The notes: generated by a model not told the origin, from the sequence alone. A DNA stretch of 64,000 bases from Octopus sinensis (GCF_006345805.1 NC_043025.1:8928001-8992000); one strand, 5' to 3'; shown: positions 1-64,000, counted from the first letter of the stretch. A program made the numbers and translations.

Positions 1-59
1 ATTTCACCCAGCGTGCTAATTTTCTCCCTTCATAATAATAATAATAATAACAATAATAT

Positions 60-290
60 AGTGAACTTCCAACCTGTTGTCTCTTGAGGTCTCTGGGTGA
101 GACTTGGAGCCAACTTGTACAAATATAAAGCAAAAGTTAAACATAGAATAATGATAATCATAATAATGATAATAATAATAATAATAATAACAATAATATA
201 GTGAACTTCCAACCTGTTGTCTCTTGAGGTCTCTGGGTGAGACTTGGAGCCAACTTGTACAAATATAAAGCAAAAGTTAAACATAGAATA
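60..290 (+). mobile_element. Two tandem (140-bp period) 3' tails of an R4/Dong-type LINE in (TAA)n
   Basis: Sequence aacttccaacctgttgtctcttgagg...aacatag matches the 3' UTR at 28865-28947 that follows an RLE ORF. Confidence 0.8.
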
Positions 291-316
291 ATGATAATCA
301 TAATAATGATAATAAC

Positions 317-362
<46 letters not shown>

Positions 363-379
363 TAATAATAATAATAATG

Positions 380-418
<39 letters not shown>

Positions 419-477
419 TAATAATTATAATAATTATAATAATAATAATAATATAATAATTATAATAATAATAATTA

Positions 478-670
478 TAACCGTTTCTGCTATAGGCACA
501 TGGCCTGAAATTTGGGGGGGAGGGGGCCAGTCGATTAGCGCGACTCCAGCATGGAATTGGTACTTAATTTCTCGACCCCGAAAGGATGAAAGGCAGAGTT
601 GGCCTCGGTGAAATTTGAACTCAGACGGAATACTGCTATGCATTTCACCCAGCGTGCTAATTTTCTCCCT
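478..670 (-). mobile_element. SINE B with (ATT)n tail (similar copies 29060-29250, 38498-38712, 39475-39640)
   Basis: Reverse complement of the B consensus abutting TAA arrays. Confidence 0.75.
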
Positions 671-672
671 TC

Positions 673-718
<46 letters not shown>

Positions 719-755
719 TAATAACAAAAATAATAATAATAATATTAATAATAAT

Positions 756-1072
756 GGAGAAACTCTCAAAATACAAAGACCTGGAAATAGAGATAACTAG
801 AATGTGGAACCTGAAAACAGAAACAATTCCTATCATAGTAGGTGCATTAGGCATGATAAAAAAATATTCAGACAAATACATAACAAAAACACCAGGACTT
901 ACAAACACATATAACATACAGAAAATTGCACTACTAGGCACTGCACACATCCTACGCAGAACACTTTCCATACAATAACCATCAGAGCATCACAACAAAT
1001 CACAGCACATACCCAAGGCACACAGAGCTGCGCTCGGTAGTGAAGTGAAAGCACGCTATAAAAATAAAACTA

Positions 1073-1075
<3 letters not shown>
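756..1075 (+). mobile_element. 5'-truncated R4/Dong-type non-LTR retrotransposon (RLE C-terminus + 3' UTR) in (TAA)n
   Basis: KLSKYKDLEIEI...PIIVGALG...GTAHILRR matches the restriction-like endonuclease C-terminus; TAA arrays on both sides. Confidence 0.85.
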
Positions 1076-1136
<61 letters not shown>

Positions 1137-1422
1137 TATAAACAGCAACAATGATATTTTCATTTCGTGAGAATATCTCATGACAAAGATTTTTTTTTTT
1201 TTTTTAATCTTAATCACAAACTAGTTTCAAATTAATTATGTGCAAGAAAGTCAATCAAAATTAATGCAGTAAATAATTATGTACATAATTTGGAAGTAGC
1301 AGAATTACTTGTATACAAATTAATTGAACTTAAATACCTTCCTACACTACCATATGTGTGTGTTTGTTTTTATGTGTTTGTGTGTGTATTCATCTGAATA
1401 TATATATATATGTGTAAATATA

Positions 1423-1460
<38 letters not shown>

Positions 1461-1538
1461 ACATATATATATATTATATAATATATATATATATATATAT
1501 AATATATATATATATTATATATATATATATATACACAC

Positions 1539-1627
<89 letters not shown>

Positions 1628-2249
1628 TATATACATACACATGCACATACACATACATATATATTTTTGTTATTAGCATGTATCATGATGTTTGTGTGCA
1701 CTTCGTGGCAGGGCATTTGAAGTGTGTGTGTGTGTGTGTGTATGTTTGTATGATTTGCATGGTTGTCAGAGTGAATGCTTTAGGAATTCTGCGTGTGTGT
1801 AATTCTGCATGTACTGGGACTGCATGTGACTGCACAAGCACATGGCAGAACACTTCAGAAGTCCATTCTGCATTCACGGTGCAATCACTCAGTTCAATCT
1901 CTCCGTATGGCTTCTAGAACAACCGTCTTCTTCTCCTATAAGGAATCGATTTCGAATCCAAGGGTAATAATCCTTAATTGTTGCTGGAGCCACTTTTGCA
2001 AATATCACCAGCAGACACCTGGACAAAACACAGATCAGAATGCTATGCATCAATAATGCACTGTTAAATATCACAAGTACTGTCTCAAGTCTCTTGAATG
2101 AATGCAATAAGCTAGCATGAAAAGAGTATAAGTGCAAGCACGACTGCCTTGGTAAAACAGTGCATTGAGATGTTAACTGAAAGTTTGGATTTGAAATGAG
2201 AGAAAAATGGCAGGAATATGAGCTAAAGGTTTTGAAGATGGGTGATCAT

Positions 2250-2705
2250 TATAGAAGTTCAAATTCTGCTGAGGTCAGTTTTGCCTTTCATCATTTCGGG
2301 GTCGATAAATTAAGTACTATTTGCATACTGGGGTTGATCTAATCGACTAGAGTAGAGAAGAATATTATCTAAAGGCAGCGAGCTGGCAGAAATGTTAGCA
2401 CACCAGGCAAAATGCTTAGTGGTATTTTGTCTGCTGTTATAAAATGCGGCGAGCTGGCAGAAACGTTAGCACGCCAGGCGACCGTGGCCGTTTGCCAGCC
2501 ACGTCTGGCACCTGTGCCGGTGGCACGTAAAAAGCACCCACTACACTCACGGAGTGGTTGGCGTTAGGAAGGGCATCCAGCCATAGAAACATTGCCAGAT
2601 CAGACTGGGCCTGGTACAGCCTTCTGGCTTCCCAGACCCCGGTCGAACCGTCCAACCCATGCCAGCATGGAAAGCGGACGCTAAACGATGATGATGATGA
2701 TGATG

Positions 2706-2737
<32 letters not shown>

Positions 2738-3470
2738 GTTTGTGTGTCTGTGTTTGTCCCTCCAACATCACTTGACAAGTGATGCTGGTGTGTTTACATC
2801 CCTGTAACTTAGTGGTTCAGCAAAAGAGACTGATAGGATAAGTACTAAGGCGGCAAGCTGGCAGAAACGTTAGCAAGCCGGGTGAAATGCGTAGCCATAT
2901 TTCGTCTTCCGTTACGTTCTGAGTTCAAATTCCGCCGAGGCCGACTTTGCCTTTCATCCTTTTGGGGTCGATAAATTAAGTACCAGTTATGCACTGGGGT
3001 CAATATAATCGACTTAATCTGTTTGTCTGTCCTTGTTTGTCTCCTCTATGTTTAGCCCCTTGTGGGTAGTAAAGAAATAGGTATTTCGTCTGCCGCTACG
3101 TTCTGAGTTCAAATTCCACTGAGGTCAACTTTGCCTTTCATCCTTTCGAGGTCGCTAAATTAAGTACCAGTTGCATACTGGGTCGATCTATTCGACTGAC
3201 CTCCTCCCCAAAAATTTCAGGTCTTGTGCTTAAAGTAGAAAAGAATATTGAAAGACAGCGAGCTGGCAGAAATGTTAGCACACCAGGCAAAATGCTTAGT
3301 GGTATTTTGTCTGCTGTTACATTCTGAGTTCAAATTCCACCAAGGTCGACTATGGCTTTCATCCTTTCGGGGTCGATAAATTAAGTACCAGTTGCATACT
3401 GGTGTCGATCTAATTGACTGGTCCTCTCTACCAAAATGTCGAGCCTTGTTCCTAGAGTAGAATAGAATAT
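2250..3470 (+). mobile_element. Cluster of SINE family B copies with an embedded family E copy (2500-2706)
   Basis: Head gagctggcagaaacgttagc, B box gagttcaaattcc, conserved ctttcatcctttcggggtcgataaattaagtacc domain. Confidence 0.8.
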
Positions 3471-3821
3471 TCTCCCTGAGCAGGACATGAGTCCATTGTA
3501 GAGTTTCTCATTTGAAGCTGAGTGAACCAGAACGATGTAAGATGAAGTATTTTGCTCAAGAAAAGCATCACACTGCCTGAGTTAGAATTGAAACCTTCAT
3601 CTTGTGATTGCAAATGCTACTTCTCAGCCACTAGGTTATGTACCTTAACAACACATTGAAGGTGAGAGAAATAGTGTAGAAGGTTACAGTTTCAATTCCT
3701 GGAAAGGTGGGGTTATGCAATAAGAAGTTTTTTTTCTAACCACATGGTTCTGGGTTCAGTCCTACTGCATGGCACTATATATATATAGTGACTCATAGTG
3801 GCTATATTGACTCATTTTATA

Positions 3822-4974
3822 TTGGGTTGTTCAGAAAGTTCGTGCCGATTTTTAAGGGAAAGAAAAAGGTCAATAAAAACTTGCCATTACATTTTTAATC
3901 AACCAAATATGAACCATTTTGTTGCACAATGCATCTCCATCTTTCCTTTAACTTAAAAATACCCTCTTCTCCACTATTGCTCAAAAACCGGTGTTGGTTT
4001 GTTTATGTCACCATAACTGAGCAGTTTGGCAATAAACAGATGAATAGAATAAGTGCCAGATTTGAGAAAAAGTGTAAAGTACTGGTGATGATTTGTTCAA
4101 TTAAAAGAACACTCCAGCATGGCCATCGTTTAATAACTGAAACAAGTAAAATATTGGTGTGTCCGGAAAGTTCGTGCCGATTTTTAAAGAAAAGAAAAAA
4201 GGTCAATAAATACTTGCCATTACATTTTTAATCAACCAAATATGAACCATTTTGTTGCACAATGCGTCTCCATCTTTCCTTTAACTTGAAAATAGCCTCT
4301 TCCCAGAATTGAGGTGGTTTCATGGCAAAGAATTCATCAAGGTATCTTTTTACGTCATCCAAGGAATTGAAATTTTTACCATTAAGACTATTCTGCAGAG
4401 ACCTGAATAAGTGGAAATCCAAAGGAGCAATATCTGGTGAATATGGAGGGTGGGGTAACACATTCCAGCCAAGCTGCAGCAATTTCTGTCTGGTTCCAAA
4501 AGCATCAAATGCTGAAAAGGAACTTTCTTACCTTCCATTTTAAAGGGCTACAGAATTAACACAGTTTATAGGAACATAAACCTTCTTCCACGAAAAGATA
4601 GCTTAAACTGTGCTCTAAATGGCAGTGTAGTCAAATCCTATTTTATGGACACAACCATGTTCTAAAATAAGTCGAAAGGTAAGCTACTATAAATCGGCAC
4701 GAACTTTCTGGACATCCCAGCCGAGCTGCAGCAATTTTTGTCTGGTTCCCAAAGCATCAAGTGTCAAAAATGAACTTTCTTATCTTCCATTTTAAAGGGT
4801 TATAGAATTAACACAGGTTATAGGAACATAAACCTTCTTCCACGAAAAGATAGCTTAAACTGTGCTCTAAATGGAGGTGTAGTCAAATCCTATTTTATGG
4901 ACTCAACCATGTTCTAAAATAAGTCAAAAGATAAGCTACTATAAATCGGCACAAACTTTCCGGACACCCCAATA
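3822..4974 (-). mobile_element. Internally deleted mariner (4154-4972) with both TIRs and TA flanks, plus an extra 3'-end fragment at 3822-3975
   Basis: LGWNVLPHPPYSPDIAPLDFHLF...RWRRIVQQNGSY is the mariner transposase C-terminus; TIR ttggtgtgtccggaaagttcgtgccgattt / aaatcggcacaaactttccggacaccccaa. Confidence 0.92.
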
Positions 4975-5402
4975 TATATAGTGACTCATAGTAGTTTTGT
5001 TGACTCATTTTATTTAACATATAGAAGCTCATACAAGACCCACATTAGACCCCTCAATCGTAATATTATTGAACCGAGAGTCTAACTACGGTTCTCCTGT
5101 TAGTATATTAGTAGAAAAAATGTTGGCAACTATGACAAATATGATGATTACGATAACAATAATGATGGTGTTATGACGACAATGATGACAATGGGGGTGA
5201 TGATGATGATGATAATGATGATGACGATGATAAGGGTGATGAAGATGCTAGTGGTGGTGGTGATAGTGGTGATGATGAGGATGTGGATGGTGGTGGTGGT
5301 AGTGATGGTGGTGGTGATGATGGTAATGATGGTGGTGATGATGATGACGACGATGACGACGACGATGATGGTGATGGTGACGATGATGATGATGATTTCT
5401 CT

Positions 5403-5432
<30 letters not shown>

Positions 5433-5436
<4 letters not shown>

Positions 5437-5828
5437 TGGCTGTGTGGTAAGTAGCTTGTTTACCAACCACATGGTTCCGGGTTCAGTCCCACTGCATGGC
5501 ACCTTGGGCAAGTGTCTTCTACTATAGTCTCGGGCCGACCAAAGCCTTGTGAGTGGATTTGGTAGACGGAAACTGAAAGAAGCCCGTTGTATATATGTAT
5601 ATATATGCGTGTGTGTGTTTGTGCATCTGTGTTTGTCCCCGTAGCATTGCTTGACAACCGATGCTGGTGTGTTTATGTCCCCGTTAGTTAGCGGTTCGGC
5701 AAAAGAGACTGATAGAATAAGTACTGGGCTTACAAAAGAATAAGTCCCGGGGTCGAGTTGCTCGATTAAAGGCGGTGCTCCAGCATGGCCGCAGTCAAAT
5801 AACTGAAACAGGTAAAAGAATAAAAGAG
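5433..5828 (+). mobile_element. tRNA-derived SINE family A (about 400 bp), full copy
   Basis: A box gtggctgtgtggtaag, B box ggttcagtccc, CORE-like ccttgggcaagtgtc, internal (TA/TG)n, tail ggcggtgctccagcatggccgcagtcaaat. Confidence 0.85.
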
Positions 5829-6289
5829 TATATATTTTTTTAATTAGGGTTGACAGATAAACAGAACAATCAAAATAACAAACAAACAAATAAATAAAGA
5901 TAATTAATTAAAAAAAATAAAGAAATGATAAAACGAATAAAAACAATCACAATCAGTGGGAGTTCGGTGTTTGCGTATGTGGCCCCAATTACAAGAGACA
6001 AAGGCAAAGCAAGACAAATATCTAAACAAACACACAAACAAACAACAAAAAATGAAGAAACAAACAAACAGGTATGTAGGAAAAAAAAAACATTAAAAAA
6101 ATGGCAAAGACTCAAAAAAATCAAAGAAGGGGGGAAATGGGGGAGAAAAATATTTATTTTTAATCAGATTAAAACAAAAGACCAATCGTGGTTTCTCAGC
6201 CTTGGAATATCTTTGAATTAATGACCACCTCGTTAAATATCTTAAATTAGAGCACAGATGAAAGATACATACATATTTATAGATAAATG

Positions 6290-6574
6290 TGTGTGTGTGG
6301 GTGTGTGTGTGTGTATATGCATATATGTATATGCATATATCTATATGTATATATACATATGTGCATATGTATATATATATATATATATGTGTGGTGTGTG
6401 TGTGTGTGTGTGGTGTGTGTGTTCGTGCATGCGAGTGTATGTGTGTGAATATATAGCTATATATGTTAATATATGTGTATATACGTGTGTAAGTATATAC
6501 ATATATATATATATACACCCACATACACACAACATATATATATATATATACATATATGTATATATATATATATA

Positions 6575-6614
<40 letters not shown>

Positions 6615-6721
6615 TGTACATATATGTATATATATACTATATATATATATATATATGTACATATATTATATATATATATAATATATATATATATAATATA
6701 TACATAATATATACATATATG

Positions 6722-6757
<36 letters not shown>

Positions 6758-6765
6758 CATATATA

Positions 6766-6838
<73 letters not shown>

Positions 6839-6850
6839 TATATGCATATA
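6290..6850. repeat. (TA)n/(TG)n tract (similar tracts 1400-1660, 23400-23665, 36730-37150, 41680-41995, 54980-55280)
   Basis: Direct. Confidence 0.98.
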
Positions 6851-7139
6851 TACAATGGCTTGCCACTTAAGACAAAATGATCGCCCAGTATTTCTTGGGA
6901 ACTATTCGAGGTCTTTATGCTTAACGAACTAATATTCTTTCGTTTCAATGGGAATATTCCCTTCATTACTATAAACAAACTTGATTTACCTGACCAGCTG
7001 TATCTGCGTATAGGCAAGTGTGTCTATGTGAGCGTGTGCATGTATATGTGTGTTGCGTGCGTGCGTGTGTGTGTTTGCAAGTTCTTGTGCATATATCTGC
7101 ACATACATAGGAATGCTTGTGTATATATGTGAGTATCTA

Positions 7140-7369
7140 TCTCTCTCTCTATCTGTCTATGTATGTATGCATGTATGTATGTATCTATCTATCTATCTAT
7201 CAATCTATCTTCCTATCTATCTAATTAACTTTTTTTTTCCAGATCCCTTTTGATCGGAATTTGACCCTTTTTCCTTTCTCTTCTTCCCAAAAAGAAAAGC
7301 TCTACTTTGTATTTTGTCCCTTCTGTGTTCAGCCCTGCATGGCAAATAAAGAAATCTATCTATCCTTCA

Positions 7370-7449
<80 letters not shown>

Positions 7450-7672
7450 CTCTATCTGTCTATGTATGTATGCATGTATGTATGTATCTATCTATCTATC
7501 TATCAATCTATCTTCCTATCTATCTAATTAACTTTTTTTTTCCAGATCCCTTTTGATCGGAATTTGACCCTTTTTCCTTTCTCTTCTTCCCAAAAAGAAA
7601 AGCTCTACTTTGTATTTTGTCCCTTCTGTGTTCAGCCCTGCATGGCAAATAAAGAAATCTATCTATCCTTCA

Positions 7673-7754
<82 letters not shown>

Positions 7755-8047
7755 TTTTCTATCTATCTATCTAATTAACTATCTATCTTTATCTATCTAT
7801 CTTCCCCTTTTTTTCCCCTTTTTTCTTCTTTTTTTCATTTCTCTTTTCTTTTGTTCCTTTTCCTTTTTTCTTTTTTTTTCTTTTATTTTATTTTTTGTTC
7901 TTTCTTTCCCTTTTACAATCCCTTTTGATCGAAAACCTTTTTGTTTCCTTTTTTTTTGTTTTTTGTTTTTTTCATCCCCCAAAAGAAAAGCTCTACCTTG
8001 TAACTTGTCCCATCTGTGTGCAGCCTTGTGTGGCCAATAAAGAAACT

Positions 8048-8050
<3 letters not shown>
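7140..8050 (+). repeat. 303-bp tandem duplication of an AATAAAG/(TATC)n-tailed element end, plus a diverged third copy
   Basis: agatcccttttgatcgg at 7241 and 7544; related copy 7905-8050. Confidence 0.8.
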
Positions 8051-8129
<79 letters not shown>

Positions 8130-8132
8130 GCC

Positions 8133-8169
<37 letters not shown>

Positions 8170-8293
8170 GTCTATCTGTCTATCTATCTATCTATCTATC
8201 TATCTGTCTATCGATTCATCTATCTACCTATTTCTCTATCTATCTATCTATCTATCTATCTGTCAATCTTTCTACTTGTCTATCTATTGGTAA

Positions 8294-8333
<40 letters not shown>

Positions 8334-8639
8334 CGATACAATAAGTACTAGGCTTCCAAAGAATAAGTCCTGGGGTCGATTTGCTCGACTATAGGCGGTG
8401 CTCCAGCATGGCCACAGTCAAATGACTGGAACAAGTAAAAGAGTATCATATTAAATATCAAATGATTCATAATATATATAAATTAGTAAAAAATAAAATA
8501 TTTATTTATACATAAAAGTAGGGGTGGGTGCGCTGAGGGTTTTATGTAGCGATGAGGTGGGGGCGTGGCCCCAAAAATTTGAGAGCCACTGCAGTAGAAT
8601 ATATATGAGGTAAAATAATTGATAGTGGAATAAATGTAT

Positions 8640-8918
8640 ATACAAGTACAATGGAAAGTGCCTGTTGTTAAGGGTATTGCGAAAGGGCCACTTGGAGGCC
8701 CAGCCCACTGAGTTCTTTTACAGGGCTTAGAAAAACTGAAGGACTGCTGCAATATAGGTGCAGGAGTGGCTGTGTGGTAAGTAGTTTGCTTACCAACCAC
8801 ATGGTTCTGGGTTCAGTCCCACTGCGTTGCACCTTGGGCAAGTGTCTTCTGCTATAGCCTCGGGCCGACCAAAGCCTTGTCAGTGGATTTGGTAGACGGA
8901 AACTGAAAGAAGCCCGTC

Positions 8919-8952
<34 letters not shown>

Positions 8953-9595
8953 GTGTGCGTGTATGTTTGTGTGTCTGTGTTTGTCTCCCTAGCATTGCTT
9001 GACAACCGATGCTGGTGTGTTTACGTCCCCGTCACTTAGCGGTTCGGCAAAAGAGACCGATAGAATAAGTACTGGGCTTACAAAGAATAAGTCCCGGGGT
9101 CGATTTGCTCGACTAAAGGCGATGCTCCAGCATGGCCGCAGTCAAATGACTGAAACAAGTAAAAGAGTAAAAAAAAAAAATAAGTGTGTGAATCTGAGAG
9201 GGGAATATGTTGAAAAAAATCATTATTAACTGGCCCAAATCCAGGAACTTTTCATCACCCCTTTGTGTATACACACACACACTAATAAATAATTTGGACA
9301 AATACATATAATTCAATTAATGTCTCGATATATAATTCAATTAGTGTGTTTATATATACAAGGGGTGCTGAAAGGTCCCTGGCTTTAGGGACATCATGAA
9401 ACGCCAGGCTGGAGGCCCAACCCTTCTGAGTTCTTTTACAGGGCTTAGAAAAACCGAAGGGTCACTGCAACGAATGTGTGAATTTGAGAGGGGAATATGC
9501 TGAATAAAATCATAATTAACTGATCCTTGAGTATTTTCTTTTACCCAAAGCCAGTGTCTCTGCAGCACCCTTTTTTTTTGTGTGTGTGTGCCTGT
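8640..9595 (+). mobile_element. Two mariner-derived MITE copies (9355-9595 intact; 8640-9270 split by a SINE)
   Basis: Imperfect TIR tacaaggggtgctgaaaggtccctggcttt / aaagccagtgtctctgcagcaccctt; shared internal CVNLRGEY-type sequence. Confidence 0.6.
8754..9172 (+). mobile_element. SINE A, full copy
   Basis: Same consensus. Confidence 0.85.
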
Positions 9596-9785
9596 GTGTA
9601 TATAGGAGCGCAAAGGTTACTTTTCACACAGATCTTTGAAATATGTTCTTAAGAATATATTTCTCATTGCAAAAATTCTTTATAAGCAACTGTTAAAATC
9701 TGAAGTTCCTTGAATTTACATCTTCAAGCTCCGCAACCCACTTGAAATTTTGAATAATGTGCAAAAAAAATCAATTTATAACACA

Positions 9786-10159
9786 CTAGCAGTATCGCCC
9801 GGCGTTGCTCAGGTTTGTAACGGAAATAACTATAAAGCATTTTTAGAGAGTTATAGCCAAAAAATAGCAAAAAAATGGGAAAAAAATGATGGTAAATATT
9901 TTTTTTGAGAGTTAAAAAAGGTGGAGTTGCGTCTGTGGTTTGGGTTTCTGATTCTCGACCCCATGTCGAATTTATCGATTTTTTTCAGAACTGGGGGAAC
10001 TTTTCAAAATTTTCGCTGCGTTAGTTTTGAATTATGACATTGGGCTATGTGTGTGTCAAGTTTCATCAGAATCGGTTGAAAGCCGTGGTCAGGGTGAGGG
10101 TATGAGAAAACAGACACACAGAAAACGCACAGACAAACTGCCGTTTATATAGAGAGAGA
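9786..10159 (-). mobile_element. Non-autonomous Helitron (subfamily 1)
   Basis: Sense strand A|TC start, 3' GC-rich hairpin then CTAG|T; no TSD. Confidence 0.8.
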
Positions 10160-10321
10160 TTTACCGTTCCTCTTTTTTTTATTTTTCACATTCATTGTTA
10201 CGAACCAATTTTCATTTGTGAAATCCTTTGAAAATAAGAGTTAAAATCTCAAACTCTAAAATTTATATTTTCATATTCCGCAATGCACTTGAAATTTCGA
10301 AATTATGTGAAATAAATACTC

Positions 10322-11252
10322 GGATCTTTTCGGTTTGAATGGCAGTTTTTAAAAATAATTTCCACGTAACTAAACACTTTTAAACTTCGTATACTGGTAG
10401 AATGTGTTTATAAAACATCTTTTTCTCTTGTCTTTATTGAGAAAATTCTATAGTTTGTAAGATATTTGTTGTTTTTTTTCTTCAATTTCTGCAATTTCAA
10501 CCAATCAATGACGTCTATTGATGTGAAAACATTCTGTGCCGTATGAATATGTCCATCGTTTAAGAAACAGCGATCTTTTCGGTTTGAACGGCAGTTTTTT
10601 AAAATAATTTCCACGTAACTAAACACTTTTAAACTTCGTATACTGGTAGAATGTGTTTATAAAACATCTTTTTCTCTTGTCTTTATTGAGAAAATTCTAT
10701 AGTTTGTAAGATATTTGTTGTTTTTTTTCTTCAATTTTTGCAATTTCAACCGATCACTGATGTCTATTGAGGTAAAAAACATTCTGTGCCGTATGAATAT
10801 GTCCATCGTTTAAGAAACAGCGATCTTTTCGGTTTGAACGGCAGTTTTTTTAAATAGTTTCCACATAACTAAACACTTTTAAACTTCGTATACTGGTTGA
10901 ATGTGTTTATAAAACATCTTTTTCTCTTGGCTTTATTGAGAAAATTCCATAGTTTATAAGATATTTGTTGTTTTTTTTCTTCAATTTCTTCAATTTCAAC
11001 CGATCACTGATGTCTATTGAGGTAAAAAAAAAACATTCTGTGCTGCATGAATATGTCCCTCGTTTAAGAAACAGATTGGGTTTATTTACATTTCTGAAGA
11101 AAAAAGATACCCTTACCCCCACCTCTAACCCTAACTCACTCTAACCCTAAAACAGATTGAAATGCAATAGATCGATACTAGGGTCATAATTAATGAGTGA
11201 CAATTTCATATGACACCGCTAGAGAAAAATGCCGTTCAAACCGAAGAGATCC
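10322..11252. mobile_element. GGATC-TIR non-autonomous element with three ~250-bp tandem units and a TAACCC tract
   Basis: ggatcttttcggtttgaa at 10322 (unit starts 10323, 10572, 10822); inverted ttcaaaccgaagagatcc ending 11252. Confidence 0.75.
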
Positions 11253-11876
11253 AAAATTTATTATTTTCACATTCCACAATGCACTTGAAATTTCGAAATT
11301 ATGTGAAATAAATACACTTTTCCATTATCTTTACTTTATTATTTTTAATACTAGGTCACTGAATATACGAGTTACATGAAGTCTAGATTACACACCCATT
11401 AAAATAAAATTACGTGTAAATGAAGTTTTGATTCTTGACACATTTTGGTGATAAAAGTAATTAACATGTCCAATTTATTCGAAGTAATTCCGTGTAAGTA
11501 GATAATCTGAATCACTGCAATGCATTCCTTTTTGTTTCCAGTAATAAAACCAATTATTTTTTTCCGTAAATGATAATTAGCATTACACTCTCAAATTAAA
11601 GAAACGAACAGTAAAAAATTGTTGCTTTGGAAATTTCTGAAATGATACAATGCTAATTTTTTGTTATGTTCATGATAGCTAAACCTAAAAAATTCTAATT
11701 GATTCATCGCTGTATTTTCTTTCAATTTGATTTTTTTTTTTTTTTTTTTGTTTCGAACATCGGAGTTTTTTTTCTCTTGATCAATTCGACTTCTAATGAA
11801 ACTGTCTCAGCTGTTCTCACCACAAACATTAGATTATGCTTCTGACACAAGTTTTACACGTCTCTCCACAGTTTAG

Positions 11877-12551
11877 GGATCTTTTCGGTTTGAACGGCAG
11901 CTTTTAAAAATAATTTCCACGTAACTAAACACTTTTAAACTTCGTATACTGGTAGAATGTGTTTATAAAACATCTTTTTTCTCTTGGCTTTATTGAGAAA
12001 ATTCTATAGTTTGTAAAATACTTGTTTTTTTTTTGCTTCAATTTCTGCAATTTCAACCAATCACTGATGTCTATTGAGGTAAAAAACATTCAGTGCCATA
12101 TGAATATGTCCCTCGTTTAAGAAACAGGGATCTTTTCGGTTTGACCAGCAGTTTTTAAAAATAATTTCCACGTAACTAAACACTTTTAAACTTCGTATAC
12201 TGGTAGAATGTGTTTATAAAACATCTTTTTCTCTTGGCTTTATTGAGAAAATTCTATAGTTTGTAAGATACTTGTTTTTTTTTTTGCTTCAATTTCTGCA
12301 ATTTCAACCAATCACTGATGTCTATTCGGGTAAAAAACATTCTGTGCCATATGAAAATGTCCATCGTTTAAGAAACAGATTGGGTTTATTTACATTTGTG
12401 AAGAAAAAAAGATACCCTTCCCCCACATCTAACCCTAACCCTAACCCTAAAACAGATTGAAATGCAATAGATCAATACTAGGGTCATAATTATGGGTGAC
12501 AATTTCATATGACACCGCTAGAAAAAATTGCTGTTCAAACCGAAAAGATCC
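11877..12551. mobile_element. Second GGATC-TIR element, two ~250-bp units, (TAACCC)n tract; a reversed fragment lies at 12853-12945
   Basis: TIR ggatcttttcggtttgaac / gttcaaaccgaaaagatcc. Confidence 0.78.
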
Positions 12552-13021
12552 GATGATGCTTCTGTCACAAGTTTTTCACATCTCTCCACAGTTTGGGCGT
12601 GGCATGGTAGTTTTTCCAGTTGCATCAAATGCCGTTGTTGAATGAAGGTATCAATTTCTTCATCAGAAAATACCTGTGTTAGACTTGGTTCAATAACAAT
12701 AGTGTCCTGCCAGTTAATTATGCCCATGAAGTTCGAGGCTGCAAATTTTAGGGAAGGAATTTTGAAGGGTCGCACAGATTTCCAGGCGTAACTTCGGTAT
12801 AGGTACCAGAGGTACCAGATACATTTCAAGAAAGTGTTTTTTTTATATATATGGGGGGTTAGGGTTAGGGTTTGTGTTAGGGTTAGGGTTAGAGTTAGGG
12901 TTAGGGGTGAGAGAAAAGGGTTTCTGTTATCTTCAGAAATGTAAACTTCTGGTATTTACGGTACCTATACCAAAGGATTGCCGATTTCCCTTTATGATGT
13001 GTTCAAGCCTGCATTATGCTC

Positions 13022-13237
13022 TTTACTCTCTTTACTCTTTTACTTGTTTCAGTCATTTGACTGCGGCCATGCTGGAGCACCGCCTTTAATCGAGCAACTC
13101 GACCCCGGGACTTAATCTTTTTGTAAGCCCAGTACTTATTCTATCGGTCTCTTTTGCCGAACCGCTAGGTAACGGGGACATAAACACACCAGCATCGGTT
13201 GTCAAGCAATGCTAGGGGGACAAACACAGACACACAA

Positions 13238-13274
<37 letters not shown>

Positions 13275-13442
13275 CATATATACGACGGGCTTCTTTCAGT
13301 TTCCGTCTACCAAATCCACTCACAAGGCTTCGGTCAGTCCGAGGCTATAGTAGAAGACACTTGCCCAAGGTGCCACGCAGTGGGACTGAACCCGGAACCA
13401 TGTGGTTGGTAAGCAAGCTACTTACCACACAGCCACTCCTAC
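13022..13442 (-). mobile_element. SINE A, full copy
   Basis: Reverse complement of consensus. Confidence 0.85.
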
Positions 13443-13809
13443 ACCTCTAATTTAGTTCTCGAATGTGGCTCCATGGAAAGTAAAATATTTACTGAGTGCG
13501 CGAAGAAAGCATTTCATTGTATAACAGGAAATACAATGTCCCGTATCACTTGACCCATTTCTCTTGAAGACTCCCTCGTCTTGAACACATTTAGAGCCCC
13601 ACTTTCCGAGAAAGAGTAGCATTTAGTTGTGAACCACATTGGCACATAAATTTCCATTATGTAAGTAAAAATTAATTTCATCGTTTTAGAAGAATTTTCG
13701 GTGGCGACATACAACTGTAGTATATGATTTGCAATTGCAAGCCATCAAGAATGCCCCATTTTACCGGGATTTCTGAATGCCATTTCGGACGGACATTTCT
13801 TTTCAGGAA

Positions 13810-14475
13810 GGTGGCGAGCTGGCAGAACATAGGCACAGGTGTGGCTGTGTGGTAAGAAGCTTGCTTCCCCCAACGGCGGCGAGCTGGCCGAAACATTAGC
13901 ACGCCAGATGAAATGCTTAGCGGTATTTCGTCTGCCGTTACATTCTGAGTTCAAATTCCGCTGAGGTCGACTTTGCCTTTCATCCTTTCGGGGTCGATAA
14001 ATTAAGTACCAGTTACGCACTGGGGGTCGATGTAATCGACTTAATCTGTTTGTCTGTCCTTGTTTGTCTCCTCTGTGTTTAGCTCCTTGTGGGTAGTAAA
14101 GAAATAGGTATTTCGTCTGCCGTTACGTTCTGAGTTCAAATTCTGTTGAGGTCGACTTTGCCTTTCATCCTTTCGGGGTCGATAAATTAAGTACCAATTA
14201 TGCACTGGAGTCGATGTAATCGACTTAATCCCTTTGTTTGTCCTTGTTTGTCTCCTCAATGTTTAGCCCCTTGTGGGTAGTAAAGAAATAGGTATTTCGT
14301 CTACCGTTACGTTCTGAGTTCAAATTCCGCCGAGGTCGACTTTGCCTTTCATCCTTCGGGGTCGATAAATTAAGTACCAATTATGCACTGGAGTCGATGT
14401 AATAACTTAATCCCTTTGTCTGTCCTTGTTTGTCCCCTCAATGTTTAGCCCCTTGTGGGTAGTAAAGAAATAAGG
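13810..14475 (+). mobile_element. SINE B with three tandem internal units
   Basis: Head followed by repeated gagttcaaattcc...aaagaaatagg units. Confidence 0.82.
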
Positions 14476-14847
14476 AATAGACTGGTGGATATCAAGAAGG
14501 TATTTTTGATCAGTGTTAAGATCGTTTCTGTCTACCGATGGTAAGCTCATTGGAATCTGATTAAATTTCACAGCACTTTGTGTTTCACATCGCTCCAGTC
14601 TCTTACCAACTGGCCCAAGAAATGCACGAGGCCCGGTAGATTTTCCGTTGAGATCATTAATAAGAGGGCGTAAGGAGAGCTCGCTAGTGTGGGGCGAACT
14701 CACAAACCAATGCAATGGCTTCTTCAGCTGTAAGGAGTGATTTTAATGATTTCAATAATTTATATTATGATTTTTATAATTGTATTCTTATCTTATATCT
14801 TATATGTATTGAATCATAATGTATATATGTATGCTATTAAGTTTCTC

Positions 14848-14927
<80 letters not shown>

Positions 14928-15008
14928 ATATATATATATGTTGAATCGTTAGCTCCTGCACGCATTTTTTCTCTCTCCTTGTTTCTCTCCATGTTTCTTT
15001 TCTGTGTA

Positions 15009-15046
15009 TCTTTCTGTTGAAGAGCGTAGGCTCGAAACGTAAAAGA
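15009..15046 (+). ncRNA. Degenerate hammerhead-like motif (sibling 42785-42822)
   Basis: TCTTT-CTGTTGA-A-GAGC-gtag-GCTC-GAAAC-GTA-AAAGA. Confidence 0.4.
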
Positions 15047-15142
15047 CTTGTTTTATTTCTATTCCTGAGCGCCATACTAATACAATTGTTTGTTTGTACT
15101 CCACCTGCCTTCGTCTTTTGTTTATTTTCGTAAAGCTTCCAG

Positions 15143-15206
<64 letters not shown>

Positions 15207-15613
15207 GTATGTATGTATATACAAGCAAGAGTCAGCACATAGATGTGAAACAAGGTGGAAAAAATAGTACTCGAATACCAGAGGTAGAGTTATGTGCTTT
15301 ATTAAAAAGCAGCAAAAATATCACAAAAACTGTTACTCAGAGTTTCACATAGCCATTTGACGGACAGTTTTGTTTAAAATGGAGCAAAAAATAAGGTTAT
15401 AAGCAAACAAATACAATTAGTTTAAAGGATACACATTTGAAAATGGTTTTAGTTTCATTGGTTCTTTTCAACTAACGATCTTTACATGTCTCCAGGTTGC
15501 ATACAATGAACAAATTTTGGTATAAAATCATCGAAGAAAACCTTAAATCAAAGATGCTTATAAAAGGACAGAGTCTAAATACCTAAGGTAAAATAATTAT
15601 TCGTAAGTGGCTA

Positions 15614-15780
15614 TAGGCGCAGGAGTGGCTGTGTGGTAAGTAGCTTGCTAACCAGCCACATGGTTCCGGGTTCAGTCCCACTGCATGGCACCTTGGGCAA
15701 GTGTCTTCCTCTATAGCCCCGGGCTGACCAATGCCTTGTGAGTGGATTTGGTAGATGGAAACTGAAAGAAGCCTGTCGTA

Positions 15781-15831
<51 letters not shown>

Positions 15832-16048
15832 GTGTGTTTGTGTGTCTGTGTTTGTCCCACTAGCATTGCTTGACAACCAATGCTGGTGTGTTTACGTCAC
15901 CGTCACTTAGCGGTTCGGCAAAAGAGACTGAAAGAATAAGTACTGGGCTTACAAAGAATAAGTCCCGGGGTTGATTTGCTCGACTAAAGGCGGTGCTCCA
16001 GCATGGCCGCAGTCAAAATGACTGAAACAAGTAAAAGAGTAAAGAGTA
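15614..16048 (+). mobile_element. SINE A, full copy
   Basis: Same consensus. Confidence 0.85.
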
Positions 16049-16249
16049 ATTAATACAGTAAAAGCTATATCCATTTAAAAAGATTTTCTTGTTGGATTAC
16101 ATATAGATTCAACAGCATATGCACATACTAAACCATCTATAATATACATATATACACTAAAACATACAGACGTATGTACATAGCTACATACATATAAAGA
16201 CATATATAGGCAAGGCATAAATATATATACAAATGCATATATATATATA

Positions 16250-16574
16250 TCTTTATGTATAAAATTGAAGTTGTGTGTGTGAGACTCTGTCTCCTCTGAT
16301 TTAGATTCCTAACTACTCCCACATTTTAGTTAGATTCCTAACTACTCCCACAGTTTAACCAAAAGCGTGTATCTTATAGTCGTCATTCATATCGAGCCCT
16401 TCTGGGTATTAGCGCGCGTCTACGATGAGTCTACGATTTAAAAAACAAATTTACCATCATTTTTCCGCATTTTTAATGATTTTAGCTCGGACTATATAAG
16501 GGAAGTAACTCTCTAAAAATGCTTATATAGTTATTTCCCTTACAAACCCGAGCAACGCTGGGTGATACTGCTAG
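16250..16574 (+). mobile_element. Non-autonomous Helitron (subfamily 2, short)
   Basis: a|tctttatgtataaaa ... cccgagcaacgctgggtgatactgctag|t. Confidence 0.8.
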
Positions 16575-16589
16575 TATATATATATATAT

Positions 16590-16644
<55 letters not shown>

Positions 16645-16879
16645 TATATATGTATATATAGTTAATCCAAACAAGAAAGCACAAAAAAACACAACAACGC
16701 AAGGACGTGGTACAAATATAGTATTATTGGACGCTCAGGAAGAAGGAAAGAAGGAGGGTTTAACGTTTCGAGCAGAGCTCTTCATCGGAAACATAGGAGA
16801 AGGAAAGATCCAGAGAAGGGATATATGTGTGTGTGTATATATATATGTGTGTGGTATATATATATTGTGTGTGTGTATG

Positions 16880-16926
<47 letters not shown>

Positions 16927-17384
16927 ATATATATAATTAAGAGAAATAGCCTCTATTAAGCATTTGAATTACCTAATAGAGGTTATTTCTCTTAATTCTA
17001 CACATATATTATATATTGTTTGATTTAGAATTGCTAAATTGAATTTTTCCCTGTAAGTTTGGAATTATATTCCCTACTATTATATATGCACGTGCACAAA
17101 ATCTCCTGGTGTATGTTTATACAAGTTAGTTGCTCTAGGTGAAAGAAAGAGAAGGAAGCATTAAGTATTGGGAGGAGGAAGAAAACAGAGGAGAAGAAGA
17201 AAAGAGAGAGAAACAGAAAACTAGCGAGAGAAAGGGGGGGGATGAAATAGATAGGGACGGTGAGTACTACATAATGGCATTTGCAGGTAAGCATCAGTGT
17301 TTAGATTTTTCATATAGCTTGTGCAACGAACACATAAAAACGCACACATAAAATTACATGTGTATCTACATAACTATAAATATC

Positions 17385-17682
17385 ACGTGATCACGTGACC
17401 GACCAGTCTATCAGATGTAGTTACACATCGCTGGTCACAATGCGCTTCACATTGTTTTAGCCTTCGAATGACGCCACCCCGCTGGCTAAGCGAGCAGGCC
17501 AACAGAAGAAAGAGTGGTGAAAGAGTACGGCAGGGATCACCACCACCCCCTGCCGGAGCCTCGTGGAGGTTTTTAGGCGTTTTCGCTCAATAAACACTCA
17601 CAACGTCCGGTCTGGGAATCGAAACCACGATCCTACGACCGCGAGTCCGCTGCCCGAACCACTGGGCCATTGCGCCTCCACA
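17385..17682 (-). mobile_element. tRNA-derived SINE family C (other copies 26790-27092, 34778-34945, 37563-37650, 38013-38340, 38853-39160, 56510-56803)
   Basis: Head ggaggcgcaatggcccagtggttagggcagcggac...ggtttcgattcccag with A and B boxes. Confidence 0.82.
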
Positions 17683-17940
17683 CATAACTATAAATATACA
17701 TACAAATATACACACATATGGATACATATACAAGTATACAAAAAATATATACGCAAATACATGCTTGCATAAATAAAAGTATACACACATACACATTTAT
17801 ATATGCATGCATATATATATATATATACACACACACACATGTATGCATACACACACATGTATATACATACAAATACATAGCTACAAGAAATACATTCACA
17901 TAAACATAAATATATTGAGACATATTTACATTATAACGTA

Positions 17941-18420
17941 TATCATCATCATCATCATGATCATCGTTTAATGTCCGTTTTCTGCACTAGCACGGGTTGG
18001 ACGGTTCGACCGGGGTCTGGGAAGCCAGGAGGCTGCACCAGGCTCCCGTCTGATCTGGCAGTGTTTCTACAGCTGGATGCCCTTCCTAACGCCAACCACT
18101 CCGAGAGTGTAGTGGGTGCTTTTTCGTGCCACCGGCACAGGTGCCTGGGGAGTCTGGCAGCAGCGACGATCAGTTGGTGCTTTTAACGTGCCACCGGCAC
18201 GGAAGCCAGTCAAGGCGACGCTGGCATCGGCCACGTTCGGATGGTGCTTTTTACGTGTCGCCGGCACAGAAGCCAGTCAAGGCGGCGCTGGCATCAGTCA
18301 CGTTCGGATGGTGCTTTTTATGTGCCACCGACACAGAGATCACAACTACTATTTCCATTGATATTTATTTCAATGTTCATGTACTTGACTCAATAGGTCT
18401 CCTCAAGCACAGCGGGTTGT
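17941..18420 (-). mobile_element. Family E repeat with (GAT)n tail and internal tandem repeats (others 24590-25200, 36140-36375, 54300-54790, 60676-60873)
   Basis: ggaagggcatccagctgtagaaac...catggaaaacggacgttaaac(gat)n; tail resembles RTE-type 3' ends (inference). Confidence 0.72.
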
Positions 18421-18935
18421 TCTGCAATCCAAGGTAATACAAGCAATTTAACAAAAAACTGCCCGGTGAGTATATTGATAATATTTAAATTATATGATAT
18501 AAAATATGAAATAATGAAATTAGACATTAATTTCATGTAACGTAATTAAATACGTGAGTAAAATAAAATAAAAAATAAACCTTGGCAAAGCTTAAGCTTA
18601 CAATTAAATTTATAAAAAAGCCTTGTGAGTGGATTTGGTAGAAACTGAAAGAAGCCCGTTGTATATATGTATATATATATATATATATGTGTGCGTGTAT
18701 GTTTGTGTGTCTGTGTTTGTCCCATCCGACATCGCTTGACAACCGATGCTGGTGTGTTTACGTCCCCGTCACTTAGCGGTTCGGCAAAAAGAGAACGATA
18801 GAATAAGTACTGGGCTTACAAAGAATAAGTCCCGGGGTCAATTTGCTCAACAAAAGGCGGTGCTCCAGCATGGCCGCAGTCAAATGAATGAAACAAGTAA
18901 AAGAAGAAGAAGAAGAATATCTACATTATAACATA

Positions 18936-20473
18936 CTAGCAGTATCGCCCGGCGTTGCTCGGGTTTGTAAGGGAAATAACTATATAAGCATTTTTAGAGA
19001 GTTACTTCCCTTATAGATGCCAATTCGGGCTTTCTTAGCCATTTCTGTTTTGGTGTCTTCAAGCCATGAAGTCGTTGTTCTAAAAGAACGCTGGTCTCCT
19101 TGACAACGCTTTACGACGTTGATTTCCTTACACTCCCTTCCCCACAGCTTCACGAGGGAGGGAAGAAGGGGGAGAAGCAAACAGGTGCAGGTGTGACCAT
19201 GGACGCCAACTCCGCCGCCATCGACACACGATGCATTTTATGCATTAAAATGGAATAAAAAATGATGTTAAATTATTTTTAAAATCGTAGACTCATCGTA
19301 GACGCTCGCTAGTAGCCAGACGGGCTCGATATGAATCACGACTATAAGATACCCGAATTTGGTTAAACTGCACCGCAAAATGTGGGAGGAGTTAGGAATC
19401 TAAATCGAAGGGGACAGACACTCACACAACTACAGTTTTATATATATAGATATATGCAAGCAATTTAAAAAAAAACTGCCCGGTGAGTATAATAATAAAA
19501 TTTAAATTATATGATATAAAATATGAAATAATGAAATTAGACATTAATTTCATGTAACGTAATTAAATACGTGAGTAAAATAAAATAAAAAATAAACTTG
19601 GCAAAGCTTAAGCTTACAATTAAATTTATAAAAAAGCCTTGTGAGTGGATTTGGTAGAAACTGAAAGAAGCCCGTTGTATATATGTATATATATATATAT
19701 ATATGTGTGCGTGTATGTTTGTGTGTCTGTGTTTGTCCCATCCGACATCGCTTGACAACCGATGCTGGTGTGTTTACGTCCCCGTCACTTAGCGGTTCGG
19801 CAAAAAGAGAACGATAGAATAAGTACTGGGCTTACAAAGAATAAGTCCCGGGGTCAATTTGCTCAACAAAAGGCGGTGCTCCAGCATGGCCGCAGTCAAA
19901 TGAATGAAACAAGTAAAAGAAGAAAAGAAGAAGAAGAAGAATATCTACATTATAACATACTAGCAGTATCGCCCGGCGTTGCTCGGGTTTGTAAGGGAAA
20001 TAACTATATAAGCATTTTTAGAGAGTTACTTCCCTTATAGATGCCAATTCGGGCTTTCTTAGCCATTTCTGTTTTGGTGTCTTCAAGCCATGAAGTCGTT
20101 GTTCTAAAAGAACGCTGGTCTCCTTGACAACGCTTTACGACGTTGATTTCCTTACACTCCCTTCCCCACAGCTTCACGAGGGAGGGAAGAAGGGGGAGAA
20201 GCAAACAGGTGCAGGTGTGACCATGGACGCCAACTCCGCCGCCATCGACACACGATGCATTTTATGCATTAAAATGGAATAAAAATGATGTTAAATTATT
20301 TTTAAAATCGTAGACTCATCGTAGACGCTCGCTAGTAGCCAGACGGGCTCGATATGAATCACGACTATAAGATACCCGAATTTGGTTAAACTGCACCGCA
20401 AAATGTGGGAGGAGTTAGGAATCTAAATCGAAGGGGACAGACACTCACACAACTACAGTTTTATATATATAGA
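18936..20473 (-). mobile_element. Two near-identical Helitron copies (18936-19450, 19960-20473) inside a ~1,023-bp tandem duplication
   Basis: actagcagtatcgcccggcgttgctcggg ... ttttatatatatagat in both copies. Confidence 0.85.
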
Positions 20474-20766
20474 TATATGCAAGCAATTTAAAAAAAAACT
20501 GCCCGGTGAGTATAATAATAAAATTTAAATTATATGATATAAAATATGAAATAATGAAATTAGACATTAATTTAATGTAATGTAATTAAATACGTGAGTA
20601 AAATAAAATAAAAAATAAACCTTGGCAAAGCTTAAGCTTACAATTAAATTTATAAAACAGTTGAAGGCTTTCTTAAAGATTAAGTCAAAATATATACATC
20701 ATTGTTGCGATGCAAAATAACCATACCATATAAAGTCAAATTCAAATGCGACAGTTGAAAGAATAT

Positions 20767-21174
20767 CTTTACTCTTTTACTCTTTTACTTGTTTCAGTCA
20801 TTTGACTGTGGCCCTGCTGGAGCACCGCCTTTAGTCGAGCAAATCGACCCCGGGACTTATTCTTTGTAAGCCCAGTACTTATTCTATCGGTCTCTTTTGC
20901 TGAACCGCTAAGTGACGGGGACATAAACACACCAGCACCGGTTGTCAAGCAATGCTAGGGGGACAAACACAGACACACAAACACATACACTTATATATAT
21001 ATACATATATACGACAGGCTTCTTTCAGTTTCCGTCTACCAAATCCACTCACAAGGCTTTGGTCGGCCCAGGGCTATAGCAGAAGACACTTGCCCAAGAT
21101 GCCACGCAGTGGGACTGAACCCAGAACCATGTGGTTGGTTAGCAAGCTACTTACCACACAGCCACTCCTGCGCC
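20767..21174 (-). mobile_element. SINE A, full copy
   Basis: Same consensus. Confidence 0.85.
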
Positions 21175-21588
21175 TATTTGAAATCCAAAATATTTTACCC
21201 ATCTCGGCATTTTGTCAGTTGATAGTTTAAATTTTGTGGTGTGCTTGCAGGAATTTAAGAGCTCGTGTCTCTGGTTCAAAGCGTTTTTATTCTGGTAACA
21301 ATAAAAAGCTTTTCTGAGAGGCAAAGATTACATTTCATAGGTCTTTTATAAGCTCCATTTCTGTATGCCGATGCTTTTTCTAGAGTTTTCCAGGTTACTT
21401 TGAAAGGACAGGAGTCATTCTCTTTCAATTCCCAGACATGCTTTGCAAGATTAGTCACTGTCCTGTTCTCAGGGTTATTGGAAAGAATTTCACTGGGAAC
21501 AGAATCGAGTCTTGAATGAATTTTCTGAAGCCCTTGTATATGTTTTATATTCTTGCGAGCCATCTATTTGTACCTTGACCCTATAAAC

Positions 21589-22155
21589 CAGTGCTTTTCA
21601 AACTTTTTGCTGGAGCGGAACCCCAAGGAAACATTTCACTGGCTCGAGGAACCCCTGTGAAATAATTTAATAGTCTTATGCATGGCTGTGTGGTAAGTAG
21701 CTTGTTTACCAGCCACATGGTTCCGGGTTCAGTCCCACTGCATGGCACCTTGGGCAAGTGTCTTCTACTATAGCTTCGGGCCAACCAAAGCCTTGTGAGT
21801 GGATTTGGTAGACGGAAACTGAAAGAAGCCCGTTGTATATATGTATATATATATATATGCGTGTGTGTGTTTGTGTGTCTGTGTTTGTCTCCCTAGCATT
21901 GCTTGACAAGCAATGCTGGTGTGTTCACGTCCCCATCACTTAGCGGTTCGGCAAAAAGAGGCCGATAGAATAAGTACTGGGCTTACAAAAGAATAAGTCC
22001 CGGGGTCAAGTTGCTCAACTAAAGGCGAATAAAAGGGTAAAGAGTAAGAGTATATCTGCACAGGAGACTTAAAAATTACTGCCGATTTTAGCAGTTTTGT
22101 AACTTCTTGCAGAACCCCTGCACTGTACTGGCGGAACCCTGGTTGAAAACCACTG
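21589..22155 (-). mobile_element. hAT (Charlie-like) MITE with perfect 8-bp TSD CTATAAAC, carrying a nested SINE
   Basis: TIR cagtgcttttcaa / ttgaaaaccactg; ctataaac at 21581-21588 and 22156-22163. Confidence 0.9.
21682..22050 (+). mobile_element. SINE A nested in the hAT MITE
   Basis: Same consensus; splits a MITE that is intact at 47963-48181. Confidence 0.85.
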
Positions 22156-23181
22156 CTATAAACAATACTGTTTTCAAGACATTTTCCTTCCAACAGACAG
22201 CAAGTCTCATCTTTGCAATTGCAATTCCTCAGATTAGATTCGGCACTGTAGTTGTCTGTAATAATTTTCAAGTCATACTGGCTAATAAAAGCTTTCTCCT
22301 ATTAAATATTCTATAGAACTTATGGCTAGATTGAAAATGCTTAAAGACTAATTTTAAGAATTCCCAATCTATATTAGTTTTTACAGCCATTTTAAATGCT
22401 GGATTAAACCACATAACTTTCCTAGTTCTAGTTCTACGTGTCGTATTATTGCTAGAATTAACTTGATTATACTGTATCTTCTCCGAGAATCTACTTTTCC
22501 TTAATGCATTATTGTAATATGGTGCAGCATTTTGAAATGCTGTCTCATCCGAAGAAATTGATGATATTCACATGTATACAGGATAACAATCAGCCAAAAC
22601 TTTCGCTATGCCGTCTCTCTTCTTTCATCTCTTTGTGGGGTTAATAATCTTAATCTTTGGTTACAGTTTCTCATTCAAACTACATAATAAGCAGAATTGT
22701 CGGATTAAGGCAGTAAGGTGTTTTCATGGAAATTTGGCTACTATTTCTACCAGGTCTAGCTACCAGGTAGAGGTCTGAACTTAATTTTCATTCTCATATT
22801 TGCATTTCAAAAATTTAACATTATCTTTTCCATAAATCAACTATCGTAAAAATATGCACACAACTCCATTTCATATATCTTCTTTCAATTTCTGATCTCT
22901 GCAAAATAAAAGTTTTACAAAGAGTTTTACAAAAATAGCGATTAATGTATAATTTCTTTCTATGATCATAATTAAATCAATTTTTTAATGATTAGACAGA
23001 GATCCAATAGAATAGCTCTCAGAAACAGACTACGTACAAATTCGTTCACCGCCACCTCCTTCCTTACTTTACTACTACTGCTGTTTTGAATAACACCATA
23101 TTATATTACAGATAACTTCCTCTATTTACATAATATCGAGGTCTCTTTCTTTCTTTTGTTGTCTTACCGTTTTTATCAGTA

Positions 23182-23224
<43 letters not shown>

Positions 23225-23402
23225 AAAAAAGAAGTTTGAAAATGCCACTATATTAGATAAATTTTAATTTTTACATGTTTCTTTCTTGAAGTAACGAACC
23301 TTATCAAAAAGATTTTTTTATAATAAAGATTATAATGGAATAGTTCATAATTGTTTCATACTTTCAATAGAGTCCATGCTATATACATTCAATTATTATC
23401 AT

Positions 23403-23450
<48 letters not shown>

Positions 23451-23505
23451 ATATATATACACACATATATATATATATATATTATAATATATATATATAT
23501 ATCTA

Positions 23506-23613
<108 letters not shown>

Positions 23614-23623
23614 CATATATATA

Positions 23624-23666
<43 letters not shown>

Positions 23667-24029
23667 TCAAAACACTTTGATTCAAATTTGTTTGAGTTTT
23701 AAGTTTGATGCTGTCCTCGGCCATTTTGAATTTGAAAAGAGAAGTTAATTGCTATTAACAGAAAGATACACAGAAAAGAAACACGGAGAGAAACAAGGAG
23801 AGAAAAAAATGCGTGCAGAAGCTATATATATACATATATATATATATATAAGTAGGTGAATGAATTATCCTATGTTTATTGTCAGCATGGAAAATTCGTT
23901 TAACCGAAACCTGATGAGAAGATTGCATAATGCACCCTTTATTCCTTCGGAATGAAAATATGCTGTCTTCGAAAAATGTGTCGAGAGTAAAGGAATTTTG
24001 TTAACATCTTCGTTCGACTCCATTCTTTC

Positions 24030-24094
<65 letters not shown>

Positions 24095-25423
24095 GAAAAA
24101 AAACCACATTTTATGAATTCAAAATGAACATTTAAATTACACCATCCAGGAAATTACATATATTAGAAAAATAAAAATTAAAATAACAATAAAATTTCAA
24201 TGATTAAGTAAATTGCAAAAAAATAATAAAAACATATATAATTGGTAGATTATAGTTTGGATTTATATTCCCTCAAATAATAATTATTATATATATATAT
24301 GTGAATAAAAAAATGGAGTTAACGCAGGTGTAATCAAATATTTTTACTTTCGACACATGTTTCGAAAATTCCACTGATACTATTCAAAAGATTTTTGCTG
24401 CCCTGGTAACTATTTATTTATTTATTTTCCGTGTTAATTGTTAACAAGGTAAAATACACTCATCTATTTATATATATATATATATATGATATAACAAGCA
24501 TAGGAAATTGTGAGATTGTCAATTATATTTCTCTATTTAATTTATTATTTGTAATATATATATACATATTTATATATATATATGTCGTTATCATCATCAT
24601 CATCATCATCATCATCTTCATTTAATATCCATTTTTCCATGTTAGTATGTTTTTGAGATTTTGACAGGAGCTGATCAGCTTTTCAGACTCCCTGTCTATT
24701 TTGGCGTGGTTTCTATGACTGGACGCCCTTCCAAATTCCAGTCACTCTACAGAGTGTACAGGGTGCTTTTATGCAGCACTAGCATGGGTGCTTTTTCCTT
24801 GGCACCAACACCCAGGGACCTACGGGATTAGGGATGCTCAGTTGGAGAGGGTTATAAGGGACAAGCCTGTATGCAAAGGTAGCTATGCTTTTACTTAGCT
24901 TGACATCATCATCATCATCATCATCATCGTTTAACGACCATTTTCCATGCTGGCATGGGTTGGACGGTTTGACTGAGGTCTGGAAAGCCAGTAGCTGCAC
25001 TAGGCTCCAATGTGATCTGGCAATGTTTCGACAGCTGGATGCCCTTCCTAATGCCAACCACTTCGAAAGTGTAGTGGGTGCATTTTATAAGGCATTTTAT
25101 AAGGCACCAGCCCCTACAAGCCTGTGAAATTAGGGATGCTCAGCTGGCAAGGGTTGCAAAGGATGAGCCTGCATGCAAGGGCAGCCATGCTTTTATTTAG
25201 CTTGATGTGTCTTTATATATACATATATACACACACAGGTTGCTTAGCCACATACCGAAAAATTAGAAATAGCAGTCAAGACTGTTTATTTCTATTTTCT
25301 ACAAATGGGATATGTCGTATGGGGAGTCCCATTTGTAGAAAATAGAAATAAACAGTCTTGACTGCTATTTCTAATTTTTCGGTATGCGGCCAAGCAACCT
25401 GTTGCCTGCCCCATTTTTTTATA

Positions 25424-25779
25424 TCTCTCTCTATATAAACGGCAGTTTGTCTGTGCGTTTTCTGTGTGTCTGTTTTCTCGTACCCTCACTCTGACCACGG
25501 CTTTCAACCGATTCTGATGAAACTTGACACACACATAGCCCAATGTCATAATTCAAAACTAACGCAGCGAAAATTTTGAAAAGTTCCCCCAGTTCTGAAA
25601 AAAATCGATAAATTCGACATGGGGTCGAGAATCAGAAAGCCAAACCACAGACGCAACTCCACCTTTTTAACTCTCAAAAAAATTTACCATCATTTTTTTT
25701 CCATTTTTTTGCTATTTTTTGGCTATAACTCTCTAAAAATGCTTTATAGTTATTTCCCTTACAACGGCGATACTGCTAG
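25424..25779 (+). mobile_element. Non-autonomous Helitron (subfamily 1), hairpin partly deleted
   Basis: a|tctctctctatataaacggcag ... gcgatactgctag|t; reverse complement of 9786-10159. Confidence 0.8.
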
Positions 25780-26051
25780 TACAATATATATACTGAACTT
25801 TACAGAGCTCCTACCATTAATCGGTTATATTTACATACCGAATTCTACCAGTAAATAATTGTTGGTTTTTTTAAAAACCATTATAGAAATTATTTACCCT
25901 TATTATTATATACACACACATATATATGCATGTATGTATATATTTATGCATCAATTGGATATATATTTTTAGTCTTATATTTATCTTTGTATCACTTGTC
26001 TTTTACCTGTTTCAGTCAGTGGATTGTGGCCATGCTGGGGCATTGCTGTGG

Positions 26052-26406
26052 TGATCTCATTCTTGCTCACAACATCATAAGCGGAAAGTGTAACCTCTCG
26101 AAAGAGCTGTTCTTCACTCCTGCTCCAGAGCGTCGGCTGCGGGGTCATTCCAAAAAGCTCTATCTGCGACGATTTCATCTCAATCGAAGGAGAGGGGCTT
26201 TCTCCATCCGGGTTGCGGATCCGTGGAATAAGCTGCCGGACGAGATGGTGAAGATGCCGACGACCGCTCGATTCAAAGACTCCCTTGACCACAAGTGGCC
26301 TGAACTCTTTACATGAACACCACCCTGTACATAACTCTATGTCCCCATACATGGCCTTGCTTTTTGCTTTTTGAGCCAAAAATTAACTAACTAACTAACT
26401 AACTAA
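26052..26406 (+). mobile_element. CR1 LINE 3' end with (TAAC)n tail
   Basis: RLRGHSKKL...RRGAFSIRVADPWNKLPDEMV...FKDSLD is the classic CR1 ORF2 C-terminus. Confidence 0.9.
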
Positions 26407-27759
26407 TTGCCTTGCAGAATCTTAGTTGAATGAATAGGACCCACCCCCACTGGTATGTGTTAACATCCACTGGGCAGCTAACTTGTGGAACTGAACCAAG
26501 AACCATGTCATTGGAAAACAAGTTTCTTACCACACAATATAGTAGAAGACACTTGCCCAAGGTTCCACGCAGTGGGACTGAACCCGGAACCATGTGGTTT
26601 GTAAGCAAGCTACTTACCACACAGCCACTTCGACGCCTATAAAGTGACACTGGGGTAAAATATACAAAGCCCAGTATACCCATCATGACTACCCGTCTGA
26701 TAAGGGTACACTGGGCATGTGCATCACAACCATATGACCTTGCAGGTGGGGCTTCTATAATAATTATCAATATCTATGTGCGCCAGTATGGAGATACAAT
26801 GGCCTAGTGGTTAGGGCAGCGGACTCGTGGTCGTAGGATCGCGGTTTCGATTCCCAGACCAGGCTTTGTGAGTGTTTATTGAGCGAAAGCACCTAAAGCT
26901 CCACAAGGGTCTGGCAGGGGGGTTGGCGATCCCTGTTGTACTCTTTCGCCACAACGTTCTCTCACTCTTTATTCTGTTGGCCTGCTCGCTTATTGAGCGG
27001 CTGGTGTCATTTGAAGGCTAAAACAATGCAAAGCGCATTGTGACCAGCGATGTGTTGCAACATCTGATAGCCTGGTTAGTCACGGTGATCACTGTGATGT
27101 GTGTCAGTATGAATGCTTGTAAATATGTACGAATGTTATGTATGTATGTATACCACTATTCAGTTTTATTTCAAGATTTCTTGCCAATGGAGAAAGAACC
27201 AGTTTCTAACCTAGATCCAAGGCTCCTTCATTGGAATTTTAGCAACATCAACAGGATATTTTGTATGCATGTATGTATGTATGTATGTATGTAAGGAGCA
27301 CTCCATCGGTTACAACGTACAAGTGGTAGAACAATCCACAGACACACGTACCCCTAATGTAGTTCTCAGGGAGATTCAGCGTGACACAGAGTGTGACAAG
27401 GCCGGCCCTTTGAAATACTGGTACAACTCATTTTTGCCAGCTGAGTGGACTGGAGCAACATGAAATAAAGTATCTTGCTCAAGGACACAACGCGTTGCCA
27501 AGAATTGAACCCACGACCTTACGATCACCTCCGGAAACATGGGTGTTTCATTCAACATCCTTAAACAACCCTTATTCAGTGACCTTTTGAGCGGGATGTG
27601 TTACTTGACCAGAAGAAAAATTCTAACTGGGCCCCACCTGCAATGTCATATGGTTGTGATGCATGTGCCCAGTGTACCCTTATCAGATGAGTAGTCATGA
27701 TGAGTATACTGGGTTTTGTATATTTTACCCCAGTGTCACTTTAATGCACTCCTCTCTCA

Positions 27760-28230
<471 letters not shown>

Positions 28231-28947
28231 CTCCCTCATGCCTACAAAGTACCTCAGTAGGCATGATAAAGATGCACAATATATTCACTGGGTAATTTGC
28301 AAAAACCTGGATTTGCCCCATGAAAAAAACTGGTGGGAACACAATCCACCTCCTGTGCTTGAAAATGACCACATCTCACTCCTCTGGAACTTCACCATTC
28401 AAACTGACAGGAAGATAGATGCAAATAGGCCAGACATCATATTGAAAGACTTCAGACAAAGAACATGCCTCCTCATTGATATGACTGTCCCAATCGATAT
28501 AAACGTATCTGTCAAGACCTACCAAAAACTGAGCAAATATAAAGATCTTGAAATAGAAATCAGCAAAATGTGGAAGCTGAAGACTAAAACAATACCTGTT
28601 GTCATAGGTGCTCTGGGAATGATAGCGAAAGGGACTGATTGCTACCTAAATCAGATACCAGGAAACCCCAAAATGGCAGAAATTCAAAAGATAGTGCTCA
28701 TGGGAACTGCTCATATCCTACGAAAAATACTCTCTATGTAATCCCAAGGTTTAAAACAAACTTTTTTTATTTATTTATTTATTTATTTATTTTATGTATT
28801 AGACATTCACTAGTACAACACCAAAAAAAAAAAAGAAAAAAAACCCCCCAAATATATGGCACAGAACTTCCAACCTGTTGTCTCTTGAGGTCTCTGGGTG
28901 AGACTTGGAGCCAACTTGTACAGACATAAAGCAAAAGTCAAACATAG
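28231..28947 (+). mobile_element. 5'-truncated R4/Dong-type LINE (RHD zinc-knuckle end, RLE PD..D motif, 3' UTR) in (TAA)n
   Basis: YLSRHD..IHWVIC...NRPDII...LIDMTVP...KYKDLEIEI; flanked by long TAA arrays. Confidence 0.92.
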
Positions 28948-28966
28948 AATAATAATAATAATAATA

Positions 28967-29034
<68 letters not shown>

Positions 29035-29944
29035 TAATAATAATAATAATAATGATAATAATCCTTTTTACTGGAAGCACAAGGCCTCAAATTTACAGGA
29101 GGGGATTAAGTTGATTACATCAACCCCAGTGCATAACAGGTACTTACTTTATCGACCCCGAAATGATGAAAGGCAAAGTCAACCTCAGGAGAATATAACA
29201 ACGGATGAAATACTGTTAAGCATTTTGCCTGGTGTAATAACAATTCCGCTTTAGTAATAATAATGATAATAATAATAATTCTTCCTACTAAAGACATGGT
29301 GTGGAATTTTTGAGGAAAGGGTTGTTTGATTACACTGAACCCCTAGAGATCAGCTGATACTTATTTCATACTTATTTGTATGTATGTATGTATGTAAGGA
29401 GCACTCTGTCGGTTACAACAACGAGGGTCCCAGCTGATACGAGCAATGGAACAGCTTGCTCATGAAATTAACGTGCAAGTGGTAGAGCAATCCACAGACA
29501 CACGTACCCCTAATGTAGTTCTCAGGGAGATTCAGCGTGACACAGAGTGTGACAAGGCCGGCCCTTTGAAATACAGGTACAACTCATTTTTGCCAGCTGA
29601 GTGGACCGGACCCGAAAGAATGCGTGGCAAAGTTAACCTTGAAGATCAAAGAACTCAGAACATTAAAAGTTAAAACAAAAGCTGGTAATTACTTTTATGT
29701 AATCACACAGGTGATTGGTACCTAACGAGAAAAAGAAATAAAAAAGCAACAATAGACATAATCAAAGGTGTGAGAAAGAGGGTGTAACCAACGGAAAGGT
29801 GTGAGAAACAGTTTGAGTTTAATCAGAAAATTGGGAGAATAAAAAAATAGAAAATGTATTTATACTTATGTTACACAATATTGTCATTCTAGATATGTGG
29901 TTTGATGGGAAATGTCTAGAATATGCTAATGGCAGAGCTGGAGC

Positions 29945-30077
29945 TATAAAAGGCTAAGTGGGGTTGTTTTAATTTGCCAGTGTGTTGCTGTTCTCTATCT
30001 ATCGCCTACTTGTGTGTTGGCGTGAAACGGGTTCAATTTTCGTTCGAGCTACTTCCAGGAACTTTTTCTCAAAAAAG
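29945..30077 (+). promoter_or_regulatory. Candidate TATA promoter and non-coding first exon (upstream module)
   Basis: TATAAAAG at 29945, Inr-like CCAGT about 32 nt downstream, donor aaag|gtaggc at 30077/30078, in non-repetitive sequence. Confidence 0.45.
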
Positions 30078-30386
30078 GTAGGCAGAGCTCTATTTACCCC
30101 CTCCGGCCCCCCACACCTTGACCTTAGAGGACGGCCCTCTTGTTTACCTTCCCCTTTCTCTCTCTTCCACCCTTTTTTCTATCTGGCTTCTTGTTATCTT
30201 ATAGCCCTTATTTTTAGTTTCTTTTTATGTGGTTTTTATGTTTAGTCCCCCCCCCATTTAGCCCCTTTTCTTGTCCTATTTCTTTACTTTTTTATTTGCA
30301 CATGCATACATGTACTTGTTCATACACATACACATATGGATGTATGTACATCTGTTCCTTGATCTCTTCTCTCACTATATATATAT

Positions 30387-30420
<34 letters not shown>

Positions 30421-30672
30421 ATATTTTAAATTAGAGACAAAACCACTATTATGCAAATCAAACAAAGAAAAACTTAAGCCAATACATCAATAAATTTATA
30501 TAATTTAGAAATGTAACAATTATTAATAATAGTGGTTTTGTCTCTAATTTAAATAATATAATATTTTACTATAAAATTGGATTCAATCCTAAATCTGATT
30601 TTCCCTGTAAGTTTGGATTTATTCCCTAATATTATATTATTATATATATATATTATATATATATTATATATA

Positions 30673-30712
<40 letters not shown>

Positions 30713-30957
30713 TATATATACCAAATATATACATTTTATTTATTATTTTTCACATTATTTAATCATCGTTATGTTTTATCTTATATTTAATCATTCTATA
30801 ATATGTAATTTTTCTAAATGGTATGATTTAATTTTTCCTTATAAATTGATAAAAGGTGGATTTTTGCTAATTTATATATATTATATTTGTGAAATTTGAT
30901 TTAGTATTTCTAAATTGAATTTTCCCCTGTAAGTTTGGAATAATTTTCCCTCATATT

Positions 30958-31008
<51 letters not shown>

Positions 31009-31827
31009 TATATTATAATATATACATAAATAATTTACAAAGTAAGGGCAAAAGAAAAATTCTAATGTCAATATGCCAAAAAACAAATTTAATAAATAAA
31101 TAAATTTAACTTTTAAAGGTATTTTTTGATAAGCTGGCCATTGATAAAATTTTTTTCTCGAAAAAAAAAAATTTTATCCTACATTAGTTATATATATATA
31201 TACACACACACACACACATATATATATGTGTGTATAAATATATATTCAAGTTTAATCAAATTTCTTTTGGTTTTGAAATAGCATTTTTATAAACATTAAC
31301 AATGACCATTGCATCACGAAAGTTTTGATTTAAAAAATAGGTTTATTTAGTTAGAAAATATTTTTATATTCTCTTAAAGAAAAGTAAAATATTTTCTCTG
31401 TTTTTCATATAAATAATTTCAACTGTCTCCATATTAATTAGCAACAGCAAGTCATAAGAAAATCAAAACGAAGATATACATACAGCGGTGCCCCAGCATG
31501 GCCACAGCTCAAGAGCTCAAACTGGAAAACATAAACATATACACATACATACATACATACATACATACATACATACACATACATTCTGATATATATATAT
31601 ATATTGCAAATAAGAAAATGGAGAAACACAATAGTTGGTTCGTCAACTTTAGGACATTAAAAATGTTAACTTATTTATTTATTAAAATGATAATTATAAT
31701 AACATACATACATATAACATATTATTCTATGCATATAAGATAAGAATACAAGTAATTATTAAAAAACATGAATATATATCTGCATGCATGCATATACACA
31801 CACACACACCCACACACACACATATAC

Positions 31828-32046
31828 TCTTTTACTCTTTTACTTGTTTCAGTCATTTGACTGCGGCCATGCTGGAGCAGCGCCTTTAATCGAGCAACTC
31901 GACCCCGGGACTTATTCTTTTGTAAGCCCAGTACTTATTCTATCGGTCTCTTTTGCCGAACCGCTAAGTAATGGGGACATAAACACACCAGCATCGGTTA
32001 TCAAGCAATGCTAGGGGACAAACACAGACACACAAACACACACACA

Positions 32047-32092
<46 letters not shown>

Positions 32093-32252
32093 TACGACGG
32101 GCTTCTTTTAGTTTCCGTCTACCAAATCCACTCACAAGGCTTTGGTCGGCCCAAGGCTATAGTAGAAGACACTTGCCCAAGGTGCCATGCAGTGGGACTG
32201 AACCCGGAACCATGTGGTTGGTAGACAGGCTACTTACCACACAGCCACTCCT
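31828..32252 (-). mobile_element. SINE A, full copy
   Basis: Same consensus. Confidence 0.85.
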
Positions 32253-32535
32253 GTAGATACAAGTATATATATATATATACTTGTATCTACACCTACATAG
32301 ATATATACATATATGTATGTGTATATGTACTTATATCTCTGCATATACCTATATATATATGTGTGTGTATGTTTGTCGTATAAATTAAGGGTAAACCACT
32401 TTTTACCCCCATCCACGTATGACACTCAGTTGCAAGAGTCCCATACACTAACTAGCACTTGGGTATGAATAATTAGGTACACTACCAGCAGTATATTGGA
32501 TAATACTATTACATATGTGATTAGGAGTATTATGT

Positions 32536-32858
32536 GAAGGCGCGTGGCTTAGTGGTTAAGGCATTCGACTGACGATTGTATGGTCATGAGTTCGATTCCC
32601 GGCGATGCGTTGTGTCCTTGAGCAAGATACTTTATTTCACGTTGCTCCAGTCCACTCAGCTGGCAAAAATGAGTTGTACCTGTATTTCAAAGGGCCAGCC
32701 TTGTCACACTCTGTGTCATGCTGAATCTCCCTGAGAACTACGTTAAGGGTACGCGTGTCTGTGGATTGCTCAGTCACTTGCAAGTTAATTCCACGAGCAA
32801 GCTGTTCCGTTGATCGTATCAGCTGGGACCCTCGTCGTCGTAACCGACGGAGTGCTCC
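32536..32858 (+). mobile_element. tRNA-derived CORE-like SINE family D (partial copies 27295-27530, 29396-29605, 60343-60525)
   Basis: gtggcttagtggttaag / gagttcgattccc boxes; gtgtccttgagcaagatacttt CORE-like segment. Confidence 0.8.
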
Positions 32859-33689
32859 TATGAGTATTATATAATACTAATACTCATAATCACATAGAGG
32901 TAAGATACCAGTAATTCATTGGGTACAAATATCCCTTAGACAGTTGTTATAACCTCTAACTTAACTCACCTCTATATATATAATAGGAAAAAGAAAATGG
33001 AAAAGCTAGCATACAAACATCAATTTATTAGAATACATTCAGTTCTGTACAACATCAAATTCCATTCTCCTACAGCCGTTTCTATACCCATTAAATTTAG
33101 TTTTGAGGAATTAAATTAAATAAATTAAAATTTTCATATCGAATTGCTAAAGTACACATAACTGAGTCTATCAGGGGGTCAGACCAACACACAGAGTGTA
33201 GCTCCTTTCTATTGAGTTCTCCTGAAAAAATGCCTGATTAACAATATTCGATATGAAAATTTTAATTAATTTATTTTATTTAATTGCTCAATTGAATTAA
33301 CTGGGCATGGAAACAACTGTAGGAGAATGGAAATTTGTATAGAATTGAATATGTTCTAATAAATTGATGTCTGTATGCTAGTTTCTCTATTTTCTTCTTC
33401 CTATTACATAAATAATTTGTACCCTTATCCATCAATTTGAAACTAACTTCTTTTGGTTTTTCACTGATACACTGGATAAAACTCGGGAACATGGATGCTG
33501 ACATCCTTTCAAGAGGATTTTATATCTTTGATTTAACTGAATATATATAAACACACACACATACATAGACATATGTATATGTATATAAAGTTAATCCAAA
33601 CAAGAAAACAAAAATAAAAAAACAACAACGCATGGACGTGGAACAAATATAGTATTATTGGACGCTCAGGAAAGAAGGGAAGAAGGAGG

Positions 33690-33724
33690 GTTTGACGTTT
33701 CGAGCGGAGCTCTTCATCGGAAAC
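33690..33724 (-). ncRNA. Minimal hammerhead-like motif, CCGAUGA core (sibling 16758-16792)
   Basis: GTTT-CCGATGA-A-GAGC-tcc-GCTC-GAAAC-GTC-AAAC. Confidence 0.55.
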
Positions 33725-34282
33725 ATAGGAGAAGGAAAGATCCCGAGAAGGGAAGACAGGGGAAAAAAATCGCTAGTGATACAGACGAGGTCACATACAT
33801 ATATATTAATTTAGGCCCCTACATCTCACCATATAAAAAGAATTTTTATTTTTAATTTAAATACCTACTGTTTTATTACTTGGCAACACATGTTTCATGA
33901 GGTACATCCTCGGGTTCCTAAACCACTCCGTGTTTTCCTGGAACCCTTCTTAAAATGTAACCCCATCATCAGGCCTTTATATCCCTTTATCAACGTTCAG
34001 TACAATGTAGGGGCCTACTATCTCTAAATTGAAATATACTTGAAATATACACTGAGAATAATTTGAACCTCTGTGATGCCGGAATTTTTGTTCCCTAAAA
34101 AATAATAGGAAAAATTAAATTATACCATTTAGAAAAATTACATATTATAGAAAGATTAAATATAAGATAAAACATATAACGATGATTTTTTTATATGCTA
34201 GACCACTGTTGTGAAATCGATGTTAATTAAATTAATATCTAATTTCTCACCCTCAATTTAAATTTTATATGTATATATATAT

Positions 34283-34575
34283 CCTGGGCTTCAGAGGCCC
34301 ACAGCTCTTCAATATCCTCCCGAAGAACCTGAGAGACCTGCATGGGGTGGATGCAGATGTCTTTAAAATAAAACTGGATCTCTTCCTGTCAGGTGTTCCA
34401 GATGAACCAACTTCACGGCAGGAGGTGCAGATGAGGGCAGCTGCATCAAACTCTCTCATGCACCAAATGGCAATTGCTAAAAAGCATTAGTGAAGTAAAA
34501 TCATGTAGCAACACTAAATGGCGGTGCCCCAGCATGGCCACAACTCGTGAGCTGAAACTAGATAAAATAAAAAAA
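34283..34575 (+). mobile_element. CR1/L2-group LINE 3' end (shorter copies at 54136-54295 and 31483-31530)
   Basis: GPQLFNILPKNLRD...VFKIKLDLFLSGVPDEP...AASNSL; stem-loop tail. Confidence 0.85.
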
Positions 34576-35000
34576 AATAATAATATATATATATATATAT
34601 ATGTACACACATATATACACATACATACAAATATGCATGTATGCCTGTAAGAGTACATACATGCAAAAACACACAGACACACACACATATATTTTATTTT
34701 TAAAATTTTTTATTTATTTATTTTTTTTGTACTTGTTTCAGTCATTTGACTGCGGCCATGCTGGAGCACCGCCTTTTAGAGTGGTGAAAGAGTACAGCAG
34801 GGATCACCACCTCCTGCCGGGGCCTCGTGGAACTTTTAGGTGTTTTTTTCGCTCAATAAACACACACAACGCCCAGTCTGGGAATCGAAACCGCGATCCT
34901 CCGACCGCAAGTCCGCTGCCTTAACCACTAGGCCATTGCGCCTCCTTATGTGTATATATATATATATATATATCAGTATCTTTTTTTTCTAATTTTTCAG

Positions 35001-35047
35001 ACCTGACAAAATGTTTTGGCAATTGCTATTGTTTGCTCTTGTAGCAG
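35001..35047 (+). CDS. Orphan signal-peptide exon MFWQLLLFALVA + G (ATG 35011, phase 1 donor)
   Basis: ttttctaatttttcag|acctgacaaaATGTTTTGG...GTAGCAG|gtaaga; same architecture as exon 52184-52232. Confidence 0.6.
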
Positions 35048-35082
35048 GTAAGAAAATTATTGTTGTTTTTTCTCATTATATA

Positions 35083-35588
35083 CTAGCAGTATCGCCCGGT
35101 GTTGCTCGGGTTTGTAAGGGAAATAACTATATAAGCATTTTCAGAGAGTTACTTCCCTTATAAATTCGGGCTTTCTTAGCCATTTTTGTTTTGGTGTCTT
35201 CAAGCCATGAAGTCGTTGTTCTAAAAGAACGCTGGTTTCCTTCACAACGCATTACGACATTGATTTCTTTACACTCCCTTCCCCACAGCTTCACGAGGGA
35301 GGGAAGGGGGAGAAGCAAACAGGTGCAGGTGTGACCATGGACGCCAACTCCGCCGCCATCGACACACGATGCATTTTATGCATTAAAATGGAATAAAAAA
35401 TGATGTTAAATTATTTTTAAAATCGTAGACTCATCGTTGACGCGCGCTAATAGTCAGACGGGCTCGATATGAATCACGACTATAAGATACCTGAATTTGG
35501 TTAAACTGCACCGCAAAATGTGGGAGAAGTTAGGAATCTAAATCGAAGGGGACAGACACTCACACAACTAGAGTTTTATATATATAGA
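35083..35588 (-). mobile_element. Non-autonomous Helitron (subfamily 2), 35 bp downstream of the orphan exon donor
   Basis: Same termini and internal sequence as 18936-19450. Confidence 0.85.
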
Positions 35589-36037
35589 TATTCACACACA
35601 CACATACACACACATACACACACACGCACACGCACACACGCACACACGCACACACACACACAGAGAAACATTTCCTTGTTTCTGTCTTTCCAATAACAGA
35701 ATATACATACCTCATTAGGAATTCTTTAGTCGATAACTTGTGACCCACATCTTTCATCATCATCTGTCTTAGAAACAGCTGTAAGTGGCTTTAAGTATTT
35801 ATGACATCTACTCTGGACTATGTTTATAGTATTGATTAAGTGTTCTGTCTAGATGCTAAATGGTTTGTTTGGTCATTATCTATTTCCGTATATGTCTACC
35901 TGTTCAACGATGAACTCGTTCTAGTCACCTTTGATAAGACATTTCAGTACAACATTTTTCAGCTGCGGTTCAAGATAGTGACTTAGTAGTAAACCAATAT
36001 ATATAGGCACAGGAGTGGCTGTGTGGTAAGTAGCTTG

Positions 36038-36137
36038 NNNNNNNNNNNNNNNNNNNNNNNNNNNNNNNNNNNNNNNNNNNNNNNNNNNNNNNNNNNNNNN
36101 NNNNNNNNNNNNNNNNNNNNNNNNNNNNNNNNNNNNN
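36038..36137. other. Assembly gap (100 N) between two SINE fragments
   Basis: Run of N. Confidence 1.
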
Positions 36138-36728
36138 CCATCCAAATTGTGGCCGAAGCCAGTGCCACCTCGACTGGCTTCCGTGCAGGTGGCACGTAAA
36201 AAGCACCCACTACACTCATGGAGTGGTTGGCGTTAGGAAGGGCATCCAGCTGTAGAAACATTGCCAGATAAGACCGGAGCCTGGTGCAGCCTTCTGGCTT
36301 CCCAGATCCCCGGTCGAACCGTCCAACCCATACTAGCATGGAGAACGGACGTTAAACGATGATGATGATGATGATAACCATATGTACATATACACATACA
36401 TATATACATGTGTAGGTGGATGTGAGTGTATGTGTTTGATTCATTTTCCTTCTTCAAAACAGGCAATAAAATATAAGTGAGTTTTGTATTATGTATTATT
36501 AACTTGATAACGTTCCTGAATGTTCCACGCTATTTCTCACACTTATTAGCAAATCTACCAACATTGATATATTTTCTTCTTTTTTTTTTATGGTGCTTTT
36601 ATGCGTTGTTATTGCTTCTAAATATTCCATTTACAAAACTCTGAACTTAGTGTGCGAAAGTTTCCATTTTACAGTGACCTTGTATCAACCAAATTTCTCA
36701 CGTTTACATTTTCGATGGAAAACAGAAA

Positions 36729-36772
<44 letters not shown>

Positions 36773-36949
36773 TATATAGATACATGCACATAAACACACA
36801 TATTTATATATATACACGGACACAGACACATACATTTGCATATACAAATACCAACATACAAATACATTTGCATATAGAAATACACACATACAAATCTATG
36901 GATGCTTTATATGTATGTATATATACATATAACTATATATATATATATC

Positions 36950-37006
<57 letters not shown>

Positions 37007-37064
37007 ATATATGTATATATACATAAATATACACATATAATATATATATATATATATATATTAC

Positions 37065-37097
<33 letters not shown>

Positions 37098-37717
37098 CAC
37101 ACATATAATATATATATTAATATATATATATGCGTACATATATATTCATATGTATACGCACACATGCACACGCATACATTTATTTGTATGTGTGTGTGTG
37201 TATATGCACATATAGGAAATGCTTGATCGTTCCATCTTCCACGAACCCCCCCCCACACACACACACACCCCAGTAATGACAAAAGCAATAGAAAAATATC
37301 TCATAAAAAAAAAAAACCAGGAAAGAAAAAATACGAACAAATTACGAAGTTACGTGATAATTGACGGAGAAATAAGAACAATGGCTGCTGGCTCTTTCAA
37401 TAACAAATGATTAATTCTCGAAAGTTTCTGTTACAGAAGGAATTTGTTTTCGCCTCCGGAACACGTTTAAGTTCTTCACATTGACAAACAGACGCATAAA
37501 ATAACGACAAAGAAAATCATAACATAATTTAGCATAACTGTAACAATAACAACAACCACAGTGGAGGCAGCGCAATGGCCCCAGTGGTTAGGGCGGCGGA
37601 ATCGCGGTCGTAAAGAACGCGGTTTCGATTCGCAGACCGGGGCGTTGTGAGTGAGTAGCTGAGAGCGGGCTTCGAATTAGAGGTTATTCTTTGTGGCTAA
37701 TGGCGTGAGTACTGATT

Positions 37718-37985
37718 GGAAGAAGAAGAAGAAAGAAGAAAGAAGAAGAAGAAGAAGAAGAAAGAAGAAAGAAGAAAGAAGAAAGAAGAAGAAGAAGAAA
37801 GAAGAAAGAAGAAAGAAGAAGAAGAAAGAAGAAAGAAGAAAGAAGAAGAAGAGGAAGAAGAAAAGGAAGAAGAAAGAGGAAGAAGAAAGAGGAAGAAGAA
37901 AGAAGAAGAAGAATGAAAGCAAGAAGAGGAAGAAGAAAGAAGAAGAAGAAGAAGAAGAAGAAGAAGAGAAGAAAAAGAAAAAAAG
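37718..37985 (+). repeat. (GAA)n purine tract
   Basis: Direct. Confidence 0.97.
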
Positions 37986-38748
37986 ACGACAACCACAACA
38001 GCAGCAACAACAGTGGAGGTGCAATGGCCCCGTGGTTAGGGCAGCGGACTTGCGGTCGGAGGATTGCGGTTTCAATTCCCAGACCGGGCGTTGTGTGTGT
38101 TTATTGAGCGAAAACACCTAAAAGGTCCATGAAGCTTTGGCAGGGGTCGGTGGCGACCCCTGTTATACTCTTTAGTCCCCAATTTTCTCTCACTCTTTCT
38201 TCCTGTTTCTTGTCCCCAACTTCCTACGCAACCGCTGAGCCTGGATGCGCATTCATCCATCCATCGATGCTCTCGGTGTCGGGGCTTGACCTGCTGTCTC
38301 TTCTACGGGTCTTACGAATAGCAAAGGACCATGTTTCGGACTTCTCCCATCTTGCGAGCTCTGGGACGAAGACCGTTCACTCAACAGCAACAGTAGTAAC
38401 AATAATAAACAACAGTAATCGTAGTAATAGCGGTTTCCAAATTAGGCTCAGGAACACCAATAGTAATAATAATAATAATAATTATATATAAATAATAATC
38501 CTTTCTACTAAAGGTACAAGGCCTGAAATTTTGGGGGAGGGGGTAGTTAATTACATCAAACCCCAGTGGTTGACTGGTACTTAATTTGTCAAACCTGGAA
38601 GGATGAAAGACAAAGTCAACCTCAGCAGAATTTGAGCTTAGAACATAGTGACAGGTGAAATACCGCTAAGCATTTCATCCAAAGTGCTAACAATTCAGCC
38701 AGCATGCTGCCTTAATAATGATAATAATAATAATAATAATAATAATAA

Positions 38749-39683
38749 ATGCCTTGATGCAGTACCAGACAGTGGCTCTCATGGCTTTTGATCTTAACTG
38801 ATTGGAAGTGTTATCATGTACATTGTTTTGTCATGGTATAAAAGATGGGCAGTGAAGGCACAATGGAGCAGTGGTTAGGGTAGTGGACACATGATCGGAG
38901 GATTGTGGTTTCGATTCCCAGACTGGGCGTTGTGTGTGATTATTGAGCGAAAACACCTAAAAGCTCCATGAGGCTCCAGCAGGGGGTGGTGGCGACCCCT
39001 GTTGTACTCTTTTGCCCCCAACTTTCTCTCACTCTCTCTTCTTGTTTCTTGAGTAACACTGTGACGGACTGGAGTCCTGTCAAGCTGGAAAATAAATATA
39101 CCACAGAAACTGGGAAACCAGGCCCATGAGCCTGGCTAGGTTTGAAAAGGGTGCATAAATAAAAAAAATAAAAGATGGGCTACGGCAAATATTCTGCTGA
39201 ATACCACAGATTTGCTTGTCAGTTGCATGACCTTAACCAGTTGAGGATGTCCCTTAGTGGCTGATGATAGGTGCATCTTTGGTTAGAAGCAGAAGTAGTG
39301 GGGGAGCATCATAGCCGTGTGTTGAGAGGGATTCTTTGGGGTTTGGATAATTCACCTTTGGGAACATGGGTGTTTCGTTCAACATCCTAAAACAACCCTT
39401 ATTCAAGGAACTTTTTAGTGGGATGGGTTACTCAATCTGAAGAAAATTCTTACTGGGTCCCACCTGCAAATTCAGGTGCTGTTTAAATCGACCCCAGCAT
39501 TCAATTGGTACTTATTTTTTCAGCCCACAAAGGATAAAAGGCAAAGTCAACTTTGGCAGGATTTGAACTCAGAACATAGAGTGGATGTAATGTCACTAAG
39601 CATTTCACTTGGTGCGTTAATGATTCACCAGCCTGCAGCCTTTCCAACAACAACAGCAACAACAACAACAACACGGTACAAGG

Positions 39684-39774
<91 letters not shown>

Positions 39775-40310
39775 CATGTGTTGAGAGGGTTTCTTTGAGG
39801 TTTGAATAGTTCACCTCTGGAAACATGGGTGGTTCTTTCAACATCCTTAAGCAACCCTTATTCAGGGACACATTTGAGCGGGAGGGCTACTCAACCTGAA
39901 GAAAATTCTAACTGGGCCCCACCTGCAAGGTCATGTGCTGTTTATCTTGATATGAGATCACCATGTCGCGCACATATGTTTGTGATTGGAGTGGCCTGGT
40001 GTACCCTTATCAGACGGGTAGTCATGATGGGTATACTGGGCTTGTATATTTTACCCCAGTGTCACTTTGATGGCATGCACTGCTCTCTCACTCAATAATG
40101 ATAATAATAATAATAATAATAAAAATAACTATGCCCCACCTGCAAGTTCATGCACTGTTTATCTTGATATGAGATCACCATGATGCGCACATATGGTTGT
40201 GATGCATGTGCCCAGTGTACCCTTATCAGATGAGTAGTCATGATGAGTATACTGGGTTTTGTATATTTTACCCCAGTGTCACTTTGATGGCATGAACTGC
40301 TCTCTCACTC
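38749..40310 (+). mobile_element. Stack of non-coding (TAA)n-embedded elements sharing the 3' end ...cccagtgtcacttt...ctctctcactc(aat)n (38749-39470, 39776-40093, 40131-40310; also 27533-27760 and, on the - strand, 26641-26750)
   Basis: Copies have variable 5' ends and a common 3' end followed by TAA repeats. Confidence 0.7.
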
Positions 40311-40388
<78 letters not shown>

Positions 40389-40683
40389 CAAGAAGGGAAC
40401 CGAAAATTATATGAGAATGATCCCTGGCTTACCATCCCTGGAAGAAGTGCAAAAGATTGTCTTAACTGGTACATCACATGTATTGAGAAGAGCATTGTCG
40501 ATGTGAGAAATGTTGCTGCTCATGTATTTTAATTTAACTTAAAAAAAGAAAAAAAAAAAAATGGACGAACTACTGAGTTTGGTTTAATGGCCTACCAATG
40601 TATACTATGAGTTTCTTTGCCCTAGGAGTCGGGAAGACACTCGGCAAGAAATGGAAGCAAATTTGAAAGAAGAAGAAAAAAAA
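40389..40683 (+). mobile_element. Short 3' end of a third R4/Dong-type family in (TAA)n
   Basis: KKGTENYMRMIPGLPSLEEVQKIVLTGTSHVLRRALSM* aligns by eye with the ends of the other two RLE ORFs; different 3' UTR; TAA flanks. Confidence 0.8.
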
Positions 40684-40733
40684 GTAATAATAATAATAAT
40701 TATAATAATGATGAGGATAATAATAAAAATAAT

Positions 40734-40837
<104 letters not shown>

Positions 40838-40845
40838 TAATAATC

Positions 40846-40882
<37 letters not shown>

Positions 40883-40899
40883 AAGCAGTAATAATGAAA

Positions 40900-41475
40900 T
40901 GAAGACAAAGAGAGCAACTCTCCACAATTCTCAATTTAAAGATTGCCATCTGACCAGAATGTGCAAATATCTGAAGCAATAAATATTAATGAACCTGGTA
41001 AAGATAGTGAGGAAAATGGTAAAGAAACAATATTTGAATTCCATGCATTTATTGAAGAACATAGAGAGTCCATGAAAACAATGAGGTAGAAATTTTGAAT
41101 ACGCTTGCAGTTGTAAGACATGCCAATATGTATGATAGGAAAAGCACTTTATAAGCTCTCAGATCCAAAATAGAAATTGGAAACTATGTAACAAAAGAAG
41201 TCATACAAGAACTAAAACCAAATCTCACTGAATTAAATGAAATTATTTATAGGCAGCTGTTAAGATAATTAAAACCAGTTGGATGCCTCTGAAAAAATCA
41301 AACCTGAGAAGAATTCCAAACTGGAAAAGTAAAATTGATAAAGAAATTGAAACAATGAGAGGTGAGAACTAATATTGTATGAACTAATCTGTGGAAACGA
41401 TGTGAAATACAGAAAAGGAAGAAAGATTAAGAGAAAATATAGATTCTCACCAAGACAAGAACTGCTTTCAGCAAA
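40900..41475 (+). pseudogene. Decayed N-terminal region of an R4/Dong-type ORF
   Basis: Frameshifted RIPNWKSKIDKEIETMRGE / ILYELICGNDVKYRKGRKIKRKYRF resembles the pre-RT region of R4/Dong ORFs (recall, not searched); begins right after (TAA)n. Confidence 0.55.
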
Positions 41476-41677
41476 AGTTTGTTCATCAACTTTCAGATAT
41501 TATAATGTTGGATTAATTATTCATTTAAAAAAATGAGAACATCAGTATTGAATTATAAGATATATTTGTATGCTATTTATGTTCCCATTTTGTTAAATGA
41601 ATTAATAATACAACATAACATTATAATATCTGAAAGTTGATGAACAAACTAAATTTGTTTCTCCATTTTCTTATTTG

Positions 41678-41740
<63 letters not shown>

Positions 41741-41799
41741 TATATATACACACACACACACACCACACATATATATATATATATATATAATATATTTAT

Positions 41800-41843
<44 letters not shown>

Positions 41844-41930
41844 ATATATATATATGTGTGTATATTATATATGTATGTATAATGTATATATATATATATA
41901 ATATATATATATATATATACATATATATAT

Positions 41931-41988
<58 letters not shown>

Positions 41989-42156
41989 CATATATGTAGG
42001 TCCCGGGTTGAGTCGGGGTTAACCACAGTAAATAAGGTACTCAATACATAGCAGAGTAAATTAATTATTTTATAGAAGGAGCTTCTACAGGACTAGAACT
42101 GTTTCATTCAAAAGAAATCGAAACAGTTCTAGTCCTGTAGAAGCTACTTCTATAAA

Positions 42157-42202
<46 letters not shown>

Positions 42203-42918
42203 GTGTGTGTATGTATGAATGTATGTACATGTATATATGTAGACATACAAACACACACACACACACACATATACAGAGTGCCTGGTTTTTCTTTAATTGT
42301 ATTATTGTGTTACTATCGTATAGCTTCCAAAATAAGAATCAGACGAAACTTTACGGGACACCCTGTGTACAAGTTCCCGTACATCAAAGAAAGGAACGCA
42401 GCTAAAACGCTGCTTAAACAGAAATAACTCTTCTTGTTATGAAGTCTACAAGTCCAATCAGTTGAGTCAACAAACTGTATTGATAAAAGACGATCTATTG
42501 AACAGTATCAGATGAAATATTGGGTTGAAAGATCAAGTGAAAACCCTTGAGGATCACATCTCCAGGATGGCTGGGTAGTCATGACTAAAGCCAATAAATT
42601 AATTAAACAGAACATATACTGTCTGCATATATATATATATATATATATACCCAGACGCACACACATGTATATGTATATGTGCATATATATACATATACAG
42701 ATATATACATATATATATACATACATATATGTATGTATAAGCTCCTACACGCATTTTTTTCTCTCCTTGTTTCTTTTCTGTGTATCTTTCTGTCGAAGAG
42801 CGTAGTCTCGAAATGTAAAAGATTTGTTCTATTTCTATTCCTGAGCGCCATACTAATACATCTGTTTGTTTGTACTCCACCTGCCTTCGTCTTTTGTTTA
42901 TTTTCGTAAACCTTCCCG

Positions 42919-42955
<37 letters not shown>

Positions 42956-43118
42956 TAGAAAAAAAACACCTCTTATCAATTCAAAATGAATAATGAAATT
43001 ACACCATCTAGAAAATTACATGTAATGTATATATTATATACATTATATTATTTTTGTAATTTACTTAATCTTTACTTTTTAATTGTTATTTTAATTTTAA
43101 CTTTTCTATTATATGTAA

Positions 43119-43686
43119 CTAGCAGTATCACCCGGCGTTGCTCGGGTTTGTAAGGGAAATAACTATATAAGCATTTTTAGAGAGTTATAGCCAAAAAATA
43201 GCAAAAAAAATGCATTAAAAATGGAAAAAAAATTATGGTAAATTTTTTTTAAAATCGTTGACTTATCGTAGACATTTTCTGTTTTGGTGTCTTCAAGCCA
43301 TGAAGTCGTTGTTCTAAAAGAACGCTGGTCTCCTTGAAAACGCATTACGACGTTGATTTCCTTACACTCCCTTCCCCACAGCTTCACGAGGGAGGGAAGA
43401 AGGGGGAGAAGCAAACACAGGTGCAGGTGTTTGAGCGTGGACGCCAACTCCGCCGCCATCGACACACGAAAAATTATGCATTAAAATGGAATAAAAAATG
43501 ATGTTAAATTATTTTTAAAATCGTAGACTCATCGTTGATGCGCGCTAATACCCAGAAGGGCTCGATATAAATCACGACTATAAGATACCCGAATTTGGTT
43601 AAACTGCACCGCAAAATGTGGGAGGAGTTAGGAATCTAAATCGAAGGGGACAGACACTCACACAACTACAGTTTTATATATATAGA
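43119..43686 (-). mobile_element. Non-autonomous Helitron (subfamily 2, longer)
   Basis: Same termini; contains both internal modules. Confidence 0.85.
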
Positions 43687-44174
43687 TATTAGAAAAAAAC
43701 ACCTTTTATCAATTCAAAATGAATAATGAAATTACACCATCTAGAAAATTACATATAATGTATATATAATATACATTATATTATTTTTGTAATTTACTTA
43801 ATCTTTACATTTTATTGTTATTTTAACTTTTCTATTATATGTAATTTTCTAGATGGTGTAATTTCATTATTCATTTTGAATTGATAAAAGGTGGTGTTTT
43901 TCTAATATTTTATATATATATATTATATTGATAATGATGATGATAAATATGTGTGTATATGTGTGTGTGTGTGCTCATGTGTATCTCTACATACATCTGA
44001 ATGTACACATACATATATATGTATTTTGCATATATGCATATCAAGCATAGCTAAATATTTTTGATTCAGTATCTAAACTTATTTCGTTCATTTATTATTT
44101 CTCTAATAATATTACGCCCCCCACCACTTACACGCACACACACACACACACCACACACACACACATACACACAA

Positions 44175-44207
<33 letters not shown>

Positions 44208-44646
44208 GACAAACAGATGATTAGCAAAACAATATGTATCTTGTGTCGTTTTCTCTATATCTACAAACAGCTGTTTCAGAATATCTTTTCTCATTAGAAC
44301 ACTGAAATGAATCTTAGCTGTATTCAAACAGATCAGGACAACTAAATCTTGGAATCATAATTGATAATTGTTTTAGTGAAAATTGCGTTTTTATTTTCTC
44401 AGAGAAAAAATCAGGGATATGTAAAATAAGAAAAGATAGTTTATGTAAAAGATTCAAATATAGAAATATTGGCATTTAAATTTTGCTGCAATAGGTTACA
44501 ACCATATGTATCTATCTGTCTGTCTGTGTGTCTGTTTGTCTTTTTGTCTGTATGTCTATTTATATCTGTTTATCTAGCTATCTAGATACCTAGCTATTTG
44601 TGACTAAGGTTTGGTGAAAGATTTTAATTCAAAACTTATGTTTAGC

Positions 44647-45200
44647 TTAACCCTTTTGTTACCGTATTTCTGTTGAGATGCTCTGTGTTTCTTTCAATTG
44701 ATTTTAAATATAACAAAGAATTTAGTAAAATAACTTAGTTATCATTCAGCTAGTGTTAGGAACATAAATTGTGACTAAGGTTTGGTAGAAGATTTTAATA
44801 CAAAACTTATGGAAACAAGACATTTGTACTACAGAGCCAGAGCCGGTTTCAGCCAAGTTGATACCAAAAGGGTTAAAAATATCATGGTGACTTTAACCCT
44901 TTTGTTACCCTATTTCTGTTGAGATGCTCTGTGTTTCTTTCAATTGATTTTAAATATAACAAAGAATTTAGTAAAATAACTTTGTTATCATTAAGCTAGT
45001 GTTAGGAACATAAATTGTGACTAAGGTTTGGTGGAAGATTTTAATTCAGAACTTATGAAAACAAGACATTTGTACTACAGAGCCAGAGGTTGTTTCAGGT
45101 GGGTTGGTAACAAAAGGGTTAAAAATATCATGGTGACTTTAACCCTTTTGTTACCATATTTCTGTTGAGATGCTCTCTGTTTCTTTCAATTATTATAGAT
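44647..45200. mobile_element. piggyBac-like ~225-bp MITE in a 246-bp tandem array (2 full + 1 partial)
   Basis: TTAA|cccttttgttacc ... ggtaacaaaaggg|TTAA; left TTAA at 44647, 44893, 45139. Confidence 0.82.
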
Positions 45201-45451
45201 ATAACAAACCAGCAGAGATGAGGTCAGTTTTGGCATGGTTTTTACAGCTGGATGCCCTTCCAGATACCAACCACTTTACAACATGGACTGGATGCTTTCT
45301 AAGTGGCACCAGCACAGGGGGTGGTTACCAGGTAACTTTGCAAGACAATGACTCTTTGAGAGGGGGTCTTGTGTCAGATGATGAAAGATTAGTGTGTGGC
45401 AGAGAAACAGAGGCAGGTGTCTTGCTGTAGGGGAAGTACATGGTTACTGGG

Positions 45452-45488
<37 letters not shown>

Positions 45489-45637
45489 TAGCAAGAGAGA
45501 GAAAGAAGAAGAGATGGGGAGAAAGAGAGTAAGAGAAAGAGAGCGAGAATTAATAAGAATGAGGGCAGGAATATATGTACTGCTGAAGAGGAGGGACGTG
45601 GGTATCTAGAGAGAGAGGGTGAGTTAACAAGAAAAAA

Positions 45638-46650
45638 GTGGCAAGCTGGCAGAATTGTTAGCATGCTGGGTGAAATGCTTAGCAGTATTTCGTCTGTCTT
45701 TACATTCTGAGTTCAAATTCCACTGAGGTCGACTTTGCCTTCCATCCTTTCGGAGTTGATAAATTAAGTACCAGTTGCGTACTGGAGGTTGATCTAATTG
45801 ACTGGCCCTGCTCCCCCAAAATTTCGAATCTTGTGCCTAGAGTAGAAAAGAATATTTAAAGGTGGTGGGTTGACAGAAATGTTAGCTTGCCAGGCAAAAT
45901 GCTTAGTGGTATTTCACCTGTCGCAACATTGTGAGTTCAAATTCAACCAAGGTCGACTTTGCCTTTCATCCTTTCGTGGTCGATTAAATAAGTACCAGTT
46001 ACGCACTGGGGTCGATATAATCGACTTAATACCTATGTCTGTCCTTGTTTGTCTCCTCTTTGTGTTTAGCCCCTTGTGGGTAATAAAGAACTAGGTATTT
46101 CGTCTGCCTTTACATTCTGAGTTCAAATTCCGCCGAGGTCGACTTTGCCTTTCATCCTTTCGGGGTCGATTAAATAAGTACCAGTTACGCACTGGGGTCA
46201 ATATAATCGACTTAATCCGTTTGTCTGTCCTTGTTTGTCCCCTCTTTGTGTTTAGCCCTTGTGGGTAGTAAAGAAATAGGTATTTCATCTGCCTTTACAT
46301 TCTGAGTTCAAATTCCGCCGAGTTCGACTTTGCCTTTCATTCTTTCAGGGTCGATTAAATAAGTACCAGTTTCGCACTGGGGTCGATATAATCGACTTAA
46401 TACCTATGTCTGTCCTTGTTTGTCCCCTCTGTGTTTAGCCCCTCGTGGGCAATAAAGAAATAAAATAGGAGGTGAAATGCTTAGTGGTATTTTGTCTGCC
46501 TTTACATTCTGAGTTCAAATTCCACCAAGGTTGATGTTGCCTTTCATTCTTTCAGGGTCGATAAATTAACTACCAATTGAGTACTGGGAGTCGATCTAAT
46601 CGAATGGCTCCCTCCCGCAAAATTTCGGGCCTTGTACCTAGAGAAGAAAA
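45638..46650 (+). mobile_element. SINE B cluster with tandem internal units
   Basis: Same consensus. Confidence 0.82.
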
Positions 46651-46859
46651 GAAAAAGGTGTGCTGCTGTAAAGAAGACACACGGTTATTAAGCAAGCGAA
46701 TTAAGGGTAGTTAAATTTTGAGTGGATATATCCAAGATGCTCAGGAGAAGGGTTAATTAATAAATGCCATAACGAATGAGAGTTGCGCCAAAGGTGAAGA
46801 GAAAGAGGGCAATCCTCAATTAAGCAATCCCACCTGCTTTATTTTAATTGCTTGGCAGC

Positions 46860-47355
46860 ACCCCCCCCCCACTACCCCCAACCACCACCACCACTACCAC
46901 CACCACTACCACCACTGGGAACAAATTATGCAATTAATAGAAAACAAAAGGAAATAACTCGAACCAGCAACGACAACGAATGTCACCGTTTGCGAACCCA
47001 TGAAAACCAGCTCGACTACTCTTGCTGCTGCCACCGCCACCGCCACCGCCACCACCATCGCCACCACCACCACTACCACCATCACCACCGCCACCACCAT
47101 CACCACCACCATCACTGCCGTCGCCACCACCAACATCACTGCTGTTGCCACTAAACACCACCACTACCACTACCATCACTGCCGCCGCCACCACCACCAC
47201 TGCACCACCACCACCACCACTACCACTACCATCACAACCACCACTGCTGCTACTGCTAATCTCTGCCACCACCACCACCACCACCACTGCTGCTATCACC
47301 CCTACCACCACCTCCACTACTATTATTACAGCCATGACTACCACTACTTCTAATT

Positions 47356-47403
<48 letters not shown>

Positions 47404-47760
47404 TTACTACTACTACTACTGAAACCAGCCCGGCACAACAACTGTAATGGCTCCTGCCATACCATCACCAGCACACCTACTTCTATCATCAATACCTCCA
47501 ACCACTACCACTACCATTGGTGCAGCCATCACCACCACCACCACCACCACCACCACCACCATCATCAAAATAATCCCCTACAATGACCCATAGCCATGCG
47601 AACCACCTTTCCATCACTACAACTACCACCTCCAGCACTACCACCCAAAACCATGGCTATCACAAGCCTACCGCTTCTTTGTAGCCATGACTGCCACCGC
47701 CACCATTACCACCGCTGCCCCCCCAATAACCTCCTTTGTTCCACCCCCACACCACCCAAC
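46860..47760 (+). repeat. (CAC/TAC)n low-complexity tract (a related GAT/GGT tract lies at 5170-5395)
   Basis: Direct. Confidence 0.95.
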
Positions 47761-47767
47761 GAACAGG

Positions 47768-47833
47768 TATAAATACCCAGGATGGCCTTTGTATCGTTGG
47801 TAGTGATTGTTCAATTTCTACAAAATCATCCAG
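47768..47833 (+). promoter_or_regulatory. Candidate TATA promoter and non-coding first exon of the secreted-protein gene
   Basis: TATAAATA at 47768-47775 in unique sequence; about 60 nt downstream a donor ccag|gtacgt at 47833/47834; exon 52184 has an acceptor upstream of its ATG, so a 5' exon is required. Confidence 0.5.
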
Positions 47834-47962
47834 GTACGTGAAAAGTAGTCTTTTGCCAACTTTCTCTCTCTAGCTATATCTCTTAAGCTTTCATCTTTCA
47901 CCCCCTTCAGTCACTAGACTGCGGTCATGCTGGGGCAAGGTACTGCCTTGAAGGGTTTAGAC

Positions 47963-48181
47963 CAGTGGTTTTCAACCAGGGTTCCGCGGAACCTTAGGGT
48001 TCCGCCAGTACAGTCCAGGGGTTTCGCAAGAAGTTACAAAACTGCTAAAATCGGCAGTAATTTTTAATTCTCCTGTGCAGATATGTGTGCATAAGACTAT
48101 TGAATTATAGCACAGGGGTTCCTCGAGCCAGTGAAATATTTTCTTGGGGTTCCGCTCCTGCAAAAAGGTTGAAAAGCACTG
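47963..48181 (+). mobile_element. Uninterrupted copy of the same hAT MITE
   Basis: TIR cagtggttttcaacc / ggttgaaaagcactg; 8-bp TSD gtttagac / gtttagag. Confidence 0.88.
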
Positions 48182-48251
48182 GTTTAGAGACAATAAATCT
48201 TTTACCGTATCTTCTCTCTCGCTTTATCTCTTAATCTTTCATCTTTCACTC

Positions 48252-48282
<31 letters not shown>

Positions 48283-48283
48283 C

Positions 48284-48333
<50 letters not shown>

Positions 48334-48449
48334 TATATATATACCGGAGTAAACACATAAATGTGAAACAAGGTGGAAAAAAAGAGTACTCAAATACCAG
48401 TGGTAGAGTAATATGCTTTATTTAAAGCAGCAGAAAATTCAACAAAACC

Positions 48450-48487
48450 TGTTACTCTGAGTTTCCACGTTGCCGTTCGTCGGACAG
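48450..48487 (-). ncRNA. Hammerhead-like motif, CCGACGA core (decayed sibling 15330-15367)
   Basis: CTGT-CCGACGA-ACG-gcaa-CGT-(G)GAAACTC-A-GAGT-A-ACAG. Confidence 0.5.
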
Positions 48488-48560
48488 TTTTTTGCTAGAT
48501 TCTAGCAACGTGAAACTCAGAGCAACAGGTTTTGTTGAATTTTCTCTGCTGCTTTAAATA

Positions 48561-48603
<43 letters not shown>

Positions 48604-48798
48604 CAATTTAAATGCATTTAAATGCGAAATCACATGTGATATATAACTGAATTCTTTTTTAAAATGATGTGTTTTGAAGTTTTGCATTCGGTAAAAATTT
48701 TGTTTATTTTTAGTAGTTTTGACCACATTGGTCCCTCTTAGCGTGTTGGTATCTACGAATAGTAGTACCCTCAATATAATATATATATATATATATAT

Positions 48799-48990
48799 GT
48801 TGGGACATTCCTTAAATAATGCAATTTTTTTTTTATACTTTTGTTTTTCAAAATTAAGATAAACCTAGTTCTTTTTTTAATCTAAAATATACTCTCCTTC
48901 ATTTTCTACAATGTCCTTCCATCTACCTGGTAGATTTGCAAGGGGCCCCCTCTTCCAAAATTCCCTCGTCAATCACAAAAACATATTCCT
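48799..48990 (-). mobile_element. Decayed mariner 3' end
   Basis: TA then TIR-like gttgggacattcc; decayed EGI..LP.RW..IV-like sequence. Confidence 0.45.
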
Positions 48991-49009
48991 CCAATACTGT
49001 TCTCACCTT

Positions 49010-49427
49010 ACACTTTTACAGTTTTACACTTTTACTTGTTTCAGTCATTTGACTGCGGCCATGCTGGAGCACCGCCTTTAGTCGAGCAAATCGACCCCGG
49101 GACTTATTCTTTGTAAGCCCAGTACTTATTCTATCGGTCTTTTTTGCCGAACCGCTAAGTGACGGGGACGTAAACACACCAGCATCAGTTGTCAAGCAAT
49201 GCTAGGGGGACAAACACAGACACACAAATATTACACACACACTTATATATATATATATATATACATATATACGACAGGCTTCTTCAGTTTCCGTCGACCA
49301 ATCCACTCACAAGGCATTGGTCGGCCCGGGGCTATAGCAGAAGACACTTGCCCAAGATGCCACACAGTGGGACTGAACCCGGAACCATGTGGTTGGTTAG
49401 CAAGCTACTTACCACACAGCCACTCCT
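49010..49427 (-). mobile_element. SINE A, full copy
   Basis: Same consensus. Confidence 0.85.
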
Positions 49428-49640
49428 GTCCGCAGAATTGAATTTTTTTCTGTCCATAATGATTCTGAAAACTGTGGAATAAATGATAACCACATGGGGC
49501 AATGTCCATCGAATATGGTGGATGGGTGGGGCATCAGTTCCCTTTCAAACTGCTCCAAGCTTTGGAATGTCGTCCTCACTGTATGTGGCCAAGCATTATC
49601 CTAATGGAAGAACATCTTTTGTCTTGGAACCACCTTCCAG
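49428..49640 (-). pseudogene. Decayed mariner transposase fragment
   Basis: Minus strand reads DNAWPHT...LEQFERELMPHP..MDIAPCGYHLFHSFQN with a frameshift. Confidence 0.7.
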
Positions 49641-50071
49641 AGTGTGTTTGATGCTTTTACGTGGCACCACGTGGGTGCTTCTATGTGGCGCTAAACTGGC
49701 ACTTTTATGTGCCATGACAGATAGAAAGGATGTGGTCGAAGTTTAAAATATGAATTTACAGAACACAGAGACAAGATACACAGTTCTTTCCCCAAAAATA
49801 TCTCAATATGAAAAGTGAAGCCCTTTTAAATGCACAGGAAACAGTTTTTCTTCAGCATGCACTGCTGAAATTATGATGCACCTTATATCTTTTGTTCTGT
49901 ACTTATTTCTGTACTTATTTTGTACCCTACCATGCTAGGGTAATGTCTTGGATGACTTTCAGTTGAACAAATCAACCCCAGTACTTATAATTTTTAAGTC
50001 TGGTACCTATTGTATTGAGCTCTTTTGTTGAACTGCTAAGTTATGGTGAGATAAAAAATAAAACCAACCCT

Positions 50072-50243
50072 AGGCATAGGAGTGGCTGTGTGGTAAGTAG
50101 CTTGCTTACCAACCACATGGTTCCGGGTTCAGTCCCACTACGTGGCACCTTGGGCAAGTGTCTTCTACTATAGCCTCGGGCCGACCAAAGCCTTGTGAGT
50201 GGATTTGGTAGACGGAAACTGAAAGAAGCCCGTTGTATATATG

Positions 50244-50276
<33 letters not shown>

Positions 50277-50492
50277 ATGTGTTTGTGTGTCTGTGTTTGT
50301 CCCCCTAGCATTGCTTGACAACCGATGCTGGTGTGTTTATGTCCCCATAACTTAGCGGTTCGGCAAAAGAGACCGATAGAATAAGTACTGGGCTTACAAA
50401 AGAATAAGTCCCGAGGTCGATTTGCTCGACAAAAGGTGATGCTCCAGCATGGCCGCAGTCAAATGACTGAAACAAGTAAAAGAGTAAAAGAG
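50072..50492 (+). mobile_element. SINE A, full copy
   Basis: Same consensus. Confidence 0.85.
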
Positions 50493-50610
50493 AGAGAGAG
50501 TAGTTGTTAAGTAGTGGTGGAGACAAAGGCAGAACGACACAAACATACACACACATGCACCAATGGGATTCTGTGCTCCGAATCAACTCACAAGGCTTTG
50601 TTCAGTATGA

Positions 50611-51050
50611 AAAACTTGGCTGATAACAGTCAATGCTGATCTGGAGCCCAGCCTAGGCCCCTATATCTACGGCGTTCACTGCTGGAATAAGGAGTGGTTG
50701 GAGATCACGCGGCCGTTAGCCTCAAATCACCAGGCCTGGTCGGCATTTGTGAGAGATGCAGCATTGAGGATGAATGAAGCCAGCTCAACACACCCCAGGT
50801 GAATGCTGTCAAGTCAGTCAAGTTAAGGTAATTCACCTAGACAATGAAAAACCTGGCTGACGACAGTCAAGGCTGATCTGGAACCCAACCTAGGCCCCCA
50901 TATCTATGGCGTTCACTGCTGGAATAAGGAGTGGTTGGAGATCACGCGGCCGTTAGCCTCAAATCACCAGGCCTGGTCGGCATTTGTGAGAGATGCAGCA
51001 TTGAGGATGAATGAAGCCAGCTCAACCCACCCTGGGTGATTGCTGTCTAA
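50611..51050 (+). mobile_element. Two tandem (~237-bp) RTE LINE 3' ends
   Basis: WNKEWLEITRPLASNHQAWSAFVRDA; caagtcagtcaagt-type tail. Confidence 0.75.
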
Positions 51051-51489
51051 AAGTAAAAAAAAAAGTCAAGGGCTACTGTAGAAAATATTTTTGCCCAAGG
51101 TGGGACTGAACCCAGAACCATGTGGATGGGAAGCAAACTGCTTACCACACAGCCACGTCTTATACTATTGCTTAGAATAGATTACATACAAACTACGAAA
51201 GCTTTGTCTTCTCTATTTTAAAGTTTACTTTGTGGTATACACAGGAACTTTATAGTGGCTATAATGACAAATTAATTAAATTAATTAATTAAATTTACTA
51301 GATGGATGTGACATCTATAAAGATGCCTTATGTTTATTTTACAAATTTAACGTGGTTAATGAAGCAGTTTTATTATTCATGTGGCGCTTGTATGAAAACC
51401 AAGATGGACCTTTACAACTACTTTATGAAATGATTAAATTTAATTAGTATAATTAATGAATTCATGAATCTGGCGATGGCTAAAGTCTT

Positions 51490-52130
51490 TGTGTGTATGC
51501 CAAAAAATTATGCATGTGTGTGTATGTATGTGTGTATGTTTGAGTGTGTGTATGTGAGTGTGCATGCGTGCATGTGTATTCATGTGTGTGTATGTGTATG
51601 TGCGAGTGTGTGTGTGTATGTGTGTATGTGCGAGTGTGTGTGTATATGTGAGTGTGTGAGTGTGATTGTGCATGTGTCTATGTGTGTATGTATATGTATA
51701 TGTGAGTGTGTGTGAGCGTACATGTGTGTATGTGTGTATGTGTGTATGTGTGTGTGCATATGTGAGTGTGTGAGTGTGTGTGTGTATGCATGTGTGTATA
51801 TTTGAGTGCATGTGTGTGTATGTATGCATGTATATGTGAGTGTGTGTGAGTGTGATTGTGCATGTGTCTATGTGTGTATGTATATGTGTGTATATGTATA
51901 TGTGTATATGTGAGTGTGTGTGAGTGTACATGTGTGTATGTGTGTATGTGTGTATGTATGTGTGCATATGTGAGTGTGAGAGTGTGTGTGTATGCATGTG
52001 TGTGCGTACATATGTGTACATATGTGTGTATATGTGAGTGTGGCTGAGTGTGATTGGGCATGTGTCTATGTGTGTATATGTATATATGTAGTTCTGAGTG
52101 TGTATATATATGTGTGTGTGTATAACATAT
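51490..52130 (+). repeat. Cryptic TG-rich tract with ~195-bp internal periodicity, ending just upstream of exon 52184
   Basis: gagtgtgattgtgcatgtgtctatgtgtg recurs three times. Confidence 0.85.
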
Positions 52131-52183
52131 ATATTTTTGTATGCTGATATCTTATGTAAGTTCTGTTCTTTCTCTGTTTCCAG

Positions 52184-52232
52184 GTTTGAAAAATGGCAAT
52201 GCGATTTATCGTAGCCATTGCTTTGAGTGCTC
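52184..52232 (+). CDS. First coding exon (ATG at 52193), signal peptide [13 protein letters not shown]
   Basis: tctctgtttccag|gtttgaaaaATGGCAATG...GCTC|gtaagt. Confidence 0.85.
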
Positions 52233-52438
52233 GTAAGTCTGCTTTATAATATTATATTTGTTCACATTTTATCATCCTTTGGCCCCGGATGCTGCAGTAA
52301 TTGTGCATTTACCAAATTCCTTGCACAACAAGTGAAAAACCACTGACTAAGGGATAAAATATCCGCATGTGCTATCGGTATCTGATTACATGCATTATCC
52401 CCGGGCAATATATAACTAAAAATAAAAAATATAAAAAA

Positions 52439-52478
<40 letters not shown>

Positions 52479-53402
52479 TTATAAATATAAATTAATAATT
52501 TTAAATTTTTAACTTTAAATTTAAATAATTTAAATTTTGAATTTTATATTTTATATGTTTTGCATATTATATTAATTAATTAATTTTATTCTATGTTTTG
52601 GTTTATGTTTTTCGCTGTTTGTTTTGCCTAATGGTAGTTTTATCTCTAATTTAATTTATATATATAGATGAATAAATAAATAAATGGAGTTGAACGAAGA
52701 CGTTATTAAAATTCTTTTACTTTCGACATATGTTTCGAAGACAACATTGGTTTTATTCCAAAGGAATAAACGGTGTAAAATAATGCAATCTTCTCAACAA
52801 CAAGACATAACATTTATAAATGTAATAATGTCTTATAGTTGAGATAGGTTCTCTTTCTTTCCTGATGAGAAGATTGCATCTTACACCGTTTATTCCTTTG
52901 GAATAAAACCAATGTTGTCTTCAAAACATATGTCGAAAGTAAAGAAATTTTATTAACATCTTCGTTCAACTCCATTTATTTATTTATTCATCTGTAACAC
53001 ACAAATTACTGCACATTAACCCGGAGTTTCTACCTTTGGATAGGTCGCTTCAACCAAGTTTCTGACATGAATTTGCTATCCTGGTAACAGTTCATTGAAT
53101 TTTCCATGTTAACGGTAAACATAGGATAATTCATTAACTCATCGATATATATATATATCAATATATATATATATAAGGTGGCGAGCTGGCAGAAACGTTA
53201 GCACGCCGGGCGAAATGCTTAGCGGTATTTCATCTGTATTACGTTGTGAGTTCAAATTCCGCCGAGGTCGACTTTCCTTTCATCCTTTCGGGGTCGATAA
53301 ATTAAGTACCAGTTACGAACTGGGGTCGATGTAATCGACTTAATACCTATGTCTGTCCTTGTTTGTTCCCTCTGTGTTTAGCCCCTTGTGGGCAATAAAG
53401 AA

Positions 53403-53440
<38 letters not shown>

Positions 53441-54951
53441 TAATAAAAAGAATTCCAACCTTGTCTGATTTTCACGTTTTATTTACAATCTTATAATGAT
53501 ATATTATAAGATAATATATTATAATTGAATAAAATAAAATGAAATAGTAGAATGTTAAATATTCATTCTGATTGAACTAGTACTTTCATGCATTGAATTC
53601 TACACACACATGATTTATGTATATGTGTATAGATATGTCTATATACTCATAGATATATATAGTTTACTTTAATGTGTGTTCGGCTATTTTACTATATACG
53701 TATACATACATGTATATAAAGATATTGATATTATATATAATTTTTGCATTTCTCTCCCAGTCATTGGATTAAGCTGTGGTCGTCCAACTACGGACTCGAC
53801 AACAGGTAAGTTTCTTTTTTTTTTCCATTTTAATTTTTTCTGCTTTTTCTACTTTCTAATTATTTCCATGATTAAACTCGCTAATTTTTCATTTGTATAC
53901 TGCACAACAAATTTTATTCAACAAAAACAATAACAATATTTAACAAAAAGCATCTTTAAATGACGGTCTGACCGTCTGCGAAGCAAATGGGAAACAGTAA
54001 TTGAAGTAGATGGTGAATATGCTCCAGAATAATAATTTAAAGATGTTTTTTAAATGTTGCTATCTTTTTTGTTGAATAAACTTTGTTGAAAAAAAGCCGG
54101 AATAATTATCCACCAACCCGATATATATATAATTCTCATCATGAGGGCAGCTGCATCGAACTTTCTCATGCACCAAATGGCAATTACGAAAAACCATTCG
54201 TGAAGTAAAATTATGTAGCAACACCAAATGGCGGTGCCCCAGCATGGCCACAGCTCGTGAGCTGAAACTAGATATAATAAAATAAAATAAATAAAATCAA
54301 TCATAATTTAACGTTTGCTTTCCATGAGTTGGATGGTTTGACAGGCGCTGGCTAGTCATAAGACTACATCAGGCTTCTGTGTCTGTTATGACATGGGTTT
54401 TACAACTGGGTTCCCTCCCTAACACCAGCCAACCCACAAAGTGGACTGAGTGCTTTTTACATGGCATCAGCACAGGCAAGGACAGTTTTGGCATGGTTTT
54501 TACAGTTGGATGCCCTTCCAAATGCCAACCACTTCACAGTGTGGACAGAGTGTTTTTTTTTACATGGCACTAGCACAGGTGAAGTCAGTTTTGGCATGTT
54601 TTTTAACAGCTGGATGCCCTTCCAGATACCAACCACTTGACTGGGTGCTTTTTATGTGGTACCAGCACTGGCAGGGTCACCAAGTAACTTGCAAAAGAAA
54701 GATCTTTTGTGAGGAGAAGGAGCATTGGAGGAGGCAATCTTGCATCAGATGATGTAAGGTTAAACTGTGACACAGAGACAGAAACGGGTGTCTAACTGTC
54801 ACTCTGTTGTTCTCTAAAAGGCATTCCATAATAATATATGTTATTATTTTGTTCTTTCAGATGATACAGGAAGTAGCAAAGCACAACCTTACATAGGTAA
54901 GTTATCAGTTAGTTTACCCAAATTCTAATCTATTTGTCTGTCTCTATCTGT

Positions 54952-55038
<87 letters not shown>

Positions 55039-55055
55039 CATACACACACATATAT

Positions 55056-55109
<54 letters not shown>

Positions 55110-55182
55110 CACACACACACACACATATATACATACATATATATATATATACACACACAAACACATATATATATATACATAC

Positions 55183-55228
<46 letters not shown>

Positions 55229-55229
55229 G

Positions 55230-55278
<49 letters not shown>

Positions 55279-55633
55279 GGAGTATATCCAAACTTACAGG
55301 GAAAAATGACTTATTATATTATATTTATCATTTTTTAATTTTTGGTTATAAAAAAAAATTTAATTTAAAATTCAAAATTAAATTTTTTGAAATTATATTT
55401 TATTTTTATATATTTATATATTATATATTATATTAATTATATTCATATATTTTGTTTTTTATGTATTGGTTTATGTCTATCACTGTTTGAGTTGCCTAAT
55501 GGTGTTATCTCTAATTTATATATATATACACATACATGTGTAGATAATATATGTCTATTATATATATAGATTATATATATGTGTGTACATATTATATTAT
55601 ATATATATATATATATATATATCTATATATATA

Positions 55634-55665
<32 letters not shown>

Positions 55666-55825
55666 CTTTATAGGCATATATGAGTGTGTGTGTGTGTAGA
55701 TGTGTGTATCTGTGTATATATATATGTATGTGTGTATATGAGTTTGTCTGCATTCATAATATCTGTCCTCCTATCTCTCTGTGTCTGTGTATGGGTGTAT
55801 ACACACAATACACACATGCATGCTG

Positions 55826-55859
<34 letters not shown>

Positions 55860-56134
55860 CCTTCAACAGGTAATTTTTACTCACTAGAAGAAGCAGTCAA
55901 AACGACCAAAATGACATTTAAGAGCAATTGTCGAAATGAAATTTACGTTTATATTTTTATATGTATATAGGCGTAGGAGTGGCTGTGTGGTAAATAGCTT
56001 GCTTACCAACCACATGGTTCTGGGTTCAGTCCCACTGCATGGCACCTTGGGCAAGTGTATTCTACTATAGCCTCGGGCTGACCAAAGCCTTGTGAGTGGA
56101 TTTGGTAGACGGAAACTGAAAGAAGCCCGTCGTA

Positions 56135-56176
<42 letters not shown>

Positions 56177-56200
56177 GATATATATATATATATATTATAT

Positions 56201-56234
<34 letters not shown>

Positions 56235-56443
56235 CTGTGTATGTTTGTGCATCTGTGTTTGTCCCCCTAACATCGCTTGATAACCGATGCTGGTGTGTTT
56301 TGTCCCCGTAACTTAGCGGTTCGGCAAGAGGGACTGATAGAATAAGTACTAGGCTTACAAAGAATAAGTCCTGGGGTCGATTTGCTCGACTAAAGGCGGT
56401 GCTCCAGCATGGCCACAGCCAAATGACTGAAACAAGTAAAAGA

Positions 56444-56477
<34 letters not shown>

Positions 56478-57147
56478 GTAATAATATTCATATCTATATG
56501 TATACATATCACGTGACCATGTGACCGACCAGTCCATCAGATGTAGTTACACATCGCTGGTCACAATGCGTTCGCATTGTTTTAGCCTTCAAATGACGCC
56601 ACCCCGCTGGCTAAGCGAGCAGGCCAACAGAAGAAAGAGTGGTGAAAGACTACAGTAGGGATCACCACCACCCCCTGCTGGAGCCTCGTGGAGCTTTTAG
56701 GTGTTTTCGCTCAATAAACACTCACAACGCCCGGTCTGGGAATCGAAACTGCGATCCTACGACCGCGAGTCGCTGCCCTAACCACTGGACCATTGTGCCT
56801 CCACATGTATACTTATATATGTGTGTATATATATATATATATTTATTTAGTATGTTTGTGTATACTATCCATCTCTTAGTCTATCCCATCATCTATCTAC
56901 CACCCAATCTGTCTGTCAGTTTATCTGCCTCTCTATAAATCTATGTATTGTTTTCCATGTTTACATTGATATACATACACATACCTGCATACATATGCAC
57001 ACACACACATAATTATATACACATTCATATAGATGCATGCATATATATATATGTACGTATATTTTCTTTTTTCAGTGTATCCAGGATCGAACGGTGCCAA
57101 CCCAACATACCGTAAGATATCTATTTATCTATCTGTCTGTCTATCTA

Positions 57148-57224
<77 letters not shown>

Positions 57225-57307
57225 TTGTCTATTTATCTACCTACCTATCTATCTACTTATCTCTCTCTCTCTCTATCAATCTATCTATCTATCTCTCTGT
57301 TTGTCTG

Positions 57308-57355
<48 letters not shown>

Positions 57356-57398
57356 CCTATCTCTCTCTATATATCTATTTATCTATCTATCTATCTAG

Positions 57399-57448
<50 letters not shown>

Positions 57449-57634
57449 CTCTCTCTGTGCTTTATTTCCTTGAATATCTCATTCTAATCAAATTTATATT
57501 TTGTACATATTTTTTACATACATATATTTTATATACACAAACATAATGTCAGATATATGGGTGCATATATTTATGTATATGTATATATATATATATGTGA
57601 GTGTATATGTATTATATATTTATATATTCACACT

Positions 57635-57665
<31 letters not shown>

Positions 57666-57730
57666 AGATAATATACACACACACACCCACACATATATTT
57701 GTAAATACACACACACACACGCACACACAC

Positions 57731-57808
<78 letters not shown>

Positions 57809-58608
57809 ATATATTTATATTCATGTATGTGTATATATATGTATATTCTTTTTCTTCTGCAGAGAAGGACATTGATATTTCCTTTTTGTACAATTGGTTG
57901 AAGACACATAAGAAACATCGCTTTCCGAAACCTGTTGCTGAAACTAAACCGAATCCAGAACCAGTGTCTGAGCCGAAACCCGAACCCTATTACCCTTACA
58001 TGCCGAACGTGGTGCCACCGCACACACATGTACCGAAGCAAACACTTGGCCACACGCATACTGTTACGCACAGCAGGACCGCCCACCATGTCCTACCACC
58101 ACAGTTCCCTTATGGCTATAACCCGTTCCCTTATGGCTTTCCTTCTCGATTCCAAATTCCGCCATTCCCCTACCCAACAATGAAACCGGTCAACAGATAC
58201 CCATTTCCACCTACTTTCGGTTTCCCTTTTAATCAGCAACAGAAAGAGCAAAAAAATCAAGGGCAAGTACAAAATAATTATTACCCAAAGTACCCTATAT
58301 TCCCACCGACTATAGGGCCAGTGGGACCAGTTAGAAGCCCTTTCTTGCCGCCATACCAACCTGCACCATACCCAATACCATTTACAGGGTTTCCATATGG
58401 CCAACCAAATGTCGGAAAATTCGGAGGCTACGCTACCAATGTTTACAATTCTGTGGGCAATGGTAATGGTGTGTACGGAAACCGTTTTATTAGTCCTGGA
58501 TCTTATGGTTTTAGTGGAATATTGAACGCCATTAAAGGAAGCAGTTCCATTCCCTTCCCATCGAAACCCTACCCGATCTTTCCATCGCAACCAAGATATG
58601 GTTATTAG
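52193..58608 (+). CDS. Spliced gene, join(52193-52232,53761-53805,54861-54896,57076-57111,57863-58608): 903 nt, 300-aa secreted Pro/Tyr/Phe/Gly-rich protein ([20 protein letters not shown]|[53 protein letters not shown]...[11 protein letters not shown])
   Basis: Each exon has a polypyrimidine-CAG acceptor and the four internal exons have GTAAG donors. All four introns are phase 1 and the join is an open frame that matches the non-repetitive part of ORF 57601-58608. The N-terminus is hydrophobic with a small-residue cleavage site (SCG|RP). AATAAA lies 115 nt after the stop. Confidence 0.88.
52857..52939 (+). ncRNA. Type I hammerhead ribozyme motif (G12A variant) within a fold-back repeat (52667-52993)
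   Basis: CTTTC-CTGATGA-GAAGA..TCTTC-[A]AAAC-ATAT-GTC-GAAAG: stems I, II and III all pair and the triplet is GUC. Confidence 0.7.
53176..53402 (+). mobile_element. SINE B, single-unit copy, intronic
   Basis: Same consensus. Confidence 0.85.
53761..53805 (+). CDS. 45-nt phase 1-1 exon (L)[14 protein letters not shown]
   Basis: tttctctcccag|TCATTGG...ACAACAG|gtaagt; completes the signal peptide. Confidence 0.88.
53960..54122 (+). mobile_element. Mariner 3' end fragment
   Basis: [19 protein letters not shown] followed by a TIR-like end ccaccaacccgata. Confidence 0.6.
54861..54896 (+). CDS. 36-nt phase 1-1 micro-exon (D)[11 protein letters not shown]
   Basis: ttgttctttcag|ATGATAC...TACATAG|gtaagt. 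Confidence 0.82.
   Translation: MIQEVAKHNLT
55968..56445 (+). mobile_element. SINE A, full copy, intronic
   Basis: Same consensus. Confidence 0.85.
57076..57111 (+). CDS. 36-nt phase 1-1 micro-exon (V)[11 protein letters not shown]
   Basis: ttttcttttttcag|TGTATCC...ACATACC|gtaaga. Confidence 0.82.
57863..58608 (+). CDS. Terminal coding exon, Pro/Tyr/Phe-rich body of the secreted protein
   Basis: ttttcttctgcag| acceptor; 746 nt of open, non-microsatellite, higher-GC sequence ending in TAG; recurrent FPYG and YPIFP motifs. Confidence 0.92.
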
Positions 58609-58722
58609 CCTGTCATTCTCAATTAGATGATTGAGTTAGCATAATGACGACTATTAATTAACATGGTTGGAGGAAATGAACGATAGACAACGAACTAATG
58701 GAAAATGAAAAAATGAAAATGA

Positions 58723-58728
58723 AATAAA
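58723..58728 (+). terminator. Candidate polyadenylation signal
   Basis: AATAAA 115 nt downstream of the stop codon. Confidence 0.55.
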
Positions 58729-58790
58729 GAAGACGGAGTCGGAAAGATACCAGAGTAAGGAAACTTCTTCATTCTTCTTAATGCCTTTAA

Positions 58791-59776
58791 CCCTTTAGTG
58801 TTTGCATTATTCTACCAAAATTAATGCTTCTTCATCCACATTGTTTTGAACTAATCATGGATTATCTTGTAGCTATGAGAATTTGATGAGGTAGCTGTTA
58901 ATTTTTAAAGCGATATTGTAGGGCTGGTGTGAGAGACCAGATGTGGCCATATTGAACATAAAACAGGCAGAATACTTTTGGCCGGACATGGCCAGTTTGA
59001 ACATAAAACAGGCAGAATAATTTTGGCCAGATATGGCCAGTTTGATCATAAAACAGGCAGAATACTTTTGGACAGATATGGGCAGTTTGAACATAAAACA
59101 GGCAGAATACTTTTGGCCGGATATGGCCAGTTTGATCATAAAACAGGCAGAATACTTTTGGCCAGATATGCCAGTTTGATCATAAAACAGGCAGAATACT
59201 TTTGGCCAGATATGGCCAGTTTGATCATAAAACAGGCAGAATACTTTTGGCCAGATATGGCCAGTTTGAACATAAAACAGGCAGAATACTTTTGGCCAGA
59301 TATGGCCAGTTTGATCATAAAACAGGCAGAATACTTTTGGCCAGATATGGCCAGTTTGAACATAAAACAGGCAGAATACTTTTGGCCGGATATGGCCAGT
59401 TTGATCATAAAACAGGCAGAATACTTTTGGCCAGATATAGTCAGTTTGAACATAAAACAGGCAGAATACTTTTGGCCAGATATGGCCAGTTTGAACATAA
59501 AACAGGCAGAATACTTTTGGCCAGATATGGTCAGTTTGAACATAAATCAGGCAGAAAACTTTTGGCCAGATATGGCCAGTTTGAACATAAAATCAGGCAG
59601 AAAACTTTTGGCCAGATATGGCCAGTTTGAACATAAAACAGGCAGAATACTTTTGGCCGGACATGGCCAGTTTGAACATAAAACAGGCAGAATACTTTTG
59701 GCCAGATATGGCCAGTTTGATCATAAAACAGGCAGAATACTTTTGGCCGGATATGGCCGGTTTAAATGCTAAAGTG
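58791..59776. mobile_element. piggyBac-like non-autonomous element containing ~18 copies of a 45-bp minisatellite
   Basis: TTAA|ccctttagtg ... ctaaagtg|TTAA (58787-58790, 59777-59780); 45-bp period seen directly. Confidence 0.8.
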
Positions 59777-59789
59777 TTAACCCTCTAAC

Positions 59790-60003
59790 GCGGAGTATAG
59801 TCCACTTATAATTGAATTCCATGTCGCATAGTTTTTGGCTTCTGTACTTATACTCTGCCATGAATGTCCCCCTGTCTCTAGTTCCTTTTGTGTTGATCTC
59901 CACCACGAGTTCCTAGGCCCGCCTCTCCTTCTATATCCATCTGTGGAGTATAGGCCACTTATAGTTGAATTCCATGTCACATAGTTTTTGGCTTCTGTAC
60001 TTA
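59790..60003 (-). mobile_element. RTE LINE 3' end with internal ~152-bp duplication
   Basis: GYRRRGGPRNSWWRSTQKEL...HSWQSI..EAKNYATWNSIISGL resembles RTE ORF C-termini. Confidence 0.7.
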
Positions 60004-60065
60004 AGTAGCTTGCTTACCAACCACATGGTTCTGGGTTCAGTCCCACTGTGTGGCACCTTGGGCAA

Positions 60066-60277
60066 CTATTTACATCAAAAAGGTGCTTTTTTCCTATGAA
60101 AATCCCTATTTTTTACGATTTTTTTACTGCTGTGTCGCCATTTTTCGGTGTATTTCAACCAGAAAAATGTTCACTTAAAGAGAATAACAAGCTACATAAT
60201 GCAAAATTTTTACTTTTCAAAAATTCCAATTCTAAAGGGTTGAAACAAATCTAAGCAACGCCGGGCGATACTGCTAG
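60066..60277 (+). mobile_element. Helitron 3' end with a third internal sequence
   Basis: gcaacgccgggcgatactgctag|t. Confidence 0.7.
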
Positions 60278-61349
60278 TTTATACATATAGATACATCTGT
60301 ATTTATGTGCATTCATACGTATATGCCTTTATGGATGATGGAAGCACTCCATTGGTTCCGACGACGAGGGTTCCGGTTGATCCGATCAACGGAATAGCCT
60401 GCTCATGAAATTAATGTGTAAGTGGCTGAGCACTCCACAGACACGTGTACCCTTAACGTAGTTCTCGGGGATATTCAGCGTGACACAGAGAGTGACAAGG
60501 CCGGCCCTTTGAAATGTTCAAACAGGTACAACAGAAACAGGAAGTAAGAGTGAGAGAAAGTTGAGGTGAAAGAGTACAGCAGGGTTTGTCACCACCCCCT
60601 GCTGGAGCCTCGTGGAGCTTTTAGGTGTTTTCGCTCAATAAACACTCACAACGCCCGGTCTGGGAATTGAAACCTGTGCAGGTGGCACGTAAAAAGCACC
60701 CACTACACTCACGGAGTGGTTGGCGTTAGGAAGGGCATCCAGCTGTAGAAACTCTGCCAGATCAGACTGGAGCCTGGTGCGGCCTTCTGGCTTCCCGGAT
60801 CCCCGGTCGAACCGTCCAACCCATGCTAGCATGGAGAACGGACGTTAAACGATGATGATGATGATGATGATGATCCTACGACCGCGAGTCCGCTGCCCTA
60901 ACCACTGGGCCATTGCGCCTCCACATGCCTTTATACACACACACACACACACACACATAGGAACATAACAATATCTAATATATTTTCCTGACAGTCATAT
61001 ATCTTAAAACATCTATTCACTTAAACATATATTTATATAAATACTATTTCCTTTTCGTTTTCAGAACCATCAAGGCAAACTAGAAGCTGACAAAATGCAG
61101 AAAACTTTATCAGAATCAAAGAATCTATGAATCTGGGAAAAGTGTCTGGTTGTCCATAGCGCTGCCACATTGCTGGGTTTGTTCTTTCAAAAGAGAATAT
61201 CTCACTCCGAATGAGATTTGCAAATAAACGTTGCAATTCTTTATAAAATGCATTTATTTGTGTTCTGTTATTTCTTTGTTTTTTTTGCATCTTTATCTTG
61301 TATCTTTTGTTTTTGTATTTTATTGCCTTTCTTGGTGTTCTTATTTCTT

Positions 61350-63600
61350 TGCTGCCCACAAGGGGCTAAACACAGAAGGGACAAAGAAGGACAGACAAAA
61401 GGGATTAAGACGATTGTATCGACCCCAATGCATAACTGGTACTTATCTAATTGACCCCTAAAACGATGAAGGGCAAAGTCGACCTCGGCGGAATTTGAAC
61501 TCAGAACATAGTGGCAGATGAAATACCTATTTCTTTACTGACTACCACAAGGGGCTAAACACAACCGAGAGGACAAACAAGGACACAACAACAGATTAAG
61601 TCGATTATATCAACCCCAGTGCATAACTGGTACTTATATTAATTGACCCCGAAAGGATGAAGGGCAAAGTCGACCTCGGAGGAATTTGACTCAGAACGTA
61701 GCGGCAGACGAAATACCTATTCTTTACTACAACTACCCACAAACGGCTAAACACAGAGAGGACAAACAAGGACAGACAAATAGATTAAGTCGATTATATC
61801 AACCCCAGTGCATAACTGGTACTTATTTAATTGACCCCGAAAGGATGAAAGGCAAAGTCGACCTCGGCGGAATTTGAACTCAGAACGTAGTGGCAGATGA
61901 AATACCTATTTCTTTACTACCCACAAGGGGCTAAACACAGAGAGGACAAACAAGGACACACAAACAGATTAAGTCGATTATATCAACCCCAGTGCATAAC
62001 TGGTACTTATTTAATTGACCCCGGGGAAGGATGAAGGGCAAAGTCGACTCGGCGGAATTTGAACTCAGAACGTAGCGGCAGACGAATACCTATTCTTTAC
62101 TACCCACAGGGGCTAAACACAGAGAGGACAAACAAGGACACACAAACAGATTAAGTCGATTATATCAACCCCAGTGCATAACTGGTACTTATTTAATTGA
62201 CCCCGAAAGGATGAAGGGCAAAGTCGACCTCGGCGGAATTTGAACTCAGAACGTAGTGGCAGATGAAATACCTATTTCTTTACTACCCACAAGGGGCTAA
62301 ACACAGAGAGGACAAACAAGGACACACAAACAGATTAAGTCGATTATATCAACCCCAGTGCATAACTGGTACTTATTTAATTGACCCCGAAAGGATGAAG
62401 GGCAAAGTCGACCTCGGCGGAATTTGAACTCAGAACGTAGTGGCAGATGAAATACCTATTTCTTTACTACCCACAAGGGGCTAAACACAGAGAGGACAAA
62501 CAAGGACACACAAACAGATTAAGTCGATTATATCAACCCCAGTGCATAACTGGTACTTATTTATTGCCCCGAAAGGATGAAGGCAAAGTCGACCTCGGCG
62601 GAATTTGAACTCCAGAACGTAGTGGCAGACGAAATACCTATTTCTTTACTACCACACAAGGGGCTAAACACAGAGAGGACAAACAAGGACAGACAAAAGA
62701 TTAGTCGATTATATCAACCCCAGTGCATAACTGGTACTTATTTAATTGACCCCGAAAGGATGAAGGGCAAAGTCGACCTCGGCGGAATTTGAACTCAGAA
62801 CGTAGTGGCAGATGAAATACCTATTTCTTTACTACCCACAAGGGGCTAAACACAGAGAGGACACAAGGACACACAACAGATTAGTCGATTATTCAACCCC
62901 AGTGCATAACTGGTACTTATTTAATTGACCCCGAAAGGATGAAGGGCAAAGTCGACCTCGGCGGAATTTGAACTCAGAACGCGTAGTGGCAGATGAAATA
63001 CCATTTCTTTACTATCCACAAGGGGCTAACACAGAGAGGACAAACCAGGATAGACAAATGATTTAAGTCGATTATATCAACCCCAGTGCATAACTGGTAC
63101 TTATTTAATTGACCCCGAAAGGATGAAAGGCAAAGTCAACCTCGGCGGAATTTGAACTCAGGACGTAGCGGCAGACGAAATACCTATTTCTTTACTACCC
63201 ACAAGGGGCTAAACACAGAGAGGACAAACAAGGACACACAAACAGATTAAGTCGATTATATCAACCCCAGTGCATAACTGGTACTTATTTAATTGACCCC
63301 GAAAGAATGAAAGGCAAAGTCGACCTCGGCGGAATTTGAACTCAGAACATAGCGGCAGATGAAATACCTATTTCTTTACTACCCACAAGGGGCTAAACAC
63401 CGAGAGGACAAACAAGGACAGACAAACAGATTAAGTTGATTATATCGACCCCAGTGCATAACTGGTACTTATTTAATTGACCCCGAAAGGATGAAGGGCA
63501 AAGTCAACCTCGGCGGAATTTGAACTCAGAACGTAGCGGCAGACGAAATACCGCTAAGCATTTTGCCCCGTGTGTTAACAATTCTGCCAGCTCACCACCT
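61350..63600 (-). repeat. SINE B-derived tandem array: one head (63540-63600) plus about 12 units of ~183 bp
   Basis: ccacaaggggctaaacacag-type starts near 61354, 61544, 61736, 61921, 62103, 62286, 62470, 62653, 62836, 63015, 63198, 63382. Confidence 0.92.
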
Positions 63601-63687
63601 TGGTGTTCTTGTTGTACTGGGGGCATGCTGAAAGAAGACAGGCCTTGAAAGCACTTTACCTGTGCATGCTGGCTCCACTCTCTCTCT

Positions 63688-64000
63688 CTTTTACTCTTTT
63701 ACTTGTTTCAGTCATTTTGACTGCGGCCATGCTGGAGCACCGCCTTTAGTCGAGCAAATCGACCCCAGGACTTATTCTTTGTAAGCCCAGTACTTATTCT
63801 ATCGGTCTCTTTTGCCGAACCGCTAAGTAACGGGGACATGAACACACCAGCATCGGTTGTCAAGCAATGCTAAGGGGACAAACACAGACACACAAACATA
63901 CACATACACACACACATATATATATATATACATATATACGACAAGCTTCTTTCAGTTTCCGTCTACCAAATCCACTCACAGTCATTGGTCGGCCCGGGGC
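63688..64000 (-). mobile_element. SINE A, cut by the window end
   Basis: Same consensus. Confidence 0.85.

What the first reader, a model, noticed from the sequence alone, without database searches (positions are those of the whole stretch)
52184..58728. Micro-exon gene for a 300-aa secreted Pro/Tyr/Phe/Gly-rich protein with a suckerin-like His/Thr block
Seen: four tiny exons (49, 45, 36 and 36 nt) hidden in microsatellite-rich introns join in phase 1 to a 746-nt exon. The ORF track shows only the last exon, with a junk N-terminus. The protein has a signal peptide, an acidic Thr/Ser/Pro N-terminus, a KKHR basic site, PEP/KPEP repeats, a proline-bounded block [29 protein letters not shown], three FPYG and two YPIFP motifs, a Gly/Tyr/Asn segment and a C-terminal RYGY. 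The mature chain has no Cys. Established: coleoid suckerins alternate proline-flanked His/Thr/Ala/Val beta modules with Gly/Tyr modules, and mollusc matrix proteins such as shematrins end in basic/Tyr tails. Inference: a lineage-specific extracellular structural or coacervating protein (sucker cuticle, beak, skin or egg case). I do not recognise it as a named gene.
Basis: partly seen in the sequence, partly recalled or inferred. Interest (0 to 1): 0.78.

Follow-up and report, generated by a model that had tools for sequence, protein, structure and literature searches.

The report
Octopus orphan secreted proline-rich protein gene
The five-exon gene is real and encodes a secreted, disordered, proline- and aromatic-rich protein found only in octopuses, but it is already in RefSeq (misnamed "extensin-like"), is not a suckerin relative, and its tissue and function are still unknown.

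Summary
Exons of 49, 45, 36, 36 and 746 nt have canonical AG/GTAAG signals. All are in phase 1 and join into a 300-aa ORF. That protein is 100% identical to RefSeq XP_036370824.1 ("extensin-like", Octopus sinensis), so the gene model is not new.

Orthologues exist in O. vulgaris, O. bimaculoides and one unidentified octopod. The O. vulgaris record has six isoforms; three skip exactly one micro-exon. All five exons and their splice sites are conserved in O. bimaculoides. dN/dS is about 0.3-0.4.

No other relative turned up in 1.84 billion representative proteins, Pfam, NCBIfam or PDB. AlphaFold2 predicts disorder apart from one short helix.

The suckerin and shematrin analogies fail their defining features. 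There is one His/Thr block, not 3-13 [P-M1-P-M2] units. The KKHR site and the RYGY terminus are not conserved. The database names "extensin-like" and "osa" are low-complexity artefacts.

The gene probably runs beyond 58728, through a conserved 3'UTR donor at 58755 to a terminal exon at 61065.

Best reading, by inference only: a self-associating extracellular matrix or coacervate protein. Interest is modest.

The parts
52184..52232 (+). Exon 1. The CDS runs from the ATG at 52193 and encodes residues 1-13 plus the first base of codon 14 (n- and h-regions of the signal peptide). The 5' boundary is uncertain: either an AG acceptor at 52182-52183 or a nearby transcription start.
   Evidence: The exon, its GTAAGT donor and 60 nt upstream are conserved in O. 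bimaculoides (53/60 upstream, 37/40 CDS).
53761..53805 (+). Exon 2, 45 nt, phase 1-1. It encodes the end of the signal peptide (LIGLSCG; predicted cleavage after G20, at 53780) and RPTTDSTT. It is a cassette exon in O. vulgaris.
   Evidence: O. vulgaris isoform P0005 skips exactly this exon.
54861..54896 (+). Exon 3, 36 nt, phase 1-1 ([12 protein letters not shown]). It is a cassette exon.
   Evidence: O. vulgaris isoform P0001 skips exactly this exon.
57076..57111 (+). Exon 4, 36 nt, phase 1-1 ([12 protein letters not shown]). It is a cassette exon.
   Evidence: O. vulgaris isoform P0009 skips exactly this exon.
57863..58608 (+). Coding part of exon 5, 746 nt including the TAG stop. It encodes residues 53-300.
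   Evidence: The acceptor is conserved in O. bimaculoides and in a third octopod (L001). dN/dS is 0.28-0.42.
57877..57912 (+). The only predicted secondary-structure element: an amphipathic helix, [12 protein letters not shown] (residues 58-69), containing the only Trp. L61, Y62, W64, L65, K66 and K69 are invariant across the family, as are D57 and S59 just before the helix.
   Evidence: AlphaFold2 helix at residues 5-16 of the exon-5 translation, with pLDDT about 62-66. Invariant columns.
58015..58101 (+). Pro-bounded His/Thr block (residues 104-132, 7 His). It lies inside the longest aromatic-free stretch of the protein and is the most CA/AC-rich part of the CDS.
   Evidence: Six residues shorter in the third octopod. 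Matches translated CA/TG microsatellites in tblastn.
58411..58551 (+). Best-conserved segment (residues 236-282): the Gly/Tyr/Asn-rich stretch [20 protein letters not shown]...[12 protein letters not shown].
   Evidence: Runs of invariant columns. No predicted structure.
58609..58754 (+). 3'UTR continuation of exon 5, ending at a GTAAGG donor at 58755. It also contains the 58730-58754 segment used as coding sequence in O. vulgaris isoform P0007.
   Evidence: The donor is conserved in O. bimaculoides and L001. The AATAAA reads AATATA in O. bimaculoides and is absent in L001.
61065..61250 (+). Probable terminal exon, with acceptor ttttcag at 61058-61064 and AATAAA at 61223-61228. The end coordinate is approximate.
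   Evidence: The tail of O. vulgaris isoform P0007 (NHQGKLEADKMQKTLSESKNL) maps here at 95% identity. Sequence read.

Best explanation
This is the Octopus sinensis copy of a single-copy protein-coding gene so far found only in octopuses. It makes a secreted protein of about 31 kDa that is basic (pI about 9.7), Cys-free and almost wholly disordered.

Shown:
- The exon structure and its conservation.
- Transcript-derived isoforms in O. vulgaris.
- Purifying selection.
- No detectable relatives outside octopods.
- Predicted disorder apart from one amphipathic helix.

Inferred mechanism:
- After signal-peptide cleavage behind G20, the chain is released as a weakly charged polymer (K+R+D+E = 12% of residues).
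- Its many Pro-flanked Tyr/Phe residues (FP, PY and YG dipeptides are over-represented) act as stickers for self-association. The result would be a dense coacervate or an amorphous extracellular matrix.
- The single His/Thr block (7 His in 29 residues, no aromatics) would keep the chain soluble in acidic secretory granules. It would lose charge at seawater pH, or bind metal, and so trigger condensation.
- Tyr residues could then be cross-linked.
- The three symmetric cassette micro-exons vary only the short acidic Thr/Ser N-terminal spacer.

The material or tissue is unknown. Candidates are chitinous linings, beak or radula, stylet, embryonic or paralarval structures, and the egg envelope.
For: Gene reality:
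- Canonical splice signals and phase.
- 100% identity to RefSeq XP_036370824.1.
- All five exons, with the same micro-exon lengths and splice sites, are present in O. bimaculoides.
- The exon-5 acceptor is conserved in a third octopod.
- O. vulgaris isoforms skip exactly exon 2, 3 or 4. In that annotation, alternative forms were added only from PASA transcript assemblies built from Iso-Seq and RNA-seq (PMC10700109).

Selection: dN/dS is 0.41 overall and 0.28-0.42 for exon 5.

Secretion: the N-terminus has a hydrophobic core [13 protein letters not shown] and the small residues S18 and G20 at -3 and -1. Phase-1 introns at signal-peptide ends are typical of secreted proteins (established knowledge).

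Disorder and stickiness:
- AlphaFold2 mean pLDDT is 49, with one helix only.
- Composition is 18% Pro and 16% aromatic, with a charged-residue fraction of 0.12.
- FP, PY and YG dipeptides are enriched at z = 4.2, 2.8 and 2.9.
- The His/Thr block lies inside the longest aromatic-free stretch.

Precedent: His-dependent, pH-controlled solubility and assembly, and Tyr cross-linking, are documented for squid suckerins. A coacervate route is known for squid beak proteins (my knowledge; PMC9999432, gives only their composition).
Against: No expression, localisation or biochemical data could be reached. Searches for the accessions and names in 8.4 million papers and in two octopus atlas supplements found nothing.

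His content is only 3% overall, far below beak or sucker-ring proteins. There are no long tandem repeats, which most structural proteins have. Aromatic spacing does not differ from random. The alignment behind the AlphaFold2 run had only 4 sequences, so low confidence is weak evidence for disorder. Composition alone also fits soluble proline-rich secretory proteins.
Confidence: 0.45

Rival explanations
1. A soluble secreted proline-rich protein with a non-structural job. It might work in saliva, gut, mucus or egg fluid as a binder, lubricant, surface coat or antimicrobial, like salivary proline-rich proteins, caseins or Pro-rich antimicrobial peptides.
For: The features are the same: a signal peptide, disorder, high Pro/aromatic content and basic pI. 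There are no long tandem repeats and no Cys or other cross-linking domain. Evolution is fast, with a hypervariable segment at residues 63-74, as is common in secretory proteins at an interface.
Against: The most conserved part is a Gly/Tyr/Asn low-complexity segment typical of matrix proteins. There is no N-glycosylation sequon and only a short Thr/Ser cluster, so it is not mucin-like. No expression data exist either way.
Confidence: 0.25
2. A regulator of a mineralised tissue (statolith, or the mineral phase of the stylet). It would be a functional analogue of amelogenin or casein, a disordered Pro/His/Gln-rich protein that controls crystal growth.
For: The overall layout resembles that class: a signal peptide on small 5' exons plus one large 3' exon, a Tyr/Trp-containing N-terminal helix, a His-containing Pro-rich core and an acidic Ser/Thr-rich N-terminus. 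This resemblance comes from my own knowledge of those proteins, not from a test.
Against: The mature chain has only 10 acidic residues and no conserved Ser-x-Glu-type sites. The acidic N-terminus is the least conserved part and is optional by splicing. All introns are phase 1, whereas SCPP genes use phase 0 (established knowledge). No homology was detected.
Confidence: 0.1
3. A precursor that is cleaved into bioactive peptides (a prohormone or neuropeptide-like protein), with KKHR as a convertase site.
For: It has a signal peptide and one dibasic KK(HR) site at 69-72. The O. vulgaris transcript evidence includes nervous tissue among its sources.
Against: The site is absent in O. vulgaris (KTYG), O. 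bimaculoides and the third octopod. There is no other dibasic site, no Gly-basic amidation signal and no repeated peptide copies. The conserved parts are long low-complexity stretches rather than short peptides.
Confidence: 0.05
4. An annotation artefact, or a young transcribed locus with no protein function.
For: It has low-complexity composition, no domain and no relatives outside octopods. Part of the CDS looks like a translated CA microsatellite.
Against: The reading frame, the micro-exon lengths and all splice sites are kept at dS about 0.37-0.58 across three lineages, with dN/dS 0.3-0.4. Three independent annotations exist, one with transcript-derived isoforms.
Confidence: 0.03

Closest known systems
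Suckerins (sucker ring teeth proteins of squids and cuttlefish)
   Same: Secreted cephalopod low-complexity proteins. They have a Pro-bounded His/Thr-containing segment and a Gly/Tyr-rich segment. A plausible shared principle is His-controlled solubility plus aromatic self-association.
   Different: Suckerins have 3-13 alternating [Pro-M1-Pro-M2] units, Ala-rich M1 modules and GGY/GHY/GGL-rich M2 modules, and they occur in animals with ring teeth. This protein has one block of each kind, 100 residues apart, with the Pro/Phe/Tyr-rich bulk in between. It has one GGY, no detectable homology, and octopuses lack ring teeth.
Squid beak His-rich proteins (DgHBPs)
   Same: Secreted, disordered, basic proteins that lack a chitin-binding domain. 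They are thought to enter a chitin scaffold as a coacervate and then be cross-linked. This is the mechanism proposed here by analogy.
   Different: DgHBPs have C-terminal tandem pentapeptide repeats rich in Gly/His/Tyr/Phe/Ala and a much higher His content. This protein has 3% His, 18% Pro and no tandem pentapeptides.
Schistosome micro-exon genes (MEGs)
   Same: The product is secreted. The internal exons are short and symmetric (45, 36 and 36 nt), separated by long introns, and skipped individually to vary the protein.
   Different: In MEGs the micro-exons make up most of the CDS (abstract; the roughly 75% figure is from my own knowledge). Here they make up 13% (117 of 903 nt), and one conventional 746-nt exon carries 82% of the protein. 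There is no sequence relationship and the phylum is different.
Tyr/Pro-rich secreted matrix and adhesive proteins (mussel foot protein-1; insect low-complexity Pro-rich cuticle proteins)
   Same: They are basic, Cys-poor and Pro/Tyr-rich, have a signal peptide and are disordered. Their Tyr residues are used for cross-linking or adhesion (my own knowledge).
   Different: Those proteins are built from many tandem copies of a short unit. This one is non-repetitive apart from a few 4-5-residue motifs. No homology was found.
Plant extensins and Drosophila Osa (the names attached by automatic annotation)
   Same: Only a high proline content.
   Different: There is no Ser-Pro3-5 repeat (SPP and SPPP counts are 0), no ARID domain and no Pfam hit of any kind. 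The names are low-complexity artefacts.

Membership tests
Suckerin | Modular [Pro-M1-Pro-M2]n architecture with n = 3-13 (PMC9999432) | tested here: not met
   There is one His/Thr block (104-132) and one Gly/Tyr/Asn segment (236-282), and they are not adjacent. No repeated modules were found.
Suckerin | M1 modules of 10-15 aa rich in Ala/Thr/His; M2 modules with multiple GGY/GHY/GGL | tested here: not met
   The block has 25 residues between the Pro pairs, with only one Ala. The counts are GGY 1, GHY 0 and GGL 0.
Suckerin | Detectable sequence relationship to known suckerins | tested here: not met
   A profile search of 1.84 billion representative proteins returned only the octopod cluster and one spurious NHL-repeat protein. 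Whether suckerins are in that library was not checked directly.
Suckerin | Component of sucker ring teeth | not testable with these tools
   Octopuses have no ring teeth (PMC9999432).
Shematrin | Gly-rich repeat domains and a conserved basic/Tyr C-terminus (my own knowledge) | tested here: not met
   Gly is 8.7% with no XGnX arrays. The RYGY end is not the terminus in O. bimaculoides or the third octopod, where PPVILN or PPVIFNYN follows.
Extensin (RefSeq name) | Ser-Pro3-5 repeats; Pfam extensin models | tested here: not met
   SPP and SPPP counts are 0. There is no Pfam hit at E <= 10.
Trithorax group protein Osa (RefSeq name of the O. bimaculoides orthologue) | ARID DNA-binding domain; a large nuclear protein | tested here: not met
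   There is no Pfam hit for P0002. The protein has 308 aa and a signal peptide.
Schistosome-type micro-exon gene | Short symmetric exons between long introns, encoding a secreted protein | tested here: met
   The three internal exons are 45, 36 and 36 nt, all phase 1-1. The introns are 751-2179 nt. A signal peptide is present.
Schistosome-type micro-exon gene | Micro-exons make up the bulk of the CDS | tested here: not met
   117 of 903 nt (13%). Exon 5 alone is 746 nt.
Schistosome-type micro-exon gene | Protein variation by skipping of individual micro-exons | tested here: met
   O. vulgaris isoforms P0005, P0001 and P0009 equal precise skips of exon 2, 3 and 4. Transcript-based origin is inferred from the annotation method. 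The reads themselves were not inspected.
Squid beak His-rich proteins | Tandem Gly/His/Tyr/Phe/Ala pentapeptide repeats at the C-terminus | tested here: not met
   Only one 5-mer occurs twice (YPIFP). His is 3%.
Vertebrate SCPP (amelogenin/casein) | Phase-0 introns throughout and descent from SPARCL1 (my own knowledge) | tested here: not met
   All four introns are phase 1. No homology was detected.

The most novel reading that the evidence does not exclude
The protein is the main matrix component of an octopod-specific extracellular material, for example the shed sucker lining, the Koelliker bristles of hatchlings, or the egg chorion and stalk. It would assemble by a His-switched, Pro-aromatic coacervation chemistry unrelated by descent to suckerins and beak proteins. 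Its His/Thr switch would have been born from an exonised (CA)n microsatellite, and cassette micro-exons would tune its N-terminus.
Probability: 0.2. Interest if true: 0.55.

Novelty: new member of a known kind. Interest (0 to 1): 0.3.

Why it matters
If the protein does build an octopus-specific material, it would add a third, independently evolved cephalopod structural protein type beside suckerins and beak proteins. It is small, Cys-free and non-repetitive, so it should be easy to express.

It is also a clean example of three things: a taxonomically restricted gene under selection, cassette micro-exons outside flatworms, and possibly coding sequence born from a microsatellite.

As it stands, it is an uncharacterised but already annotated orphan gene. 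The practical value of this check is to correct the misleading database names, remove the suckerin analogy and extend the gene model at its 3' end.

Tried and rejected
- Pfam, NCBIfam and PDB sequence searches gave no hits. This covered the full model, exon 5 and the orthologues.
- The profile HMM search of 1.84 billion representatives gave one extra hit, P0010. It is an NHL-repeat protein matched through several low-scoring stretches, and I rejected it as spurious.
- A word-index search restricted to the conserved C-terminal segment, and one using the family alignment, found no further members.
- tblastn of the protein against the window found no paralogue. The weak hits at 46.9-47.8 kb are trinucleotide low-complexity sequence, and those at 51.5-52.1 kb are translated TG/CA arrays.
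- Literature searches led nowhere. I tried the accessions, 'extensin-like'/'osa' with octopus, sucker cuticle proteomics, beak/radula transcriptomes and the SRR run numbers. The one paper containing both 'extensin' and 'Octopus sinensis' concerns a moth cuticle gene.
- The supplements of two octopus atlas papers contain no mention.
- The exact O. vulgaris protein is not indexed for a DNA look-up.
- Aromatic-residue spacing does not differ from shuffles, so it gives no support for evenly spaced stickers.
- Rfam and tRNA scans of 45-64 kb found nothing.
- I did not run a fold search, because the model is too low in confidence to give meaningful matches.

Full report
**1. The observation**

Exact look-up places the exons as follows.

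| Exon | Coordinates | Length |
|---|---|---|
| 1 | 52184-52232 | 49 nt |
| 2 | 53761-53805 | 45 nt |
| 3 | 54861-54896 | 36 nt |
| 4 | 57076-57111 | 36 nt |
| 5 | 57863-58608 | 746 nt |

Each acceptor is a pyrimidine tract ending in AG, and each donor reads GTAAG. The ATG at 52193 has an in-frame TGA two codons upstream and a good context, AAAAATGG. All four junctions are in phase 1, and the joined CDS of 903 nt gives 300 residues.

The mechanical ORF list shows only exon 5. It is fused to a microsatellite-encoded N-terminus as ORF 57601-58608. The introns are dominated by (AT)n, (TATC)n and (TG)n arrays and SINE-like elements.

The repeated ones are not a by-product of composition: none of 5000 shuffles gave three FPYG or two YPIFP.

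**2. The gene is real and already annotated**

The spliced product is letter-for-letter identical to RefSeq XP_036370824.1, 'extensin-like [Octopus sinensis]'.

Orthologues:
- Six O. vulgaris isoforms, CAJ1099187-92. The full-length form is 96% identical.
- O. bimaculoides XP_052834237.1, now named 'trithorax group protein osa' and earlier 'uncharacterized LOC106881862'. It is 71-74% identical.
- A 1-kb genomic contig from an unidentified octopod, found in sequencing runs SRR11869384, SRR11869385 and SRR11869390. It is 62-66% identical.

In the O. bimaculoides scaffold, all five exons sit in the same order, the micro-exons have the same lengths, and all splice sites are intact. The exon-5 acceptor is also intact in the third species.

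Three O. vulgaris isoforms correspond exactly to skipping exon 2, exon 3 or exon 4. I reproduced each by skipping the same exon in the window. In that annotation, alternative forms were added only through PASA updates. Those updates used transcript assemblies built from Iso-Seq of developmental stages and RNA-seq of adult tissue (PMC10700109). So the junctions very probably have read support, although I could not inspect the reads.

Nei-Gojobori dN/dS is 0.41 for the whole CDS (O. sinensis against O. bimaculoides). For exon 5 it is 0.28-0.42 across the three pairs, with dS of 0.37-0.58. This indicates a protein under purifying but relaxed selection.

**3. Correction at the 3' end**

O. vulgaris isoform P0007 leaves exon 5 early and then uses two further segments. 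The first is 58730-58754, which is followed by GTAAGG at 58755. The second is an exon that starts at 61065, behind the acceptor ttttcag. An AATAAA lies at 61223-61228.

The 58755 donor is conserved in O. bimaculoides and in the third octopod.

The likeliest structure is therefore a 3'UTR that continues to 58754, an intron from 58755 to 61064, and a terminal exon near 61065-61250. That intron holds an 18-copy 45-bp array. The 5' limit of exon 1 is likewise open.

**4. What the protein looks like**

The N-terminus [20 protein letters not shown] has a charged start and a 13-residue hydrophobic core. S and G occupy positions -3 and -1. Cleavage after G20 would remove the only Cys.

The mature chain has these properties:
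- 280 residues and pI about 9.7.
- 18% Pro and 16% aromatic residues.
- 12% charged residues (K+R+D+E) and 3% His.
- No N-glycosylation sequon.

AlphaFold2, run on the four-sequence family alignment, gave a mean pLDDT of 49 and a single helix. That helix is [12 protein letters not shown], residues 58-69. It holds the only Trp, and most of its hydrophobic face is invariant. With so shallow an alignment, this is suggestive of disorder rather than proof.

Conservation is highest in the Gly/Tyr/Asn segment at 236-282 and in the Pro-aromatic core. It is lowest in the N-terminal spacer encoded by the micro-exons (dN/dS 0.61) and in residues 63-74.

**5. Relatives**

None were found outside octopods.
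- A profile of the family scanned against 1.84 billion representative proteins returned only its own cluster and one spurious NHL-repeat protein.
- Three word-index searches of 5.8 billion proteins returned the same three clusters.
- Pfam, NCBIfam and PDB gave nothing.
- No paralogue lies in the window.

Rapid divergence of low-complexity sequence could hide older relatives. 'Octopod-restricted' therefore means 'as far as sequence search can see'.

**6.

Suckerins are defined by 3-13 alternating Pro-bounded modules. M1 modules are Ala/Thr/His-rich, and M2 modules are rich in GGY, GHY and GGL. Suckerins build ring teeth, which octopuses lack (PMC9999432). This protein has a single His/Thr block containing one Ala. 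Its single Gly/Tyr segment lies 100 residues downstream, and it has one GGY. It is not a suckerin.

The 'basic/Tyr tail' is not a conserved terminus, and KKHR is unique to O. sinensis. The two database names also fail. There are no SPPP repeats, no ARID domain and no Pfam hit.

The micro-exon label is half right. The three internal exons are short, symmetric and individually skipped, as in schistosome MEGs (abstract). However, they carry only 13% of the CDS.

**7. How it most likely works (inference)**

The composition is that of a weakly charged disordered chain with many Pro-flanked Tyr and Phe residues. FP, PY and YG dipeptides are enriched at z = 4.2, 2.8 and 2.9. Such chains tend to self-associate.

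The His/Thr block contains no aromatic residue and lies inside the longest aromatic-free stretch of the protein. It carries 7 of the 9 His residues. It would be protonated in acidic secretory granules and neutral in seawater. That is the logic documented for His-controlled solubility of suckerins.

I therefore favour a secreted matrix or coacervate protein that condenses on release and may be cross-linked through Tyr. I put this at about 0.45 because nothing about tissue or biochemistry could be reached. The main rival is a soluble proline-rich secretory protein (0.25). A mineral-regulating role (0.1), a peptide precursor (0.05) and an artefact (0.03) are less likely, for the reasons given under the rival explanations.

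**8. A side observation on origin**

The His/Thr block is encoded by CAC ACA CAT and CAC ACG CAT ACT runs. It is the most CA/AC-rich stretch of the CDS in all three species (0.31-0.41 against 0.15). In tblastn it matches translated TG/CA arrays elsewhere in the window.

His and Thr codons contain CA and AC by definition, so this is not independent proof. It is compatible with birth of the block from an in-frame (CA)n microsatellite in a genome rich in such arrays.

**9. Verdict**

It is partly wrong: the protein is not suckerin-like or shematrin-like, it has no conserved KKHR site, the gene is already in RefSeq, and the gene's end is misplaced.

This is a new, uncharacterised member of the broad class of taxon-restricted secreted low-complexity proteins. 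Interest is modest (0.3) until expression or material localisation is known.

Noticed in passing
window 58609-58754, 58755-61064, 61065-~61250: The 3'UTR appears to be spliced. A GTAAGG donor at 58755 is conserved in two other octopods and leads to a terminal exon at 61065, with AATAAA at 61223-61228. One O. vulgaris isoform (P0007) also uses a donor inside exon 5 (about 58473/58474) and an acceptor at 58729/58730, which gives a different C-terminus.
   Followed up: partly
window 58015-58101: The His/Thr block is the most CA/AC-rich part of the CDS in three species and matches translated TG/CA microsatellites. It may have arisen from an in-frame (CA)n array. It is 6 residues shorter in the third octopod.
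   Followed up: partly
window 53701-53760, 57016-57075, 52133-52192 compared with L004: The 60 nt upstream of exons 1, 2 and 4 are more conserved between O. sinensis and O. bimaculoides (87-93%) than the micro-exons themselves (81-83%). This pattern is typical of regulated cassette exons.
   Followed up: partly
window 57892-57927 (residues 63-74): A hypervariable linker lies just after the conserved helix. Seven of the 12 differences between O. sinensis and O. vulgaris fall here. The KKHR 'basic site' exists only in O. sinensis.
   Followed up: yes
window 52663-52781 and 52878-52996: An inverted repeat with 119-nt arms, 94% complementary and 96 nt apart, lies in intron 1. It looks like a foldback or MITE-like element.
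   Followed up: partly
window 58937-59763; 61342-63552; 53174-53407; 45640-46600: A tandem array of a 45-bp unit (18 copies) lies in the 3' intron. A 184-bp unit (12 copies) lies downstream of the gene. The 184-bp unit belongs to the same repeat family as a single element in intron 1 (opposite strand) and an array at 45.6-46.6 kb. It also occurs twice in the O. bimaculoides scaffold.
   Followed up: partly
window 25930-26316 and 27716-28741: Two ORFs have tails that I recall as resembling the C-terminal parts of non-LTR retrotransposon proteins, embedded in AT-rich trinucleotide arrays. Pfam gave no hit, so this stays an impression.
   Followed up: partly
window 36038-36137: A run of 100 N, which is an assembly gap.
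   Followed up: no
window 46900-47450: A GC-rich trinucleotide low-complexity stretch with strong negative GC skew. It produces Pro-, Thr- and Gly-rich pseudo-ORFs on both strands and explains the weak tblastn hits there. It is not a paralogue.
   Followed up: partly
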